This document shows positions 1-58,602 of a stretch of 58,602 bases of DNA, in pieces. Position numbers and translations under genes: made by a program. How positions within the stretch are numbered: the stretch's first letter is position 1; each line of letters begins with the position of its first letter. The notes under the pieces were generated by a model. The model made no database searches. It worked only from the letters and a program-made list of their open reading frames with translations, and was not told where the DNA came from. The DNA comes from Acidobacteriota bacterium (GTDB taxonomy: Bacteria; Acidobacteriota; Thermoanaerobaculia; Multivoradales; J023), in assembly GCA_029263355.1 (NCBI GenBank), contig JAJCXQ010000425.1:1-58602 (forward strand), read 5' to 3'.

Positions 1-618
1 CGACTCGACGGCCACAGTGTCGGTTTCCTGGCCAACAATCCGCGCTCTAGTGTTGGCGCCATGGGACCGGGAGCTTGCGAAAAGGCGACCGCCTTCATCT
101 GTCTCTGCGACGCGTTCCACATCCCATTGGTCTTCCTCCACGACACTCCGGGCTTCTTCGTCAGCAAACTCGCCGAGCAAGGCAAGATGCCACTGCGCAT
201 CATGACCTTTCTCGAGGCTTTACATCACAGCACCGTTCCCCGGGTTTCGGTCATCGTTCGCAAGTCCTACGGCATGGCGCACTGCAACATGGTTGGGGCC
301 CACATGGGAGCCGACGCCCTGTTGTCGTGGCCGATCGGTGAAGTCTCCTTCATGTCGCCGGCGGTGGCGGTCAACGTCGTCCACGGTCGTAAGCTGCAAG
401 AGGTCGAAGATCCCGACGCTGCCCGTCAGCAGCTGATTACCCACATGCAGAGCCAGAACGCGCCTTGGGAGGCCGCTGGACTCAACCTGATCGACGACGT
501 GATCGATCCCCGCGACACACGTATCGAGCTGATCAAAGCTTTGCGGCGCGCTCGCGGCCCGGCCGGGGACGGCGGTCGCAGTCGTCGGCTGCTGGCCAGT
601 TGGCCGACCATGTTCTGA
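1..618 (+). CDS. Acyl-CoA carboxylase carboxyltransferase (beta) subunit, C-terminal part; 5' truncated by window
   Basis: Frame open from base 1 (RLDGHSVGFLANNP...). Motifs LCDAFHIPLVFLHDTPGF, RKSYGMA and IDDVIDPRDTR are typical of the carboxyl transferase family. Confidence 0.9.
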   Translation, partial: RLDGHSVGFLANNPRSSVGAMGPGACEKATAFICLCDAFHIPLVFLHDTPGFFVSKLAEQGKMPLRIMTFLEALHHSTVPRVSVIVRKSYGMAHCNMVGAHMGADALLSWPIGEVSFMSPAVAVNVVHGRKLQEVEDPDAARQQLITHMQSQNAPWEAAGLNLIDDVIDPRDTRIELIKALRRARGPAGDGGRSRRLLASWPTMF

Positions 619-734
619 CAGGACGTCCGTCGAGACTCCACTGAGGGTCGCCTAGTCCGACGCTCTCTTGCCCCGAAACAGGCCGTACCGAACATTCTTT
701 TGTATGGTGACCCTCAACGACCGTTTAAATTCGG

Positions 735-758
735 CTTACCTGCCGGCCGGCAGGTAAG
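735..758. promoter_or_regulatory. Perfect 24-bp palindrome upstream of the leu leader (operator or hairpin, function unknown)
   Basis: CTTACCTGCCGG|CCGGCAGGTAAG is its own reverse complement. Confidence 0.5.
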
Positions 759-864
759 ATGCGCGAATCATTCGGTGGACTTGGTCCGGTCACGGGCATA
801 GTCTTTGTTCACGCTTGGAGCCCCACGTTGGAGCGCCCCGTTGGAGTCCTGTGAGTCCTGTGAT

Positions 865-1083
865 TTGAACATCGAGAACATCGTCAAACAGCACGTCGCT
901 ATCAAGAGTGCCACCGAGCAGCATCCATCGGGTGCGGTGTTGGGTCGTGGTGTATCTAACGCCCGGCGGGTTGAGCTTGGGCGGCTTGCACCTAGCCGTC
1001 TTGTAGTTAGCAGCCTCGCTCTTATCAGCCTCAGTCTTGGCAGCCTGGTTCTTATGGTCATTTGCAACCCAGGGGCAACGTAG
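865..1083 (+). CDS. Putative leu operon leader peptide (start uncertain: TTG 805, TTG 865, GTG 937 or TTG 940)
   Basis: Nine Leu codons (6 CTT) lie in 976-1053, including three 15-nt S-L-x-L-x units. The stop at 1081-1083 lies just before an intrinsic terminator and leuA. Confidence 0.75.
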   Translation: MNIENIVKQHVAIKSATEQHPSGAVLGRGVSNARRVELGRLAPSRLVVSSLALISLSLGSLVLMVICNPGAT

Positions 1084-1114
1084 CGCGCTCAGTTTGAATA
1101 CGAGCAAAGTCACG

Positions 1115-1144
1115 AAGCCCCCGGTCAACCGCCGGGGGCTTTTT
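1115..1144 (+). terminator. leu attenuator terminator
   Basis: Stem AAGCCCCCGG (1115-1124) / CCGGGGGCTT (1132-1141) with a U-run. CCAGGGGC (1069-1076) in the leader 3' end can pair with the 5' arm as an antiterminator. Confidence 0.85.
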
Positions 1145-1175
1145 CATTATGGTCAACTGGAAAACGAGGAAAACC

Positions 1176-2972
1176 ATGGTTCGAGATAGAACCGATCCCT
1201 ATGTCCGAGTCTTCGATACGACGCTGCGCGACGGTGAACAATCTCCCGGCGCCAGCCTCACCAGTGACGAGAAGCTGATCCTTGCTCGCCGTATTGCAGC
1301 CCTCGGGGTGGATGTGATCGAAGCAGGTTTTCCAGCTGCCAGTCCGGATGATCTGGCAGCGGTGCAGGGCATCGCGGAGCAGGTAGGATCGACCACCGGG
1401 CCGATCATTGCCGGCTTGGCCCGAGCCTGTCGTGGTGACATCGAATGCGCTTGGGAAGCAGTGAGACTGGCCCACCGGCCCCGTATTCACACCATCATCG
1501 CAACCTCCGACCTGCACATGGAGTGTAAGCTGGGGTTGAGTCGCGACCAGGTGATCGATCGTGTCCGTGAGATGGTGGGTTTTGCCCGCAGTCTCTGTGA
1601 TGACGTCCAGTTCAGTCCGGAAGACGCCACCCGGTCGGACCCCGGATTTCTTTTGCAAGTCGCCAAGATAGCGATCGAAGCCGGAGCGACAACCCTGAAC
1701 ATTCCGGATACTGTGGGTTACGCCTTGCCGAACGAGTATGGGGCGCTGCTGGCGCGGTTGATTCAAGAGACGGAGGACGCAGGTATCGTGTGGTCCGCCC
1801 ACTGTCATGACGATCTCGGGTTGGCGACCGCCAACGCGCTCGCCGGACTCGAAGCCGGGGCGCGGCAGGTCGAGGTTACGGTCAACGGCATCGGTGAGCG
1901 GGCCGGGAACACCAGCCTGGAAGAGATCGTGATGGCGCTCGTGACCCGTCGCCCCGAGCTCGGTTTGGAGACCGGCGTCGAGACCCGGCAGCTCACCCCG
2001 ATCAGCCGAATGGTGAGCCGCTTCACCGGCTTCTCCGTGGCGCCCAACAAGGCGGTGGTCGGACGTAATGCCTTCGCCCACGAGGCAGGCATTCATCAGG
2101 ACGGCATGTTGAAGGACGAACGGACCTACGAGATCATGACACCGGAGTCGGTGGGCCTGGAGCGTAGCGAACTGGTGCTGGGTAAACACAGTGGCCGCCA
2201 TGCGTTCCGCGCACGCTTGAGTGAGCTCGGCGTTGAGCTCGATGAGGCGAAACTCGTCGAGGCCTTCCGTCACTTCAAAGAGTTGGCGGATCGCAAGAAG
2301 ACGATCACCGATGCCGATCTCATGGCCTTGACCCGGGCCGAAGTTGGAGTTTCCGAAGAGCACTTTCGGCTCGGCCATCTGCAAGTGGTTTGCGGCTCTC
2401 CGGCCGCCACCACCGCCACCGTGAGGCTGATCGGCCGACGGGGTAACGAACGGGTGGGGGCCGCCGTCGGCTCGGGCTCGGTGGATGCGGTCTTCAGGGC
2501 GATCCAGAAGATCACCGAGGCCCCCAACGAGCTGATCGATTTTAGGATCCGCAACGTCACCGCTGGTATCGACGCCCTCGGCGAGGTGTCGGTTCGGATC
2601 TTGCCCGGTAGCCAAGAACGCAATGGCAATGGTGCGGTTCATTTATCCAACAATGGCCATGCTTCCAACAACGGTCATGCGTCCAACAACGGTTACGCGG
2701 CCAAGAGTGGCTCGGTGTCCAATAACGGCCACAGTGAGGTGGCCACCTTCGCCGGCTACGGTGCGGACACCGATGTCATCGTCGCCAGCGCCAAAGCCTA
2801 TTTGGCAGCGATCAACAGGATGTTGACCGCGGCCTCAGCGTCCAACGTCACTTCCCCGGCTGCAAGTGTCGAGTCGTCATCATCTGCCACGCCGCAGCTG
2901 ATCACTTATCCTCCCTACGAGCCCTTTGCCGAAGAGCCCTTCGATTCCGACTACACTGTCGGCATTCCGTGA
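1176..2972 (+). CDS. leuA: 2-isopropylmalate synthase
   Basis: Motifs FDTTLRDGEQSPG, HCHDDLGLA, NGIGERAGN, AFAHEAGIHQDG and LGKHSGR; C-terminal regulatory domain; GAGGA SD before ATG 1176. Confidence 0.97.
   Translation: MVRDRTDPYVRVFDTTLRDGEQSPGASLTSDEKLILARRIAALGVDVIEAGFPAASPDDLAAVQGIAEQVGSTTGPIIAGLARACRGDIECAWEAVRLAHRPRIHTIIATSDLHMECKLGLSRDQVIDRVREMVGFARSLCDDVQFSPEDATRSDPGFLLQVAKIAIEAGATTLNIPDTVGYALPNEYGALLARLIQETEDAGIVWSAHCHDDLGLATANALAGLEAGARQVEVTVNGIGERAGNTSLEEIVMALVTRRPELGLETGVETRQLTPISRMVSRFTGFSVAPNKAVVGRNAFAHEAGIHQDGMLKDERTYEIMTPESVGLERSELVLGKHSGRHAFRARLSELGVELDEAKLVEAFRHFKELADRKKTITDADLMALTRAEVGVSEEHFRLGHLQVVCGSPAATTATVRLIGRRGNERVGAAVGSGSVDAVFRAIQKITEAPNELIDFRIRNVTAGIDALGEVSVRILPGSQERNGNGAVHLSNNGHASNNGHASNNGYAAKSGSVSNNGHSEVATFAGYGADTDVIVASAKAYLAAINRMLTAASASNVTSPAASVESSSSATPQLITYPPYEPFAEEPFDSDYTVGIP
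2646..2735 (+). repeat. 18-nt tandem repeat encoding SNNGHA units inside the LeuA regulatory domain
   Basis: TCCAACAATGGCCATGCT / TCCAACAACGGTCATGCG / TCCAACAACGGTTACGCG / degenerate unit / TCCAATAACGGCCACAGT. Confidence 0.9.
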
Positions 2973-3004
2973 CGGGTACCCTTGGCACCGCGTGAGATCT
3001 AGTA

Positions 3005-4456
3005 ATGATGCCAGAACCCGATCCAATGTTGGATGATGCGGCGGCCGCACCGTCGACGCTATTTGACAAGATATGGCGCCGACACCTGGTGACCGAGCCG
3101 GCAGAGGCGGGGATACCGTCGACGCTTTACGTCGATCTGCATCTCCTGCACGAGGTGACCTCCCCCCAGGCGTTCGCCGAACTCGAGCGTCGCGGCCTCG
3201 AAGTGCGCTGCCCGGGCCGTGCCGTCGCCACCATGGACCATTCGACGCCAACGCTGCCCGGAGTCGGTCGCAGCGGGCTGCGGGTGATCGATCCCCGTGG
3301 CGCCGATCAGCTCGACCGGCTCGAGACCAACTGTACGCGTCATGGTATTCCTCTCTTCGCCCTTGGCGACGAGCGCCAAGGGATTGTCCATGTCATCGGT
3401 CCGGAGCTCGGACTGACCCAGCCCGGAATGACCATAGTCTGTGGGGATAGTCACACCAGCACCCATGGCGCCTTTGGCGCTTTGGCCTTCGGTATCGGCA
3501 GCAGTGAGGTGACCCATGTGTTGGCCACCCAATGTCTGCTCCAGCAACGTCCTCGGACCCTCGAGGTTCACGTCGAGGGCAGCTTGCAGAAGGGGGCGAC
3601 GGCCAAGGATCTGATCCTGAGTATCATCGGCCAAACCGGAATCGACGGCGGCGCCGGTCATGTCATTGAGTACACCGGTCAGGCGATCCGTGATCTCGAT
3701 ATGGAAGGTCGGATGACAGTGTGCAACATGTCGATCGAGGCAGGAGCGCGGGCCGGCCTCATCGCGCCGGACGAGACTACGTTTGCCTATTTGGACGGGC
3801 GATCCTACGCACCGCAGGCCTGGGAGGAAGCGATCGACAGTTGGCGGGCGCTGCACACCGATCCGGGAGCTGTCTTCGATCGTCGGATCGTCCTGGACGC
3901 GTCGGCCATCGAGCCGATGATCACCTGGGGGACAAATCCTGGCATGTCGATGCCGGTGTCGGGCACCGTGCCGTTGGCGTCGAGTTTTGATCCCAAGAGC
4001 CTTCCAACGGTGGAGAAGGCCTGGGACTACATGGCGGTTCAGCCTGGCGAGGCACTGCTCGGGCGTGCCGTTGATGTGGTATTCGTCGGCAGCTGTACTA
4101 ACTCCCGGCTCAGTGATCTCGAGGCTGCCGCCCGCCTCCTGCAGGGGCGTCAAGTGGCAGCGGGGGTGGAGATGCTGGTGGTGCCAGGGTCACAGGCGGT
4201 GCGTCGGCAGGCCGAAGAACGGGGGCTACACGAGGTTTTTCTGGCTGCCGGAGCCCAGTGGCGCGAGGCCGGCTGCTCAATGTGCCTGGCGATGAACGGT
4301 GACCGGTTGGCTCCCGGCCAGCTTGCCGTCAGCACCACCAATCGCAACTTCGAAGGACGCCAGGGGGCTGGCGGTCGCACCATCCTGGCGAGTCCCCTGA
4401 CCGCCGCTGCCAGTGCAGTGGCGGGACACGTCGCCGACCCTCGGGAGATGCTGTAA
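3005..4456 (+). CDS. leuC: 3-isopropylmalate dehydratase large subunit
   Basis: Motifs [39 protein letters not shown] and [12 protein letters not shown]. Confidence 0.97.
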
Positions 4457-5085
4457 TGTCTGAGAAGACGGTAATGGCCCCTCGTTTCCAATCGTTGCGC
4501 AGTCGTGTGGTGCCGTTGTTGATCGATGACGTCGATACCGACCAGATCATACCCGCCGATTATCTCAAGGTGATCGGCCGCGAGGGTTTGGCCGATGGAC
4601 TGTTCGCCGAGTGGCGACGCGATCCGGAGTGTGTGCTCCATCGCGAGGTGTTCCGCGGTGCTCGAGTCTTGTTGGCGGGCGAGAACTTCGGTTGTGGCAG
4701 CTCCCGCGAGCACGCACCGTGGGCACTGCTGGATTACGGCTTCCGTGCTGTCTTGAGCCCGTCCTTTGCCGACATCTTCCGCATCAATGCCTTGCGTAAT
4801 GGCCTGCTGACAGTGGCGATCGAACGGCCATTGCAGCGCCAGCTGGTTGAGCTCGTCGAGCAAGATCCAGAGTCAGAGATCGCGATCGATCTCGAGACCT
4901 CGACGCTGACCCTACCGGACGGCGTAAAGATCCGTTTCGACATCGATCCTTTCGCGCGTCGATGCCTGCTCGAAGGCATCGATCAACTGGGTTATCTATT
5001 GCGTCAGGATTCGCAGATCGCCGAGTACGAGTCGCACCACCCACCGTGGACCGACACCCGGCAACCGGAGGTAGAGGCCTCATGA
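4456..5085 (+). CDS. leuD: 3-isopropylmalate dehydratase small subunit
   Basis: Motifs DVDTDQIIP, NFGCGSSREHAPWAL and SFADIF; TAATG coupling with leuC. Confidence 0.97.
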   Translation: MSEKTVMAPRFQSLRSRVVPLLIDDVDTDQIIPADYLKVIGREGLADGLFAEWRRDPECVLHREVFRGARVLLAGENFGCGSSREHAPWALLDYGFRAVLSPSFADIFRINALRNGLLTVAIERPLQRQLVELVEQDPESEIAIDLETSTLTLPDGVKIRFDIDPFARRCLLEGIDQLGYLLRQDSQIAEYESHHPPWTDTRQPEVEAS

Positions 5086-6263
5086 GCCGATTTCGCATTG
5101 TGCTGCTGCCGGGGGATGGCATCGGTCCCGAGGTGATTGCGGCCGCCCACCGAGTGCTGGAGACGGTGGCTGGGGCTGCCGATTTTGATCTCGAGTTGGT
5201 CGAGGCGGCGATCGGCGGCAACGCCATCGACACCGTCGGCGACCCGCTGCCGCCAGCGACTTTACGGCTGTGTGAAGAGAGTGATGCCATGTTGCTCGGC
5301 GCGGTCGGTGGCCCGCAGTGGTCTTCGTTGCCGGCCGCAGACCGCCCCGAGGCCGGGCTGCTGCGCCTGCGTAAGCACTTCGAATTATTTGCCAACCTGC
5401 GGCCGGTGACGGTGTTGCCAGAGTTGGCGGCGGCGGCTCCTCTGAAACCCGAGTTGCTGCGTGATGTTGATCTGTTATTCGTCCGCGAGCTCACCGGTGG
5501 CATCTACTTCGGCCCACGTCGTGAGCAGGGTGACGGTGATGACGCTTTCGACAACGCTTTTGACACAATGGTCTATTCAGTTGCCGAGGTGGAGCGGGTG
5601 GCCCATGTCGCCTTTCAAGCTGCCCGTCGTCGATCCGGCAAAGTCACTTCCGTCGACAAAGCCAATGTGTTGGCGTCGATGCGGCTGTGGCGGCGCACCG
5701 TTGATCAGGTTGCGGAGCAGTATCCCGACGTCACGTTGCAGCATATCTTGGTGGACAATTGCGCGATGCAATTGGTTCGCGAACCGGCAGCGTTCGACGT
5801 TTTGCTGACGCCCAACCTCTTCGGTGACGTGTTGAGTGACGAAGCCTCGGTGCTCGCCGGCTCCCTCGGAACGTTACCGTCGGCGTCGCTCGGCGATGGG
5901 TCCCGGGGGCTGTACGAACCGGTCCATGGCTCGGCCCCCGACATCGCGGGTGCTGGCATCGCCAACCCCCTTGGCGCCATCCTGAGCGCGGCCCTGTTGT
6001 TACGCTACAGCCTCGATCGTGAGGCCGAGGCGCGGAGCATCGAATCCGCGGTCGCAGCGGCCCTCGCCGCCGGCTATCGCACCGCGGATCTCGCTGGGGT
6101 CGACGATGTCGCCGTCTCCACCGACGAGCTCACCGAGTTGATCATCCATCACGTCGCAGCGATCACGTCTCCGGCCTCACAGTCAAGCCAAGATACAGCC
6201 AAGCTAAGATACAACACTGAGCATTTTGCTCGCGGAGTTGGCCATGAAGAAACCACTCGATGA
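5082..6263 (+). CDS. leuB: 3-isopropylmalate dehydrogenase
   Basis: Motifs LPGDGIGPEV, RELTGGIYFG, VDKANVL, NLFGDVLSD and EPVHGSAPDIAG; ATGA overlap with leuD. Confidence 0.97.
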   Translation: MSRFRIVLLPGDGIGPEVIAAAHRVLETVAGAADFDLELVEAAIGGNAIDTVGDPLPPATLRLCEESDAMLLGAVGGPQWSSLPAADRPEAGLLRLRKHFELFANLRPVTVLPELAAAAPLKPELLRDVDLLFVRELTGGIYFGPRREQGDGDDAFDNAFDTMVYSVAEVERVAHVAFQAARRRSGKVTSVDKANVLASMRLWRRTVDQVAEQYPDVTLQHILVDNCAMQLVREPAAFDVLLTPNLFGDVLSDEASVLAGSLGTLPSASLGDGSRGLYEPVHGSAPDIAGAGIANPLGAILSAALLLRYSLDREAEARSIESAVAAALAAGYRTADLAGVDDVAVSTDELTELIIHHVAAITSPASQSSQDTAKLRYNTEHFARGVGHEETTR

Positions 6264-6780
6264 TATCGACTACAAGATCGTTAGGGCATTACAAGAAAAC
6301 GCCAGGCTTTCCAACAAGGAGCTGGCTGCCAAAGTGCACCTTTCGCCATCGAGCTGTTTGGAGCGTGCGCGGCGGCTGAAGGATTCGGGGGTGCTCGAAA
6401 AGTTTTGCGCGACGGTAGATCCGAAAGCTGTTGGTATCGGATTCCAAGCGATCATTTCGGCCAAACTCAACGGCCATACCAAGGAAAACTACGAGACTTT
6501 TCGGGAGCATGCCCTCGGCTGCGAAGAGGTTGTGACGCTCTTTCACGTCACCGGCGCCAACGATTTCCTGATCCATGTGGCGGTTCGCGATGCCGAGCAC
6601 CTCAGGCAATTGATCCTAGAAGTCCTCTCGGCTCGGGCGGAAATTGAACAACTCGAGACCTCGATGATTCTCGAAGAGACTCGCCGTCCCTTGCCGATAT
6701 TTTCGAGCTCTGAGCCCCGTCCTCAACCTGTCGCTTTATCAGATTCGAAAGTGCGGGCATTTAAGACGCGGCTACGGTGA
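6244..6780 (+). CDS. Lrp/AsnC family transcriptional regulator
   Basis: N-terminal HTH (LDDIDYKIVRALQENARLSNKELA...LSPSSCLERARRL) and a RAM domain (HVTGANDFLIHV); overlaps the leuB 3' end. Confidence 0.93.
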   Translation: MKKPLDDIDYKIVRALQENARLSNKELAAKVHLSPSSCLERARRLKDSGVLEKFCATVDPKAVGIGFQAIISAKLNGHTKENYETFREHALGCEEVVTLFHVTGANDFLIHVAVRDAEHLRQLILEVLSARAEIEQLETSMILEETRRPLPIFSSSEPRPQPVALSDSKVRAFKTRLR

Positions 6781-7011
6781 ACGTGTTGCGATGACCGTGC
6801 TGAGATGGACGTGTCGAGATGGTGTTCTTTGGGAAAATATTGAGTGGACATTCGATAGAGACCGCGGCAGATGTTCGGTTCGTCAGATGTGAGGTAGCTT
6901 TAATCCGATGTTAATTCGATGGACTTCGTAGGTTCATCGAATTATGATTTGATCATTGATGGCGAAGATTTTAGCTGCGAACAGTCTTCGGTGATGAACA
7001 AGATCTGAAAG

Positions 7012-7221
7012 ATGACTGCAATGACAGATACTGAAAGAAACTTCCAGGCCAGTCTTCGAGCTACCTCTGTGGCGCAAGCTTCACGTGCTGCGTTAGAGAC
7101 TTCGGCTGCCTTGGGGCACCGGTCTGTGAGATCTCGGGAGGCCGGTGTTGACGCTCTCGTCGTGTCACTTGTCATTATTCTCGTTGTTGTCCTTATTGGA
7201 GATGCGCGAGTCGTCTTCTGA
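7012..7221 (+). CDS. Putative ilv operon leader peptide (ATG 7012/7021; shorter GTG 7126 start possible)
   Basis: LVVSLVIILVVVLI at 7156-7197: 13 of 14 codons are Leu, Ile or Val. A terminator and ilvD follow directly. Confidence 0.85.
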   Translation: MTAMTDTERNFQASLRATSVAQASRAALETSAALGHRSVRSREAGVDALVVSLVIILVVVLIGDARVVF

Positions 7222-7244
7222 ATGCGCCGAGAGCGCGAAGAGAA

Positions 7245-7281
7245 GACGGCCCGCAACGCAAGTTGCGGGCCGTTTGTCTTT
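7245..7281 (+). terminator. ilv attenuator terminator
   Basis: GACGGCCCGCAAC-GCAA-GTTGCGGGCCGTT, a 13-bp stem with a GNRA loop and U-rich tail. GTCGTCTTCT (7210-7219) pairs with AGAAGACGGC (7241-7250) as an antiterminator. Confidence 0.9.
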
Positions 7282-7367
7282 GTGAATATTACATCTGTGT
7301 TCGTGACAGAAATGTTAATGGAGAATTTTGTTGGAGATCCGTTTTGAAAAGTTGTCCGAGGTAAATC

Positions 7368-9056
7368 ATGAAGAGTCACACCATCAACAAGGGGCCGGCA
7401 CGTGCTCCGGCCCGCTCTATGTTGCGAGCGGTGGGTTTCACCGACGGCGACTTCGATCGGCCGATGATCGCGGTTGCCAATACTTGGTCCGAAGTCACTC
7501 CATGTAACCTCCACCTTCGGGGTTTGGCAGAGCGGGTCAAACGGGGGATTCGCGAGTCGGGGGGCGTACCCTTGGAGTTCAACACCATCGTGGTGTCCGA
7601 CGGTATTTCAATGGGCACCGATGGCATGCGGGCTTCCTTGGTCAGCCGGGAGACCATCGCGGATTCGATCGAATTGGTAGTCCTTGGGCACAGCTTCGAC
7701 GGCGTCGTGGCGTTGTCTGGTTGTGACAAAACGGTGGCCGGCACCCTGCAGGCGTTGGCTCGTTTGGACTTACCGTCGGTCATGCTCTACGGTGGCTCGA
7801 TCGCACCGGGGCTGCAACGTGGGCACGCGATCACCATCCAGGATGTTTTCGAAGCCGTCGGTCGAGAGGCGCGGGGTGAAATCGACGGCGCCGAGCTCAC
7901 GGCGATCGAGCGTGCGGCTTGTCCGGCGGCTGGCGCCTGTGGCGGACAGTTCACCGCCAACAGCATGGCGACTGCGGCGGTCTTCTTGGGACTCTCGCCG
8001 ATGACCAATGGGCTGCCGGCCCTCGACCCGGCGCGGCCACGGGCAGCCCACGATTGCGGAGCCTTGATCATGCAAGCGACCCGTGGCGGGCTATCGTCGC
8101 ATCAGCTCATTACCCGGGAGTCGCTCGAGAACGCGACGGCGGCGGTGGTGTTGACTGGCGGTTCAACCAATGTGGTTCTGCACTTGATCGCTATCGCTCG
8201 CGAGGCCGGTATCAACTTTGGCCTCGAAGACATAGGCAGGATCAGTCGGTCGCTGCCGGTGTTGGCGGACCTCAAACCGCTTGGTCAGTACACTGCGATG
8301 GATCTCCACACGGCAGGCGGTTATCGGCTGGTGGCGCGTCGCCTTGCTGAGCTCGGCCGGCTCCACGACACGCCGACGATCACCGGCGAAACGCTGACGC
8401 AGATCGCTGAGCAAGCGATCGAGACCGAGGGTCAGTGCGTCCTACGTTCACCGTCCCGTCCACTACATCGTCGAGGCCACCTCGAGATCTTACGCGGCTC
8501 GTTAGCCCCCGAAGGCTGTGTGCTCAAGATACCGGACGACGAGCTGACCGTTTTCGCCGGCCCGGCTCGGGTCTTCGACAGTGAAGACGACTGTTTCCGT
8601 GCCGTCGGCGAGGGAGTTGTTCAAGCCGGAGACGTGGTGGTCATCCGATACGAGGGGCCAAGCGGCGGCCCCGGCATGCGAGAGATGCTGGCGGTGACGG
8701 CCGCTCTGGTCGGCGCCGGCCTCAGCGACTCGGTGGCGCTGGTTACCGATGGTCGTTTCTCCGGCGCTACCCACGGCATGATGATCGGCCATGTGACCCC
8801 GGAAGCGATGAACGGCGGCCCGATTGCCCTGATTCGCGATGGCGACGTGATCCGTATCGACATCGAGGAGCGACGTCTCGATGTCGACGCCGATCTGACC
8901 GCCCGTCAAGCCCAATGGTCGCCGCTGCCAGCACGCTGTACCAGCGGTGTTTTGGCGCGTTACGCCGCCACTGTCGCTTCAGCCTCTGACGGCGCCACGA
9001 CCTGTCCGCTGCCAGTGCTTCAACCAGATTCAGACCCCACACCTCATGGAGATTGA
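7368..9056 (+). CDS. ilvD: Dihydroxy-acid dehydratase
   Basis: Motifs [40 protein letters not shown] and TDGRFSGAT. Confidence 0.97.
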
Positions 9057-9057
9057 A

Positions 9058-10119
9058 ATGACACAGACGACGACTGGCGATAATTCATACGGCGAAGTTT
9101 CATCCGGCGATAATTCATCCAGCAGTGATTCCGATGGACGACTTGACAGCCTCGCTGGCTGCCGCGTTGCGGTGGTGGGTTACGGCAGTCAAGGCCGAGC
9201 TCAGGCGCTGAATCTGCGGGACAGCGGCGTCAACGTTGTGGTTGGTCTGCGGCGCGGCGGCGCGAGCTGGACACGAGCCGAGAACGATGGCTGGTTGCCG
9301 CTCGACGTTGAGACGGCGGTTTCGGATGCCGACTTGGTGGCGCTGTTGGTGCCGGACATGGCCCAACCCGAACTATTCGAGACTTGCATTCGGCCGCGTC
9401 TGGTCTCCGGCTCCGCCTTGCTGTTCAGCCATGGCTTCAATGTCCATTTCAAGGCCATTGCGCCGCCGTCGGATCTCGACGTTGTGATGGTGGCGCCCAA
9501 GGGGCCGGGCAATCTGGTGCGGGAACAATACGAAATCGGCCGCGGTGTGCCCTGCCTGGTGGCGGTGCACCAAGATGTCAGCGGCCGAGCGTCGGACCTC
9601 GCCCGTAGATATGGTTCGGCGATCGGCGGCGCTCGGGCGGGGCTGCTCGAGACCTCGTTCAAGGAAGAGACCGAGACCGATCTTTTTGGCGAGCAAGCCG
9701 TGCTCTGCGGTGGCGCGACCGAGTTGGTGACCGCCGGCTGGGAGACCTTGGTCGAGGCGGGCTACTCCCCGAAGGTAGCCTACTTCGAATGCCTGCACGA
9801 GCTCAAGCTGATCGTCGACTTGCTATACGAGGGTGGGCTCGAGCGGATGCACCGATTCGTCAGCGATACCGCCAGTTACGGTGATCTTACCCGCGGTCCG
9901 CGGGTGGTCGACGAGGGTGCCCGCCAGCGTATGCGGCAGATCCTGGGCCAGATTCAGGATGGCAGCTTCGCAACCGAATGGCGTGACGAACATGCTGATG
10001 GCGGCGACCGTTACCACGCCCTGAAGCAGGCCCGCTTGGCTCATCCGATCGAAGACGTTGGCCGCAAGCTGCGCTCGCGCCTGGCATGGCTGCGCCAGCC
10101 CGAGGATGCGGCGGCATGA
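9058..10119 (+). CDS. ilvC: Ketol-acid reductoisomerase
   Basis: Motifs GYGSQGRAQALNLRDSG, HGFNVH, VAPKGPG, ETETDLFGEQAVLCGG and AYFECLHELKLIVDL. Confidence 0.97.
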   Translation: MTQTTTGDNSYGEVSSGDNSSSSDSDGRLDSLAGCRVAVVGYGSQGRAQALNLRDSGVNVVVGLRRGGASWTRAENDGWLPLDVETAVSDADLVALLVPDMAQPELFETCIRPRLVSGSALLFSHGFNVHFKAIAPPSDLDVVMVAPKGPGNLVREQYEIGRGVPCLVAVHQDVSGRASDLARRYGSAIGGARAGLLETSFKEETETDLFGEQAVLCGGATELVTAGWETLVEAGYSPKVAYFECLHELKLIVDLLYEGGLERMHRFVSDTASYGDLTRGPRVVDEGARQRMRQILGQIQDGSFATEWRDEHADGGDRYHALKQARLAHPIEDVGRKLRSRLAWLRQPEDAAA

Positions 10120-11843
10120 ACGGCGCTGAGCTGCTGCTGCGCTGCTTGGAAGCCGAAGGTGTGGAGCAGATCTGGGGCTATCCTGGCGGCGCGATCATGC
10201 CGGTTTACGACGCCCTTCTCGACTCACCGATCCGGCACTATCTGACCCGCCACGAGCAGGGCGCAGCCTTCGCTGCTCAAGGTTTCGCACGATCGACCGG
10301 TGATGTTGGGGTGTGTATGGCGACTTCGGGGCCCGGAGCCACCAACCTGGTCACCGGCATCGCCGATGCCTATCTCGACTCGGTGCCGTTGGTGGCGATC
10401 ACCGGCCAGGTGCCGCGCGCCTTGATCGGCACCGACGCGTTCCAGGAAGTTGACATGTTGGGCATCACGCTGCCGATCGTCAAACACAGTTATTTGGTCT
10501 CCGAGCCCGAGAGCCTGCCTCAGGTAGTGCACCAGGCCTTCGCCACCGCCCGCCAGGGGCGTCCCGGGCCGGTGGTGATCGATTTGCCAAAAGACGTCGC
10601 CTTGGCTGAGGTGACAGGCCAGCCGCAGAGACGCCAGGCAAAGACACGTCATCTAAGGACACGCCATCCAAAGACAGGCCATCCAGAAGCACCCCCGTCG
10701 GCAGAGGATCCGGAGCCTCTAGACGCCGCCGTCTTGGCGAAAGCAGCTGAGCTGTTGATGACCAGCCAGCGACCGGTGATTTATGCCGGCGGCGGGGTGG
10801 AGAAAGGTTCCGCCGTCGACGCGCTGCGCAGCTTCGTCGAAATCACGGGGATCCCCGTTGTTCACACCTTACATGGCCTGGGCGGGGTGCCGAGCGAGCA
10901 TCCGTTGTTTCTCGGCATGCTTGGCATGCATGGTACCCGCGCCGCCAACCATGCGGTTCAGGAGTGCGATTTGCTGGTCGCCATCGGCGTCCGCTTCGAT
11001 GACCGCGCTACCGGTAAGTTGAGTGAATTCGCGCCCCAGGCCAGGGTCATCCATCTCGACATCGACGCCGCCGAGCTCGGCAAGCTGCGAGTGCCGCACG
11101 CCGCGGTTCGTGGTGATCTGCGCCTGGCGCTCGGCGCTCTAGGGCGCTCCCTTGCCATCGAGCCTTGGCGCCAGCGCTGCCAGGATTGGATAGACCGTTG
11201 GCAGTGGCGTTACGACGCGCCGTTCGAGGAGGTTTATGCCCCGGGCATGCTGCGGCAGCTTTCCCAGCAGGCGCCGACCGGCTCGTTTGTGGTGTGTGAC
11301 GTGGGCCAGCACCAGATGTGGGTGGCGCAGCATTGGCGATTCGAGCATCCCCGGCAGCACCTCACCAGCGGCGGTCTCGGCACCATGGGGTTCGGCCTGC
11401 CCGCTGCCATCGGGGTCCAGATTGCCCACCCTCGAGCGACGGTGATCAACGTCACCGGTGATGGCTCGATCATGATGAACATTCAGGAGCTGGCGACCAT
11501 CCGACGCTACAACTTGCCGGTCAAGATTGTGGTCTTGGACAACTCTGCCCTCGGCATGGTGCGCCAATGGCAAGAGTGTTTCTTCAGCAACCGCGAGAGC
11601 GAGGTTGATCTTTCGGACAACCCCAACTTCGCCGACGTCGCGCGCGCCTTTGGCATTCCGGGACTCGAGATCGAGCGCACTCAGCAGGTTGATGGAGCGT
11701 TGGAACTGTTGCTCGAATCTCGCGGGCCGATGTTGCTGCACGTCCGCATCGACCGCCAGGCCAATGTCTGGCCGCTGGTCCCAGCCGGCGCCAACAACTC
11801 TCAGATGATCGAAGAATCCCAGGCTGTGACGGCTACCCCATAG
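10116..11843 (+). CDS. ilvG: Acetolactate synthase large subunit (AHAS II-like)
   Basis: Motifs MNGAELL...GYPGGAIMPVYDAL, RHEQGA, GTDAFQE, DVGQHQMW and GDGSIMMNIQEL; followed by a short IlvM-like ACT subunit. Confidence 0.9.
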   Translation: MNGAELLLRCLEAEGVEQIWGYPGGAIMPVYDALLDSPIRHYLTRHEQGAAFAAQGFARSTGDVGVCMATSGPGATNLVTGIADAYLDSVPLVAITGQVPRALIGTDAFQEVDMLGITLPIVKHSYLVSEPESLPQVVHQAFATARQGRPGPVVIDLPKDVALAEVTGQPQRRQAKTRHLRTRHPKTGHPEAPPSAEDPEPLDAAVLAKAAELLMTSQRPVIYAGGGVEKGSAVDALRSFVEITGIPVVHTLHGLGGVPSEHPLFLGMLGMHGTRAANHAVQECDLLVAIGVRFDDRATGKLSEFAPQARVIHLDIDAAELGKLRVPHAAVRGDLRLALGALGRSLAIEPWRQRCQDWIDRWQWRYDAPFEEVYAPGMLRQLSQQAPTGSFVVCDVGQHQMWVAQHWRFEHPRQHLTSGGLGTMGFGLPAAIGVQIAHPRATVINVTGDGSIMMNIQELATIRRYNLPVKIVVLDNSALGMVRQWQECFFSNRESEVDLSDNPNFADVARAFGIPGLEIERTQQVDGALELLLESRGPMLLHVRIDRQANVWPLVPAGANNSQMIEESQAVTATP

Positions 11844-11854
11844 GAGATTTAGAC

Positions 11855-12139
11855 ATGTCCGGACTGCTCACCTTTGACCTTTCCCCCGGCGCCAGCGCCC
11901 TCGAGCGTCTGCTCTCTGTGGTGCGCCGCCGGGGTTTTAACATCGATGCCCTGCAAGCGGTCCGTTCCGGTGACGCCGATCGTGGTCTAGCGGTCGAGCT
12001 CACGGTCTCCGGCGATCGTGACGTCGAAGTGCTGTCGCGCCATCTCTCGAACCTCGGTGACTGCCGAGTGCTCGCGGTGCAGTCCCAGACGTGCGGTGGC
12101 GTGGACCAAGACGCTGGGATCGATCGGAGGACGTCGTGA
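11855..12139 (+). CDS. ilvM: Acetolactate synthase small regulatory subunit (single ACT domain)
   Basis: ALERLLSVVRRRGF motif, 94 aa, located between the AHAS large subunit and ilvE. Confidence 0.8.
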   Translation: MSGLLTFDLSPGASALERLLSVVRRRGFNIDALQAVRSGDADRGLAVELTVSGDRDVEVLSRHLSNLGDCRVLAVQSQTCGGVDQDAGIDRRTS

Positions 12140-13122
12140 GCCTTCAACCGACCGAATCGATTTGGCACAACGGTGCGCTGGTCCCCTGGCAGCAAGCGAC
12201 CGTGCACGTGCTCGCCCATGGCTTGCACTACGGCTCCGCCGTCTTCGAAGGCATCCGCGCTTATTCGACTCCGAACGGCCCGGTGATCTTTCGACTCGAG
12301 GATCACGTCCGACGATGGTTACAGTCCGCCCGTATTTACCGGATACCGATGCCCTTCAGCGCCGCTGAGTTGGAAGCGGCGTGTTGCGAAGTGGTGCGCG
12401 CCAATGGGCTGACCAACGCCTACCTGCGGCCGATCGCCTACCGTGGCCTCGGTGGACTGTCGGTGTCGCCGGTCGACACTCCGGTTGAGGTGGCGATTGC
12501 CGCCATCGAGTGGGGAGCCTACCTCGGGAAGGACGCCCTGAAACATGGTGTTGATGCCGCGTTCTCGTCGTGGATTCGTCCGTCGAGCCAGTCCACGCCG
12601 TTGATGGCCAAGGCCAGTGGTCACTACCTCAACGCCCAGCTGATCGCCGACGAAGCGCGCCGTAACGGTTATGGTGAGGGACTTGCACTCAACGCCCACG
12701 GGCAACTGAGTGAAGGCGCTGGAGAGAACGTGTTCCTGGTCGAAAACGGAGTGCTCGAAACGCCGCCGCAGTCGGCGTCGGTGTTGCGTGGTGTGACCCG
12801 AGACACCGTGATGGTGCTGGCCCGTGACCTTGGACTCGAAGTGACGGAGGAAACCATCGCTCGCGAGCGCGTTTACGTCGCCGACGAGGTGTTCCTGACC
12901 GGCACCGCGGCCGAGATTACTCCGGTCCGCCAGGTTGACGGCATCGCCTTAGGAGAACAGTGTCCAGGTCCCGTCACTTGTGCTCTGCAGAGCGCCTTCT
13001 TCGGACTCTTCGATGGCTCAACGCCTGATCGCCATGGCTGGTTGTGCCCTGTCGGAGCAGAGAGCCCCGAGGCGTCGGCGCCTGATGGTCGAGCGGAGCC
13101 CCGTGTCTGTGCCAGCGTGTAA
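12136..13122 (+). CDS. ilvE: Branched-chain amino acid aminotransferase
   Basis: Motifs HGLHYGSAVFEGIRAY, AKASGHY, EGAGENVF, LRGVTR and FLTGTAAEITP; GGAGG SD before GTG 12136. Confidence 0.96.
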   Translation: MSLQPTESIWHNGALVPWQQATVHVLAHGLHYGSAVFEGIRAYSTPNGPVIFRLEDHVRRWLQSARIYRIPMPFSAAELEAACCEVVRANGLTNAYLRPIAYRGLGGLSVSPVDTPVEVAIAAIEWGAYLGKDALKHGVDAAFSSWIRPSSQSTPLMAKASGHYLNAQLIADEARRNGYGEGLALNAHGQLSEGAGENVFLVENGVLETPPQSASVLRGVTRDTVMVLARDLGLEVTEETIARERVYVADEVFLTGTAAEITPVRQVDGIALGEQCPGPVTCALQSAFFGLFDGSTPDRHGWLCPVGAESPEASAPDGRAEPRVCASV

Positions 13123-13239
13123 TGATAGCTTTCGGAGGTGATGGCCTTTTGGTATTGATAGCTTCGGGGAGGTGATACAAAGACCGTTCGTGCCGGGAAA
13201 CTTTTAGGGTTGTTGCGATTCCAGGGGCTTGTTGCTAGG

Positions 13240-13280
13240 GTCCCCGGCATGAGGTCCCCGGCATGACGTCCCCGGCATGA
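13240..13280 (+). repeat. Three tandem copies of GTCCCCGGCATGA (14-nt period) spanning the acyltransferase start codon
   Basis: Copies at 13240, 13254 and 13268; ATGs at 13249, 13263 and 13277. Confidence 0.9.
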
Positions 13281-15214
13281 AGTATCGGCGCGATATCGAC
13301 GGCCTGAGGGCCTTGGCCGTCCTGCCGATTGTCCTTTATCACGCGAAGTTCTCCACCTTCTCTGGCGGCTTCGTAGGGGTCGATATCTTCTTTGTGATTT
13401 CGGGATTCCTGATTACGTCGATCATTGTTCGGCAGATCGAGAAGCAGGAATTCTCCCTCGTTGGTTTCTACGAACGCCGCGCCCGAAGGATACTACCTGC
13501 ATTGATCGTCGTTCTACTCGCGACGATGGGCGCCGCGGCCTGGCTGCTGATGCCGGATGAGTACATTGACCTTGGACTGTCTGCTCTGGCTGCTGTCCTC
13601 TTTGTGCCGAATATTTTCTACTGGGCTTCAACTGGATATTTTGCTATTGAGGCCGAGGCCACCCCGTTGCTTCATACCTGGTCGCTGGGGTTGGAGGAAC
13701 AGTTTTATCTGCTATACCCGATTCTTCTCGTTCTCTTGTACAAGAAGTTCGGTAAACGTCATGTGATGGCGATACTGTTCAGCCTGGCAGCCGTGTCGTT
13801 TGTTCTCAATGTTTATCTCGTGTCGTTCAAAGCGGCCTTCACCTTCTACATGTTGCCGACACGAGCTTGGCAGTTGTTACTCGGCTCTTTGATGGCTTTT
13901 GAATGGGTGCCCCCTCCAGAGACCAAATTGGGAAGAAATCTAGCTTCGGGCACTGGCTTGCTGTTGATCATTGGCACAATCTTTTTGCTGGATGAGGCGG
14001 CGGTGTTCCCGGGCGTCAATGCGCTGGCGCCATCCCTAGGCGCGGCGCTGATCATCTATGCAGGAATGCGTGATGAAGGTGGTTGGGTGAGTCGAGTCCT
14101 GGCGTCGCCTCTTCCCGTTGCGGTAGGTTTGATTTCGTACTCTTTATACTTGTGGCATTGGCCGGTTGTCGTCTATGTCAACATGCTGGAACCTCCTTGG
14201 TTCAGCGGATATTTAGTGCTAGCGATGTCCTTAGGTCTATCCGTCGTTTCCTACTTCTTGGTTGAGCAACCGTTTCGGAAAAAGCGTCTGGCGCCGAGCG
14301 CGGCTCAGATGTTTGTGGCGGCAGGGGTTGGGGGAGCCCTGGTGGCGCTATTCGCTGTGGGTATTCACTTGTCGAACGGGTTGGCCTTCAGGCTCAGTGA
14401 TGAAGTCAAGAATGCTGCCCGCGAAGAGAACTATCTACACGATGATCGACCGTGCCATTTCATAAAGACCGCAACGATCCTAAACAAAGAATACTGTGTC
14501 TTTGGCGCTGAAGACGTAACCCCACAGTATGCAATTATCGGCGACTCCCATGGCGATGCTCTGAGGCCCGCTCTAGAAAAGGCAGCGGCTGTCGAAGGCG
14601 TCTCGATGATTCAACTGACCAACCCGGGGTGTGAGCCGTTGCGGGGCGTGTTCAAGCCGAAGGCACGGAAGTGCCTCGAGTTCATCGACGCCGCGATAGA
14701 CGCTGTGTTAGAGAATCCGACGATCGAGACCGTGTTCTTGGCCAGCTATTGGAAAGTTCCCTATCATGGCCATAGCTATCGGCACAAAAACTACGTGATT
14801 CTGGACTCTGAATCCGTGCGCTCCACCATCAAAGACAATCCAATGGTTTTTATGCGCGGGCTTGCCCGAACCGTTGACGATTTGTTGGCGGCGGGTAAGC
14901 GAGTTGTGATTTTAGGTGATCCACCTGATCTGGGATTTAATCCCCGGGCAGCGTATGCGAGAAGACTGCACCTTGGGCTGACCTTGCCTCCGAGGTTCGA
15001 AGTTGCGGCCGATCCAGGAATCGGGGAGATTTTGAGGCAGTTCGCGGCCAGTCACCCTTCGGATGGGGTCCGCTATGTCGACCTGGTGGATGCTGTGTGC
15101 CCAGGAGGCGTCTGCAATCCGATCAGGGATAATGAGCTGCTCTATCGGGATGGAGATCATCTCTCGAGGCACGGCGCCGAGCTGCTCTACGGTCTGATCC
15201 TCGACGTCTTGTAG
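13277..15214 (+). CDS. OafA/OatA-like O-acyltransferase (Acyl_transf_3 plus SGNH domain)
   Basis: Motifs YRRDIDGLRALAV, GGFVGVDIFFVISGFLI and HTWSLGLEEQFY; SGNH part has GDSH and DGDHLS. Confidence 0.95.
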   Translation: MKYRRDIDGLRALAVLPIVLYHAKFSTFSGGFVGVDIFFVISGFLITSIIVRQIEKQEFSLVGFYERRARRILPALIVVLLATMGAAAWLLMPDEYIDLGLSALAAVLFVPNIFYWASTGYFAIEAEATPLLHTWSLGLEEQFYLLYPILLVLLYKKFGKRHVMAILFSLAAVSFVLNVYLVSFKAAFTFYMLPTRAWQLLLGSLMAFEWVPPPETKLGRNLASGTGLLLIIGTIFLLDEAAVFPGVNALAPSLGAALIIYAGMRDEGGWVSRVLASPLPVAVGLISYSLYLWHWPVVVYVNMLEPPWFSGYLVLAMSLGLSVVSYFLVEQPFRKKRLAPSAAQMFVAAGVGGALVALFAVGIHLSNGLAFRLSDEVKNAAREENYLHDDRPCHFIKTATILNKEYCVFGAEDVTPQYAIIGDSHGDALRPALEKAAAVEGVSMIQLTNPGCEPLRGVFKPKARKCLEFIDAAIDAVLENPTIETVFLASYWKVPYHGHSYRHKNYVILDSESVRSTIKDNPMVFMRGLARTVDDLLAAGKRVVILGDPPDLGFNPRAAYARRLHLGLTLPPRFEVAADPGIGEILRQFAASHPSDGVRYVDLVDAVCPGGVCNPIRDNELLYRDGDHLSRHGAELLYGLILDVL

Positions 15215-15362
15215 TCTAGGATCCCTCGGTCGTCCTAGGGCCGGTAGGACCTGTGCCATAGGACCCATGATATCGTCCGCGTCGCGTCGGCTTTTCGAGA
15301 TGGCTGGCGTTAGATGATTCGTGACCTTCGACCTCTCCCGACAGGAGCACAGGCTGGCCGAT

Positions 15363-15863
15363 ATGGATGATCCCTACAAACCTCCCCAAGCATCGCTGGG
15401 GATGGAGCACGATGGTGAAGTTGAGCTGGCGCCGCTCTCAGCCCGTTTCTGGGGCGCGATGGTCGACGGCCTGTTTGGTCTAGGTTCGGCCCTAGCGCTC
15501 TATGGGTCGTTGGACATCTGGGATCAGATTGTCGCTGGGACGGTGCCCACCATGGTGCTGGTGCAAGTTGGAGTTCTCGGCCTCTTGTTTTTCTGTTTGA
15601 TTCACGGCTACACCCTGGCGACCCGTGGGCAGACTTTGGGCAAGGTGCTGGCACAGACGCAGATTGTCTCGATCGAGGACAACTCGCTGTTGCCGGTTTG
15701 GAAGATCCTACTCTTGAGGTACGCGCCGATCACCGTGGTGACGATGATTCCGATCATCGGAAACTTCGCGACACTGATCGACATCATCTACATTCTCCGG
15801 GATGATCGACGCTGTATTCACGATCACATCGCAGGCACCAAGGTAATTCGTTACGTCGGCTGA
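15363..15863 (+). CDS. RDD family membrane protein
   Basis: DPYKPPQ N-terminus, RFWGAMVD, GQTLGK and RCIHDHIAGTKV; alternative GTG start at 15321. Confidence 0.9.
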   Translation: MDDPYKPPQASLGMEHDGEVELAPLSARFWGAMVDGLFGLGSALALYGSLDIWDQIVAGTVPTMVLVQVGVLGLLFFCLIHGYTLATRGQTLGKVLAQTQIVSIEDNSLLPVWKILLLRYAPITVVTMIPIIGNFATLIDIIYILRDDRRCIHDHIAGTKVIRYVG

Positions 15864-15876
15864 GCCGGCTCTCCGC

Positions 15877-17610
15877 TTACAGCGTGAGATTGAAGCGTCT
15901 CGAGATGAGGTTGCCCGACGTTGGGTCGTGGAGCGAAATCAGCAGTTGGTGAGGACGCTTTCGCAGCTTGAGCATGACCTCGAGATTAGCGACATCAACG
16001 TCATCCGCTGAGTCGCCGCGTAGCTCGAGGGGAATGACCGGGATGTCGGCTTTGTTGCCGCGATCATCGGTGGCCGCGACCCGTAACTCGAGGAGGGCGC
16101 CGAAGCCGCCCTGGATCGGCAGCAGAGTGACCTCTTCGAGGGGCACCGACAGCTTCAGGGGCACAATCACCTTGCGGTAGCCACTTTTCTCGGGCTCGCC
16201 GGTGGAGATCTCGAGGCGGGCGGTCTCGCCGGGGATCGGCAGGTTGAAGGTCTGGGCGCTCTCGATCAACATCGACACTTCGGTTTGACGCGACAGATCC
16301 GAGAAGCTGTTGCGAGCGCGGACTTTGAGGCCTTTGCGCTCGACGTCGACCTTGACGCGATGGCGTCGATCGTTTTCTTGCCACGTTGGGGTGAACCCGA
16401 TCCAGTAGTAGGAGCGGGTGTCCTCAGCCACCCGTTGCAGAGCGTTGAAGCTGGCGCCGTCGATCAATGCCCGGCCACCGGTCTCCTCAGCCAGGTGAAG
16501 CAGCGTGCTTTCTTCGACGAATTCCTGGTTACGACCGAAGTTGGCGGCAAAGTTGGATTGGTTCAGGGTTGCGTATTGGGCGCCCCCGAAGTGACTCTCA
16601 ATACCTTTGACGTCCACCGGGTAAAGGGTGTAGCCGAGACGATTGGCGGTGTCGATTAGCGAGCGCAACACCGACCGATCGGTGCCGCCGTCGCTGTAGT
16701 TGACGGCCGAGGAGAAGCCACCGCCGGACGAGGTTGGCCAGCCACCGGAGAGCAGCATCATGACTTTGCGTCCCTGCGGTTTGGCGAAGGCGCGCAAGAC
16801 CGAGTTGGCGGCTTCCACCACTTTTGCGGTGTCGTTAAAGGTCTTGGAGCCGCGTCGCGCGATGGAATGGAGGTCAGGAAACCCCGAGCCGTAGCGGTTG
16901 TAGAACGGATCGCGGTCAAAGAAGAAGTCGCCGGAGCGGCGGCTGGAAAAGGCGTACCGTCCGAGATCATAGCCCCGCGCAGCTCGGCGGTGGAGGCCGT
17001 AGGTCGGTCGCGTCTTGGCAGCCTCGAGCACGCGAGCCAGGGCGGGTTGCGACGAACTCCAACTCGACAGCATCTCGAGCTGCCGGCCGTTGTAGGCGAC
17101 AATCGCCATATGGTCTAGAGGCCCCAGGTGGGGGAGCTGCTCCTTCAGGTTGCGCAGCACGCGGTTGCGATGGCTGCGCAGGCTGAACGCCTCGTCGATG
17201 AACACCAGGTAACGCGTACCGACGGTTTCGCCCGGGGCTAGAGCCGGGATCGTGGAAGCGTCAGCGAGGGTTGTTCCCGAGGTGGCTTGTCCGCCCTGGA
17301 CCTCGGTGAAGTACTCGATCGGAATCTCCTGACCGTCGACCCGGACGCGGAAGTCCTCGGCTTGTAAGCCATGGACACGGTCTTTGCCCTCGGTCACCAC
17401 CACTTCGAGGTTGATGACGCGGACGTCGATGATTTCGCCAAAGGCGGGGTCTTCGGACTCATTCGTTTGAGCGAAGGCCACCGGTGCGCAGAATAAGAGA
17501 AGAGCCAGGCAACAAAGGATGTTGCGACTGTGTTTCATGTTTCGGCTGTGTTTCATGTCGCGGCTGTGTTTCATGATGAGACTATGTTTCATCTCGGGGC
17601 TCTGCCTCAT
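15877..17610 (-). CDS. Secreted VWA-domain protein (acidobacterial VWFA type)
   Basis: Signal peptide, FGEIIDVRVINLEVVVT, GRKVMMLLSGG, LYPVD, LAEETGG and SYYWIGF. Confidence 0.85.
   Translation of the reverse strand: MRQSPEMKHSLIMKHSRDMKHSRNMKHSRNILCCLALLLFCAPVAFAQTNESEDPAFGEIIDVRVINLEVVVTEGKDRVHGLQAEDFRVRVDGQEIPIEYFTEVQGGQATSGTTLADASTIPALAPGETVGTRYLVFIDEAFSLRSHRNRVLRNLKEQLPHLGPLDHMAIVAYNGRQLEMLSSWSSSQPALARVLEAAKTRPTYGLHRRAARGYDLGRYAFSSRRSGDFFFDRDPFYNRYGSGFPDLHSIARRGSKTFNDTAKVVEAANSVLRAFAKPQGRKVMMLLSGGWPTSSGGGFSSAVNYSDGGTDRSVLRSLIDTANRLGYTLYPVDVKGIESHFGGAQYATLNQSNFAANFGRNQEFVEESTLLHLAEETGGRALIDGASFNALQRVAEDTRSYYWIGFTPTWQENDRRHRVKVDVERKGLKVRARNSFSDLSRQTEVSMLIESAQTFNLPIPGETARLEISTGEPEKSGYRKVIVPLKLSVPLEEVTLLPIQGGFGALLELRVAATDDRGNKADIPVIPLELRGDSADDVDVANLEVMLKLRKRPHQLLISLHDPTSGNLISRRFNLTL
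17521..17610 (-). repeat. 18-nt tandem repeat giving five in-frame ATGs (MKHSxx units) at the VWA protein N-terminus
   Basis: MRQSPE-MKHSLI-MKHSRD-MKHSRN-MKHSRN; ATGs at 17610, 17592, 17574, 17556 and 17538. Confidence 0.9.
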
Positions 17611-17865
17611 GGGGGACTCCCGGAAATAGGCTGGATGTGTGTGCTGATGCTATCGGTGGCGGTTTCCTGTCGTCGAAAGTAACAACAGCAATTGCTGTGC
17701 CAGCATATACCCTGCTAAATGCAGAGGAATGGGCTTCGCCTGGCCGTTGGAGGTGTTAAGGGCGTCCGCTCGAGAGGACGATCCTCCAACGTTCTTCGAT
17801 GTCGGACTTCTCGGGGATCTGTCGACTACACGACTAGACACCCCACTGAGAAAAGGAGTCCGACC

Positions 17866-19551
17866 ATGCTCTACTCGACCCATACGCAGGCAATCGCCTA
17901 CTCGACCCATATGCAGGCCACCGTGCGGCGCTTCTTCGTTGTTGCTCTGTTGGCCTTCGCCGTCTCTCCTACGCTCGTTTTGGCCCAGTTCGGGGCCGGT
18001 AGCCCTGAGTTCCTCGATCAAGACACGTCCGCCGTTCCCGACGCCAATGAGCCCGACGATCTATTCGGCGCGGCTCTGGCAGCTGGTGACTTCGATGGTG
18101 ATGGGTATCCCGACCTCGTTGTCCAGACTCGGCAAGAAGACATCAATGGTGTTGCGCAGGTAGGCCAGGTCACCGTGATCCGAGGCTCTCAGGCAGGACT
18201 CGATCCCGTCCTGGGCGCCGAGGTCTGGAATGAAAGCCTGGGACTGCTGACCGGCGACCTCGAGGAAGACGCTTTCTTCGGATTCTCGATGGCCACCGGC
18301 GACTTCAACGACGACCTCATCGAAGATCTTGCGATTTCGGTCCCCAATGGCGATCCGGTGGTCAACGGCCTTGCGGTCGACAATGCGGGAATTGTCTACG
18401 TTTTGTGGGGCAGCGGGGTGGGACTAACTCACCAGGGCCATCTGACGATTCGCCGTGGCACGTTCGGCCTGCCGGGAGAGCCGGTCACCGGCAATCGCTT
18501 CGGTTCGACCCTGAACTCAGGCGACTTCGACGGTGATGGTGTCGACGATCTCGCGCTGGGATCGAGTTCCTGTGACTTCGAGCCGCCAGGCGCTCCGACG
18601 GTTCACCAAGCCGGCTGTGTTGGCGTGCTCTATGGCTCGGCTGCCGGTCTCGATGCGTCGCCTGGAGGTGGCGTGTCCGGAACGATCTTCGACCTGACGA
18701 GTTTCAGTTGGGTGCCCGCTGGGGACGATCGATTCGGTGAGACACTGGTGGCAGGCGACTTCGATGGCGACGGCACCGAAGATCTAGCAGTGGCGGCGCC
18801 CTATCGCAACGTTCAGGGCGTCGACCACGCGGGCGTGGTCTTCGTCCTATGGGGGAGCGAGGACGGCCTGACCGCGACCGACGCACAGAAGATCCACCGC
18901 GGGACGCCCGGTCTGTGGGGGCTCCCCAAGGAGGATGATTTGTTGGGGAGCTCGCTCGCTACTGGCGACTTCGACGGCGACGGAGCCGCCGAGCTCGTGA
19001 TCGGAGTCGAGCTCGCTGATCTCTTGCTGGGGGACGAAGGTCTCGCCTATATCGTGCCAGGAGTGGTCAATGGCAACCTCGACACAGGGGGCACCGTGTT
19101 CCTGACCCAGGCGATCGTGACCGGTAGCCCGACCGAGCACGGTACAAGTTTCGGCAGCGAGGTCGCGGTGGGCGACTTCGACGGCGACGGGCACCCGGAT
19201 CTTGCGGTGAGTGCGCCGCTAACCGACCCCGGCGGGATCACTAACGCTGGTCTGGCGTGGATCCTCCGCGGGGATTCCACCGGACTGGTGATCGAGCTCG
19301 GAGGCGGTCAAGAGATTTCCCATGCCGACACCTTGCCCGGCGATGGCTTCGGCGAGCGACTCCTCGCCGCCGACTTCGACACCAACGGAGCCACCGACCT
19401 CGTCGTCGGGATGCCTCTCTTCGGTGCTGATGACACGGGGGGTATCGATATCTTCTACGGCGAGCCGCCCGTCCTCGGTCCACCGGACATCTTCCATGAC
19501 GGTTTCGAAACGGGTGATCTGAGTGCCTGGTCTTCCGTCATGGGCGAATAG
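17866..19551 (+). CDS. Secreted FG-GAP (integrin-alpha-like) repeat protein with IFHDGFETGDLSAWS tail
   Basis: AAGGAG SD, signal peptide, seven FG..L..GDFDGDG..DL-type repeats. Confidence 0.92.
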   Translation: MLYSTHTQAIAYSTHMQATVRRFFVVALLAFAVSPTLVLAQFGAGSPEFLDQDTSAVPDANEPDDLFGAALAAGDFDGDGYPDLVVQTRQEDINGVAQVGQVTVIRGSQAGLDPVLGAEVWNESLGLLTGDLEEDAFFGFSMATGDFNDDLIEDLAISVPNGDPVVNGLAVDNAGIVYVLWGSGVGLTHQGHLTIRRGTFGLPGEPVTGNRFGSTLNSGDFDGDGVDDLALGSSSCDFEPPGAPTVHQAGCVGVLYGSAAGLDASPGGGVSGTIFDLTSFSWVPAGDDRFGETLVAGDFDGDGTEDLAVAAPYRNVQGVDHAGVVFVLWGSEDGLTATDAQKIHRGTPGLWGLPKEDDLLGSSLATGDFDGDGAAELVIGVELADLLLGDEGLAYIVPGVVNGNLDTGGTVFLTQAIVTGSPTEHGTSFGSEVAVGDFDGDGHPDLAVSAPLTDPGGITNAGLAWILRGDSTGLVIELGGGQEISHADTLPGDGFGERLLAADFDTNGATDLVVGMPLFGADDTGGIDIFYGEPPVLGPPDIFHDGFETGDLSAWSSVMGE

Positions 19552-19616
19552 GCTAGCTGGGTCAGATTCAGCGTCAACGCCCATCGGCGCTTCATTTCCA
19601 AGCACAGGCTAACTCT

Positions 19617-19639
19617 GCGAGGGGTAGAAAACCCCTCGC
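19617..19639. terminator. Hairpin between convergent genes (possible terminator or REP-like element)
   Basis: GCGAGGGGT-AGAAA-ACCCCTCGC, 9-bp stem; no clear U-tract. Confidence 0.4.
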
Positions 19640-19688
19640 TCAGTGATCAAGCCCACCGTGGCTTCGCCTCCTGCTGACGGGACTCGAG

Positions 19689-19723
19689 GAAGCCACCTGC
19701 TGGGAGCACTGGCGTCTCGCCGG
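19689..19723 (+). repeat. Solo copy of the REP-like element found in tandem at 30825-31010
   Basis: GAAGCCACCTGCTGGGAGCACTGGCGTCTCGCCGG matches the tandem unit. Confidence 0.85.
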
Positions 19724-19790
19724 TTTGGTCGAGACACTGAAAGCGCTTCGATGAGTCGGCCTACTCGTGTTCCTTGGATGCAGCCCCGGC

Positions 19791-20771
19791 CTACAGCAGC
19801 TCTTTGATCATCTTAAGAATATCTTCCAGCTCCTCGACTGGCTTCTTGGCGGGTTCAAAGAGTGTGCCGTCGGCGTATCTCACCGGGCTGGATACAGAAC
19901 CATCCGGGCTTTTTCCATGATCTACATCGATGGATAACCGCCACCTCTCGGCGTGGGTTGTCCACGCCACCGTGTTGACGTACTCGGGTGCTGTGAGCCA
20001 GACGTTCCAAGTCAGCAAGTTGTCAGCCTGGAGCATGTTGCCAGCGCCGATATTGAAGATATCCAAAACTTGCTCGTTGAAGGCATCAACGGCGGGATGA
20101 TTGATCTTCTTGATTGGGCCGATCTGCACTCCCAAATTTGCAACGGACCATGCTTCCGAGTGCTTGGCAAAGTCAGGAGCTTCAAATAGCGTGCTTTGGC
20201 CGGTCCGAAGCGGGAATGCCGGGTGATCAGGGTCTCCGAACTTATGGGTGGTGACTTTGATTGCGTTTGCCTTGTCCGAGGGAAAGGGGAGCGACTCGTT
20301 CTTGAATAGGTCCCACGCTTTCCGCACGAACCAGTTTTGGTGGGCGCTTGGGCTAAACCAAATGGTACCTTCGACCGACAGATCAGCAGCTAGCGTCCGG
20401 TTTGTCTCGTCGATCCAACCCCTCTGTCCAGTGACGGTCACTTCAACATTCAGGCAACCTACATTATCGACGCAAGCACCTTGTTGGGGGCATATAATGG
20501 ACCAGATCCTCCCAGTGTCGTCGTAACCACCACTGGAAATGTCGTGGGCAAACCTAGAAAAACATCTAGACGCGGAGTTTCCTTGAATGGTCTCCCAACT
20601 AAACTCGGGCCAGTAGACTTGCTGCTGGCGTTGGATTTTCGGAATGTTTGCCATGTTGTCCAGCAGTGGCAGTGAGGAAAGGTCTGGATCTGGATAGGCA
20701 AACGCGGGATTTGACTCTGCGAATCCGCCAACCCATCCTGGTACGGCGTTGGGATCTTTATTGTAGGACAT
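19791..20771 (-). CDS. Hypothetical protein (Trp/Cys-containing, no family recognised)
   Basis: 326-aa ORF, AAGGAA SD, AT-richer codons and upstream region than the flanks. Confidence 0.8.
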   Translation of the reverse strand: MSYNKDPNAVPGWVGGFAESNPAFAYPDPDLSSLPLLDNMANIPKIQRQQQVYWPEFSWETIQGNSASRCFSRFAHDISSGGYDDTGRIWSIICPQQGACVDNVGCLNVEVTVTGQRGWIDETNRTLAADLSVEGTIWFSPSAHQNWFVRKAWDLFKNESLPFPSDKANAIKVTTHKFGDPDHPAFPLRTGQSTLFEAPDFAKHSEAWSVANLGVQIGPIKKINHPAVDAFNEQVLDIFNIGAGNMLQADNLLTWNVWLTAPEYVNTVAWTTHAERWRLSIDVDHGKSPDGSVSSPVRYADGTLFEPAKKPVEELEDILKMIKELL

Positions 20772-20876
20772 GAAGTGTTCCTTTATTCCTTTAGTTGGTT
20801 ATGGAATTGCGATCTATTCGGCTCATTACGAGAGGGATAGATTTGCGCGTTGAGTTTTACGTTCGGGAATAGGGAA

Positions 20877-22166
20877 CTAGGAACCGTTCGAGGCCAACTC
20901 TCTCAGATAGTCATCTGCATAGTCGATCTTGAACGACGTCCAGAGCAGCAGATGGTCTGAGATCTGATTCTTACGATAATACTGTTTGAAGTAATCGTTG
21001 ATGTCTTGGGCCAGGTAGTTCTCTAGAAAGGTTTTGTCTTTCATCAGCTCCGCCAGTTCCTTCGAGTCCGCTTCCAGCTTGTCTGCTGCGTCGGTCAGCT
21101 TCTTCGCTTTCGCCGGATTCGACTCCAACTTCGCTTTTTCTCGTTTCTTCCGCGCCTGCTCCAACTGGGTTTTCGGCTTGGCCTTCAGGGTCTTTTCCCG
21201 CTCCTTCAGCTTTTCCACATGAGTCTTGCTGAGAGTCCGGTAGAAGTCGCTGTCGCCGTCGCGATAAACGAAGTCGCGGTAGTCGAAGACACCCCCAGCT
21301 CCCTGCTTGAAACGCGTGTCCTTGATGCGCACCGCGATCTGGTCGAATGGCTCCCGGCTTTTCCCGGTGTTGGTGGGCAATCTGTCGATGTCGTCCGGAA
21401 TCTCGAATCCATTGTCGGTCAGCGCCGTCTTGGACATGCTGCCTTCGTGGATGTTGAAATCACCCAGCAGGATGAAGTTGGAAGCACTCGGTGTCGTGTC
21501 CCATCCTCTGTCCTTGGCGAATCTTATCTCTCGCTTGCGTTCATCGTCGCTCCGCTTCTTGAGCTGCTTCGCGAGCTGGTCGATTTCCTCGATGCGGAGC
21601 GCCTTGTCTTGACCGTCTTTGGCGCCGTAGTGGATATGCACCGAGCAGAGCTTGAACTTGAACCAACCCGCCTGGAAGCCCAGGTAATATGGCGTGCGGG
21701 CCAACTGGCGAGGATGTTGGACACCCGTTGCGCTCTTGATCGGCGGCAGTACGATCTCGCCTGCGACACGACTGAATCTCACCCGACCCCTGCGATAGAG
21801 GACCGCCATGCGTTCGTCATTGCCGGCATCCCCTTCGGTGGTGTCTGAGACAAGGTAATCCCAATCATCCCCGAGGAAGTCATTGAGCAGAGTCTTGAGC
21901 TGCTTGAGGTCACGTTTGACCTCTTGGATCGACACCAGATCGAAATGGTTGATGATCTCGGCGATATATTGCAGCGACTCGGTGCTGCGCTTGTATCCCC
22001 CTCCTGCTCCGAAGTGCATCAGGTTCCAGGTGGCGACCTTCAATTCGCCGACGTTGTCCTTGTTGGTAACCTGCTGGCGAAGCCCGGCCCGGAGGTCGAG
22101 CAGTCGGTCAGCGACATGAGCCGAGTGGCTCGACTTCAGGCGGCGAAGTCTCCAGTAGAGAGCCAT
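20877..22166 (-). CDS. Endonuclease/exonuclease/phosphatase (DNase I-like) family protein
   Basis: Motifs ATWN, DLVSIQEV, GNDER, SVHIHYG, LLGDFN, FDQI and ISDH. Confidence 0.92.
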   Translation of the reverse strand: MALYWRLRRLKSSHSAHVADRLLDLRAGLRQQVTNKDNVGELKVATWNLMHFGAGGGYKRSTESLQYIAEIINHFDLVSIQEVKRDLKQLKTLLNDFLGDDWDYLVSDTTEGDAGNDERMAVLYRRGRVRFSRVAGEIVLPPIKSATGVQHPRQLARTPYYLGFQAGWFKFKLCSVHIHYGAKDGQDKALRIEEIDQLAKQLKKRSDDERKREIRFAKDRGWDTTPSASNFILLGDFNIHEGSMSKTALTDNGFEIPDDIDRLPTNTGKSREPFDQIAVRIKDTRFKQGAGGVFDYRDFVYRDGDSDFYRTLSKTHVEKLKEREKTLKAKPKTQLEQARKKREKAKLESNPAKAKKLTDAADKLEADSKELAELMKDKTFLENYLAQDINDYFKQYYRKNQISDHLLLWTSFKIDYADDYLRELASNGS

Positions 22167-22322
22167 GGTTCTGGTCCTTTCTTGGCTATTTTTTCGCTGT
22201 GAGGATATCGCAGTCGAGCCGATCGATAAACAGCGGTCGCCCCACCGAGGTTGCTAGCACCTCCGTCGCCCAAGGCGGCCCATGCCAGCGGCGATCGGCC
22301 GCCGGCGACCTGTGCGTGTCCC

Positions 22323-23285
22323 TTAATTTCGCTTGAACTGCTGCAGGACGTAGTCGTAGAAATCCGCCTTTCCTTGGTCGCTGAAGTTCAGTACAACGTT
22401 GACCGGCCGCCCTCCGTCGCGCTGTACGATCGCGCCTTGGCTCGGACCGGTGGTGATGACTTCGAGCTCCATTTGTGAGGGGGTCGAGAAGAACTCGGGG
22501 TGGGGGATGTAGCAGGTGGTCACCACGTCCCACATGTCGTAGAAAGACTCCGTGGCGACGATGTTGTAGCTCTGATAGGCGAGGTCGGAATACCGGTAGT
22601 TTTTGCCCTGAATGAGCAGCTGGCTCATGAAGTCTGTCGTGATGGCTGCCTGGTTGGTGATGTCGAGAGGGAAGAGGGTGATCTCGAAGTCGTCCGGGGT
22701 GGTGTTGCGAAAGATCCACTCGGCGGCGAAGGGGTCCCAGAAAACGTTCCATTCGGCGTACGGATTCGCGACTTCGGCGGGAAGCGTGGTGGGGTCGAGA
22801 TTACCTGCGACGTTGATCGCTCCACCCATCCAGATCAACCGTTTGATCTTCTTCAGGTAAGAGTCGCCGCGCCGGCCGCGGAGGACGTTGGCCAGGGTCG
22901 TCATCGGGCAGTTGACCAACATCGTGACGGGCTCCGGAGCTTCGCGGAGAGCCTTCCGCAACCATTTGTCGCCATCGGGGAACGGCGGCCAGCGAGGATG
23001 CGGGGCGAGGGCCTGCAACATCGCGAGGTCGCCCATGGTGATGCAATCGCTGCGGTACTGCCAGGGAAAAGGATTCCAGCCGCGGGCTGCGCTCAGCGAG
23101 AGCGGGATGTCGGTGCGATCGATGTAGCTCTGAAGCTTCCAGCCGGTTTGCATGGCCGGAACGTCGATGCAGTCGGCGTTCGTGATGACGATGCCTTTGA
23201 AGTCGACGTTCTGCATCGTGGTGAGCAGCAACACGGCCATGTACTCGTCGATGGCGGCATCGTGGTTGAAGATGACGGTTTCCAT
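22323..23285 (-). CDS. Nucleoside hydrolase (purine-preferring, IAG-NH-like)
   Basis: AGGAGG SD; NHDAAIDE (variant of DxDxxxDD), TNADC, NPFP, WMGGA, AEWNVFWDP, PLDIT and MWD. Confidence 0.9.
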   Translation of the reverse strand: METVIFNHDAAIDEYMAVLLLTTMQNVDFKGIVITNADCIDVPAMQTGWKLQSYIDRTDIPLSLSAARGWNPFPWQYRSDCITMGDLAMLQALAPHPRWPPFPDGDKWLRKALREAPEPVTMLVNCPMTTLANVLRGRRGDSYLKKIKRLIWMGGAINVAGNLDPTTLPAEVANPYAEWNVFWDPFAAEWIFRNTTPDDFEITLFPLDITNQAAITTDFMSQLLIQGKNYRYSDLAYQSYNIVATESFYDMWDVVTTCYIPHPEFFSTPSQMELEVITTGPSQGAIVQRDGGRPVNVVLNFSDQGKADFYDYVLQQFKRN

Positions 23286-23468
23286 GGGGCCTCCTGTTTC
23301 GATGGTGTCGAAGCGGCGGAATGTCATGAACGATACGCCCTCAGCATCTCTCGAGACAAATTTCTGCTTGGAAGAGAGAGCTGACGGATGGAAGATCCGG
23401 GATCCAAGCGCTCGATGCCGGGCGATGCTGACTCAGTCCCCGTGCAAAATCGGGCGAAATTGCCGGCC

Positions 23469-23535
23469 GACAAACTCGTTGACAGCTGATGTCAAGCTAT
23501 TGGACGGCTGACAAACTGCGCTGACAGCGTCAGTT
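23469..23535. promoter_or_regulatory. Candidate operator: TTGACA-N5-TGTCAA palindrome plus GACAAACT..TGACAGC direct repeats
   Basis: Palindrome at 23479-23495; direct repeats at 23469 and 23510; located in the divergent intergenic region. Confidence 0.45.
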
Positions 23536-24109
23536 TTTGGGGGCTAGCCGTCGGGACCGTGTCGACATCGGATGTCGGGCTGGGCGATGGGCCGGCATGT
23601 GGGAGAGACTGTGTTGATCGAGCTGGCGAGGGAAGGGTCGGGCGGAAAGCAAGGTGGGGTAGGGTGATCCGTGGGTGGGAGCAAGGGCCCGGGCGGCCCC
23701 CGGTGAACCGGGAGCCGCCGAGGCGGCGAGGCGGGTTAGGAGTCGGTCGTTTGCTGGAGTTGCTCTTTTGTTGTGTCGTTGCTTCGACCGTGCCGGCGAG
23801 ACGCCAGCGCTCCCGGTATGAGGCTTCTTCTAGGGCAGCGGCCCCCAACTCTTGGTCCCGCTACCTAGCTCTACCCAGCGGCATCGTCGGGCTCGGGACA
23901 ATTCTGGGTGGGGCTCTCTGCCGCACCCCGAGGGCGAGCTTGGCCTTCCACAGCAAAAGCTGAGCACGGCAAGCGCCGAGCGGGTTGAATTCTGTCTTTC
24001 TGATTCGAGCTAATCCGAATCTGGGACGGTGGCGAAAGGTGTTAAGGCCAGACGTTGATGCTGGCAGAAGACTTTTTCTTTCTACCAACATCGGAGGGCC
24101 CTAGACGCG

Positions 24110-25675
24110 ATGAGCAACACTTCCTCAACTCGGAAAGTGATCGTGATCGGCGCCGGTCCTGGGGGGCTCGCGAGCGCCATGTTGTTGGCCAAGGCCGGCT
24201 TTGACGTCACGGTGCTCGAACGGCGCGATTGTGTTGGCGGCCGGACCTCAACCATCGAAGCTGACGGCTTCCGCTTCGACCTTGGGCCAACGTTCTTTCT
24301 GTATCCGCAGATCCTGCGCGAGATCTTTCGCATGTGCGGCCGCTCGCTGTCCCGTGAGGTGGATCTGATCCGGCTCGATCCCAACTACCGGCTGATCTTC
24401 GGCGGTGACGGACAACAGCTCGAAGCTACCTCCGACGTACCGCGCATGCGCCGTGAGATCGCGCGCATCTCGCCGGATGATGCCAACAACCTGGAACGTT
24501 ATCTCGATGACAATCGGCGCAAACTCACCGCTTTCGGACCGGTGCTCTCGTCGGCGTTCAACGGCCTGCGCGATGTGTTGCGTCTGCCTTTTGCTGAGCT
24601 GCTGCCTCTGCTGCGGCCGCTGTCGAGTGTCGACCAAGACCTCGGCCGCTTCTTCTCCGATCCGCGCGTCCGGCTGGCCTTCAGCTTCCAAAGCAAGTAT
24701 CTGGGGATGTCGCCCTTCAACTGCCCCAGCCTGTTCACCATCCTCTCGTTCCTGGAGTATGAACACGGAGTCTTCCATCCGCGCGGTGGTTGCGGCTCTG
24801 TCACCCAGGCCATGGCGCGGGTGGCTCGGGATCTCGGGGTGCGTATCCGTTTGAACGAGCCGGTGCAGCGCATCCTCTTCGAAGGCCAGAAAGCGGTTGC
24901 AGTCAAAACCCCAACCGACGTTTATGGGTGTGATGCCCTGGTGATCAACGCCGACTTCGCCCACGCCATGACTCACTTGGTGCCGGATCGCCTGCGGCGG
25001 CGTTGGACCGACCGCAAGCTAGCCAAGAAGCGCTACTCGTGCTCAACCTACATGATGTACCTGGGACTCGAGGGATCCAGCGACGACCTCGCCCACCACA
25101 CGATCTGGCTGGCCGACGACTACCGCGCCCACCTCGAGGACATCGAGAAGCATCACCGACTCAGTGACGAGCCTTCCTTCTACGTTCACAACCCGGTGGT
25201 CACGGACCCGTCGATGGCGCCGCCCGGGATGACCTCGCTGTACGTGCTGGTGCCGGTGACCCACCAACATCCCAACGTCGACTGGCGCCGCGAGAGCAGC
25301 CAATTTCGCCAGACGGTCCTGCGCCAGCTCGCCCAGGTGGGCTTGGAGGACGTCGACCGCCGGATCCGCTTCGAGAAAGTGGTGACCCCGATGGACTGGG
25401 AGTCGGACCTCCACATCTACCGTGGCGCCACCTTCAACCTCGCCCACTCGCTCGATCAGATGCTCCACCTGCGGCCGCGCAACCGCTTCGAGGATTTGGA
25501 CGGCGTCTATTTGACCGGCGGCGGCACTCACCCGGGGAGCGGCCTGCCGGTGATCTTGGAGTCGGCGCGTATCACCACGCGGCTGATGGCCGAAGACTTC
25601 CGCATCGAACCGGCCTGGGAAGACGTGGCCATGGCGGCGCCGCGGCCGGTGGGAACCTACTCCCGGGTCGCCTGA
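24110..25675 (+). CDS. Phytoene desaturase family protein (CrtN-like C30 desaturase)
   Basis: GAGPGG FAD motif, FDLGPTFF, FQSKYLGMSP and GGGTHPGSGLP; GGAGG SD. Confidence 0.92.
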   Translation: MSNTSSTRKVIVIGAGPGGLASAMLLAKAGFDVTVLERRDCVGGRTSTIEADGFRFDLGPTFFLYPQILREIFRMCGRSLSREVDLIRLDPNYRLIFGGDGQQLEATSDVPRMRREIARISPDDANNLERYLDDNRRKLTAFGPVLSSAFNGLRDVLRLPFAELLPLLRPLSSVDQDLGRFFSDPRVRLAFSFQSKYLGMSPFNCPSLFTILSFLEYEHGVFHPRGGCGSVTQAMARVARDLGVRIRLNEPVQRILFEGQKAVAVKTPTDVYGCDALVINADFAHAMTHLVPDRLRRRWTDRKLAKKRYSCSTYMMYLGLEGSSDDLAHHTIWLADDYRAHLEDIEKHHRLSDEPSFYVHNPVVTDPSMAPPGMTSLYVLVPVTHQHPNVDWRRESSQFRQTVLRQLAQVGLEDVDRRIRFEKVVTPMDWESDLHIYRGATFNLAHSLDQMLHLRPRNRFEDLDGVYLTGGGTHPGSGLPVILESARITTRLMAEDFRIEPAWEDVAMAAPRPVGTYSRVA

Positions 25676-25684
25676 GGGTTGAAC

Positions 25685-27196
25685 ATGTCTGCCGCGACAA
25701 CACCACGGACCTTGCCTCCGCGAGAGAGCACGATCAACCTGGATGCCAGCCGCCGGGCTCAGGCCGCGTGGAGCCGGGTGCCGGTTTCTCGACGCCTGCG
25801 GATCATTCGCGATGCCCGGCACCGGATCGCCGAGCAGACGGCAGAGCTCGCCGCGGCGGTGAAGCTGCCGCAGCGGACCTCACGGGCCGAGACCCTGGCC
25901 GCCGAGATCCTGCCCCTGGCCGACGCCTGCCGCTTCCTCGAGCGTGAGGCCGAAACCTTGTTAGCAGTGCGTCGGCTCGGTCGCCGAGGACGCCCCTTTT
26001 GGCTCGGTGGCTCGCAGGTAGAGCTGCACCGTGAGCCGTTTGGCGTGGTGTTGATCGTCGCCCCGAGCAACTATCCCTTGCTGCTGCCGGGAGTGCAGGC
26101 CGCTCAGGCCCTGGTGGCCGGCAACGCGGTGCTGTGGAAGCCGGGCCACGGCGGCGCCGAGGCTGCGGCGGAGCTAGCCCGGCTGTTCTGCGACGCCGGC
26201 CTGCCGGAAAATCTGCTGACGGTGCTTGACGAGACGCCAGCGGCGGCACAGTCGGCGATCAACGCCGGGGTGGACAAGGTGCTGTTGACCGGATCAACGG
26301 AATCCGGCCGAGCGGTGCTTGGCCAACTCGCCGCCTCAGCCACTCCGGCGGTGATGGAGCTCTCGGGTTGTGAAGCGGTGTTCGTCCGCGAGGACGCCGA
26401 CCTTGATCTCGTCGCCCGGGCGCTGCGCTTTGGTCTGACCTTCAATGCCAGTTTCACTTGTATCGCCCCACGCCGGGTCTTCGTCGCCCGCCGTCGGCAC
26501 GAAGAGCTCGAACGTCGCCTCGTCGAGGAGCTCGGCTCGGTGGCGCCGATGCCGGTAGCGCAAGACTCCGCGCTGGAGCTTCTCCGCCTGGCGCGGGCGG
26601 CGCTGGCGGGCGGTGCCCGGCGGGTCTGTGGCACGCTGCCGGAAGACAGGCCTTGGCAAGATTCGCGTCTCGCACCCTTGGTCCTCGCCGACGTCCGGCC
26701 GGAGATGGAGATCTTGCGGGCGGACGTGGCCGCCCCGGTGCTGTCGTTGGTGGCCGTTGACGGCGACGACCAAGCCCTCGAGCTCGCCCGGCGCTGCCGG
26801 TTCGAGCTTGGCGCGACGGTTTTCGGCGAGCCTCGTGGCGCCCGTGCCTTGGCCGAGCGGGTGGCGGCCGGGGTGGTGGTGATCAACGATCTGATTGTTC
26901 CCACCGCCGACCCTCGGGTGCCGTTTGGCGGCCGGAGAGCCAGCGGCTTCGGCATCACCCGCGGCGCCGAGGGGTTGCTGGAGTTGACCCAGGTCAAGGC
27001 GATGATCTTGCGCCGCGGACGTTTCCGCCCTCATTTCGATCCCCCGGACGCCAACCAGGAGAGGCTGCTTTCGGCCTTCGTCCAGGTGGCGCACGGGAAG
27101 TCTATGTACCACCGTTTCCAGGCCGTTCTCGAGATAGCCAGAGCCGTCGTTTCAACCCGGACTCGCATCGCGCCGCCGGGCCGTTCAGAGAGGTGA
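25685..27196 (+). CDS. Aldehyde dehydrogenase (AldH/CrtNc-like)
   Basis: Motifs REPFGVV..PSNYP, GNAVLWKP, LTGS, MELSG, catalytic FTCIA and PFGGRRASGFG; carotenoid context. Confidence 0.88.
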   Translation: MSAATTPRTLPPRESTINLDASRRAQAAWSRVPVSRRLRIIRDARHRIAEQTAELAAAVKLPQRTSRAETLAAEILPLADACRFLEREAETLLAVRRLGRRGRPFWLGGSQVELHREPFGVVLIVAPSNYPLLLPGVQAAQALVAGNAVLWKPGHGGAEAAAELARLFCDAGLPENLLTVLDETPAAAQSAINAGVDKVLLTGSTESGRAVLGQLAASATPAVMELSGCEAVFVREDADLDLVARALRFGLTFNASFTCIAPRRVFVARRRHEELERRLVEELGSVAPMPVAQDSALELLRLARAALAGGARRVCGTLPEDRPWQDSRLAPLVLADVRPEMEILRADVAAPVLSLVAVDGDDQALELARRCRFELGATVFGEPRGARALAERVAAGVVVINDLIVPTADPRVPFGGRRASGFGITRGAEGLLELTQVKAMILRRGRFRPHFDPPDANQERLLSAFVQVAHGKSMYHRFQAVLEIARAVVSTRTRIAPPGRSER

Positions 27197-28812
27197 ACAC
27201 CATGCAGATCAAGACCCTGTCTCGCAACGACTCCCATCCGATAGGCGTGATCGGCGGCGGCCTGGGTGGCCTGGCGGCGGCCTGTACCCTGGCGGCGCGC
27301 GGTCATCGCGTCACTCTGTTCGAGAAGAATCCGTGGCTTGGCGGCAAGGCCGCGGTGCTCGAAGAGGAGGGTTTCCGGTTCGACATGGGGCCAACCATCC
27401 TCACCGTGCCGCGAGTGTTGCGGCGCATCTTTGCGGAGGCGGACCGGGACCTCGAGAGTGAGCTCGATTTGGTGCGGCTCGATCCCCAGTGGCGCTGTTT
27501 CTTCGAAGACGGCGGGGTGCTCGACTTGAAAGAGGACGTCGAAGAGATGGCCAGCGTTCTCGATGGCGCCACCGGTGGCCACGACGGCGCCAGCAACCGT
27601 GATGGCGCCGGCTACCGCGATCTCATCCGCCTGTCGCAGCAGTTGCACGAGATCTCCGAGCGTTTCTTCTTCTGGAAATCGGTGGAGAGCATTCGGGACA
27701 CTCTCGATCTCAGAGGCTCGTTCAATGTCTCGACCCTACTCGACGTGCTGCGTCTGCGTATGGGCCAGACCGTGGCCGGCACCATCCGTCGCCGTATCCG
27801 CGACCCGCGGGTGGCACAGATGCTCGACCATTTCACCCAATATGTTGGCTCCTCGCCGTACCAGTCGCCAGCAGTGTTGTGCGGCATCGCCCACATGCAG
27901 CTCGACGGCGGCGTCTGGTACCCGCGGGGCGGCACCGGCGCGGTGCCGGCGAGCCTCGAGAAGCTGGCGAGGAGCCTCGGGGTCGAGATTCGCACCGGCT
28001 GCGGGGTGAGTCGCATCCTGACCGAAGAGGATCGGGTTGTCGGGGTGGAAACCGAGCACGGAGAGCGTGTGGCGCTGTCCGCAGCGGTCTCCAATATGGA
28101 CTCGGTGCGGACCTACCGGGAGCTCCTCGGTGGCCGTGCGGCGAAGCGTTTTGCCGCCGGGAGATCCTATGCTCCGGCGTGCTCGGGGGTGGTGTTATAC
28201 CTTGGGCTGGACCGCGCCTACGACCACTTGCTGCACCACAACTTCGTTTTCTCCGCCGACCCGAAACAAGAGTTCGAGTACATTTACCGCAAGGGCGAGC
28301 CGGCTCCTGATCCCAGCTGTTATGTGGCGGCGCCGGCGCGGACTGAGCCCGAGGTGGCGCCGCCGGGCGGCGAGGCGCTCTACGTGTTGGTTCACACACC
28401 CTATTTGAGGCCCGGTCATGACTGGTCGCAGATGCTGCCCGCCTACCGCCAGGCGATCCTCGACAAACTCAGCAGCACCGCCGGCCTGGAAGACCTCGAG
28501 CAGCGCATTGTTTTCGAGCAGGTGCTGACCCCGCAGGACATTCATGACCGTTACCACGTGCTCAACGGCGCGATCTACGGCCTCGCCAGCCACGGTCGTT
28601 TCATGGGGGCGTTCAAGCCGGGCAACCGCAGTCGCCACGTCGCCGGGCTCTACCTGGCCGGCGGTTCGGCACATCCCGGGCCGGGAATGCCAATGGTCCT
28701 GATGTCGGGCTGGATCGCCGCCGATTCGCTCGACCAGGACCGGGGCGCGATCGGGAGAAATTCAGAGGCGCAGCAAGTAGAGGCCGGCAGTGAACGATCG
28801 AGAGCGGCCTGA
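27193..28812 (+). CDS. Phytoene desaturase family protein (CrtP/CrtNb-like carotenoid oxidase)
   Basis: Motifs GGGLGG, FDMGPTILT, HFTQYVGSSP, GAIYGLASHG and AHPGPGMPMVLMSG. Confidence 0.9.
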   Translation: MNTMQIKTLSRNDSHPIGVIGGGLGGLAAACTLAARGHRVTLFEKNPWLGGKAAVLEEEGFRFDMGPTILTVPRVLRRIFAEADRDLESELDLVRLDPQWRCFFEDGGVLDLKEDVEEMASVLDGATGGHDGASNRDGAGYRDLIRLSQQLHEISERFFFWKSVESIRDTLDLRGSFNVSTLLDVLRLRMGQTVAGTIRRRIRDPRVAQMLDHFTQYVGSSPYQSPAVLCGIAHMQLDGGVWYPRGGTGAVPASLEKLARSLGVEIRTGCGVSRILTEEDRVVGVETEHGERVALSAAVSNMDSVRTYRELLGGRAAKRFAAGRSYAPACSGVVLYLGLDRAYDHLLHHNFVFSADPKQEFEYIYRKGEPAPDPSCYVAAPARTEPEVAPPGGEALYVLVHTPYLRPGHDWSQMLPAYRQAILDKLSSTAGLEDLEQRIVFEQVLTPQDIHDRYHVLNGAIYGLASHGRFMGAFKPGNRSRHVAGLYLAGGSAHPGPGMPMVLMSGWIAADSLDQDRGAIGRNSEAQQVEAGSERSRAA

Positions 28813-29657
28813 TGAGTGTCCGTAAGACGGCGGCGACGGCGACCCCAGCGGCGGCTCCCGACTTCTCGCCGTTCGGCTACCGGCTCTTCGTTCGCTACTT
28901 ACGCAGCTACTTCGCGCGAAACTTCACCGCCGTCAGGACCTCCGGCCTCGGCTCGCCGCCGCTCGAATCACTGCCGCCGCTCAACCCACTGCCGCCGCTC
29001 GACCCACTGCCGCTGATCGTCTACTCCAACCATCCCTCATGGTGGGACCCGATCCACTTTGGGCTCCTGGCCTCCTATCTGCATCCCGAGCTCCGGGTTT
29101 ACGGCCCGATGGACTCTGCGGCGCTCGAGAAGTACCGCTTCTTCAAGAAGCTCGGTGTTTTCGGTGTCGACCGCTCGCGGCGCGGGGCAGCGGCTTTCCT
29201 GCGTACCTCCCTGGCCGCCCTGGCTCAGCCCAGGGCGAGTCTTTGGATGACGGCCGAGGGCCAATTCACCGATCCGCGGCAGCGTCCGGTCCACATCCTT
29301 CCGGGGGTCGCACATCTGGCGCGGCGGCTCGACGCCGGCTGGATCGTGCCGTTGGCGCTCGAGTATCCGTTCTGGAACGAGCGCCGGCCCGAGGCGCTGT
29401 CGCGCTTTGGCCGGCCCATCTGCCTGGCGCGTCAGCCCGTGCGCTCGACCCGCGACTGGACCAGCTTTCTCGAGGAGCGTCTTGTGGAAGCTCTCGAGGC
29501 CCTCGCGAGTGACGCCAGCAGCCGCGATACCGAGCGCTTCGTCACCCTGCAGACGGGTGGTGTGGGGGTCGGCGGCGTCTACGATTTGTGGCGCCGGGGC
29601 AAGGCCCTGATGCAAGGCCGGCATTTCGACGCCGCCCATGGGGATGGTGCGTCGTGA
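28812..29657 (+). CDS. Lysophospholipid acyltransferase family protein (putative carotenoid acyltransferase)
   Basis: NHPSWWD (HX4D) and AEG motifs; translationally coupled within the cluster. Confidence 0.88.
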   Translation: MSVRKTAATATPAAAPDFSPFGYRLFVRYLRSYFARNFTAVRTSGLGSPPLESLPPLNPLPPLDPLPLIVYSNHPSWWDPIHFGLLASYLHPELRVYGPMDSAALEKYRFFKKLGVFGVDRSRRGAAAFLRTSLAALAQPRASLWMTAEGQFTDPRQRPVHILPGVAHLARRLDAGWIVPLALEYPFWNERRPEALSRFGRPICLARQPVRSTRDWTSFLEERLVEALEALASDASSRDTERFVTLQTGGVGVGGVYDLWRRGKALMQGRHFDAAHGDGAS

Positions 29658-30799
29658 TCCTCGAGCTATTGGCGTTGACCGCGTTGGTCCTCGCCGCGAT
29701 CCCGGCCACCTTGGTGGTGATCAACCTGCTGTTTTATCGTGCTCCGCGGATCTATCGGGCTCCGGGGAAGTCTAGAGAGGGGGGGCGTCCGGCGGTCTCG
29801 GTTCTGATTCCGGCGCGCGACGAAGAGCGTTCGATCGGTGCTTGTGTCGAAGCCGCACTGGCGAGCGAGGGTGTCGACCTCGAAGTGGTAGTCATGGACG
29901 ACCACTCGGGTGACGCGACGGCCACCATCGTGCGCGCCCTGGCCGAGCACGATGCACGCTTGCGCCTGGAGACGGCGCCGCCGCTGCCGGCCGGCTGGAA
30001 CGGTAAGCAACACGCCTGTGCAGCGCTGGCGGGGGTCGCGACCCAGCCGCTGCTGGCGTTCGTTGATGCCGATGTGCGTCTAGCGCCGGACGGCCTGCGG
30101 CGGATGGTGGATCAACTCGAGCACCGCAGCGTCGAGCTGGTGAGCGGTATTCCGTGGCAGCAAACCCAAACCCTGGCGGAGAAATTGGTGGTGCCGTTGA
30201 TCCACTTCGTGTTGCTTGGCTTTCTGCCGATGCCGGGCATGCGCTGGTCGAAGCACCCGGCCTTCGCCGCCGGCTGTGGCCAGCTGTTTGTGGCGCGGCG
30301 CCAGGCCTACCGCGCGACGGGCGGTCATGGCGCCATCCGCGGCTCGCGTCACGACGGGATCGCGTTGCCGCGGGTGTTTCGGCGGGCGGGATTCGGTACC
30401 GACCTCGCCGACGCCACTTCCGTCGCCGAATGCCGCATGTACCGCAACGCCCGCGAAGTCTTCGACGGCTTCGCCAAGAACGCAACCGAAGGTATGGCGG
30501 CGCCAGCGGCGATCGGACCTTGGACGCTACTATTGCTCGGCGGTCAGACGCTGCCACCGATTATCCTGGCGGTCGCCGCTGGGGTCGGGTCGCCGCCGAC
30601 GGTAGGTTATGCGGCCGCCGCCATCGTTCTGGCCTTCGGAACCCGACTGCTGTTGACCGCCCGTTTCCGGCAATCATGGTTGGGCGCGGTGCTGCATCCC
30701 CTCGGGGTTTTGTTGGTGGTGGCCATCCAATGGACCGCCTGGTGGCGGGCGCGGCACAGCCTGGTGACCGTCTGGAAGGGTCGCGCCCATGTGCCTTGA
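29654..30799 (+). CDS. GT2 glycosyltransferase (CrtQ-like)
   Basis: Motifs VSVLIPARDE, DDHSGD, GWNGKQHAC, FVDAD, CGQ and CRMY; GTGA overlap. Confidence 0.9.
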   Translation: MILELLALTALVLAAIPATLVVINLLFYRAPRIYRAPGKSREGGRPAVSVLIPARDEERSIGACVEAALASEGVDLEVVVMDDHSGDATATIVRALAEHDARLRLETAPPLPAGWNGKQHACAALAGVATQPLLAFVDADVRLAPDGLRRMVDQLEHRSVELVSGIPWQQTQTLAEKLVVPLIHFVLLGFLPMPGMRWSKHPAFAAGCGQLFVARRQAYRATGGHGAIRGSRHDGIALPRVFRRAGFGTDLADATSVAECRMYRNAREVFDGFAKNATEGMAAPAAIGPWTLLLLGGQTLPPIILAVAAGVGSPPTVGYAAAAIVLAFGTRLLLTARFRQSWLGAVLHPLGVLLVVAIQWTAWWRARHSLVTVWKGRAHVP

Positions 30800-30824
30800 T
30801 CCCAACTTGGCAGGACGCGAAGAA

Positions 30825-31010
30825 GCCACCTGTTGGGAGCACCGTCGTCTCGCCGGCTCCCGTCCGTTCTGTCCTGCATGCCTGGCCGCCACCTGCTGGG
30901 AGCGCCGGCGTCTCGCCGGCTCCGTTCCGTCCTGCATGCCTGGTCGCCACCTGCTGGGAGCGCCGGCGTCTCGCCGGCTCCGTTCCGTCCTGCATGCCTG
31001 GCAGCCACCT
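30825..31010 (+). repeat. Tandem REP-like palindromic repeat (3 full units of 63/58/58 bp plus a partial)
   Basis: Units start at 30825, 30888, 30946 and 31004. The core GGAGCGCCGGCGTCTCGCCGGCTCC forms a hairpin, and there are no unique spacers. Confidence 0.9.
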
Positions 31011-31035
31011 TCGGTAGGAAAAGTGGTCTGAGAAC

Positions 31036-31476
31036 ATGAAGATTTTATTGCTGGTGACTTCGCTGCTGCTAGGCTTGACGGCAAGCGGCCGCGCCCAAGA
31101 GCCGCCGCCGGCCGGTCTGACGATCGAGATTCGCAATCTTGTGGCTTCCGAGGGTGACGTGTTGATCGCCCTCTTCGACTCGGCCGAAGCCTACGACAAG
31201 CGCACACCAGCGCTACGCTCTGTCGTTTTGCCCGTTGACACGGAAGCTCGCGAGTGGCGCGTCGACGATCTGGCGCCAGGAGAGTATGCGGTGGCTGTGT
31301 ATCAGGACCTGAACGGTAACCGGACCCTCGACAAGGGCAGGCTCGGTATTCCCAAAGAGCCCTACGGTTTCTCGAACGGCGCCCAGGCGGCCTTCGGTCC
31401 ACCGTCTTTCGAAAAGGCCCGCTTCAGCTACGACGGCCACAGCGCGAGCCTCGAGATTCGGCTGAGGCAGCGGTAG
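31036..31476 (+). CDS. DUF2141 family secreted protein
   Basis: Signal peptide; PGEYAVAVYQDLNGN..LD and GIPKEPYGFSN. Confidence 0.9.
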   Translation: MKILLLVTSLLLGLTASGRAQEPPPAGLTIEIRNLVASEGDVLIALFDSAEAYDKRTPALRSVVLPVDTEAREWRVDDLAPGEYAVAVYQDLNGNRTLDKGRLGIPKEPYGFSNGAQAAFGPPSFEKARFSYDGHSASLEIRLRQR

Positions 31477-31553
31477 CCGCCGCCATCGCCAGATCGTGGC
31501 GGCAGACGCGGTATGATGCGTCGGCCCCAAACTCTGCGCGAAAGGACGGCCCG

Positions 31554-31844
31554 ATGAGCACCAGCGACGATCGGTTGCAACGCTACTGGCAGCACAATCT
31601 GCGGTACCTCGCCATTCTGCTGTCGATCTGGTTTGTGGTCTCCTACGGGGCCGGCATCCTATTTGTCGATCAGCTCGACTCGATTCGAGTGTTTGGTTTT
31701 GGTCTCGGCTTCTGGTTTGCGCAGCAGGGCTCAATCTACGTCTTCGTGATCCTGATCCTCGTTTACGTCAAGTTGATGAACCGTCTCGACCGGCGTTTCG
31801 ACGTCGACGAGCCAGCAGACGGTGGACCGGAGCGCGGTCGATGA
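31554..31844 (+). CDS. DUF4212 small membrane partner of the solute symporter
   Basis: YWQHNLR and GFWFAQQGSIYVF; ATGA coupling to the symporter. Confidence 0.9.
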   Translation: MSTSDDRLQRYWQHNLRYLAILLSIWFVVSYGAGILFVDQLDSIRVFGFGLGFWFAQQGSIYVFVILILVYVKLMNRLDRRFDVDEPADGGPERGR

Positions 31845-33547
31845 ACGTCGAGGCCTGGACCTTCGTGATGGTGGGGCTGTCCTTTGCCCTCTACATCGGC
31901 GTCGCAATCTGGGCGCGGGCGCGGTCGACGGGGGAGTTCTATGTCGCTGGCGGGCAGGTACCGCCGTTACTCAACGGTATGGCGACCGCCGCCGATTGGA
32001 TGTCGGCGGCGTCGTTCATCTCGATGGCGGGTTTGATCTCCTTCATGGGACGCGACGGCTCGGTGTATCTCATGGGTTGGACCGGCGGCTACGTGTTGCT
32101 CGCTTTGTTACTCGCGCCCTACCTGCGCAAGTTCGGCAAATACACCGTGCCCGACTTCGTAGGGGATCGTTATTATTCACAGACCGCCCGCTTCGTCGCG
32201 GTCGTCTGCGCCCTCTTCGTCTCCTTCACCTACGTTGCCGGGCAGATGCGTGGGGTTGGTATCGTCTTCTCGCGCTTCCTGGGAGTTGATGTGGCGAAGG
32301 GGGTGCTGATCGGCATGGGTATCGTCTTCTTCTACGCCGTGCTCGGCGGTATGAAAGGCATCACCTACACCCAGGTGGCGCAATACTGTGTTCTGATCTT
32401 CGCCTATCTGGTGCCGGCGGTGTTCATCTCGCTGCTGATGACCGGCAACGTGATTCCGCAGATCGGCTTCGGCGACCAGTTGGCGGACGGCTCCGGCGTG
32501 TATCTGCTCGACAAACTCGACGGGCTGAGCCAGGAGTTTGGCTTCGGTACCTACACCGCGGGCCACAAGTCGACTCTCGATGTGTTTTTTATCACTGCCG
32601 CGCTCATGGTCGGCACCGCGGGTCTGCCGCATGTGATCGTCCGCTTTTACACCGTGCCGCGGGTCGCGGCCGCTCGCAGCTCCGCTGGTTGGGCGTTGTT
32701 GTTCATCGCTCTGCTTTACACCACTGCGCCGACAGTGGCCGCCTTCGCCCGCACCAACTTGCTGACAACAGTGTCCGACCTGCCCTACAGCGAGGTTCCG
32801 ACTTGGTTCAGCAATTGGGAGGAGACTGGCCTCATTCGCTTCGAAGACAAGAATGGCGACGGCAAGATCCAATACCGCGGACCGGCGTCGGACATCCCCA
32901 ACGAGTTGGTGATCGATCGCGACATCATGGTGTTGGCCAACCCCGAGATCGCCCGTCTGCCGAATTGGGTGGTGGGGCTGGTGGCTGCTGGTGGTCTGGC
33001 CGCGGCGTTGTCGACCGCTGCGGGACTGTTACTCGTGATCTCGACCTCAGTCGCCCACGACCTACTCAAGAGGGGGCTGCTGCCGAACATCAGCGAGAAG
33101 AGAGAGTTGATTGCGGCGCGGGTGGCGGCCGGCCTAGCGGTGGTGGTCGCCGGTTATTTCGGCATCAACCCACCCGGTTTCGTCGCCCAAGTTGTCGCTT
33201 TTGCGTTTGGCTTGGCGGCAGCGTCGTTTTTTCCTGCCATCATCCTCGGTATCTTTTCCAAACGCATGAATCGCGAGGGAGCGGTTACCGGCATGGTTGC
33301 CGGTATTACGTTTACCGCCAGCTACATCATCTACTTCAAGTTTCTGCGGCCCGAGCTCAATACCGCCGAACATTGGTGGTGGGGGATCTCGCCGGAAGGC
33401 ATCGGCACCCTCGGTATGTTGCTCAACTTTGTGTTGGCGATAGTGATCTCGCGGTTGACGGCGGCGCCGCCCATCGAGATCCAGCAGCTGGTGGAGCGCA
33501 TCCGGGTGCCGCGGGGGGCCGGCGAGGCGCATGATATTGCGGTGTAG
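31841..33547 (+). CDS. Sodium:solute symporter, ActP-like (cation/acetate)
   Basis: Motifs NGMATAADWMSAASF, PYLRKFGKYTVPDF, GTAGLPHV and VLANPEIA. Confidence 0.92.
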   Translation: MNVEAWTFVMVGLSFALYIGVAIWARARSTGEFYVAGGQVPPLLNGMATAADWMSAASFISMAGLISFMGRDGSVYLMGWTGGYVLLALLLAPYLRKFGKYTVPDFVGDRYYSQTARFVAVVCALFVSFTYVAGQMRGVGIVFSRFLGVDVAKGVLIGMGIVFFYAVLGGMKGITYTQVAQYCVLIFAYLVPAVFISLLMTGNVIPQIGFGDQLADGSGVYLLDKLDGLSQEFGFGTYTAGHKSTLDVFFITAALMVGTAGLPHVIVRFYTVPRVAAARSSAGWALLFIALLYTTAPTVAAFARTNLLTTVSDLPYSEVPTWFSNWEETGLIRFEDKNGDGKIQYRGPASDIPNELVIDRDIMVLANPEIARLPNWVVGLVAAGGLAAALSTAAGLLLVISTSVAHDLLKRGLLPNISEKRELIAARVAAGLAVVVAGYFGINPPGFVAQVVAFAFGLAAASFFPAIILGIFSKRMNREGAVTGMVAGITFTASYIIYFKFLRPELNTAEHWWWGISPEGIGTLGMLLNFVLAIVISRLTAAPPIEIQQLVERIRVPRGAGEAHDIAV

Positions 33548-33575
33548 CGAAGGAATTGCGGTTTAGCGAAGGACT

Positions 33576-34598
33576 CTAGTCCCGCAGCGCCAGAACGCGA
33601 CTAGCGAGCGCTTGGCCGCTCAGGAAGGCGCCCTCGACCCGTGAGCCGGAGCACCAGTCGCCGCAGACGCCGATCCGCAGGCCGGCGTCCCACAGGCAGC
33701 CGGTGTCCAGAGGATTCTCGGCGATCGAATATCTCCAGCGGTGGGTGCGGGCGAAGAGCGGGACCCGGGGCTCGCGGCCGGTGGCGGCGAAGAAGGCGGT
33801 GAGGAGCGCGTCGCCGACGTCTTCGTCGTGGTCCTCCAGGTGCCGGGTCGACCACTCGGGCGAGCCATGGAGCACCCAGCATTCAGCCTTCGGTCGGCCC
33901 GGCTTGGAGCCGTTGCGGGCGATCCACGACAGTGGAGAGCTCTCGACGAAGGCACCGTCGAACGATAGCTCGAGGGCCTGGTCGAAGACCACCATCATCG
34001 CCCAGCAGGGACGCAAGGTGACGGCGGCGGCACGCGCCCCGAGGTCCGGGGCGCCGGCCAGTAGCGGCTCGGCCTGGGCCGGCGGGGTCGATACGACAAC
34101 GGCGCCGAAGTCGCCGAGAGCGCCGCCGTCGGTGCTCGCCAGACGCCAACGCTCGTCGTGCCGTTCGATCGTCGCGACTCGGGTTCCATAGGCGATGTCC
34201 AAGTCGAGGGTGAGGTGGCGCGCGATGGCGCTCATCCCTGGTACCCCAACGAAGCGCACCGGGCCCCCCTCCTTGAACGTCACTCGGCCGCGGTCGACGA
34301 CAGCGATCCGGCCGTCCCAGCGCGCGGCCACGCCATCGCCTACCCAGGACTCGACGTAGCGTCGGAATCGCGGGTCGCGGGCAGTGAAGTACTGAGCTCC
34401 GTGGTCGAAGCTGAGGGGTTCCGTTTGGCCTTGAATGCCGTGCGGTCTGTCGTGGCGCCGCGTCGACGCCCTACCACCCGGGCCGCGAGCCTTGTCGAAC
34501 ACCGTCACTTCGAGATTGCAGGCCCGGAGGCTATGAGCGACGGTGAGCCCCGAGATGCCGGCGCCGACGACGGCAACCGTGAAATCGGGGTTTGTCAC
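33576..34598 (-). CDS. Renalase-like FAD-dependent oxidoreductase
   Basis: Motifs GAGISG, DKARGPGGRASTRR, FDHGAQYFTAR, HRWRY and CGDWC..RVEGAFLSG. Confidence 0.92.
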   Translation of the reverse strand: MTNPDFTVAVVGAGISGLTVAHSLRACNLEVTVFDKARGPGGRASTRRHDRPHGIQGQTEPLSFDHGAQYFTARDPRFRRYVESWVGDGVAARWDGRIAVVDRGRVTFKEGGPVRFVGVPGMSAIARHLTLDLDIAYGTRVATIERHDERWRLASTDGGALGDFGAVVVSTPPAQAEPLLAGAPDLGARAAAVTLRPCWAMMVVFDQALELSFDGAFVESSPLSWIARNGSKPGRPKAECWVLHGSPEWSTRHLEDHDEDVGDALLTAFFAATGREPRVPLFARTHRWRYSIAENPLDTGCLWDAGLRIGVCGDWCSGSRVEGAFLSGQALASRVLALRD

Positions 34599-34768
34599 GA
34601 GCCTTGCTTGGCTGCGTCGAGCTGCCGGCCGATCTCTTCCGCTTCGGCGGTCAAGGTGGCGAACAGCGGGATTTTGCCCGCACGCTGCGCGTCTCTTGCC
34701 TCCTCGAGCTTGAGTGCGTATTGCTTTTCGAGCTTCTTCGTTGGGTTGGTCTGAAACAGCTTGAACAT
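34595..34768 (-). CDS. Small helical protein (DUF6435-like)
   Basis: MFKLFQTNPTKKLEKQY..LEEARDAQRAG; GGAG SD; GTGA overlap with the oxidoreductase. Confidence 0.75.
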   Translation of the reverse strand: MFKLFQTNPTKKLEKQYALKLEEARDAQRAGKIPLFATLTAEAEEIGRQLDAAKQGS

Positions 34769-35062
34769 CTCGGTCTCCGGAATGAAGATGAGTTGAGTCG
34801 TCATAGATCTCATGGGTATTTTCGCGAGATTTGGAGGAAGAGATTCATCGGTCTGGTGAGCGCTGTCTTCGCTGGGGGTGCGAGAGTGGTTCAAGGCACG
34901 TTTGCGGTGGGACACCGGCGCAGTGGGACACCGGCGCCGTGGGGCTTCATGGGCTGCCTCGAGCAGCCGAGCCGAGGCCGAGCAGAGAGTGCCGAGCAGA
35001 GAGTTGTGCCATGCGCGTCTTGGCATGGTCAAGCGGGGAGATAGTTGTGGTATACATATGAT

Positions 35063-35317
35063 ATGGCGCATCGAACAACACTACTTCTTGACGAAGAAAC
35101 GAGGCAGGCTGCCCGCCACTTGGCGCAGCGATACGATTGTTCTGCTTCTGAAGCGATCCGCCGAGCAGTGATTCGACATCACGATACTGTGTTCGGAGTT
35201 CCGGAGAGCCGAAGACGAGAACGCAGAAGCGTCTTGGAGAGCCTCTTCAGGCTGTTCGATGGGAACGATGCCGAAGGAGAGATTCAGCGCCTCAAAGAAG
35301 AAGATGAAGGCTTCTGA
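35063..35317 (+). CDS. Ribbon-helix-helix antitoxin (VapB-like)
   Basis: RTTLLLDEE...SASEAIRRAV; acidic C-terminus; TGATG coupling to a PIN gene. Confidence 0.8.
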   Translation: MAHRTTLLLDEETRQAARHLAQRYDCSASEAIRRAVIRHHDTVFGVPESRRRERRSVLESLFRLFDGNDAEGEIQRLKEEDEGF

Positions 35318-35703
35318 TGAGGGTTCATTTCGACACCGATTTCCTAGTCTTCGCGCTTTCCAAAACCGGACGGGAGCGACGGCGGCTGGTTGAGTTGGCC
35401 GAGTCAGACTCTGAAATTCAGATGAGCTCTGTCGCTTGGTATGAATTTTCCCGCGGGCCCAGAACTCCGGAGCAGTTGGCAGTTGCCCGCTCGCTCTTTT
35501 CTGGTGATGGTGTGATCCCTTTTTCTGAGGAACTAGCGTCAGAGGCAGCCGATGTGTTCAGGCGGTTGGGCTCACCTCGCAAGCGCGCCGCCGATATAGC
35601 TATTGGTGTGACCGCAGCAACCATGGGTGCTCGGCTACTGACTCGCAACGGTAGAGACTTCGTCGGGATACCGAATCTAGTCATCGAGCCACTGGCGAGC
35701 TAA
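35317..35703 (+). CDS. PIN-domain toxin (VapC family)
   Basis: Motifs FDTDFL, AWYEF, AADIAIG and LLTRNGRDF. Confidence 0.92.
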   Translation: MRVHFDTDFLVFALSKTGRERRRLVELAESDSEIQMSSVAWYEFSRGPRTPEQLAVARSLFSGDGVIPFSEELASEAADVFRRLGSPRKRAADIAIGVTAATMGARLLTRNGRDFVGIPNLVIEPLAS

Positions 35704-36013
35704 TGCCTGAAACACGCGGCTGATCGAAGTAGAGAAGCGGCGGGTACCCTGCGTCAGGAGGACCTGGGTCACATGACGTTCACCTTGGTCGCGCCGTTTT
35801 GCCTCGAGCGCAGCCTCTGTCGCTTTCTCTCTCGCTGAGAAGCGGATGTCAGGTACTCCCCCCGGGTGCCATGCAGGTTTTCGGTGAGGTGATGCACGTC
35901 TTCGTTGTAGGAGACCTTCGGATCTTGGAAGACAACCGGTTGGTTTAGCCCGTGTTATAGAATCTCTGCTAGTTTCAACCTGTAGTGTAGGTAGTTTCCC
36001 GAAGTACTCGCTC

Positions 36014-38401
36014 ATGAGTCGATTGCTCCATCGAGACCTTCGCGACGCATTGCGTGCTATCGGTCGTCGGCCGCTCGCCGCCGCGACCCTTGTTGTCACT
36101 CTTGCCCTTGGTATGGGCGCCACCCTGGCGCTCGCTAGCTTGGTAGATGCCGTGCTGCTGGCTCCCTTTCCGACTCCCGACCCCGAGCGTTTGCTCTACG
36201 TGGTCTCCACTCGTACTGGTCAGGGTGGACATTATGGGGTGGCTTATCACAACTACATGGGGTGGCGGCAGGCTGATGCCTTCGCCGCCATGACCGCTTT
36301 CAAGGGTCGGATGGCGACACTCAACGAGGCCGGTAGCGGCGAGCGGATCGCCATCACCACGGTGGCGCCAAGCTACTTCGCCACCCTCGAGGTCGAGCCC
36401 ACGCTCGGGCGCCGCTTCACCGCCGAAGACCTCCGCGCCCGCCAACAGCTGGCGATCCTCAGCCACGGTCTCTGGCAGCGCCGCTTTGGTGGTGCGGAAG
36501 ACGTTCTCGGTGCGCAGCTCGACCTCGATGGTGAACTGCACACGGTGATCGGTGTGATGCCGGCTGGTCGCGAAACCCACTTTCTGGGTTACCGTGATTT
36601 ATGGACCTTGCTCGAGGTCGACGAGGCGGAGGCTTTGCGTCAGCCACTGCGGGGCTTTTCTGTGCTCGGGCGGCTGCGCGACGACGTCGACGAGGCGACC
36701 GCAGATCGCCAGGTGCAGGCGATCGCAGCCCGGCTTGCCGCCGACTCGCCGACCACCAACGAAGGCTGGACCGCCGAGATGCATCCGGTGCGCTGGTGGA
36801 TCTTGGACGACATCGAACGGCCCCTGTGGGTGGCTTTTGCGGTCAGTCTGTTGGTGTTGCTGACGGCGTGCGGTACGGCGACCAATCTGATGCTGGCGGA
36901 GGTTGCAGCGCGACGCCGGTCCGCCGCAGTGCGCCGCGCCCTCGGTGCCAGGACCTGGTGGCTGGCTCGCAGCTTCCTGGTGGAGAGCCTGGTGTTGGCC
37001 ACTGCTGGCGGAGCTCTCGGTCTGCTGTTCGCCCACTTCGCCCTGGGGGTGGCTTCGGCGCTCCTCGCCGACCATCTGCCGCGGGCGAGCGACGTTGGCG
37101 TCGACTTGCGGACGCTGGGGGCGGCCTGCTTGGCGGTGCTGGTCGCCGCGGTCGTCAGCGGGTTTGCGCCGGCCTTTACCTTGGCGCGAACCTCCGTCGA
37201 AGCGCTGCGTGGACGCGGCTCGGAAGATCGCGGTGGTCGCCGTCTGCGCCGATTGTTGGTGGCCGCCGAAGCGGCCCTCGCCGTTGTCGCGGTGGTTGGC
37301 GCGGCGCTCTGCCTGCAGACCGTGAACCACCTACAGCACATTCGTCCCGGTTTTGAGCCCCAGGGGCTGCTGACTGCGCGGCTCGAATTACCGGAAGGTG
37401 ACGAAGGGTCGCGTCAACCGATGATGGAGGAGCTACTGACGCGGCTCGAGGCGCTACCCGGCGTCGTCCGCGCTGGCGCTTCGGGTTTTGGCCTGCCGCT
37501 GGTCGACAACGATGGCAACTTCGAGCTTTACGTCGAAGATCGTGACAAGGCCGCCCGGCCAGATGTAGTGGTGGATGCCCGAGCGGTCTCCGCCGGCTTC
37601 CGCGAGGCGATGGCGATCCCGCTGGTCGCCGGCCGCTTCTTCGACCCCGGGGAAGGCTGGGAGACGGCCAACGCGGTTGTGATCAACGAGACGATGGCGC
37701 GGCGTTATTGGCCTCACCGCGACCCGATCGGGCGCTGGGTCGAGTGGCAAACCGGTGATCGCGGTACGGTGGTTGGGGTGGTAGGTGACGTCCGCAGCGC
37801 GAGCCTCACCCGTGAGGTGAAGCCCGAAGTTTACATCGCCTGGGGACGCCCCAAGCGCAGTCAGGCGCTGGTGATCCGCGGCTTGGGTTCCGATCCCTTG
37901 AGCCTGGTCGACAGTGTCCGCGCTACCGTCGCCGCGACCATACCGGGAACCGCGATCCACGGCGTTGCGACCGGCGAGGAGCTGGTCCGAGATTCCTACG
38001 GTGACCGGCGCGTATGGTCGTGGCTACTCAGCGTCTTCGCCGTCCTGGTGGTGATCCTCGGCGCCGTCGGGCTTTATGGTGTGGTCGCCCACTGGGTGGC
38101 AGGCCGTGAACGCGAGATCGGCGTCCGCATGGCGCTGGGCGCCTTACCCGCTGCCGTCGTTCGGAAGGTTTTGGCGCAAGGCATGGGTCCAGTTGCGGCA
38201 GGGGTTGGGCTAGGGATTGTCGCCGCCCTGGTCCTGGTCCGCCACTTGGAGAGCCAGCTTTACGGTGTTGCGTCGCGCGATCCGATCACCCTGGTCGGCG
38301 CCGCCTTCGCGGTGGCGTTCAGCGCGGTTTTGATTTGCGCTCTGCCAGCCCGGCGGGCAGCGCGGGTGGATCCATCGGTCGCTGTGCGCGACGAGAGATG
38401 A
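36014..38401 (+). CDS. Duplicated MacB/FtsX-type ABC permease (ADOP-like), no adjacent ATPase gene
   Basis: DLRDALR..TLALGMGA, two MacB-PCD/FtsX halves, REIGVRMALGA and PARRAARVDP. Confidence 0.92.
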   Translation: MSRLLHRDLRDALRAIGRRPLAAATLVVTLALGMGATLALASLVDAVLLAPFPTPDPERLLYVVSTRTGQGGHYGVAYHNYMGWRQADAFAAMTAFKGRMATLNEAGSGERIAITTVAPSYFATLEVEPTLGRRFTAEDLRARQQLAILSHGLWQRRFGGAEDVLGAQLDLDGELHTVIGVMPAGRETHFLGYRDLWTLLEVDEAEALRQPLRGFSVLGRLRDDVDEATADRQVQAIAARLAADSPTTNEGWTAEMHPVRWWILDDIERPLWVAFAVSLLVLLTACGTATNLMLAEVAARRRSAAVRRALGARTWWLARSFLVESLVLATAGGALGLLFAHFALGVASALLADHLPRASDVGVDLRTLGAACLAVLVAAVVSGFAPAFTLARTSVEALRGRGSEDRGGRRLRRLLVAAEAALAVVAVVGAALCLQTVNHLQHIRPGFEPQGLLTARLELPEGDEGSRQPMMEELLTRLEALPGVVRAGASGFGLPLVDNDGNFELYVEDRDKAARPDVVVDARAVSAGFREAMAIPLVAGRFFDPGEGWETANAVVINETMARRYWPHRDPIGRWVEWQTGDRGTVVGVVGDVRSASLTREVKPEVYIAWGRPKRSQALVIRGLGSDPLSLVDSVRATVAATIPGTAIHGVATGEELVRDSYGDRRVWSWLLSVFAVLVVILGAVGLYGVVAHWVAGREREIGVRMALGALPAAVVRKVLAQGMGPVAAGVGLGIVAALVLVRHLESQLYGVASRDPITLVGAAFAVAFSAVLICALPARRAARVDPSVAVRDER

Positions 38402-38429
38402 GTGGTGTGGTCAACTTGGAGGACAACGC

Positions 38430-38612
38430 TACTGGATCGCTCGCTACCCGGTGACCAACTTGCAATATGCGAGCTTCATCGAAGCCGGCGGCTACTTGCG
38501 GCGAGAGTTTTGGAGTCCTGAAGGGTGGCAGTGGCGCGAGACGAAGAATCGAAATGCGCCCCAGCCATTAAGGAACGACTTCGAGAATCCGATCTTTCCC
38601 CGAGTCGGCGTT
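38430..38612 (+). pseudogene. Fragment of a SUMF1/EgtB/PvdO (FGE-sulfatase) domain gene
   Basis: YWIARYPVTNLQYASFIEAGGY..EFWSPEGWQWR...PRVGV; both the N-terminus and the RLPTEAEWE/GN core are missing. Confidence 0.7.
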
Positions 38613-38682
38613 AAGCCAAGCGGCGAGCCTGTCTTGGTGATGCAGAGCCAACTGGGCGTCAGAGCTGGACCAGGACTCAGGC

Positions 38683-39951
38683 TTACTCGCGAGGAATCCT
38701 GATGCTGGATTCTCCGCCTGGGCTACATCGCAAGGTGAGCACCATGACCTCGGGGAAAACTCCGATGCGAAAGGGGATACCCCAGAAGTTGGTGCCGGGG
38801 TGAATGTAAAGCAGGGAGCGACCCTGCTGGTGGGATCCCATCGCCAACTTCAGAAACGGTGACGCCATGCTCCAACCCCGGGACGGAATCGCAAATTGGC
38901 CGTAATGGGTGTGGCCACTGAGGGTGAGGTCGACGCCGCGCTCGGCGAGGGCAGGCCATAGAACGGGATTGTGAGCCAAGGCGAGGATCGGTTCGCCTTC
39001 TGGGATACCGGCGAGGGTCAGATCGATGTCGGGAGCGGCGCCTTGTCCGCCTCCCCGAGGCCAACTCTTGCCGGCGGGATCTCCGGTGCCGGCGATCCAG
39101 AGTTGCTGGCCGCTGCGCTCCACGGCGACGGATTCGTTTACTAAGACGACAAACCCAGCCTCGGAGAGGCCGCGATGGACACCGTCCCAGCCGGCGTAGA
39201 CATCGTGGTTACCAGCGATGGCGAAAATTCCCAAGGGGGCCTGCAGGTCGCCGAAGGCGGCGTTGAAAAATTTGACGTCATAGGCGAAGTCATCCACCTG
39301 ATCTCCGGTGATGACGATGAGGTCAGGGCTCGCCTGTTCTACCGCCCGGGCAATCCGCTGCAAGAAGCGGCGCGAGGTCTGCGGGCCGACGTGTAGATCG
39401 GAAATCTGCACGACACGCAAGCCGTCGAAGGCTGCCGGCAGCCGTGGCATGTGAACTTCCAGCCGCTTGACGGACAGCCGGTGGGTTCCCACCCAACCGA
39501 CCAACGCGGTGATGACTGCCAGAGTTGCACTCACCGCCAGGGCCCAGCGTCCACCGGCTCCCAGTGCCCCAAAGGGCAGACCCACAAGTGCGCCGAGCAG
39601 GGTAGCGATGGCGAGCAGCGGCATGAAAAGCAGGGCGTACCAGAACGGCCGCAGCACCAGGAGTCGGGTGATGGCTGAAGGATAAGAGGCGCCCTGGAAG
39701 CCGCGGATCAGCGCCCAAACAGGAATCACGCCCACGATGAACCCCGCGGCGACGGCGAGCCACCCGCCCGGCAACAGCGGCCGGAGCCAGGCGCCAACGA
39801 TGAGCCAAGAGCCACCCAACCAGGCTGCGAAGAAGGTGATGATGGGTCGCAAAGAGAGCGAGCCTGCCTTGTTTTCATTGGATTCTTGCAGTGGTCCGAC
39901 CTCCGGTCGCCGAGGTTGAGGCGAAGCTCCCAAGAGCTCCCTTCGTTTCAA
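38683..39951 (-). CDS. Membrane-anchored metallophosphoesterase (YkuE-like); true start probably further downstream
   Basis: Motifs SDLH, TGD, GNHD, LAHNP and SGHTHYGQ after N-terminal TM helices. Confidence 0.9.
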   Translation of the reverse strand: MKRRELLGASPQPRRPEVGPLQESNENKAGSLSLRPIITFFAAWLGGSWLIVGAWLRPLLPGGWLAVAAGFIVGVIPVWALIRGFQGASYPSAITRLLVLRPFWYALLFMPLLAIATLLGALVGLPFGALGAGGRWALAVSATLAVITALVGWVGTHRLSVKRLEVHMPRLPAAFDGLRVVQISDLHVGPQTSRRFLQRIARAVEQASPDLIVITGDQVDDFAYDVKFFNAAFGDLQAPLGIFAIAGNHDVYAGWDGVHRGLSEAGFVVLVNESVAVERSGQQLWIAGTGDPAGKSWPRGGGQGAAPDIDLTLAGIPEGEPILALAHNPVLWPALAERGVDLTLSGHTHYGQFAIPSRGWSMASPFLKLAMGSHQQGRSLLYIHPGTNFWGIPFRIGVFPEVMVLTLRCSPGGESSIRIPRE

Positions 39952-40098
39952 GGCTCCATCTGAAAGCTGAGTATGTCGCGAAACTCTTGGCGGGTTCTCG
40001 CATTCGATGCCGTATCTCGAACAGAAGGCGGCGGACCAACCCAGGCTGCTAGGCTCAGCGACGATAACTCCTCATCGTCCAACAGGAGAGCGGGTACC

Positions 40099-41070
40099 AT
40101 GAAGACGATCTCGATCGCACTCGTCACTCTGCTGTTCGCCCTATCGCCCCTGGGTGCGGCCGACGGTGACCTACTCGCCCACGAACCCGTGGCGCTCGAG
40201 GCCAGTGGTCTGCTCGAAGGGGTCGACGAGGCTCGCCGTGACCGACTCCGCGGGTTGTTGGGAGAGCTCGGCGAGACCATCGAGCTTTCCCGCATCACCT
40301 ACGAGAGCGGTGGACTGAAAGTTCGCGGTTATATTGCTGTTCCAAAGTCGGGTGAGAAGCTTCCCTGCGTGATCTACAACCGCGGCGGCAACCGAGAGTT
40401 TGGAGCGTTGACCGACCTGCGCGCAGCGGTGCTGCTCGGAAAGCTTGCTCGCCGCGGTTACGTCGTCGTCGCCAGCCAATATCGCGGAAACGGCGGCGGC
40501 GAAGGTCGGGAGGAATTTGGCGGCGCCGAAGTTCAAGACGTTCTCAGCCTGATTCCACTGCTCGAAGGACTCCCGCGAGCTGACGCGACGCGCATCGGCA
40601 TGTACGGTTGGTCGCGGGGTGGGATGATGACCTATCTCGCCCTCGCCCGGACCGACCGTCTCCGCGCGGCGATCATTGGAGCTGGCGTCTCGGACAGCTT
40701 CGCTTCGGTCGCGAAGCGGCCCAAGATGGAAGAGCATGTCTATTCCGAGCTCGTCCCGAACTGGAACGAGAACCGCGAGCAGGCCCTGGCCGTCCGCTCG
40801 GCAATCCGTTGGCCAGAGAAGCTGCACCGAGAGACGCCGATTCTGATCCTCCACGGCACCAGCGACTGGCGCGTGCACCCGTCACAGTCGCTTCGCATGG
40901 CCGAAGCTCTGTTGGAGATCCAACATCCATTCCGGCTGATGATCTTCGAAGGCGGCGATCACGGCTTGTCCGAATTCCGCGCGGAAGTTGATGACGCCGC
41001 CGGCGCTTGGCTCGACCGTTATGTCCGTGATGGCAAGACGTGGCCAAGCCTCGAACCGCACGGTAGGTGA
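40099..41070 (+). CDS. Secreted S9 (prolyl oligopeptidase-like) alpha/beta hydrolase
   Basis: AGGAG SD, signal peptide, YNRGGN, GWSRGG nucleophile, HGTSDWRV and GGDH. Confidence 0.9.
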   Translation: MKTISIALVTLLFALSPLGAADGDLLAHEPVALEASGLLEGVDEARRDRLRGLLGELGETIELSRITYESGGLKVRGYIAVPKSGEKLPCVIYNRGGNREFGALTDLRAAVLLGKLARRGYVVVASQYRGNGGGEGREEFGGAEVQDVLSLIPLLEGLPRADATRIGMYGWSRGGMMTYLALARTDRLRAAIIGAGVSDSFASVAKRPKMEEHVYSELVPNWNENREQALAVRSAIRWPEKLHRETPILILHGTSDWRVHPSQSLRMAEALLEIQHPFRLMIFEGGDHGLSEFRAEVDDAAGAWLDRYVRDGKTWPSLEPHGR

Positions 41071-41121
41071 GTTTTCGGTTGCTTTGCAGGCACGGCGCTC
41101 GCGTATGGGCAGCTCTCGGGG

Positions 41122-41190
41122 GTTATCCCGATCAGGATCATTCGATGAAGTTCTGGCTCGAACCCATGATACGATCCCGATCGGGATAAC
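41122..41190. promoter_or_regulatory. Two HipB-type palindromic operators
   Basis: ATCCCGATCAGGAT (41125-41138) and the perfect ATCCCGATCGGGAT (41174-41187) lie directly upstream of hipB. Confidence 0.75.
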
Positions 41191-41235
41191 TATCGCCCTC
41201 GCCATCTCTCGAGTCACCGGTTCCGATTGCCACCC

Positions 41236-41460
41236 ATGTCCAACGCCATCCACTCCACCAGCGAGCTCGGCACACTGATCCGCATCGAGCGCAAGACCCT
41301 CGGCCTGACCCAGAGCGACCTTGCAGCAGCTTGCGGCCTCAGTCTGCGCTTCATCAGTGAGCTCGAGCGTGGACGCGCGAGCGCCGGCATCGGCCGCGTG
41401 CTGCATGTGCTCGACATGTTGGGTCTCGGAGTGACGATCGAGAGCCCCGCGAGTGGCTAG
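41236..41460 (+). CDS. hipB: HipB-like XRE HTH antitoxin
   Basis: LGTLIR.ERK.LGLTQSDLA..CG.SLRFISELERG; overlaps hipA. Confidence 0.88.
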   Translation: MSNAIHSTSELGTLIRIERKTLGLTQSDLAAACGLSLRFISELERGRASAGIGRVLHVLDMLGLGVTIESPASG

Positions 41461-42712
41461 AGACCTGACCGTCTACCTCCAGGGGAAGGTCGCGGGTACC
41501 TTGCGGCAAGAGGACTCGGGCCGCCTGACCTTCACCTATGACGGTGGTTACCTCAACCGTCCTCGAGCCCAGCCTCTGTCGCTCTCCTTGCCGCTGCAAG
41601 AGGAGCCCTTCGACGATCGCCAGGCGCGGCCATTTTTAGCCGGTTTGTTGCCTGACGACCACGCCCGCGAGCGTCTGGCCCGCTACCTGGGCGTTTCCCG
41701 GCGCAACGACTTTGCGCTGCTGGCAGAGGTGGGGGGAGAATGCGCTGGCGCCGTCGCGTTTTACCCGCCCGACACCGATCCGCCTCCGGCGGGGCAAGGC
41801 GATCTCACGCCCCTCGACGACACTGCGCTGGCGACGTTGTTGCGCGACTTGCCTCGCCGCCCGCTGCATGCCGGTGGCGAGATGCGCCTCTCTCTCGCTG
41901 GTGCCCAAGACAAGATGGCGCTGGTACTTGTGGGTGGAGTCTTCAACCTGCCACGGGGTGATCACCCCACGACCCACATCCTCAAACCCGCGATTGAGCA
42001 GTTTGCTGACACAGTTTCCAACGAGTACTTCTGCATGCGGCTCGCGGCCCGGCTCGGACTCGAGGTGCCGGCTGTCGAGGTCGGTCGTGCGGAGGACGTC
42101 CCTTTCCTGATCATCGAACGATACGATCGGGTCGGTGGCGAGGGCAGCGAGCCCCGGCGCATGCACCAGGAAGATTTCTGCCAAGCGCTAGCGATTCCAC
42201 CCGAACACAAATACCAGGGCGAAGGTGGTCCGTCCTTGGCTCAATGTTTCGAACTGCTCAATGCCTGTGCCCGCCCGGTACTCGATCGCCTCGAGTTGCT
42301 TCGCCGCGTGTTCTTCAACTACTTGATCGGCAATGCTGATGCCCACGGCAAGAACTTCGCGCTCTTGTATAAGCCAAAAGGAATCACCCTTGCGCCGGCC
42401 TACGATCTCCTGTGCACCACGATCTACAGCGACCATACCGACCGGATGGCGATGAAAATCGGCCGCAAGAACCGCTTCCCCGAGGTTCTTCCACGCCACT
42501 GGGACACCTTCGCCCGGGACGCTGGCCTCGCCCCGCCGCAGGTCCGTCGAGATTTGCTCGCTATGGCCGAGCGGCTGCCTACCGAAGCGCATCATCTGTC
42601 GGACGAGCTCCAGCCTCTCAGCCGAGACGCTATGCACTCGATGTTTGTTCAGATCACCCGCGATATCGCCAAGCGTGCGGAATCTGTGAAACGCTGTTTC
42701 AGCGATTTGTGA
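41453..42712 (+). CDS. hipA: HipA family serine/threonine kinase toxin
   Basis: Motifs PLSLSLP, LSLAGAQDK, THILKP, HQEDFCQAL, GNADAHGKN and LAPAYD. Confidence 0.95.
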   Translation: MARDLTVYLQGKVAGTLRQEDSGRLTFTYDGGYLNRPRAQPLSLSLPLQEEPFDDRQARPFLAGLLPDDHARERLARYLGVSRRNDFALLAEVGGECAGAVAFYPPDTDPPPAGQGDLTPLDDTALATLLRDLPRRPLHAGGEMRLSLAGAQDKMALVLVGGVFNLPRGDHPTTHILKPAIEQFADTVSNEYFCMRLAARLGLEVPAVEVGRAEDVPFLIIERYDRVGGEGSEPRRMHQEDFCQALAIPPEHKYQGEGGPSLAQCFELLNACARPVLDRLELLRRVFFNYLIGNADAHGKNFALLYKPKGITLAPAYDLLCTTIYSDHTDRMAMKIGRKNRFPEVLPRHWDTFARDAGLAPPQVRRDLLAMAERLPTEAHHLSDELQPLSRDAMHSMFVQITRDIAKRAESVKRCFSDL

Positions 42713-42841
42713 GTTCCGAACCGGTCTACTGACTTCTGCTTGCTGACGACCCGCGGGTCGACTCGACGGCAGATCTCAGGTCCGTTCGTGGTTCCAGGAG
42801 TACGCGCACAGTTCTGTGCTCAATAGAATAGGATCGAAGCC

Positions 42842-43372
42842 ATGCGAGCCTCCGTCGATCCGGCCAGAATCCACCAACTGATTCAGGAGTTGGGGCGCCG
42901 AGTCAGGGGGCCTGGTCGAATCTATCTCACCGGCGGCGCCTCGGCGCTGCTCGAAGGTTGGCGCGATACGACCGTGGATATTGATCTCAAGATCGACCCA
43001 GAACCCCCCGGAGTCTTCGAGGCGATCGCTGAGCTCAAAACGGAAATGGATATCAACATCGAGTTGGCGGCACCGGACCATTTTTTGCCGGTGCTTCCCG
43101 ACTGGCAGAGTAGATCGCGCTTCATTGATCGGCACGGTGAGGTCGACTTCTTCCACTATGATTTCCGCGCTCAGGCGCTCTCGAAGCTCGCCCGCGGCCA
43201 TGACCGTGACGCCCGCGACGTTCGATCGATGTTGGAGCGTGGTTTGGTGGAGCGCAAGGAGCTTGCTGCGGCTTTCGAGCAGATGCGGCCTGATCTCATC
43301 CGTTTTCCCGCTCTCGACATTCCGGCTTTTGAGCGTCGGGTCCGCGATGCGCTCGAGGTCAGCGATGCATAG
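42842..43372 (+). CDS. Nucleotidyltransferase-fold protein (DUF6036-like)
   Basis: YLTGGASALL.GWRDTTVDIDL and ALSKLARGHDRD. Confidence 0.8.
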   Translation: MRASVDPARIHQLIQELGRRVRGPGRIYLTGGASALLEGWRDTTVDIDLKIDPEPPGVFEAIAELKTEMDINIELAAPDHFLPVLPDWQSRSRFIDRHGEVDFFHYDFRAQALSKLARGHDRDARDVRSMLERGLVERKELAAAFEQMRPDLIRFPALDIPAFERRVRDALEVSDA

Positions 43373-43754
43373 GCTGACAGAAGGGGGTGCGCTCGATGGG
43401 CTGCCCGGGGCCGAGAGAATCGCGACCGGGCTCCGCGACCTGACGGCCGGTGTGTACTCTGCCGAAGCTTGCCTAGTGGCATGTGCATCGCTTCGACTGC
43501 GTGATCTGGGATTGTCCTTGCCCGAGCCACTCAGCCTACCCGAGGAGCCCGAGTTGCTGCTCTACCAGACTCTAGGGCAAGAGCACGACGACCCCTACTA
43601 CCGCTATAACTCCTGGCGTCAGGAGCTCGACAGCTTCATTGCTGCTTTGCAGGCACGGCGCCGGCTGTTGAGTGATCTCCTTGATCGATTGGATGAGGAA
43701 AACGGTCCGGTCGATGAGGCTCTGGTCCAGCAAAACGTCGAGATCTTGGAATGA
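43365..43754 (+). CDS. Hypothetical partner protein of the nucleotidyltransferase
   Basis: ATG 43365 overlaps the upstream stop; GAGG SD; LPGAE..GLRDL and YYRYNS..L.SF. Confidence 0.7.
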   Translation: MHRLTEGGALDGLPGAERIATGLRDLTAGVYSAEACLVACASLRLRDLGLSLPEPLSLPEEPELLLYQTLGQEHDDPYYRYNSWRQELDSFIAALQARRRLLSDLLDRLDEENGPVDEALVQQNVEILE

Positions 43755-43825
43755 ACCGCGGCGTCGCGCTCGACGCCGTCGCCTTTGTCGCCTTGGCTGG
43801 ACGTTCCTCGGGCATGGTGCGGTAG
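43751..43825 (+). pseudogene. Possible truncated PIN toxin N-terminus
   Basis: MNRGVALDAVAFVALAGR.. with ATGA overlap resembles the first strand and helix of PIN domains; stops after 24 codons. Confidence 0.35.
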
Positions 43826-43905
43826 GCATTTTGGCACGGAACCCCGGCTGTGGCTTCTGATAATCTGCGCGAGCCTACCGTTACCAATGCCCTTAGGAGT
43901 GAACC

Positions 43906-44679
43906 GTGCTGACTTTGCTTTCGCCCGCCAAAACACTCGATCTCTCGGCCGCTCCCGCGGACCTCGCCACCACTGTGCCCCGTTTCGAGAAAGACATCGC
44001 GGTGCTCATGAAGCGCTGTAAGAAGCTGAGCGTACGGTCGCTCCGCCGCTTGATGGATCTGAGTGAGCCCCTCGCCGAGCTCAACCGTCAACGCTTCCAG
44101 GAGATGAGCTTTCCGTTCACTCCCGAGAATGCCAAACCTTGCGTCTTGGCGTTCCAAGGGGACGTCTACAAGGGACTCGACGCTGGGAGCTTGTCGCGTC
44201 GAGATCTGCAGTGGGCCCAAGACCGCCTGCGCATCTTGTCGGGGCTATATGGCCTGTTGCGCCCCCTCGACCTGATGCAGCCCTACCGCCTCGAGATGGG
44301 CACCCGGCTATCCAATACCCGGGGAAAGAATCTCTACAATTTTTGGGGTAACCGTCTGGTTGATGCCTTGAATGCCGAGGCTGCGGAGCGATCCACGACG
44401 GTGCTCAACCTGGCCTCGAACGAGTATTTCAAGGCGGTGCCCAAGAAGCGTCTCGAGGCCCCCCTGGTCCACGCTGACTTCAAGGAGATTCGCGATGGCA
44501 AACCGCGGACGATCAGCTTTTTCGCCAAGCGCGCCCGTGGCTTGATGGCTCGTTTTATTGTGCGCCATCGCGTCGAGGATCCGGCGGGGTTGAAGGAGTT
44601 TGCCGAAGAGGGTTACGGCTTCAATCCCGACCTCTCAGCCAACGATCGCCTGGTATTTACTCGCCAGCAAGCGGCGTAA
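43906..44679 (+). CDS. yaaA: Peroxide stress protein YaaA
   Basis: Motifs LSPAKTLD, FQGDVY.GL, LSGLYGLLRPLD..PYRLEMG, NLASNEY and AKRARG. Confidence 0.95.
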   Translation: MLTLLSPAKTLDLSAAPADLATTVPRFEKDIAVLMKRCKKLSVRSLRRLMDLSEPLAELNRQRFQEMSFPFTPENAKPCVLAFQGDVYKGLDAGSLSRRDLQWAQDRLRILSGLYGLLRPLDLMQPYRLEMGTRLSNTRGKNLYNFWGNRLVDALNAEAAERSTTVLNLASNEYFKAVPKKRLEAPLVHADFKEIRDGKPRTISFFAKRARGLMARFIVRHRVEDPAGLKEFAEEGYGFNPDLSANDRLVFTRQQAA

Positions 44680-44694
44680 CGGTTCACATAGACG

Positions 44695-46827
44695 ATGAAA
44701 TGGATCCAACTCCTGTTGCTCGTGACCTTCGCCGCCAGTGTAGGCTGCGGAACGCAGTCTTCCAACCTGCCGAAAGACCTCTCCCTGCTCTACGGCCGGG
44801 TTTTTACCGATCATCAATTTGCCGTGGTGCCGGGCCGACGCTGGGACTACTCGGAGGTGAAGCAGGGGTGGACGTTTCGCACTCAGGCGTCGCTGTGGTG
44901 GTACGTTCATCAGACGCCTGAGAGTCCGGTGACGGTGAGGGTGCGGCCGGCGACCGAGAGTGAAGGTTTTTGGTTTCAGCCCTATTGGGACGGAGAGCCT
45001 TTGGCCGAGGTGCCGATGGTGATGGAAGCGGAAGGAATCACCCTCGAGATTCCGCCCGAACGTCTGACGGCCGGGACCCATGAGTTACGGTTGCGTCGGC
45101 GCTCTGGGCCGCTTTATGGACCGGATACGATTGACAATGTCTTCGCTGCCATGAGCGTAAGCAGCGCCGAGCGTGATGTGCCGCTGGTGCGCGAGGAGCT
45201 CGCCACCTACCGTCAGCTGGCCAGTTTCCTGGAGTTTGGCGCTACCGGCCACGATCAGGAGAAGCGCTCCGGTTTCCTGTTCCTCGAGCCACGAACCGTG
45301 GAGATGACCGTCCACCGGGACGAGGCGGCGATGCTGCGGGTGATGGCGGAGAACCTCGGCAACGATCCAGCACGGTTTGCGGTCAGCAACGGCAGCGACC
45401 AGTTCGAGCAGACGCTGGACGGTCCGGGACGCCAGCGATTTCGTATTCCGCTGAGCGAAGGTCGCAACCGATTGACTTTTGAGGTCACAGCGGGAGGACC
45501 GTTCCTGTGGGGTGCGCCGATGGTGACCGGGCCACCGGACCGACGGCCATCGATTATCCTACTGTCGCTCGATACCACCCGCCGGGACGCCCTCGCTCCC
45601 TATGGCGCCCCGTCGCAAGTTACGCCGGCACTCGCGACCTTCGCCGAGCGGGCGACGGTGTTCGAGCAGGCTTTGGCAACATCGTCATGGACGCTGCCCT
45701 CCCATGGTTCCATGTTCACGGGTTTGTATCCGTCGCGGCACCGGGCGGGTGTGTCGGTGGACAAGCTGCCCTCCAATATCGCCACCCTGGCCCAGATTCT
45801 GCGCGGCGAAGGTTATTACACCGCTGGGGTCTCCGGAGGTCCGCTGACCGCCCATCGTTTTGGCCTCGGCCAAGGGTTCCATCAATATCGCGATCCGGAT
45901 CGCTCCGAAACCCGGGGTGATCGCATGACCGACCTCGCCGAAGAGGTGCTCGACGAATGGGACGATCGGCCGGTTTTCCTATTTCTCAACTACTTCGACG
46001 CTCACGGGCCGTACCAGGCACCGGAAGAATCGAAAGCCATCACTGGGGTCGATCGTTTACGCCAGGCGCTCGACGACCCGGACGCCTGGGGGGCGACGAT
46101 CGAGGGCAAGGCTGGGCAGTGGCAAGAGCTCACCGCCGGCCTCAACCCGATTCCCGACGACGTACTGGCCTATCTCCGCTCAGTTTACCTCTCCGAGGTC
46201 GCGTTCATGGACTCCCAGCTCGGTCGGCTGTTCGATCGCTTGCGGCGTGACGGGCTGTTCGACCGGTCGATGGTCGTGATCACCGCGGATCACGGTCAAC
46301 TGCTCGGCGAGTATGGCTTCCACGGCCACGGCAAACGACTCGACCCCGAACTGGTCGACGCGCCGCTGATCGTCAAATGGCCGCGTCAACAAGAGGCCGG
46401 GCGGGTCGCCGATCTGGCCTCGATCGTCGATGTATTTCCTACGATTCTAGCGACCGCTGGCATCACTCCGCCGCCGTCGGACGGTTTCATTCTGGGTCCC
46501 ACGAGCATTCCGGAGCGCGGTGAGCTCGATGTTGTGGTCATCGAGGAGCACGAGAGTCTGGTGCATCCGCTGCGCGGGCCGATGCGGATCGCACCCCATC
46601 TGGTCGGCTTCCAATCCCGCGACTTTCGCCATGTTTGGTGGCGCGACGGTGAACATTGTGCCAACTACCTCGATCGCGCCTGGGTCGACACGACTTGCCC
46701 GCAGGACGACCCGCGTCGGTCGCAGATCGAGCAGAGGCTCGATTCGCCGGTTGCCGAGGTCGCCGCCGGGGCTGAGCCTCTGAGCGCGGCAGACCGCCAA
46801 CGCTTGGAGGCCCTGGGTTATCTTTGA
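44695..46827 (+). CDS. Sulfatase-like lipoprotein (alkaline phosphatase superfamily)
   Basis: Lipobox-like SVGC; LDTTRRD, WTLPSHGSMFTG, DAHGPY, TADHG and a C-terminal LEALGYL. Confidence 0.88.
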   Translation: MKWIQLLLLVTFAASVGCGTQSSNLPKDLSLLYGRVFTDHQFAVVPGRRWDYSEVKQGWTFRTQASLWWYVHQTPESPVTVRVRPATESEGFWFQPYWDGEPLAEVPMVMEAEGITLEIPPERLTAGTHELRLRRRSGPLYGPDTIDNVFAAMSVSSAERDVPLVREELATYRQLASFLEFGATGHDQEKRSGFLFLEPRTVEMTVHRDEAAMLRVMAENLGNDPARFAVSNGSDQFEQTLDGPGRQRFRIPLSEGRNRLTFEVTAGGPFLWGAPMVTGPPDRRPSIILLSLDTTRRDALAPYGAPSQVTPALATFAERATVFEQALATSSWTLPSHGSMFTGLYPSRHRAGVSVDKLPSNIATLAQILRGEGYYTAGVSGGPLTAHRFGLGQGFHQYRDPDRSETRGDRMTDLAEEVLDEWDDRPVFLFLNYFDAHGPYQAPEESKAITGVDRLRQALDDPDAWGATIEGKAGQWQELTAGLNPIPDDVLAYLRSVYLSEVAFMDSQLGRLFDRLRRDGLFDRSMVVITADHGQLLGEYGFHGHGKRLDPELVDAPLIVKWPRQQEAGRVADLASIVDVFPTILATAGITPPPSDGFILGPTSIPERGELDVVVIEEHESLVHPLRGPMRIAPHLVGFQSRDFRHVWWRDGEHCANYLDRAWVDTTCPQDDPRRSQIEQRLDSPVAEVAAGAEPLSAADRQRLEALGYL

Positions 46828-46847
46828 GCTGCCGCTACGCGGAGCCG

Positions 46848-49800
46848 CTACGGAACCGACCAGGCTGACGTGTCACCCGACTCGAAGCCATCCACAAAGA
46901 TCAGCGGTGCGGCGCCATCCTCGGAGCGACCATCGAGCTGACGTAGGTAGGCGAGCAGATTGGCCTGTTCAGTAGCCGAGAGCGACAGTACCGTGCGGTG
47001 AGGCTGGGCGGTAGCCAACAACGCGGGGGTCGAGATGACGATGTCGTCGATGCTGACATTGGGGAACTCGTTGCCCGTGAAAACCGCGAGGGTGTTGGTC
47101 GCTCCCGGGGTGAAGGTGACGTCTTCGACCCGCAGTTGGAGCCAGTTGGTGTGGCGCCAACGGGGATCGTTGCCAGGATCACTGAGGGTCATCGTTTGGG
47201 CCACGCCGTTGAGACTGACTTGGATGTCTTGGGCGTTCCAGGAGCTGTAGCGGATCTCGACCGCGCCGGTGCCACCCGCGCCGCCGTCGATGTTGCTGAA
47301 GGTGACTCGGGCGCCGGTGTTGTTGAGCCCTACATAGGCGCGGTTGTGGACGGTGTCGTCGTTGTTGAGGTCAACGTATTCGGTGGTGATGGTGGCGCCA
47401 CCGGAGACGGTGCCGTCCTCGGCTTGCAAGATCTCACCCCCCGCCACCCGGAAGACATCCTCCAGCGTTGGCGCTGAGCCGTCGTGAAAGTACGGCGCGG
47501 TGTTCCAAACTCCGAGCAGGGTCGGGGTGTCGATGCCGGGCAGCGGGCCGCCGAGGCGCCCGCCCGAGCTGGTGCGCAGCGTGCCGACATCGTGCAGGGT
47601 GGCGCCGCCCAGGGTGCTGTCGGTGAAGCTCGCGCCGGCATGGCATCCGGCACAGCCAGCGCTCTGGAATACCGTGCGTCCGGCCCTGGCGTCGGCGGTG
47701 AGGAGGCCATCACTGCCGCGGAACGGGCTACGCGGCAACGACTCGCCCGCCAGCGAGGCGACGTAGGCGGCGAGGGCGTCGAGGTCGGTGCTGAGTCCGG
47801 TTTTGGGTGGCCCCAGGGTGTCGCTGGTGGCGTTGAAGTCAGCATCAGTCATGAAGCCGGCACCACCGAAAGGGCCGCGGATGTCGTTCTCGAAGTCCTG
47901 GATCTCGTCGAAGTTGGCGGTCCAGTGGACATTGCCGTGCCCCATACCGCTGCGTCCGCGTAAAGTGGTGGTATTGCGGAAACCTTCACCTCGGCCGTTG
48001 AAGTCCCAGGTTCGGCCATCGTGGGCACCGTCGAGATGGCATGAGGCGCAGCTCAGATAACCTTCGGCGCTCATCCGAGGATCGCTGGCGTGGTAGAAGA
48101 TGCGTTTGCCGTTGAGGACGGTGGGGGAGAGGCTCTCGTTGGCGACGGTGGAAATCGTGTTGGAGGCGACGCTTTTGTCGCCGAAGCGGAAGAGATCGTC
48201 GGTTTCGAATGCGGTGACGCCGCGACTCATGAAGTTCTTGATGAAAACACGGTTGGTGACCGGGTCGGCGCACACCCCCCGGGGCGCTGCCCCGCTGCCG
48301 AGCCGGGTGACGAGACTGACGAGGCCACTCGCCGGATCAGTGGCGAGCGCATCGAGCACAACAACCTCGTCGTTGCCTTGCAGCGCCACAAATACATAGT
48401 CACCGAGGGGTGAGAAGCCGGCGGCGGCGGCGGAGTCGCTGTTGTCGAGGTCAACCGCTCCGGTGAGGGTGTTGGTCGTGAGGTTGACCTGCGACAGGAC
48501 GTTGCGGACGGTGTTGTCTTGGTCGAGGTCGTCAGCGAAAAACAGCCCGCGCTCCGAGTTCGGTTTGTTGGAGCTGACCCAGGCACTCTGGCCATCGGGG
48601 GAGATGGTGATGCCAACCAGGTAATTGGCGACACCGCGACCACTGGCGGTGCTGTCACGATGGTTCTCGCCACCGAATTTGTTCAAGCGTAAAGTACGGG
48701 CAAGGGTGAAGCTGCTAGGGTCGACCTCCCACACTTCGGCGTGATTCAGGGGTGACATCAACCGGGTCACCAGCACCCGCGAACCGTCGCCGCTGACCGC
48801 GATAGCGCGGGGGGTGGGTCCGAGGGATAGATTGCCGGTCTGCTGCCGACTGGCGGCAGCGAAGCGACGCAGCTCGCCACTGCCTTGTAAAGTGACGTAG
48901 ACGGTCTGGCCGTCTGGAGAGACGGCGAGACCGACGGGAGCGCTGCCGTAGCCGGTGAGAAGATCGGTGATGAAGCCACCGCTGGCGTCGAGCACACGGA
49001 CGCGATCGTCGTCATGGCAGGTGACCCAGATCTCTCCCTGAGCGGTGCGGCCAAGGCTGCGCGGGTCGGCGCAGACGGGCGCCTCGAGAACGACGGCGAG
49101 GGTGTCGGCGTCGATGGCGGTCACCGAGTTATTGTCTGGATTCACTGCCCAGATCCGGCGTCCGGTGGTGTCACAGGTGAGCGGTGCGCTGTGGGTGGGG
49201 AGGGGACCTGCCGGCGGCGTCAGCACCGTCACCGTCAGCGTACGGCTGGACAGTGAGCCCGAGTCGTCCCGGGCCTGGACAGTGGCCTGGTAGTGGCCGG
49301 CGTCGGCATAAATGTGGGGCGCGGTTGCCGTGCTCGACCAGGCGGTGCTCGGTGAGCCGTCGCCGAAGTCGAAGCGGTACTCGATCGGATCGGCATTAGG
49401 ATCGGTGGCGCTGGCCGACAGGGTGACGGATTGCCCCGGCGGTACCGGGTAACTCGAGGCGGTGAAACTCTGGACGCTGGGGGGTGTGTTGCCGCCGACG
49501 CTCGAACCGGTGGAGAAGGTGAAGGAGTAACCTTCGATGCCGTTGCCGACCACGTCTCGGATACCGCCAGCAGGCAGCAGGACCTCGTAGGTGGTGTCGG
49601 CCTGCAGCGGGGCGTCCGGGGTGAAGGTCAAGATGTCGTCGAAGGCATAAATCAGGCGGCCGTTGATCGGTGACCCACCCAGGGGTTGTACGATGAACGT
49701 TGTGCCATTGACGATCGTCGGCGTGTCGAGGGTCTCGTGAATCAACACGCTGATCGGTGCGCCCAGCGGGTAGTTGGATCGGCCGGCACGTGGGATGTGA

Positions 49801-50903
49801 TAACCGACCGACGGTCCGCGGGTGTCGGGCGCCGCCTGGTGGGCCCAGATCGCCATCCCTTGGTTGGGACCGACGCCGCCGGTCACCAACAGGTTGCCGA
49901 GGGGCAAGGCGAACTGGCTGGTGCTGATACCGGTGCCGCCATCGTTGGGGCGCACGGTGTTGGCGCCGTCCAGGTGGAGCACCGACTCGAAAGTCCGCAT
50001 GTCGACCTTGTGATCCCCCATGAAGGCGAATTCGTCTTGGAATTGGATGTACATCGATTCCTCACCGGGGAGGGCACGATCGGTGACGAAAAGCAGGTCG
50101 GTCGGGTCGGTGGCGTCGACGATACGAAAACCGTTGCCGCCGGTGCGGTAAGGAAAAACAATGTAGAGCTTGCCGTCACCGCCCCACAGCTCCGGCCAGT
50201 AGCCACCGGGGCCACCGGTGGTCAGCACGTCGAGCAGCACCGGGTTGGTCGGATCACTGACGTTGTAGGTCGCGACGCCGGTGCGGCTTTGATCCGAGGC
50301 GAAGATCAGCAAGTCGCCGAGCAGAAAGGGATGCCCGATGACACCGGTCAGGCCGAGATGATCCCATTCGGATAACCGGTTGCCCTCGAACTCGATGAAG
50401 GCATTGCCGGATACCTCGTTGTAGCTCCAGTAGGTATCGCCGACGTACCAAGGTTGGAATAGTTGCCCGCGTACCCCGGGACCCATCAGACCTGGGAACT
50501 CGGTGCGCTCGACGGTACCCGCTCCGTTGGCGCGAAACGACCACGGCGCCTCCGGTGGCCAATTGGGTCCAATCACCAGGTAGTCGCCGCTCTTGAAATA
50601 GCCGTGGGCGTTGATCGGCTGGGGTGTGATACCCAAGCTGTCGAGGATTGCGGGATTCGTCGGATCCGAAATATCCCAGGTCCGCACCTGAAAATCGGAA
50701 CCCGGCTGACTCGAGGGCTGTTCGGGCACGGTGAACAGCAAGCCGTTGTGGTACGCGATGATCGCCAGCCGGCCTTGCTGGGGTGCGTTGAGACCACTGA
50801 GGATGGCGCCGGGTGTTTGCGCGACGTTGGGGAATCCCTGGGCAGCGGCGATGCTTGCCAGGGTGAGGCAAAGGATGGCGGCGGTACCGGCGACTTTTTT
50901 CAT
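46848..50903 (-). CDS. Large secreted multidomain protein: propeller/LVIVD-like, Ig-like, PKD, YVTN-like propeller, diheme cytochrome c (peroxidase-like), CBM6/35-like, DGFE tail
   Basis: Signal peptide; FTPDAPLQADTTYEV; FDFGDG; CASCH (48036-48050) and CAGCH (47640-47654); TPTLLGVWNTAPYFHDGSA; QAED..IRYS..IDDI. Confidence 0.88.
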   Translation of the reverse strand: MKKVAGTAAILCLTLASIAAAQGFPNVAQTPGAILSGLNAPQQGRLAIIAYHNGLLFTVPEQPSSQPGSDFQVRTWDISDPTNPAILDSLGITPQPINAHGYFKSGDYLVIGPNWPPEAPWSFRANGAGTVERTEFPGLMGPGVRGQLFQPWYVGDTYWSYNEVSGNAFIEFEGNRLSEWDHLGLTGVIGHPFLLGDLLIFASDQSRTGVATYNVSDPTNPVLLDVLTTGGPGGYWPELWGGDGKLYIVFPYRTGGNGFRIVDATDPTDLLFVTDRALPGEESMYIQFQDEFAFMGDHKVDMRTFESVLHLDGANTVRPNDGGTGISTSQFALPLGNLLVTGGVGPNQGMAIWAHQAAPDTRGPSVGYHIPRAGRSNYPLGAPISVLIHETLDTPTIVNGTTFIVQPLGGSPINGRLIYAFDDILTFTPDAPLQADTTYEVLLPAGGIRDVVGNGIEGYSFTFSTGSSVGGNTPPSVQSFTASSYPVPPGQSVTLSASATDPNADPIEYRFDFGDGSPSTAWSSTATAPHIYADAGHYQATVQARDDSGSLSSRTLTVTVLTPPAGPLPTHSAPLTCDTTGRRIWAVNPDNNSVTAIDADTLAVVLEAPVCADPRSLGRTAQGEIWVTCHDDDRVRVLDASGGFITDLLTGYGSAPVGLAVSPDGQTVYVTLQGSGELRRFAAASRQQTGNLSLGPTPRAIAVSGDGSRVLVTRLMSPLNHAEVWEVDPSSFTLARTLRLNKFGGENHRDSTASGRGVANYLVGITISPDGQSAWVSSNKPNSERGLFFADDLDQDNTVRNVLSQVNLTTNTLTGAVDLDNSDSAAAAGFSPLGDYVFVALQGNDEVVVLDALATDPASGLVSLVTRLGSGAAPRGVCADPVTNRVFIKNFMSRGVTAFETDDLFRFGDKSVASNTISTVANESLSPTVLNGKRIFYHASDPRMSAEGYLSCASCHLDGAHDGRTWDFNGRGEGFRNTTTLRGRSGMGHGNVHWTANFDEIQDFENDIRGPFGGAGFMTDADFNATSDTLGPPKTGLSTDLDALAAYVASLAGESLPRSPFRGSDGLLTADARAGRTVFQSAGCAGCHAGASFTDSTLGGATLHDVGTLRTSSGGRLGGPLPGIDTPTLLGVWNTAPYFHDGSAPTLEDVFRVAGGEILQAEDGTVSGGATITTEYVDLNNDDTVHNRAYVGLNNTGARVTFSNIDGGAGGTGAVEIRYSSWNAQDIQVSLNGVAQTMTLSDPGNDPRWRHTNWLQLRVEDVTFTPGATNTLAVFTGNEFPNVSIDDIVISTPALLATAQPHRTVLSLSATEQANLLAYLRQLDGRSEDGAAPLIFVDGFESGDTSAWSVP

Positions 50904-51136
50904 CGACTCCTCGCTGGGAGTTGGGCGCCGGACCGCGAGATCCGGTGCAGGTGGGAGCGTGGTGAAGACGAGTCTGCTTATATAGATCGTAGGCTATATA
51001 ACGGACTAGGCGCAAGCACCTTCCAGGCGCAGTTCGTCACATACTCCTCATAACGTAAACACAGCGATTGCACCGTCACAATCGCTGGATATTTCTTGAA
51101 CTTCTACACCGCCAGCTCTTTTTTTTGCGGCTCGAC

Positions 51137-51670
51137 TCAGCTTTTTGTTTTGATCACCGTGCGCCACACCAGGTAGCCACCGCCGGCCAGCAAGATGAAG
51201 GCCCAGAGCATCTGCGCGGACGGCAGGATGTGTTTGAGCCAGTCGAAGCGGGCGCCATAACCCATGAGACCGAGAACGATGAGGACTCCTCCGGCAATCA
51301 TCAGATTGTCGTTCTGGCGCTTGTCGGCAAGCCAGGTGGCGAGCAGCGACAGACCGATGATGGTGGGGAAGCTCGGCAGCCAGTCGAGAATTTTGGCGAG
51401 ACTGGTGAAGTCGAAGGTGAGTGCAAAAGCGAGGGCGCCGAAACCGATCCAAGCCATCGCCCACCCCGCCGAGCTCGGTCGACGCAGGAGGAAGAAGTAG
51501 TCGATCAGAGATCCTATTCCAGCGGCGATGAACAGAATCGGCCACAGGTCTTTGAACCTTGGGACGCCAACTTCCATGGAGTTGAGCAGCAGCCATAAGC
51601 CGCCGACGACAGCCATCAATCCGATTGTCATGCCGAAGGTACTACCCTGGCGAGGTTGCGTTGCAGTCAT
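51137..51670 (-). CDS. Small multi-pass membrane protein (LiaF/LiaI-like)
   Basis: Repeated GL..GG.WLL / LWPILFIAAG hydrophobic units; GGAG SD. Confidence 0.75.
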   Translation of the reverse strand: MTATQPRQGSTFGMTIGLMAVVGGLWLLLNSMEVGVPRFKDLWPILFIAAGIGSLIDYFFLLRRPSSAGWAMAWIGFGALAFALTFDFTSLAKILDWLPSFPTIIGLSLLATWLADKRQNDNLMIAGGVLIVLGLMGYGARFDWLKHILPSAQMLWAFILLAGGGYLVWRTVIKTKS

Positions 51671-51855
51671 TGAGATCTCCTTTGGGTGGCCGCATTGTAA
51701 CGCAGTGACGTTGATGTCTCCCAGGGTAGCGATCTCAGAGTCGTGGGCTGGACGATACCCTGTGGGGAATCGAAAGCAGGGTTGCAGGTGCCAAGAGTCG
51801 CCGCGCGCCAAGAAGCCTATACTTGGCGGCATCGCAAACCCTCGGAGGATCTCCC

Positions 51856-52980
51856 TTGAAGCTCGAAACTCTTCTGATCCACAGTGGCGCCGACGTCGAC
51901 CCATCCACCGGCGCGGTGGCGCCGCCGATCCATCTTTCGACTATTTTTGAGCACGCGCCCGATAACAGCGAGCCGCTGCACGATCACCTCTACATCCGCG
52001 AGTCCAATCCCACCCAGAGCCGGTTGGAAGAAGCCTTGACTGCCGCCGAGGGCGGGGCGGCGGCACTGTTCTTCGCCTCCGGGTTGGGAGCGAGCGCGGC
52101 GGTTCTACAATCGTTGCCGTCCGGCTCCCACGTCGTGTTGCCCCGGGACGTTTACCATGGCGTGCGCAAGATTGGGCACGAATTTGTGCCGCGTTGGGGT
52201 GGATCGGTGACGGCGGTAGATATGACGGACCTCGATGCAGTGCGTGCCGCGCTGACCCCGGACACCCGGCTGATTTGGGCGGAGACACCGTCGAATCCTT
52301 TGCTTAGGATCGTCGACCTGGTGGCGCTGGCCGAGATCGCCCATGATCACGGCGCCAGGTTGGTGGTCGACAATACTTTCGCCACACCGATCCTGCAGCG
52401 CCCGCTCGAGCTCGGCGCCGACATCGTGATGCATTCAACGACCAAATATATGGGTGGTCACAGCGATGTGCTGGGGGGAGCGCTGGTGCTGAAGGAGCGG
52501 GCGTCGTCGTACGACGAGCTGTTTGAGGTCCGCTCGGTACTCGGGGCGGCGGGTTCACCGTTCAATGCCTGGCTGGTGCTGCGCGGCTTACGCTCAATGG
52601 CTTGCCGGGTGGAGCGTCATGCGTCAAACGCCCTGGCGGTCGCCAAAGCCTTGGCAGATCATCCGGCCCTGGAGGCGGTGTATTACCCCGGGCTGCCCGA
52701 ACATCCCGGCCACGACATCGCCCGCCGCCAGATGAGCGCCTACGGTGGCATGTTGTCGCTGTCGGTGCGCGGTGGACGCGAGCAGGCGGTTGCGGTCGCG
52801 TCGCGGGTGCGGATCTTCACCAATGCTACCAGCCTGGGTGGCGTCGAAAGTCTGATCGAGCACCGGGCATCGAGCGAAGGCCCAACTTCGACAACGCCGC
52901 AGAATCTTCTGCGAGTGTCGATTGGGCTCGAGCATGTCGATGATCTGAAAGCTGATTTGTTGCAGGCATTGGAGGGTTGA
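51856..52980 (+). CDS. Trans-sulfuration PLP enzyme (cystathionine gamma-synthase/lyase family)
   Basis: Motifs [42 protein letters not shown] and LRVSIGLE; GGAGG SD before TTG. Confidence 0.93.
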
Positions 52981-53003
52981 TGGGGTGGGGGATTTCTGCC
53001 GTA

Positions 53004-53693
53004 TCAGCCGCGATGGCGCTGTTTTTGCTCGGCGAGCTTCAGCAGGAGGCGAGTCGAGTCCGCTGACAGGCCGTAGTCGTTGATCTCGGCGTGCAGGTCG
53101 TCGAGTTGACCGTGGCCGGCCACGAAGCCGTTGATGCGTGCGGCTGCGGTGGATTTCACCAGATCTTCGATCCGCGGGTAAATCGCCTCGAGCTCAAAGC
53201 GCAGGTTGCCGGCGCGGCTCAACATGTACTTCTGGTGGTAATCTTCGGCCAAGTAGAACGGGCCGGCGGGGGCGATCTCGGTGTGGACCTCACCTAGTTT
53301 CTCGCGGGCAGCGTCGCGGGTCGCCAAAGCCTTGTCGTGCTGGGTGCCGCCATGGGTGAAAATCGCGGACATGTATTGCCGCTTCCAGACTTGGCGGGTT
53401 GGACTGTGGCTGGTCCAGAAGATCTCCAGCAATTCGTCGTACGAGATCTGGGTCGGATCAAAATCGATCTCGAGGGTTTCGGCGTGATCACCGATCTGGT
53501 GATACGTCGGATCCAACGTAGTTCCGCCGGCATAACCGACGCGGGTGCGGACAACGCCGCGCAGACTCCCGAACCGGGAGTCAGGCCCCCAGAATCACCC
53601 GAGGGCGAAGGTTGCAGTTTCGATGTCGGTGGGAGCCGCGAGATCGATCGCGGGTCGGGCTAGCGAGAGTGGCTGTTGCAGAGCGAGGCTCAT
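53004..53693 (-). CDS. msrA: Peptide methionine sulfoxide reductase A, selenocysteine-containing (229 aa, UGA at codon 33)
   Basis: AGGAG SD and ATG 53693; ATFALG-TGA(53595-53597)-FWG equals the GCFWG motif; in frame with RVGYAGG, PTY, DHAE and FYLAEDYHQKY. Confidence 0.92.
53564..53582 (-). promoter_or_regulatory. Bacterial SECIS-like hairpin
   Basis: mRNA GACUCCC-GGUUC-GGGAGUC starts 12 nt after the UGA, with a G-leading apical loop. Confidence 0.8.
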
Positions 53694-53785
53694 GGTGACT
53701 CCTAAAACTCGAAGAGTGAGAGGTGGCGGAGGCCACCCTCAATAACGCCGATCGTGTTGCGGGTATTCCATCTCGAGAGACTCGA

Positions 53786-55120
53786 CTAACGGGAACTGGC
53801 GGCCGGCATCCGGAGGTCATAACAGTAGAGATGATCCTGCTCCCGCAACAGAAGTTGGCCGCCAGAAATGACCGGCTGCGACCAGCTTTGCATCTCGACG
53901 TCGGGGATCATGAAGGAGCCGCGCTCGACGTAGGCTTTGGGGTTCGCTTCGATCAGGATCATTCGTCCGTCGCGGTAGCGGAAGTACAACCGGCCGTCGG
54001 CATAGGCGATGGCTGCGGAGTCTTGGCCGGCATTACGCTCCGGTCCCCAGGTGACCTTACCGGTCATGAAGTCGACGGCGAGCGGGAATCCCTTGTTGTG
54101 ACCGGTGCCGGTGTAGACGGTACCCTCATGCAAGATCAAGCCACCATGGTGGTTTTGCATGACGTTGGCTTCCAGAAAGTAGACCTCGTCAGCGTGGAAG
54201 GTCTCACCGTCCCGTCGGATCTTGACGAGCGCGGAGCCGGTGCCATAACCGGCGGAGGCCAGAACGTAATCGCCCTGAACAACCGGCGTCGCGATGTTGG
54301 CAATATCGCTCGCGACCCGGTTGTAGCCCCACAATAATTTGCCGGTCGCGGCCTCGACGCCGATCAAGCCGCGTCCGACGAGTTGCACGTATTGACGGGT
54401 GCCTGCCGCTTCGGAGACGATCGCCGACGAATAACCCGCGCCGTCGGCGCCGATCGGGCCGAGGCGTCGGCCTTGGGTTCGCCAGATCTCTTCACCGGTG
54501 TCGGCGTTCAGCGCCACCATGAGCGCCTCGATGTGCCCTGGGGTAACCACCACCCGGTCGCCGTCGACCAACGGAGATTCGCTCGATCGCCATTCGTAAC
54601 TGCCCATGGCCTTCATCATGTAGCCGTTGAAGTCCTGGATTAGGCTGCGGCGCCAACGCTCTTTGCCGGTCGCCGCGTCGAGGCAGATGACGTCGCCGTC
54701 GGTGGTCACGAAATAAAGCCGATCGCCGGCCAGGGTTGGAGTCGAGCGCGGTCCGGGGCGACTGTCCTGGTGCACCGAGCCGACCCGGGTACGCCACAGC
54801 AGCTCACCAGTCCGCGTCAAGGCGATGGCATATTGGCCCGCAGCTAGATCCCCGTCGGCCTCGAGATCTCCCAAGGTGTAGATCCGGTTGTCCGCGACCG
54901 CGAGGCTGGAGTACCCGGCGCCCAGGCCGTCCACCTTCCACAACAGAGGTGGCCCACCCTCGGGCCAGGCCTGCAACAAGCCAGTGTCGCCAGATTTTCC
55001 GTCGCGCTCCTGACCGCGCCACTGCGACCAGTCGTCGCCGGCCGATAGGGTTGGCCAGAAGCTGGCGATGAGCAACATCATGACGCACGATCGAACCATG
55101 GGGAGCTGAATGAGAGGCAT
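53786..55120 (-). CDS. Secreted PQQ-binding-like beta-propeller protein (BamB-like family)
   Basis: Motifs DWSQWRG..RDG, WPEGGPPLLW, GYSS, GPRSTP and repeated ATGK..W. Confidence 0.88.
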   Translation of the reverse strand: MPLIQLPMVRSCVMMLLIASFWPTLSAGDDWSQWRGQERDGKSGDTGLLQAWPEGGPPLLWKVDGLGAGYSSLAVADNRIYTLGDLEADGDLAAGQYAIALTRTGELLWRTRVGSVHQDSRPGPRSTPTLAGDRLYFVTTDGDVICLDAATGKERWRRSLIQDFNGYMMKAMGSYEWRSSESPLVDGDRVVVTPGHIEALMVALNADTGEEIWRTQGRRLGPIGADGAGYSSAIVSEAAGTRQYVQLVGRGLIGVEAATGKLLWGYNRVASDIANIATPVVQGDYVLASAGYGTGSALVKIRRDGETFHADEVYFLEANVMQNHHGGLILHEGTVYTGTGHNKGFPLAVDFMTGKVTWGPERNAGQDSAAIAYADGRLYFRYRDGRMILIEANPKAYVERGSFMIPDVEMQSWSQPVISGGQLLLREQDHLYCYDLRMPAASSR

Positions 55121-55131
55121 GAATGAGTCTC

Positions 55132-56616
55132 CTATACGACGCCAGCTTGTTGGAGCGCATGCAGCGAGCGCTCGAGTACCTTGCTTTGGGCATCACGTGG
55201 GGTGGGCAGGTAGGTGATCGCCGGCGCCAAGATGCGGGAGGCCCAACTCGGGTGCACCAGAGCGGCCTCTTCTTGAATGGCGGCGGCGTATTTGTATTGA
55301 TGGCTTTGAAAGGCCCGCTCCGTCAAGTGCCGGCGCATCTGTTCGAGGAAAGCTGGTGCCGCTTCGGGCTGTCGATCGATGAGGATCCGTGCGCTAGCGG
55401 GGGAGGGTTGCTCGAAGATGTTGCCGATGCTTGCTGCGGTGCACTTTTCGTTGCCCAGAGCGTCGAGCCCCGCTCCCTCGAGGTCTCCGAAGAAGCGGAT
55501 CAGATCGCGGCGCATAAAGGGCAGCCACGCGGCGGCTTGTAGGATCATCAGCCGCCGCGTGGCGTCGTTGCGAGAGGTGCGCCAGGCGTAGGCGAAAGCG
55601 TTGACTTCGGTGACGCCGTGGACCGGGCCGTGGCGACGGGCCGCGGCGGTCGGTCGGCGGTGGAAGAGCTCGCTGGCGTAGAGGCGAAGACCGTCCCACA
55701 CCGTTGCGGGGCCGATTCCGGCCTTGAAGGCGCCGACCACCAGCTTCTGAGCCGACGCCGAGTCGCTAGCTCGCAACTCAGCAAGCAGAGCTGCACTCGC
55801 TGCCGGATCCTCTCTCCCGTTCAGCCAGCCATCTGGCAAGCCGGAAGCGAGCTGGCGACTACGCTCGAAGGCTTCGAGCTCGGAGTCGGTGATTGAGTCG
55901 GAGAGGTAAAGCAGGCCGTTGATCAAAGATCGTAAGGCGGGCTCGGCATGCCGCCAGTCGAGGCGCCGGATCACACGCTCGACCTGAGTACAAAAGATGA
56001 TCTTGTGCCCAAGGTCGACGTAGCAGCGGGCGGCATAAGGCCATAGCAGTTCAAAGAAGGAGTCGCGATCGTGGAAGGGGAGCAGCCCAACGAGGGCGCG
56101 GTCGGCCTGCTCGGCGTCCCAGGCGTCCATCGCGGCAAGGAAAGCACGGCGTGCTTTGGGCTCACTGTCGAAGCGGACGTCGGGACGCTTGGACAACACC
56201 CACTCACCTTCATCGTGATCACGCTGTTGCGAGTTCTTGAAGTCGTCGATGCTCCACAGGGCAGCCAGACAGGCTTGCTGGTCGGAGGCGGTGGCCGCGA
56301 GTTGGAAGGCGGATTCCACCATCATCACACAATGCAGCTTGCCGCCGACGCTGCGAGGCCGAACGTCGTGAACACCAGCCATGAAAGCGGCCCCGAGCAA
56401 GGTCTGATAGTCGGCGCCAGCTCGAATGGCGCGGGCGGCGACTTGCAGAGCCACGTTACGTGGAACGCGGCGCAACTCTTCGGCGAGATCTGTCAGCCGG
56501 TTCAGGGCCAGGCGACCGCGCTGCGGAGCGGCCGCCTTGCCGTTCGGGGCCCACAACAAGCCGGCTGTTCCAAGCCCCAGATGGATCATCGCATCGCGTC
56601 GATTCAGCGTCCTCAT
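55132..56616 (-). CDS. Tat-exported helical protein of unknown function
   Basis: GGAGG SD; MRTLNRRDAM..AAA twin-arginine signal; recurring His motifs. Confidence 0.8.
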   Translation of the reverse strand: MRTLNRRDAMIHLGLGTAGLLWAPNGKAAAPQRGRLALNRLTDLAEELRRVPRNVALQVAARAIRAGADYQTLLGAAFMAGVHDVRPRSVGGKLHCVMMVESAFQLAATASDQQACLAALWSIDDFKNSQQRDHDEGEWVLSKRPDVRFDSEPKARRAFLAAMDAWDAEQADRALVGLLPFHDRDSFFELLWPYAARCYVDLGHKIIFCTQVERVIRRLDWRHAEPALRSLINGLLYLSDSITDSELEAFERSRQLASGLPDGWLNGREDPAASAALLAELRASDSASAQKLVVGAFKAGIGPATVWDGLRLYASELFHRRPTAAARRHGPVHGVTEVNAFAYAWRTSRNDATRRLMILQAAAWLPFMRRDLIRFFGDLEGAGLDALGNEKCTAASIGNIFEQPSPASARILIDRQPEAAPAFLEQMRRHLTERAFQSHQYKYAAAIQEEAALVHPSWASRILAPAITYLPTPRDAQSKVLERSLHALQQAGVV

Positions 56617-56738
56617 CGGCGACCTCCCGGGTTCGTCGAGCGTGGTCTCGGCGTCCTCTATCGCTGTCGTGTCTCGCTTTACAGGGTACGGTTTGGCCAC
56701 TCCCAAGTTGAGGATGCTGAGACGCTTTTACCGGCCTT

Positions 56739-58601
56739 TTACAGAGTTCGGTGTTCTCGCGCAGACACACCGGGGAGGGTGAAGCAGAAGGTTGACCCTT
56801 GGCCTTGCCCTTCGGATTCGACCCACACTCGGCCACCATGGACCCGGACGATGCGCTGAACGAGGGCCAAACCGACGCCGGTGCCATCAACATCCGCGCT
56901 CAGGCGCTCGAATAAGCCAAAAATCTTTTCATGGTAGGAGGGGTCGATACCGAGGCCGTTGTCTCGCACCAGGTAAACCTGTCCGCTGTTGTCTTGACGG
57001 GTCGTGATGTCGACTCGCGGATTGGGCTGATCACCCATGTATTTGACCGCATTCTCGATCAGATTTTGCAGCATGGTCAGAAGTCGCTGTCGATCGCCAG
57101 TGACGGTCGGTAGCTCGGGGTCGATAGCCACCTCCACGCCGCGTTCCTCGATCTGCCCGGCAACTTGCTCCGTCGCTTCCTGAGCCAGCTCAGTGAGCGG
57201 GATCTTCTGCGGCTCGTTGGCGACCCGGCCGACCATCGACAACTCCAACAGCTCGTTGACCAGGGTGCTCATCTTGACGGCTGCTGCCTGGATGCGTTCC
57301 ATGTCGTGTTGGATGCGGTCGAGCTTGCCCTCGGAGAAGTCCTTCTCCAACAGGCCAAGGAAGCCGCGGATCGTGATCAGCGGGCTCTTGAGGTCGTGGG
57401 ACACGCCATAAATGACACGCTCGAGATCGGCATTCTTGGCCTCCAACTGGCGGACAAACTGCTGACGCTCGGCGTCGGTGCGCTGCATCAAAGCATTGGC
57501 TTCCGCCAGTTGTTGCAGCCTCATATCGAGCCGCGTTCGCCGCAGCAGCCAGCCGACGATACCGATTGCTGTGATCGCCAAGCCCAGGGTGTAAACGATG
57601 TAGGCCCACCAGGTTCGGTACCAGGGGGGTAGGATGCGGAATTCGTAGGCCGCGATCCGGCTGGGTTGATGGTAGATGTCACGCCCCTGAACTTCGAAGC
57701 GGTATCGACCTTCCCGCAGGGCGGTGAAGTCACGATAGGTTTCGGTTGTCCAGTCGGTCCAAGACTCTTCCAGACCGATCAACTGGCTACGGTAGCGATT
57801 GGCTGTGATGCCTTCGAAGCGCGGCAGCGAATACTCGACGCGGAGCGAGCTCTGGTCGTAGTTCAATGGCTGGGGTGCGATCAAAAGAGCGGCTTCCGAG
57901 TCCGCGTCGGCACTGGATGGTGCAGCCGATTCACCGCCGAAAAGCACGGTGCGTCCGGGATTGGCGATCGTCACTCGCCGGATCATCGCCGAGAAGGTCG
58001 AGGCAATGGATGGGGCGCGATCGGTTGGCGTGATGCTCGGCCGGAAAGATGGATGGCCCGTCGCGACGCGGAAGAGGCCATCGACGCCACCCAGCCAGGT
58101 GACCTTGGAAGCTTCAGGCAAGATGGTGTGGGTCGACGCGGTCTTGATCCGACGCAGACTGTTACGGTCGAGCTGAAACCTGCCATCAGGCTGGAGGAGG
58201 GCGATCACGTTGTCTCCACCGTGTAAGCTCAACCACAGGTTGGAATCCATGTCGGGTTTGGCCCTCAGAATCGCAAGGTCGCCATCATAGTCGGGGGCGG
58301 GCAGCAGCGGGCTGAGGGTGAAGGCGTTGACAGTCGGATCGAATTGAAAGAATCCGTCGGGGCTGGGAAAGATCAGCTGGTCACCCAACAACTGGGCTTT
58401 GATGCTCCGCAGGTTCGGCCAGCCGTGCTCATGGCCGAAGCGTTGAACCGTGAGCACGTCGAGTGCGGGCCCGGGAGCGAGGGTGATTCGCATGACGCCG
58501 TCGAAGTGGGTCCCGAGCCATAAATGGCCTGCCGGATCCTCGGTGATGCTGCGAATTTCAGATTCGATCTTGGGAAGCTTTCCGAGCTCGGTCCAGCGGT
58601 C
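56739..58601 (-). CDS. Sensor histidine kinase with beta-propeller and Y_Y_Y domains; 5' truncated by window
   Basis: Frame open to the window end; YRSQLIG..W, EGRYRFEV, PPWYRTWWAY, SHDLKSPL, NLIENAVKY, DNGLGID and GTGVGLA. Confidence 0.93.
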   Translation of the reverse strand, partial: DRWTELGKLPKIESEIRSITEDPAGHLWLGTHFDGVMRITLAPGPALDVLTVQRFGHEHGWPNLRSIKAQLLGDQLIFPSPDGFFQFDPTVNAFTLSPLLPAPDYDGDLAILRAKPDMDSNLWLSLHGGDNVIALLQPDGRFQLDRNSLRRIKTASTHTILPEASKVTWLGGVDGLFRVATGHPSFRPSITPTDRAPSIASTFSAMIRRVTIANPGRTVLFGGESAAPSSADADSEAALLIAPQPLNYDQSSLRVEYSLPRFEGITANRYRSQLIGLEESWTDWTTETYRDFTALREGRYRFEVQGRDIYHQPSRIAAYEFRILPPWYRTWWAYIVYTLGLAITAIGIVGWLLRRTRLDMRLQQLAEANALMQRTDAERQQFVRQLEAKNADLERVIYGVSHDLKSPLITIRGFLGLLEKDFSEGKLDRIQHDMERIQAAAVKMSTLVNELLELSMVGRVANEPQKIPLTELAQEATEQVAGQIEERGVEVAIDPELPTVTGDRQRLLTMLQNLIENAVKYMGDQPNPRVDITTRQDNSGQVYLVRDNGLGIDPSYHEKIFGLFERLSADVDGTGVGLALVQRIVRVHGGRVWVESEGQGQGSTFCFTLPGVSAREHRTL

Positions 58602-58602
58602 G

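Follow-up and report, generated by a model that had tools for sequence, protein, structure and literature searches.

We found that a gene for methionine sulfoxide reductase A (MsrA) on the minus strand of the window (i.e., the whole 58,602-nucleotide stretch of DNA analysed here) carries an in-frame UGA at the codon for its catalytic residue. We are highly confident that this gene, msrA (53004..53693), encodes a genuine Sec-MsrA, that is, a selenoprotein methionine-S-sulfoxide reductase A with two domains and of the 1-Cys type. Standard gene calling reduces msrA to a catalytically dead 170-aa fragment, while reading the UGA as selenocysteine (Sec) restores an oxidative-damage repair enzyme that is predicted to be functional. 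Furthermore, Sec-msrA identifies this organism, along with its relatives, as a user of selenium.

UGA occupies the catalytic position of a two-domain MsrA

The table-11 ORF listing contains a single call at this locus, 53004..53516 (-), which has a TTG start and lacks the active site. An ATG at 53693 is preceded by a Shine-Dalgarno-like AGGAG, read from the sequence 5 nt 5' of it (53699..53703 (-)). The frame from this ATG, translated with TGA as U, spans 229 codons followed by a terminal TGA (53006-53004), and it contains one internal TGA (53595..53597), which is codon 33 (U33). The sequence around U33 reads ...IETATFALG-U-FWGPDSRFGSLRGVVRTRVGYAGG..., with RVGYAGG further on, and the alignments of the closest relatives begin at residue 1 of this translation. 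U33 falls on Cys16 of CoMsrA, the selenoprotein MsrA of Clostridium oremlandii, and the 229 residues include no Cys. The first-pass annotation had argued that the ORF track misses the active site, that the frame opens at an SD-preceded ATG, that the UGA lies exactly at the catalytic Cys of GCFWG, and that a product without Cys has no resolving Cys; our data agree with it on each of these points.

The assignment to MsrA, also made in that annotation, is well supported by profile matches. The catalytic PMSR domain covers residues 26-159 (53217..53618 (-); Pfam PF01625, 133.8 bits vs a cut-off of 23.7, 7.6e-39), and the NCBIfam profile for msrA, TIGR00401, scores 117.3 bits vs a cut-off of 108.1. 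Residues 176-211 (53061..53168 (-)) match PF20939, 'Selenoprotein methionine sulfoxide reductase A, helical domain', with 25.0 bits, barely above the cut-off of 23.7 (1.6e-5). This marginal assignment of a C-terminal helical domain is backed by comparison with solved structures, among which Cys versions of CoMsrA are the top matches: the alignment to PDB 4lwj (E 2.6e-56) places query residues 24-223 on chain residues 7-207 and runs continuously through both domains. The active-site residues of CoMsrA, taken from the account in PMC4333827, are the GCFWG motif, Y47, E55, Q89, Y90, H137 and Y140. All are conserved in the window MsrA, as G32-U33-F34-W35-G36, Y64, E72, Q106, Y107, H153 and Y156. 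In every feature by which a CoMsrA-type 1-Cys selenoprotein MsrA could be recognised computationally, the predicted protein belongs to this type.

The TGA codon is conserved among relatives

We compared the catalytic codon across relatives in genome_contigs, a collection with one genome per prokaryote species, using the best 80 of 432 confirmed relatives. Among these 80, the codon is TGA in 7 (L021, L034, L035, L037, L054, L062 and L077) and TGC or TGT in 73, so that alignment with Cys-containing homologues, one of the checks that had been suggested for this gene, places Cys in the UGA column. The nearest match (L021), labelled 'Acidobacteriota bacterium', shares 77% identity and the TGA codon. 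The labels of the Sec relatives include Myxococcota/Deltaproteobacteria, Desulfovibrionaceae, Syntrophomonadaceae, Clostridiaceae and Chloroflexota. On a quickly built tree with weak support, 6 changes between Sec and Cys are required, but well-supported branches force only 1, so that the tree is compatible with one or several origins of Sec. Five rows were omitted from this tree: L059, whose motif is cut by the locus end, L102, which is identical to L021, and L109, L198 and L199.

A second sample consisted of 40 related genomes from the same genus, family or order. All 14 matches that reach the helical domain contain one TGA each, at 39-80% identity, and in all 14 the TGA was checked to be the catalytic codon. 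These matches come from 12 of the 40 genomes (G001, G003 with two copies, G004, G005, G011, G012, G014, G016, G017, G018, G022 and G034). The stop-free matches, which are conventional MsrAs, are confined to about residues 20-162. Every one of the 40 genomes has at least one conventional copy except G001 and G022, which show only copies starting at query residues 14 and 23. One genome of the same genus, G002 (97% complete), contains conventional MsrA only. Judged from these sequences, the Sec form appears to be the rule for two-domain MsrA in the window's lineage.

These data bear on the possibility that the gene is a pseudogene whose TGA stems from faulty sequencing or assembly, or from a recent nonsense mutation. 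Standard ORF calling does stop at the TGA, leaving a longest table-11 ORF without the active site, and the genome, a metagenome bin, is fragmented. However, TGA recurs at the identical codon in all 14 two-domain homologues of 12 relatives, and 7 genomes at a greater distance have it as well. Apart from the TGA the frame is intact and keeps every active-site residue, and a co-varying hairpin follows the TGA in TGA genes only. An independent contig of 3627 nt from the probable source run matches 52900-53800 with 0 differences; since it derives from the same underlying data, this excludes an assembler artefact alone. The stretch was present in one sequencing run only (the probable source), no RNA run was listed with it, and two marine runs contained only short conserved parts of relatives. 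We consider an error or recent nonsense mutation, which the first-pass annotation had named as grounds for abandoning its reading, extremely improbable and not tenable.

A Sec-specific hairpin follows the UGA

Finer rules of bacterial SECIS elements deal with their spacing and with what the G and U of the loop do when SelB binds. The hallmark of these elements, as outlined in PMC1088965, is a small apical loop that contains G and lies in the coding region directly after the UGA. In msrA, a hairpin of this kind (53564..53582 (-)) begins 12 nt after the UGA. Its 5' arm (53582-53575), GUU loop (53574-53572) and 3' arm (53571-53564) form GACUCCCG-GUU-CGGGAGUC, a perfect 8-bp stem; counting 7 bp and a GGUUC loop is an equally valid reading. 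This is the perfect 7-8-bp hairpin with a G-leading loop described by the first-pass annotation. The fold energy of a 61-nt stretch containing the hairpin is unexceptional for GC-rich sequence (z = -0.64, and 44 of 200 shuffles fold equally well), and we therefore judged the hairpin by comparison with relatives.

The eight stem pairs of the window were scored in the same register in 81 genes (8 Sec, 73 Cys). Counting contiguous pairs outward from the loop gave 8, 8, 6, 0, 6, 5, 6 and 8 for the Sec genes, with a mean of 5.9, compared to a mean of 0.86 in the 73 Cys genes, among which 46 have 0, 3 have at least 4 and 2 have at least 5. At least five contiguous pairs are thus found in 7/8 Sec genes vs 2/73 Cys genes, and the contiguous-pair counts differ with a Mann-Whitney p of 1.4e-5. 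L035, the Sec gene with 0 pairs in the window's register, can fold a hairpin too, but with its register shifted. All 8 Sec genes have the GUU loop, vs 33/73 Cys genes.

We also aligned 18 Sec sequences (17 distinct). Standard pairs fill 91.2% of cells in this alignment, vs 22-57% once the 3' arm has been shifted along by 1-3 columns, and 3/8 pairs are altered on both sides (C-G to U-A; U-A to G-C or G-U; G-C to A-U). None of 500 shuffles of this alignment reached the observed covariation score or percentage paired, while by the number of pairs changed on both sides (246/500 shuffles match) and by further pair types (498/500) the structure is no better than shuffles; because the sequences are related, these counts are not probabilities. 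The contrast between Sec and Cys genes is the stronger argument for a SECIS element. Three Sec genes outside the alignment (L109, L198 and L199) have the same hairpin.

The region also encodes a highly conserved peptide, PDSRFGS, and the hairpin could in principle be a by-product of this peptide in a GC-rich genome, rather than a SECIS element, with poor or no read-through of the UGA. The unremarkable fold z-score is what such a by-product would give, and five Cys homologues (L022, L024, L030, L032 and L033) retain 6-7 of the 8 pairs. However, Cys genes with the same or a similar peptide are mostly unpaired, as the pair counts above indicate, and they share the GUU loop far less regularly than Sec genes do. 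In addition, the paired positions change together with the amino acids: where PDSRFGS is replaced by PDARFGQ, the two serine codons (UCC/AGU) become codons for alanine and glutamine (GCC/CAG) and the compensatory changes coincide with these replacements. The RNA structure thus constrains the peptide. We consider an origin of the hairpin as a coding by-product exceedingly unlikely. Our comparison instead supports the prediction that the msrA hairpin behaves as a SECIS element.

A search for bacterial SECIS elements had been proposed as a check. The covarying hairpin proved specific to Sec genes; an Rfam scan of 53450-53720 with E up to 10 returned only 5 chance-level matches and no SECIS family. 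A genome-wide regular expression for TGA followed by the apex CC(G/A)GT(T)(C/T)GG with open flanks gave 94 matches, among which, by eye, msrA and selD alone are credible; the pattern is therefore too loose for listing further selenoproteins. The Cys homologues that retain most of the hairpin, all with TGC, carry labels of Dehalococcoidia, Desulfobacterales and Syntrophobacterales. Three of them (L022, L024 and L030) keep 7/8 stem pairs with the loop-closing pair broken, and the other two (L032 and L033) have 6 contiguous stem pairs. These hairpins look like remnants of a recent switch from Sec to Cys, or a pre-adaptation for the reverse. Overall, this comparison shows cleanly, in natural sequences and within one conserved peptide, how a SECIS hairpin accompanies UGA but decays where the codon is UGC or UGU, and the contrast would be useful for training selenoprotein finders.

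The genome encodes the Sec machinery

The window is one contig (C425) of a 10.25-Mb metagenome bin of 948 contigs, 86.7% complete and 4.2% contaminated. If the UGA is decoded as Sec, the host must carry selA, selB, selC and selD, as the first-pass annotation had pointed out while treating their absence as decisive against it. We found all four components in the bin. The tRNA-Sec lies at C463:7321-7416 (RF01852, 68 bits vs a cut-off of 47; ARAGORN tRNA-SeC with anticodon tca), selA on C412 (457 bits, with the gene cut by the contig end), selB at C49:2368-4254 (318 bits, or 348 including a C-terminal piece) and selD on C905 (355 bits, with one in-frame TGA). All of these contigs differ from that of the window. 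In GC content and tetranucleotide composition, C425 and the sel contigs fall inside the bin's spread, with C412 farthest, at the 90th percentile of tetranucleotide distance. These matches amount to a complete Sec system. Across the lineage, selA is present in 38/41 genomes, counting that of the window (G000), and is absent from G007, G010 and G019; these three genomes contain no TGA-MsrA.

The in-frame TGA of selD (C905:2891, locus L018) lies in ...KTCG-U-AAKLSP..., and selD is itself a selenoprotein gene. The position of U presumably corresponds to Cys17 of the E. coli enzyme. A hairpin, GAGCCC-GGUC-GGGCUC, follows this TGA. Its apex (CCC-GGUC-GGG) resembles that of msrA (CCC-GGUUC-GGG) and lies at a similar distance from the UGA, as would be expected if one SelB serves both genes.

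We also considered whether the UGA might be read by means other than Sec insertion, such as a general reassignment (Trp or Gly codes), near-cognate read-through or misinsertion of Cys. Other UGA reassignments exist in bacteria, and Sec insertion was deduced here from sequence. However, long ORFs of this genome end in TGA more often than in any other stop (358/664 across the first 200 contigs). This rules out a general reassignment, and msrA itself is terminated by TGA. Homologues have Cys in the catalytic column, not Trp or Gly, and the genome contains the Sec system described above. Taken together, these data render non-Sec decoding highly improbable and favour Sec as the residue specified by codon 33.

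Proposed decoding and recycling of Sec-MsrA

Based on these features, translation would start at ATG 53693, and SelB carrying Sec-tRNA(Sec) would bind the hairpin via its GU-containing apical loop when the ribosome is at codon 33. Sec would then be inserted at this UGA in place of termination, while the second TGA (53006-53004), which lacks such a hairpin, would terminate translation. By analogy with characterised MsrAs, the selenolate of U33 would attack methionine-S-sulfoxide and release methionine, leaving a selenenic acid. The C-terminal helical domain may keep the active site in shape, as it does in CoMsrA.

Since the protein is without Cys, no intramolecular resolving step is available and an outside thiol system must regenerate the enzyme. 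The likeliest reductant would be a glutaredoxin or a low-molecular-weight thiol, as for CoMsrA, and we infer by this analogy that recycling of the window MsrA may depend on glutaredoxin. For the Cys version of CoMsrA, substrate-induced dimerisation through the catalytic residue is described in PMC4479559, and such dimerisation may provide an alternative route of resolution. The genome contains four frames with a glutaredoxin domain, the matched parts of which contain no TGA. One of the glutaredoxin-domain frames (C49:6089-6271, locus L115) lies in a 216-aa ORF about 1.8 kb from selB on the same strand. Neither in the window nor in 17 Sec loci did we find a glutaredoxin or thioredoxin gene adjoining Sec-msrA. 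The flanking scan at the 17 Sec loci covered 43 of 81 ORFs, after fragments of msrA and the majority of frames that were short or overlapped others had been set aside, and within this scope it revealed no conserved partner gene.

The first-pass annotation had presented Sec-MsrA without a resolving Cys as described from a clostridial species and uncommon in bacteria. CoMsrA is indeed such a protein, but the Sec form appears to be the rule in the window's lineage, and the lack of a resolving Cys is common across the subfamily, Cys forms included. No further Cys is present in 7/18 Sec genes and 28/73 Cys-type genes, counted with generously extended N-termini that make these Cys contents upper bounds.

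The genome also contains one msrB and two conventional msrA copies (on C894 and C218, where the match is confined to query residues 17-162). A broader proposal, which we regard as doubtful, is that two-domain MsrA has been fixed as a selenoenzyme in this family of large-genome bacteria, has a separate job (e.g., salvage of free methionine sulfoxide) and is recycled unlike the clostridial Sec-glutaredoxin system (e.g., through an intermolecular diselenide or a low-molecular-weight thiol). The idea of a separate job comes from the coexistence of the Sec MsrA with conventional Cys MsrAs and MsrB in the lineage, while salvage is hinted at only by a neighbouring Cys/Met PLP enzyme in the genus.

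Genomic neighbourhood of msrA

The Cys/Met-metabolism PLP enzyme (PF01053, 2.2e-119) is encoded at 51823-52980 (+), convergent to msrA. Its pairing with msrA recurs in the closest relative (L021:3724-4908; L021 is identical to L102), but not in the other 15 Sec loci. A search with this enzyme returned matches from scattered phyla at no more than 61% identity and gave no synteny information. In the closest relative, a histidine kinase (L021:9-2522) lies directly upstream of msrA, while in the window two genes (53786-56706 (-)) separate the kinase (56739-58493) from msrA. The first of these (53786-55120 (-)) encodes a secreted-looking PQQ/BamB-like beta-propeller and the second (55132-56706 (-)) a 524-aa frame that matches no Pfam family. 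Farther away, a 1351-aa frame (46848-50903 (-)) contains a lactonase-like propeller and motifs resembling cytochrome c/di-haem peroxidase alongside Big_5 and PKD domains, and it is adjoined by a 710-aa sulfatase-domain protein (44695-46827). A scan of 52800-54000 for promoters and terminators returned no sites.

Comparison with known systems

Sec-MsrA is already a verified bacterial selenoprotein family (PMC13188914, PMC4333827), and its occurrence here is unsurprising to a specialist; the gene opens no new question. The account in PMC13188914 places MsrA, with the motif GUFWG/H, among the experimentally verified prokaryotic selenoproteins 'in certain bacteria'. A 2006 survey credits Acidobacteria with three selenoprotein families and predicts a Sec-MsrA in Syntrophobacter fumaroxidans (PMC1794560, Table 3), which is likewise a bacterial MsrA listed as a selenoprotein, from a different, deltaproteobacterial lineage. 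In the open-access literature searched, we found no description of Sec-MsrA from the window's lineage.

The msrA hairpin shares with fdhF-type bacterial SECIS elements (the consensus of Zhang and Gladyshev) its location in the coding region right after the UGA and a small loop that contains G; no Rfam family matches it. Conventional Cys MsrAs from E. coli, M. tuberculosis and bovine (1ff3, 1nwa and 1fvg) share the PMSR fold and a GCFWG-type site with the window MsrA (E ~1e-24 to 1e-28). Unlike the window MsrA, they have a catalytic and a resolving Cys, use thioredoxin and lack the helical domain. The two-domain subfamily, recognised by the motif ATFALGCFWGPD, also occurs as a widespread Cys form in archaea, including haloarchaea (L069-L100) and Hadarchaeota (L044, L048 and L058), with L025 also listed. 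At three haloarchaeal loci (L086, L088 and L090), the two-domain MsrA adjoins a second, conventional msrA.

CoMsrA (Clostridium sp. OhILAs; PDB 4lwj, 4u66, 4lwk-m and 7c13, all Cys versions) is the closest counterpart among solved structures. The report on it in PMC4333827 describes a protein of 209 residues with one Sec and no Cys, i.e., of the 1-Cys type, with an activity 20-fold above that of its Cys version. According to the same report, CoMsrA requires its helical domain for the shape of the active site and is recycled by glutaredoxin, including a selenoprotein glutaredoxin, and not by thioredoxin. The two proteins differ in that the window MsrA has about 17 more N-terminal residues (229 vs 209 aa in total), and in their hosts: that of CoMsrA is a clostridium, while that of the window MsrA is known from a 10-Mb metagenome-assembled genome whose nearest record is labelled Acidobacteriota. 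The partners of CoMsrA include a selenoprotein glutaredoxin, whereas the four glutaredoxin frames of the window's genome have no in-frame TGA in their matched parts and none adjoins msrA. Both proteins nevertheless combine an N-terminal PMSR domain with a distinct C-terminal helical domain, and both carry GUFWG and no other Cys.
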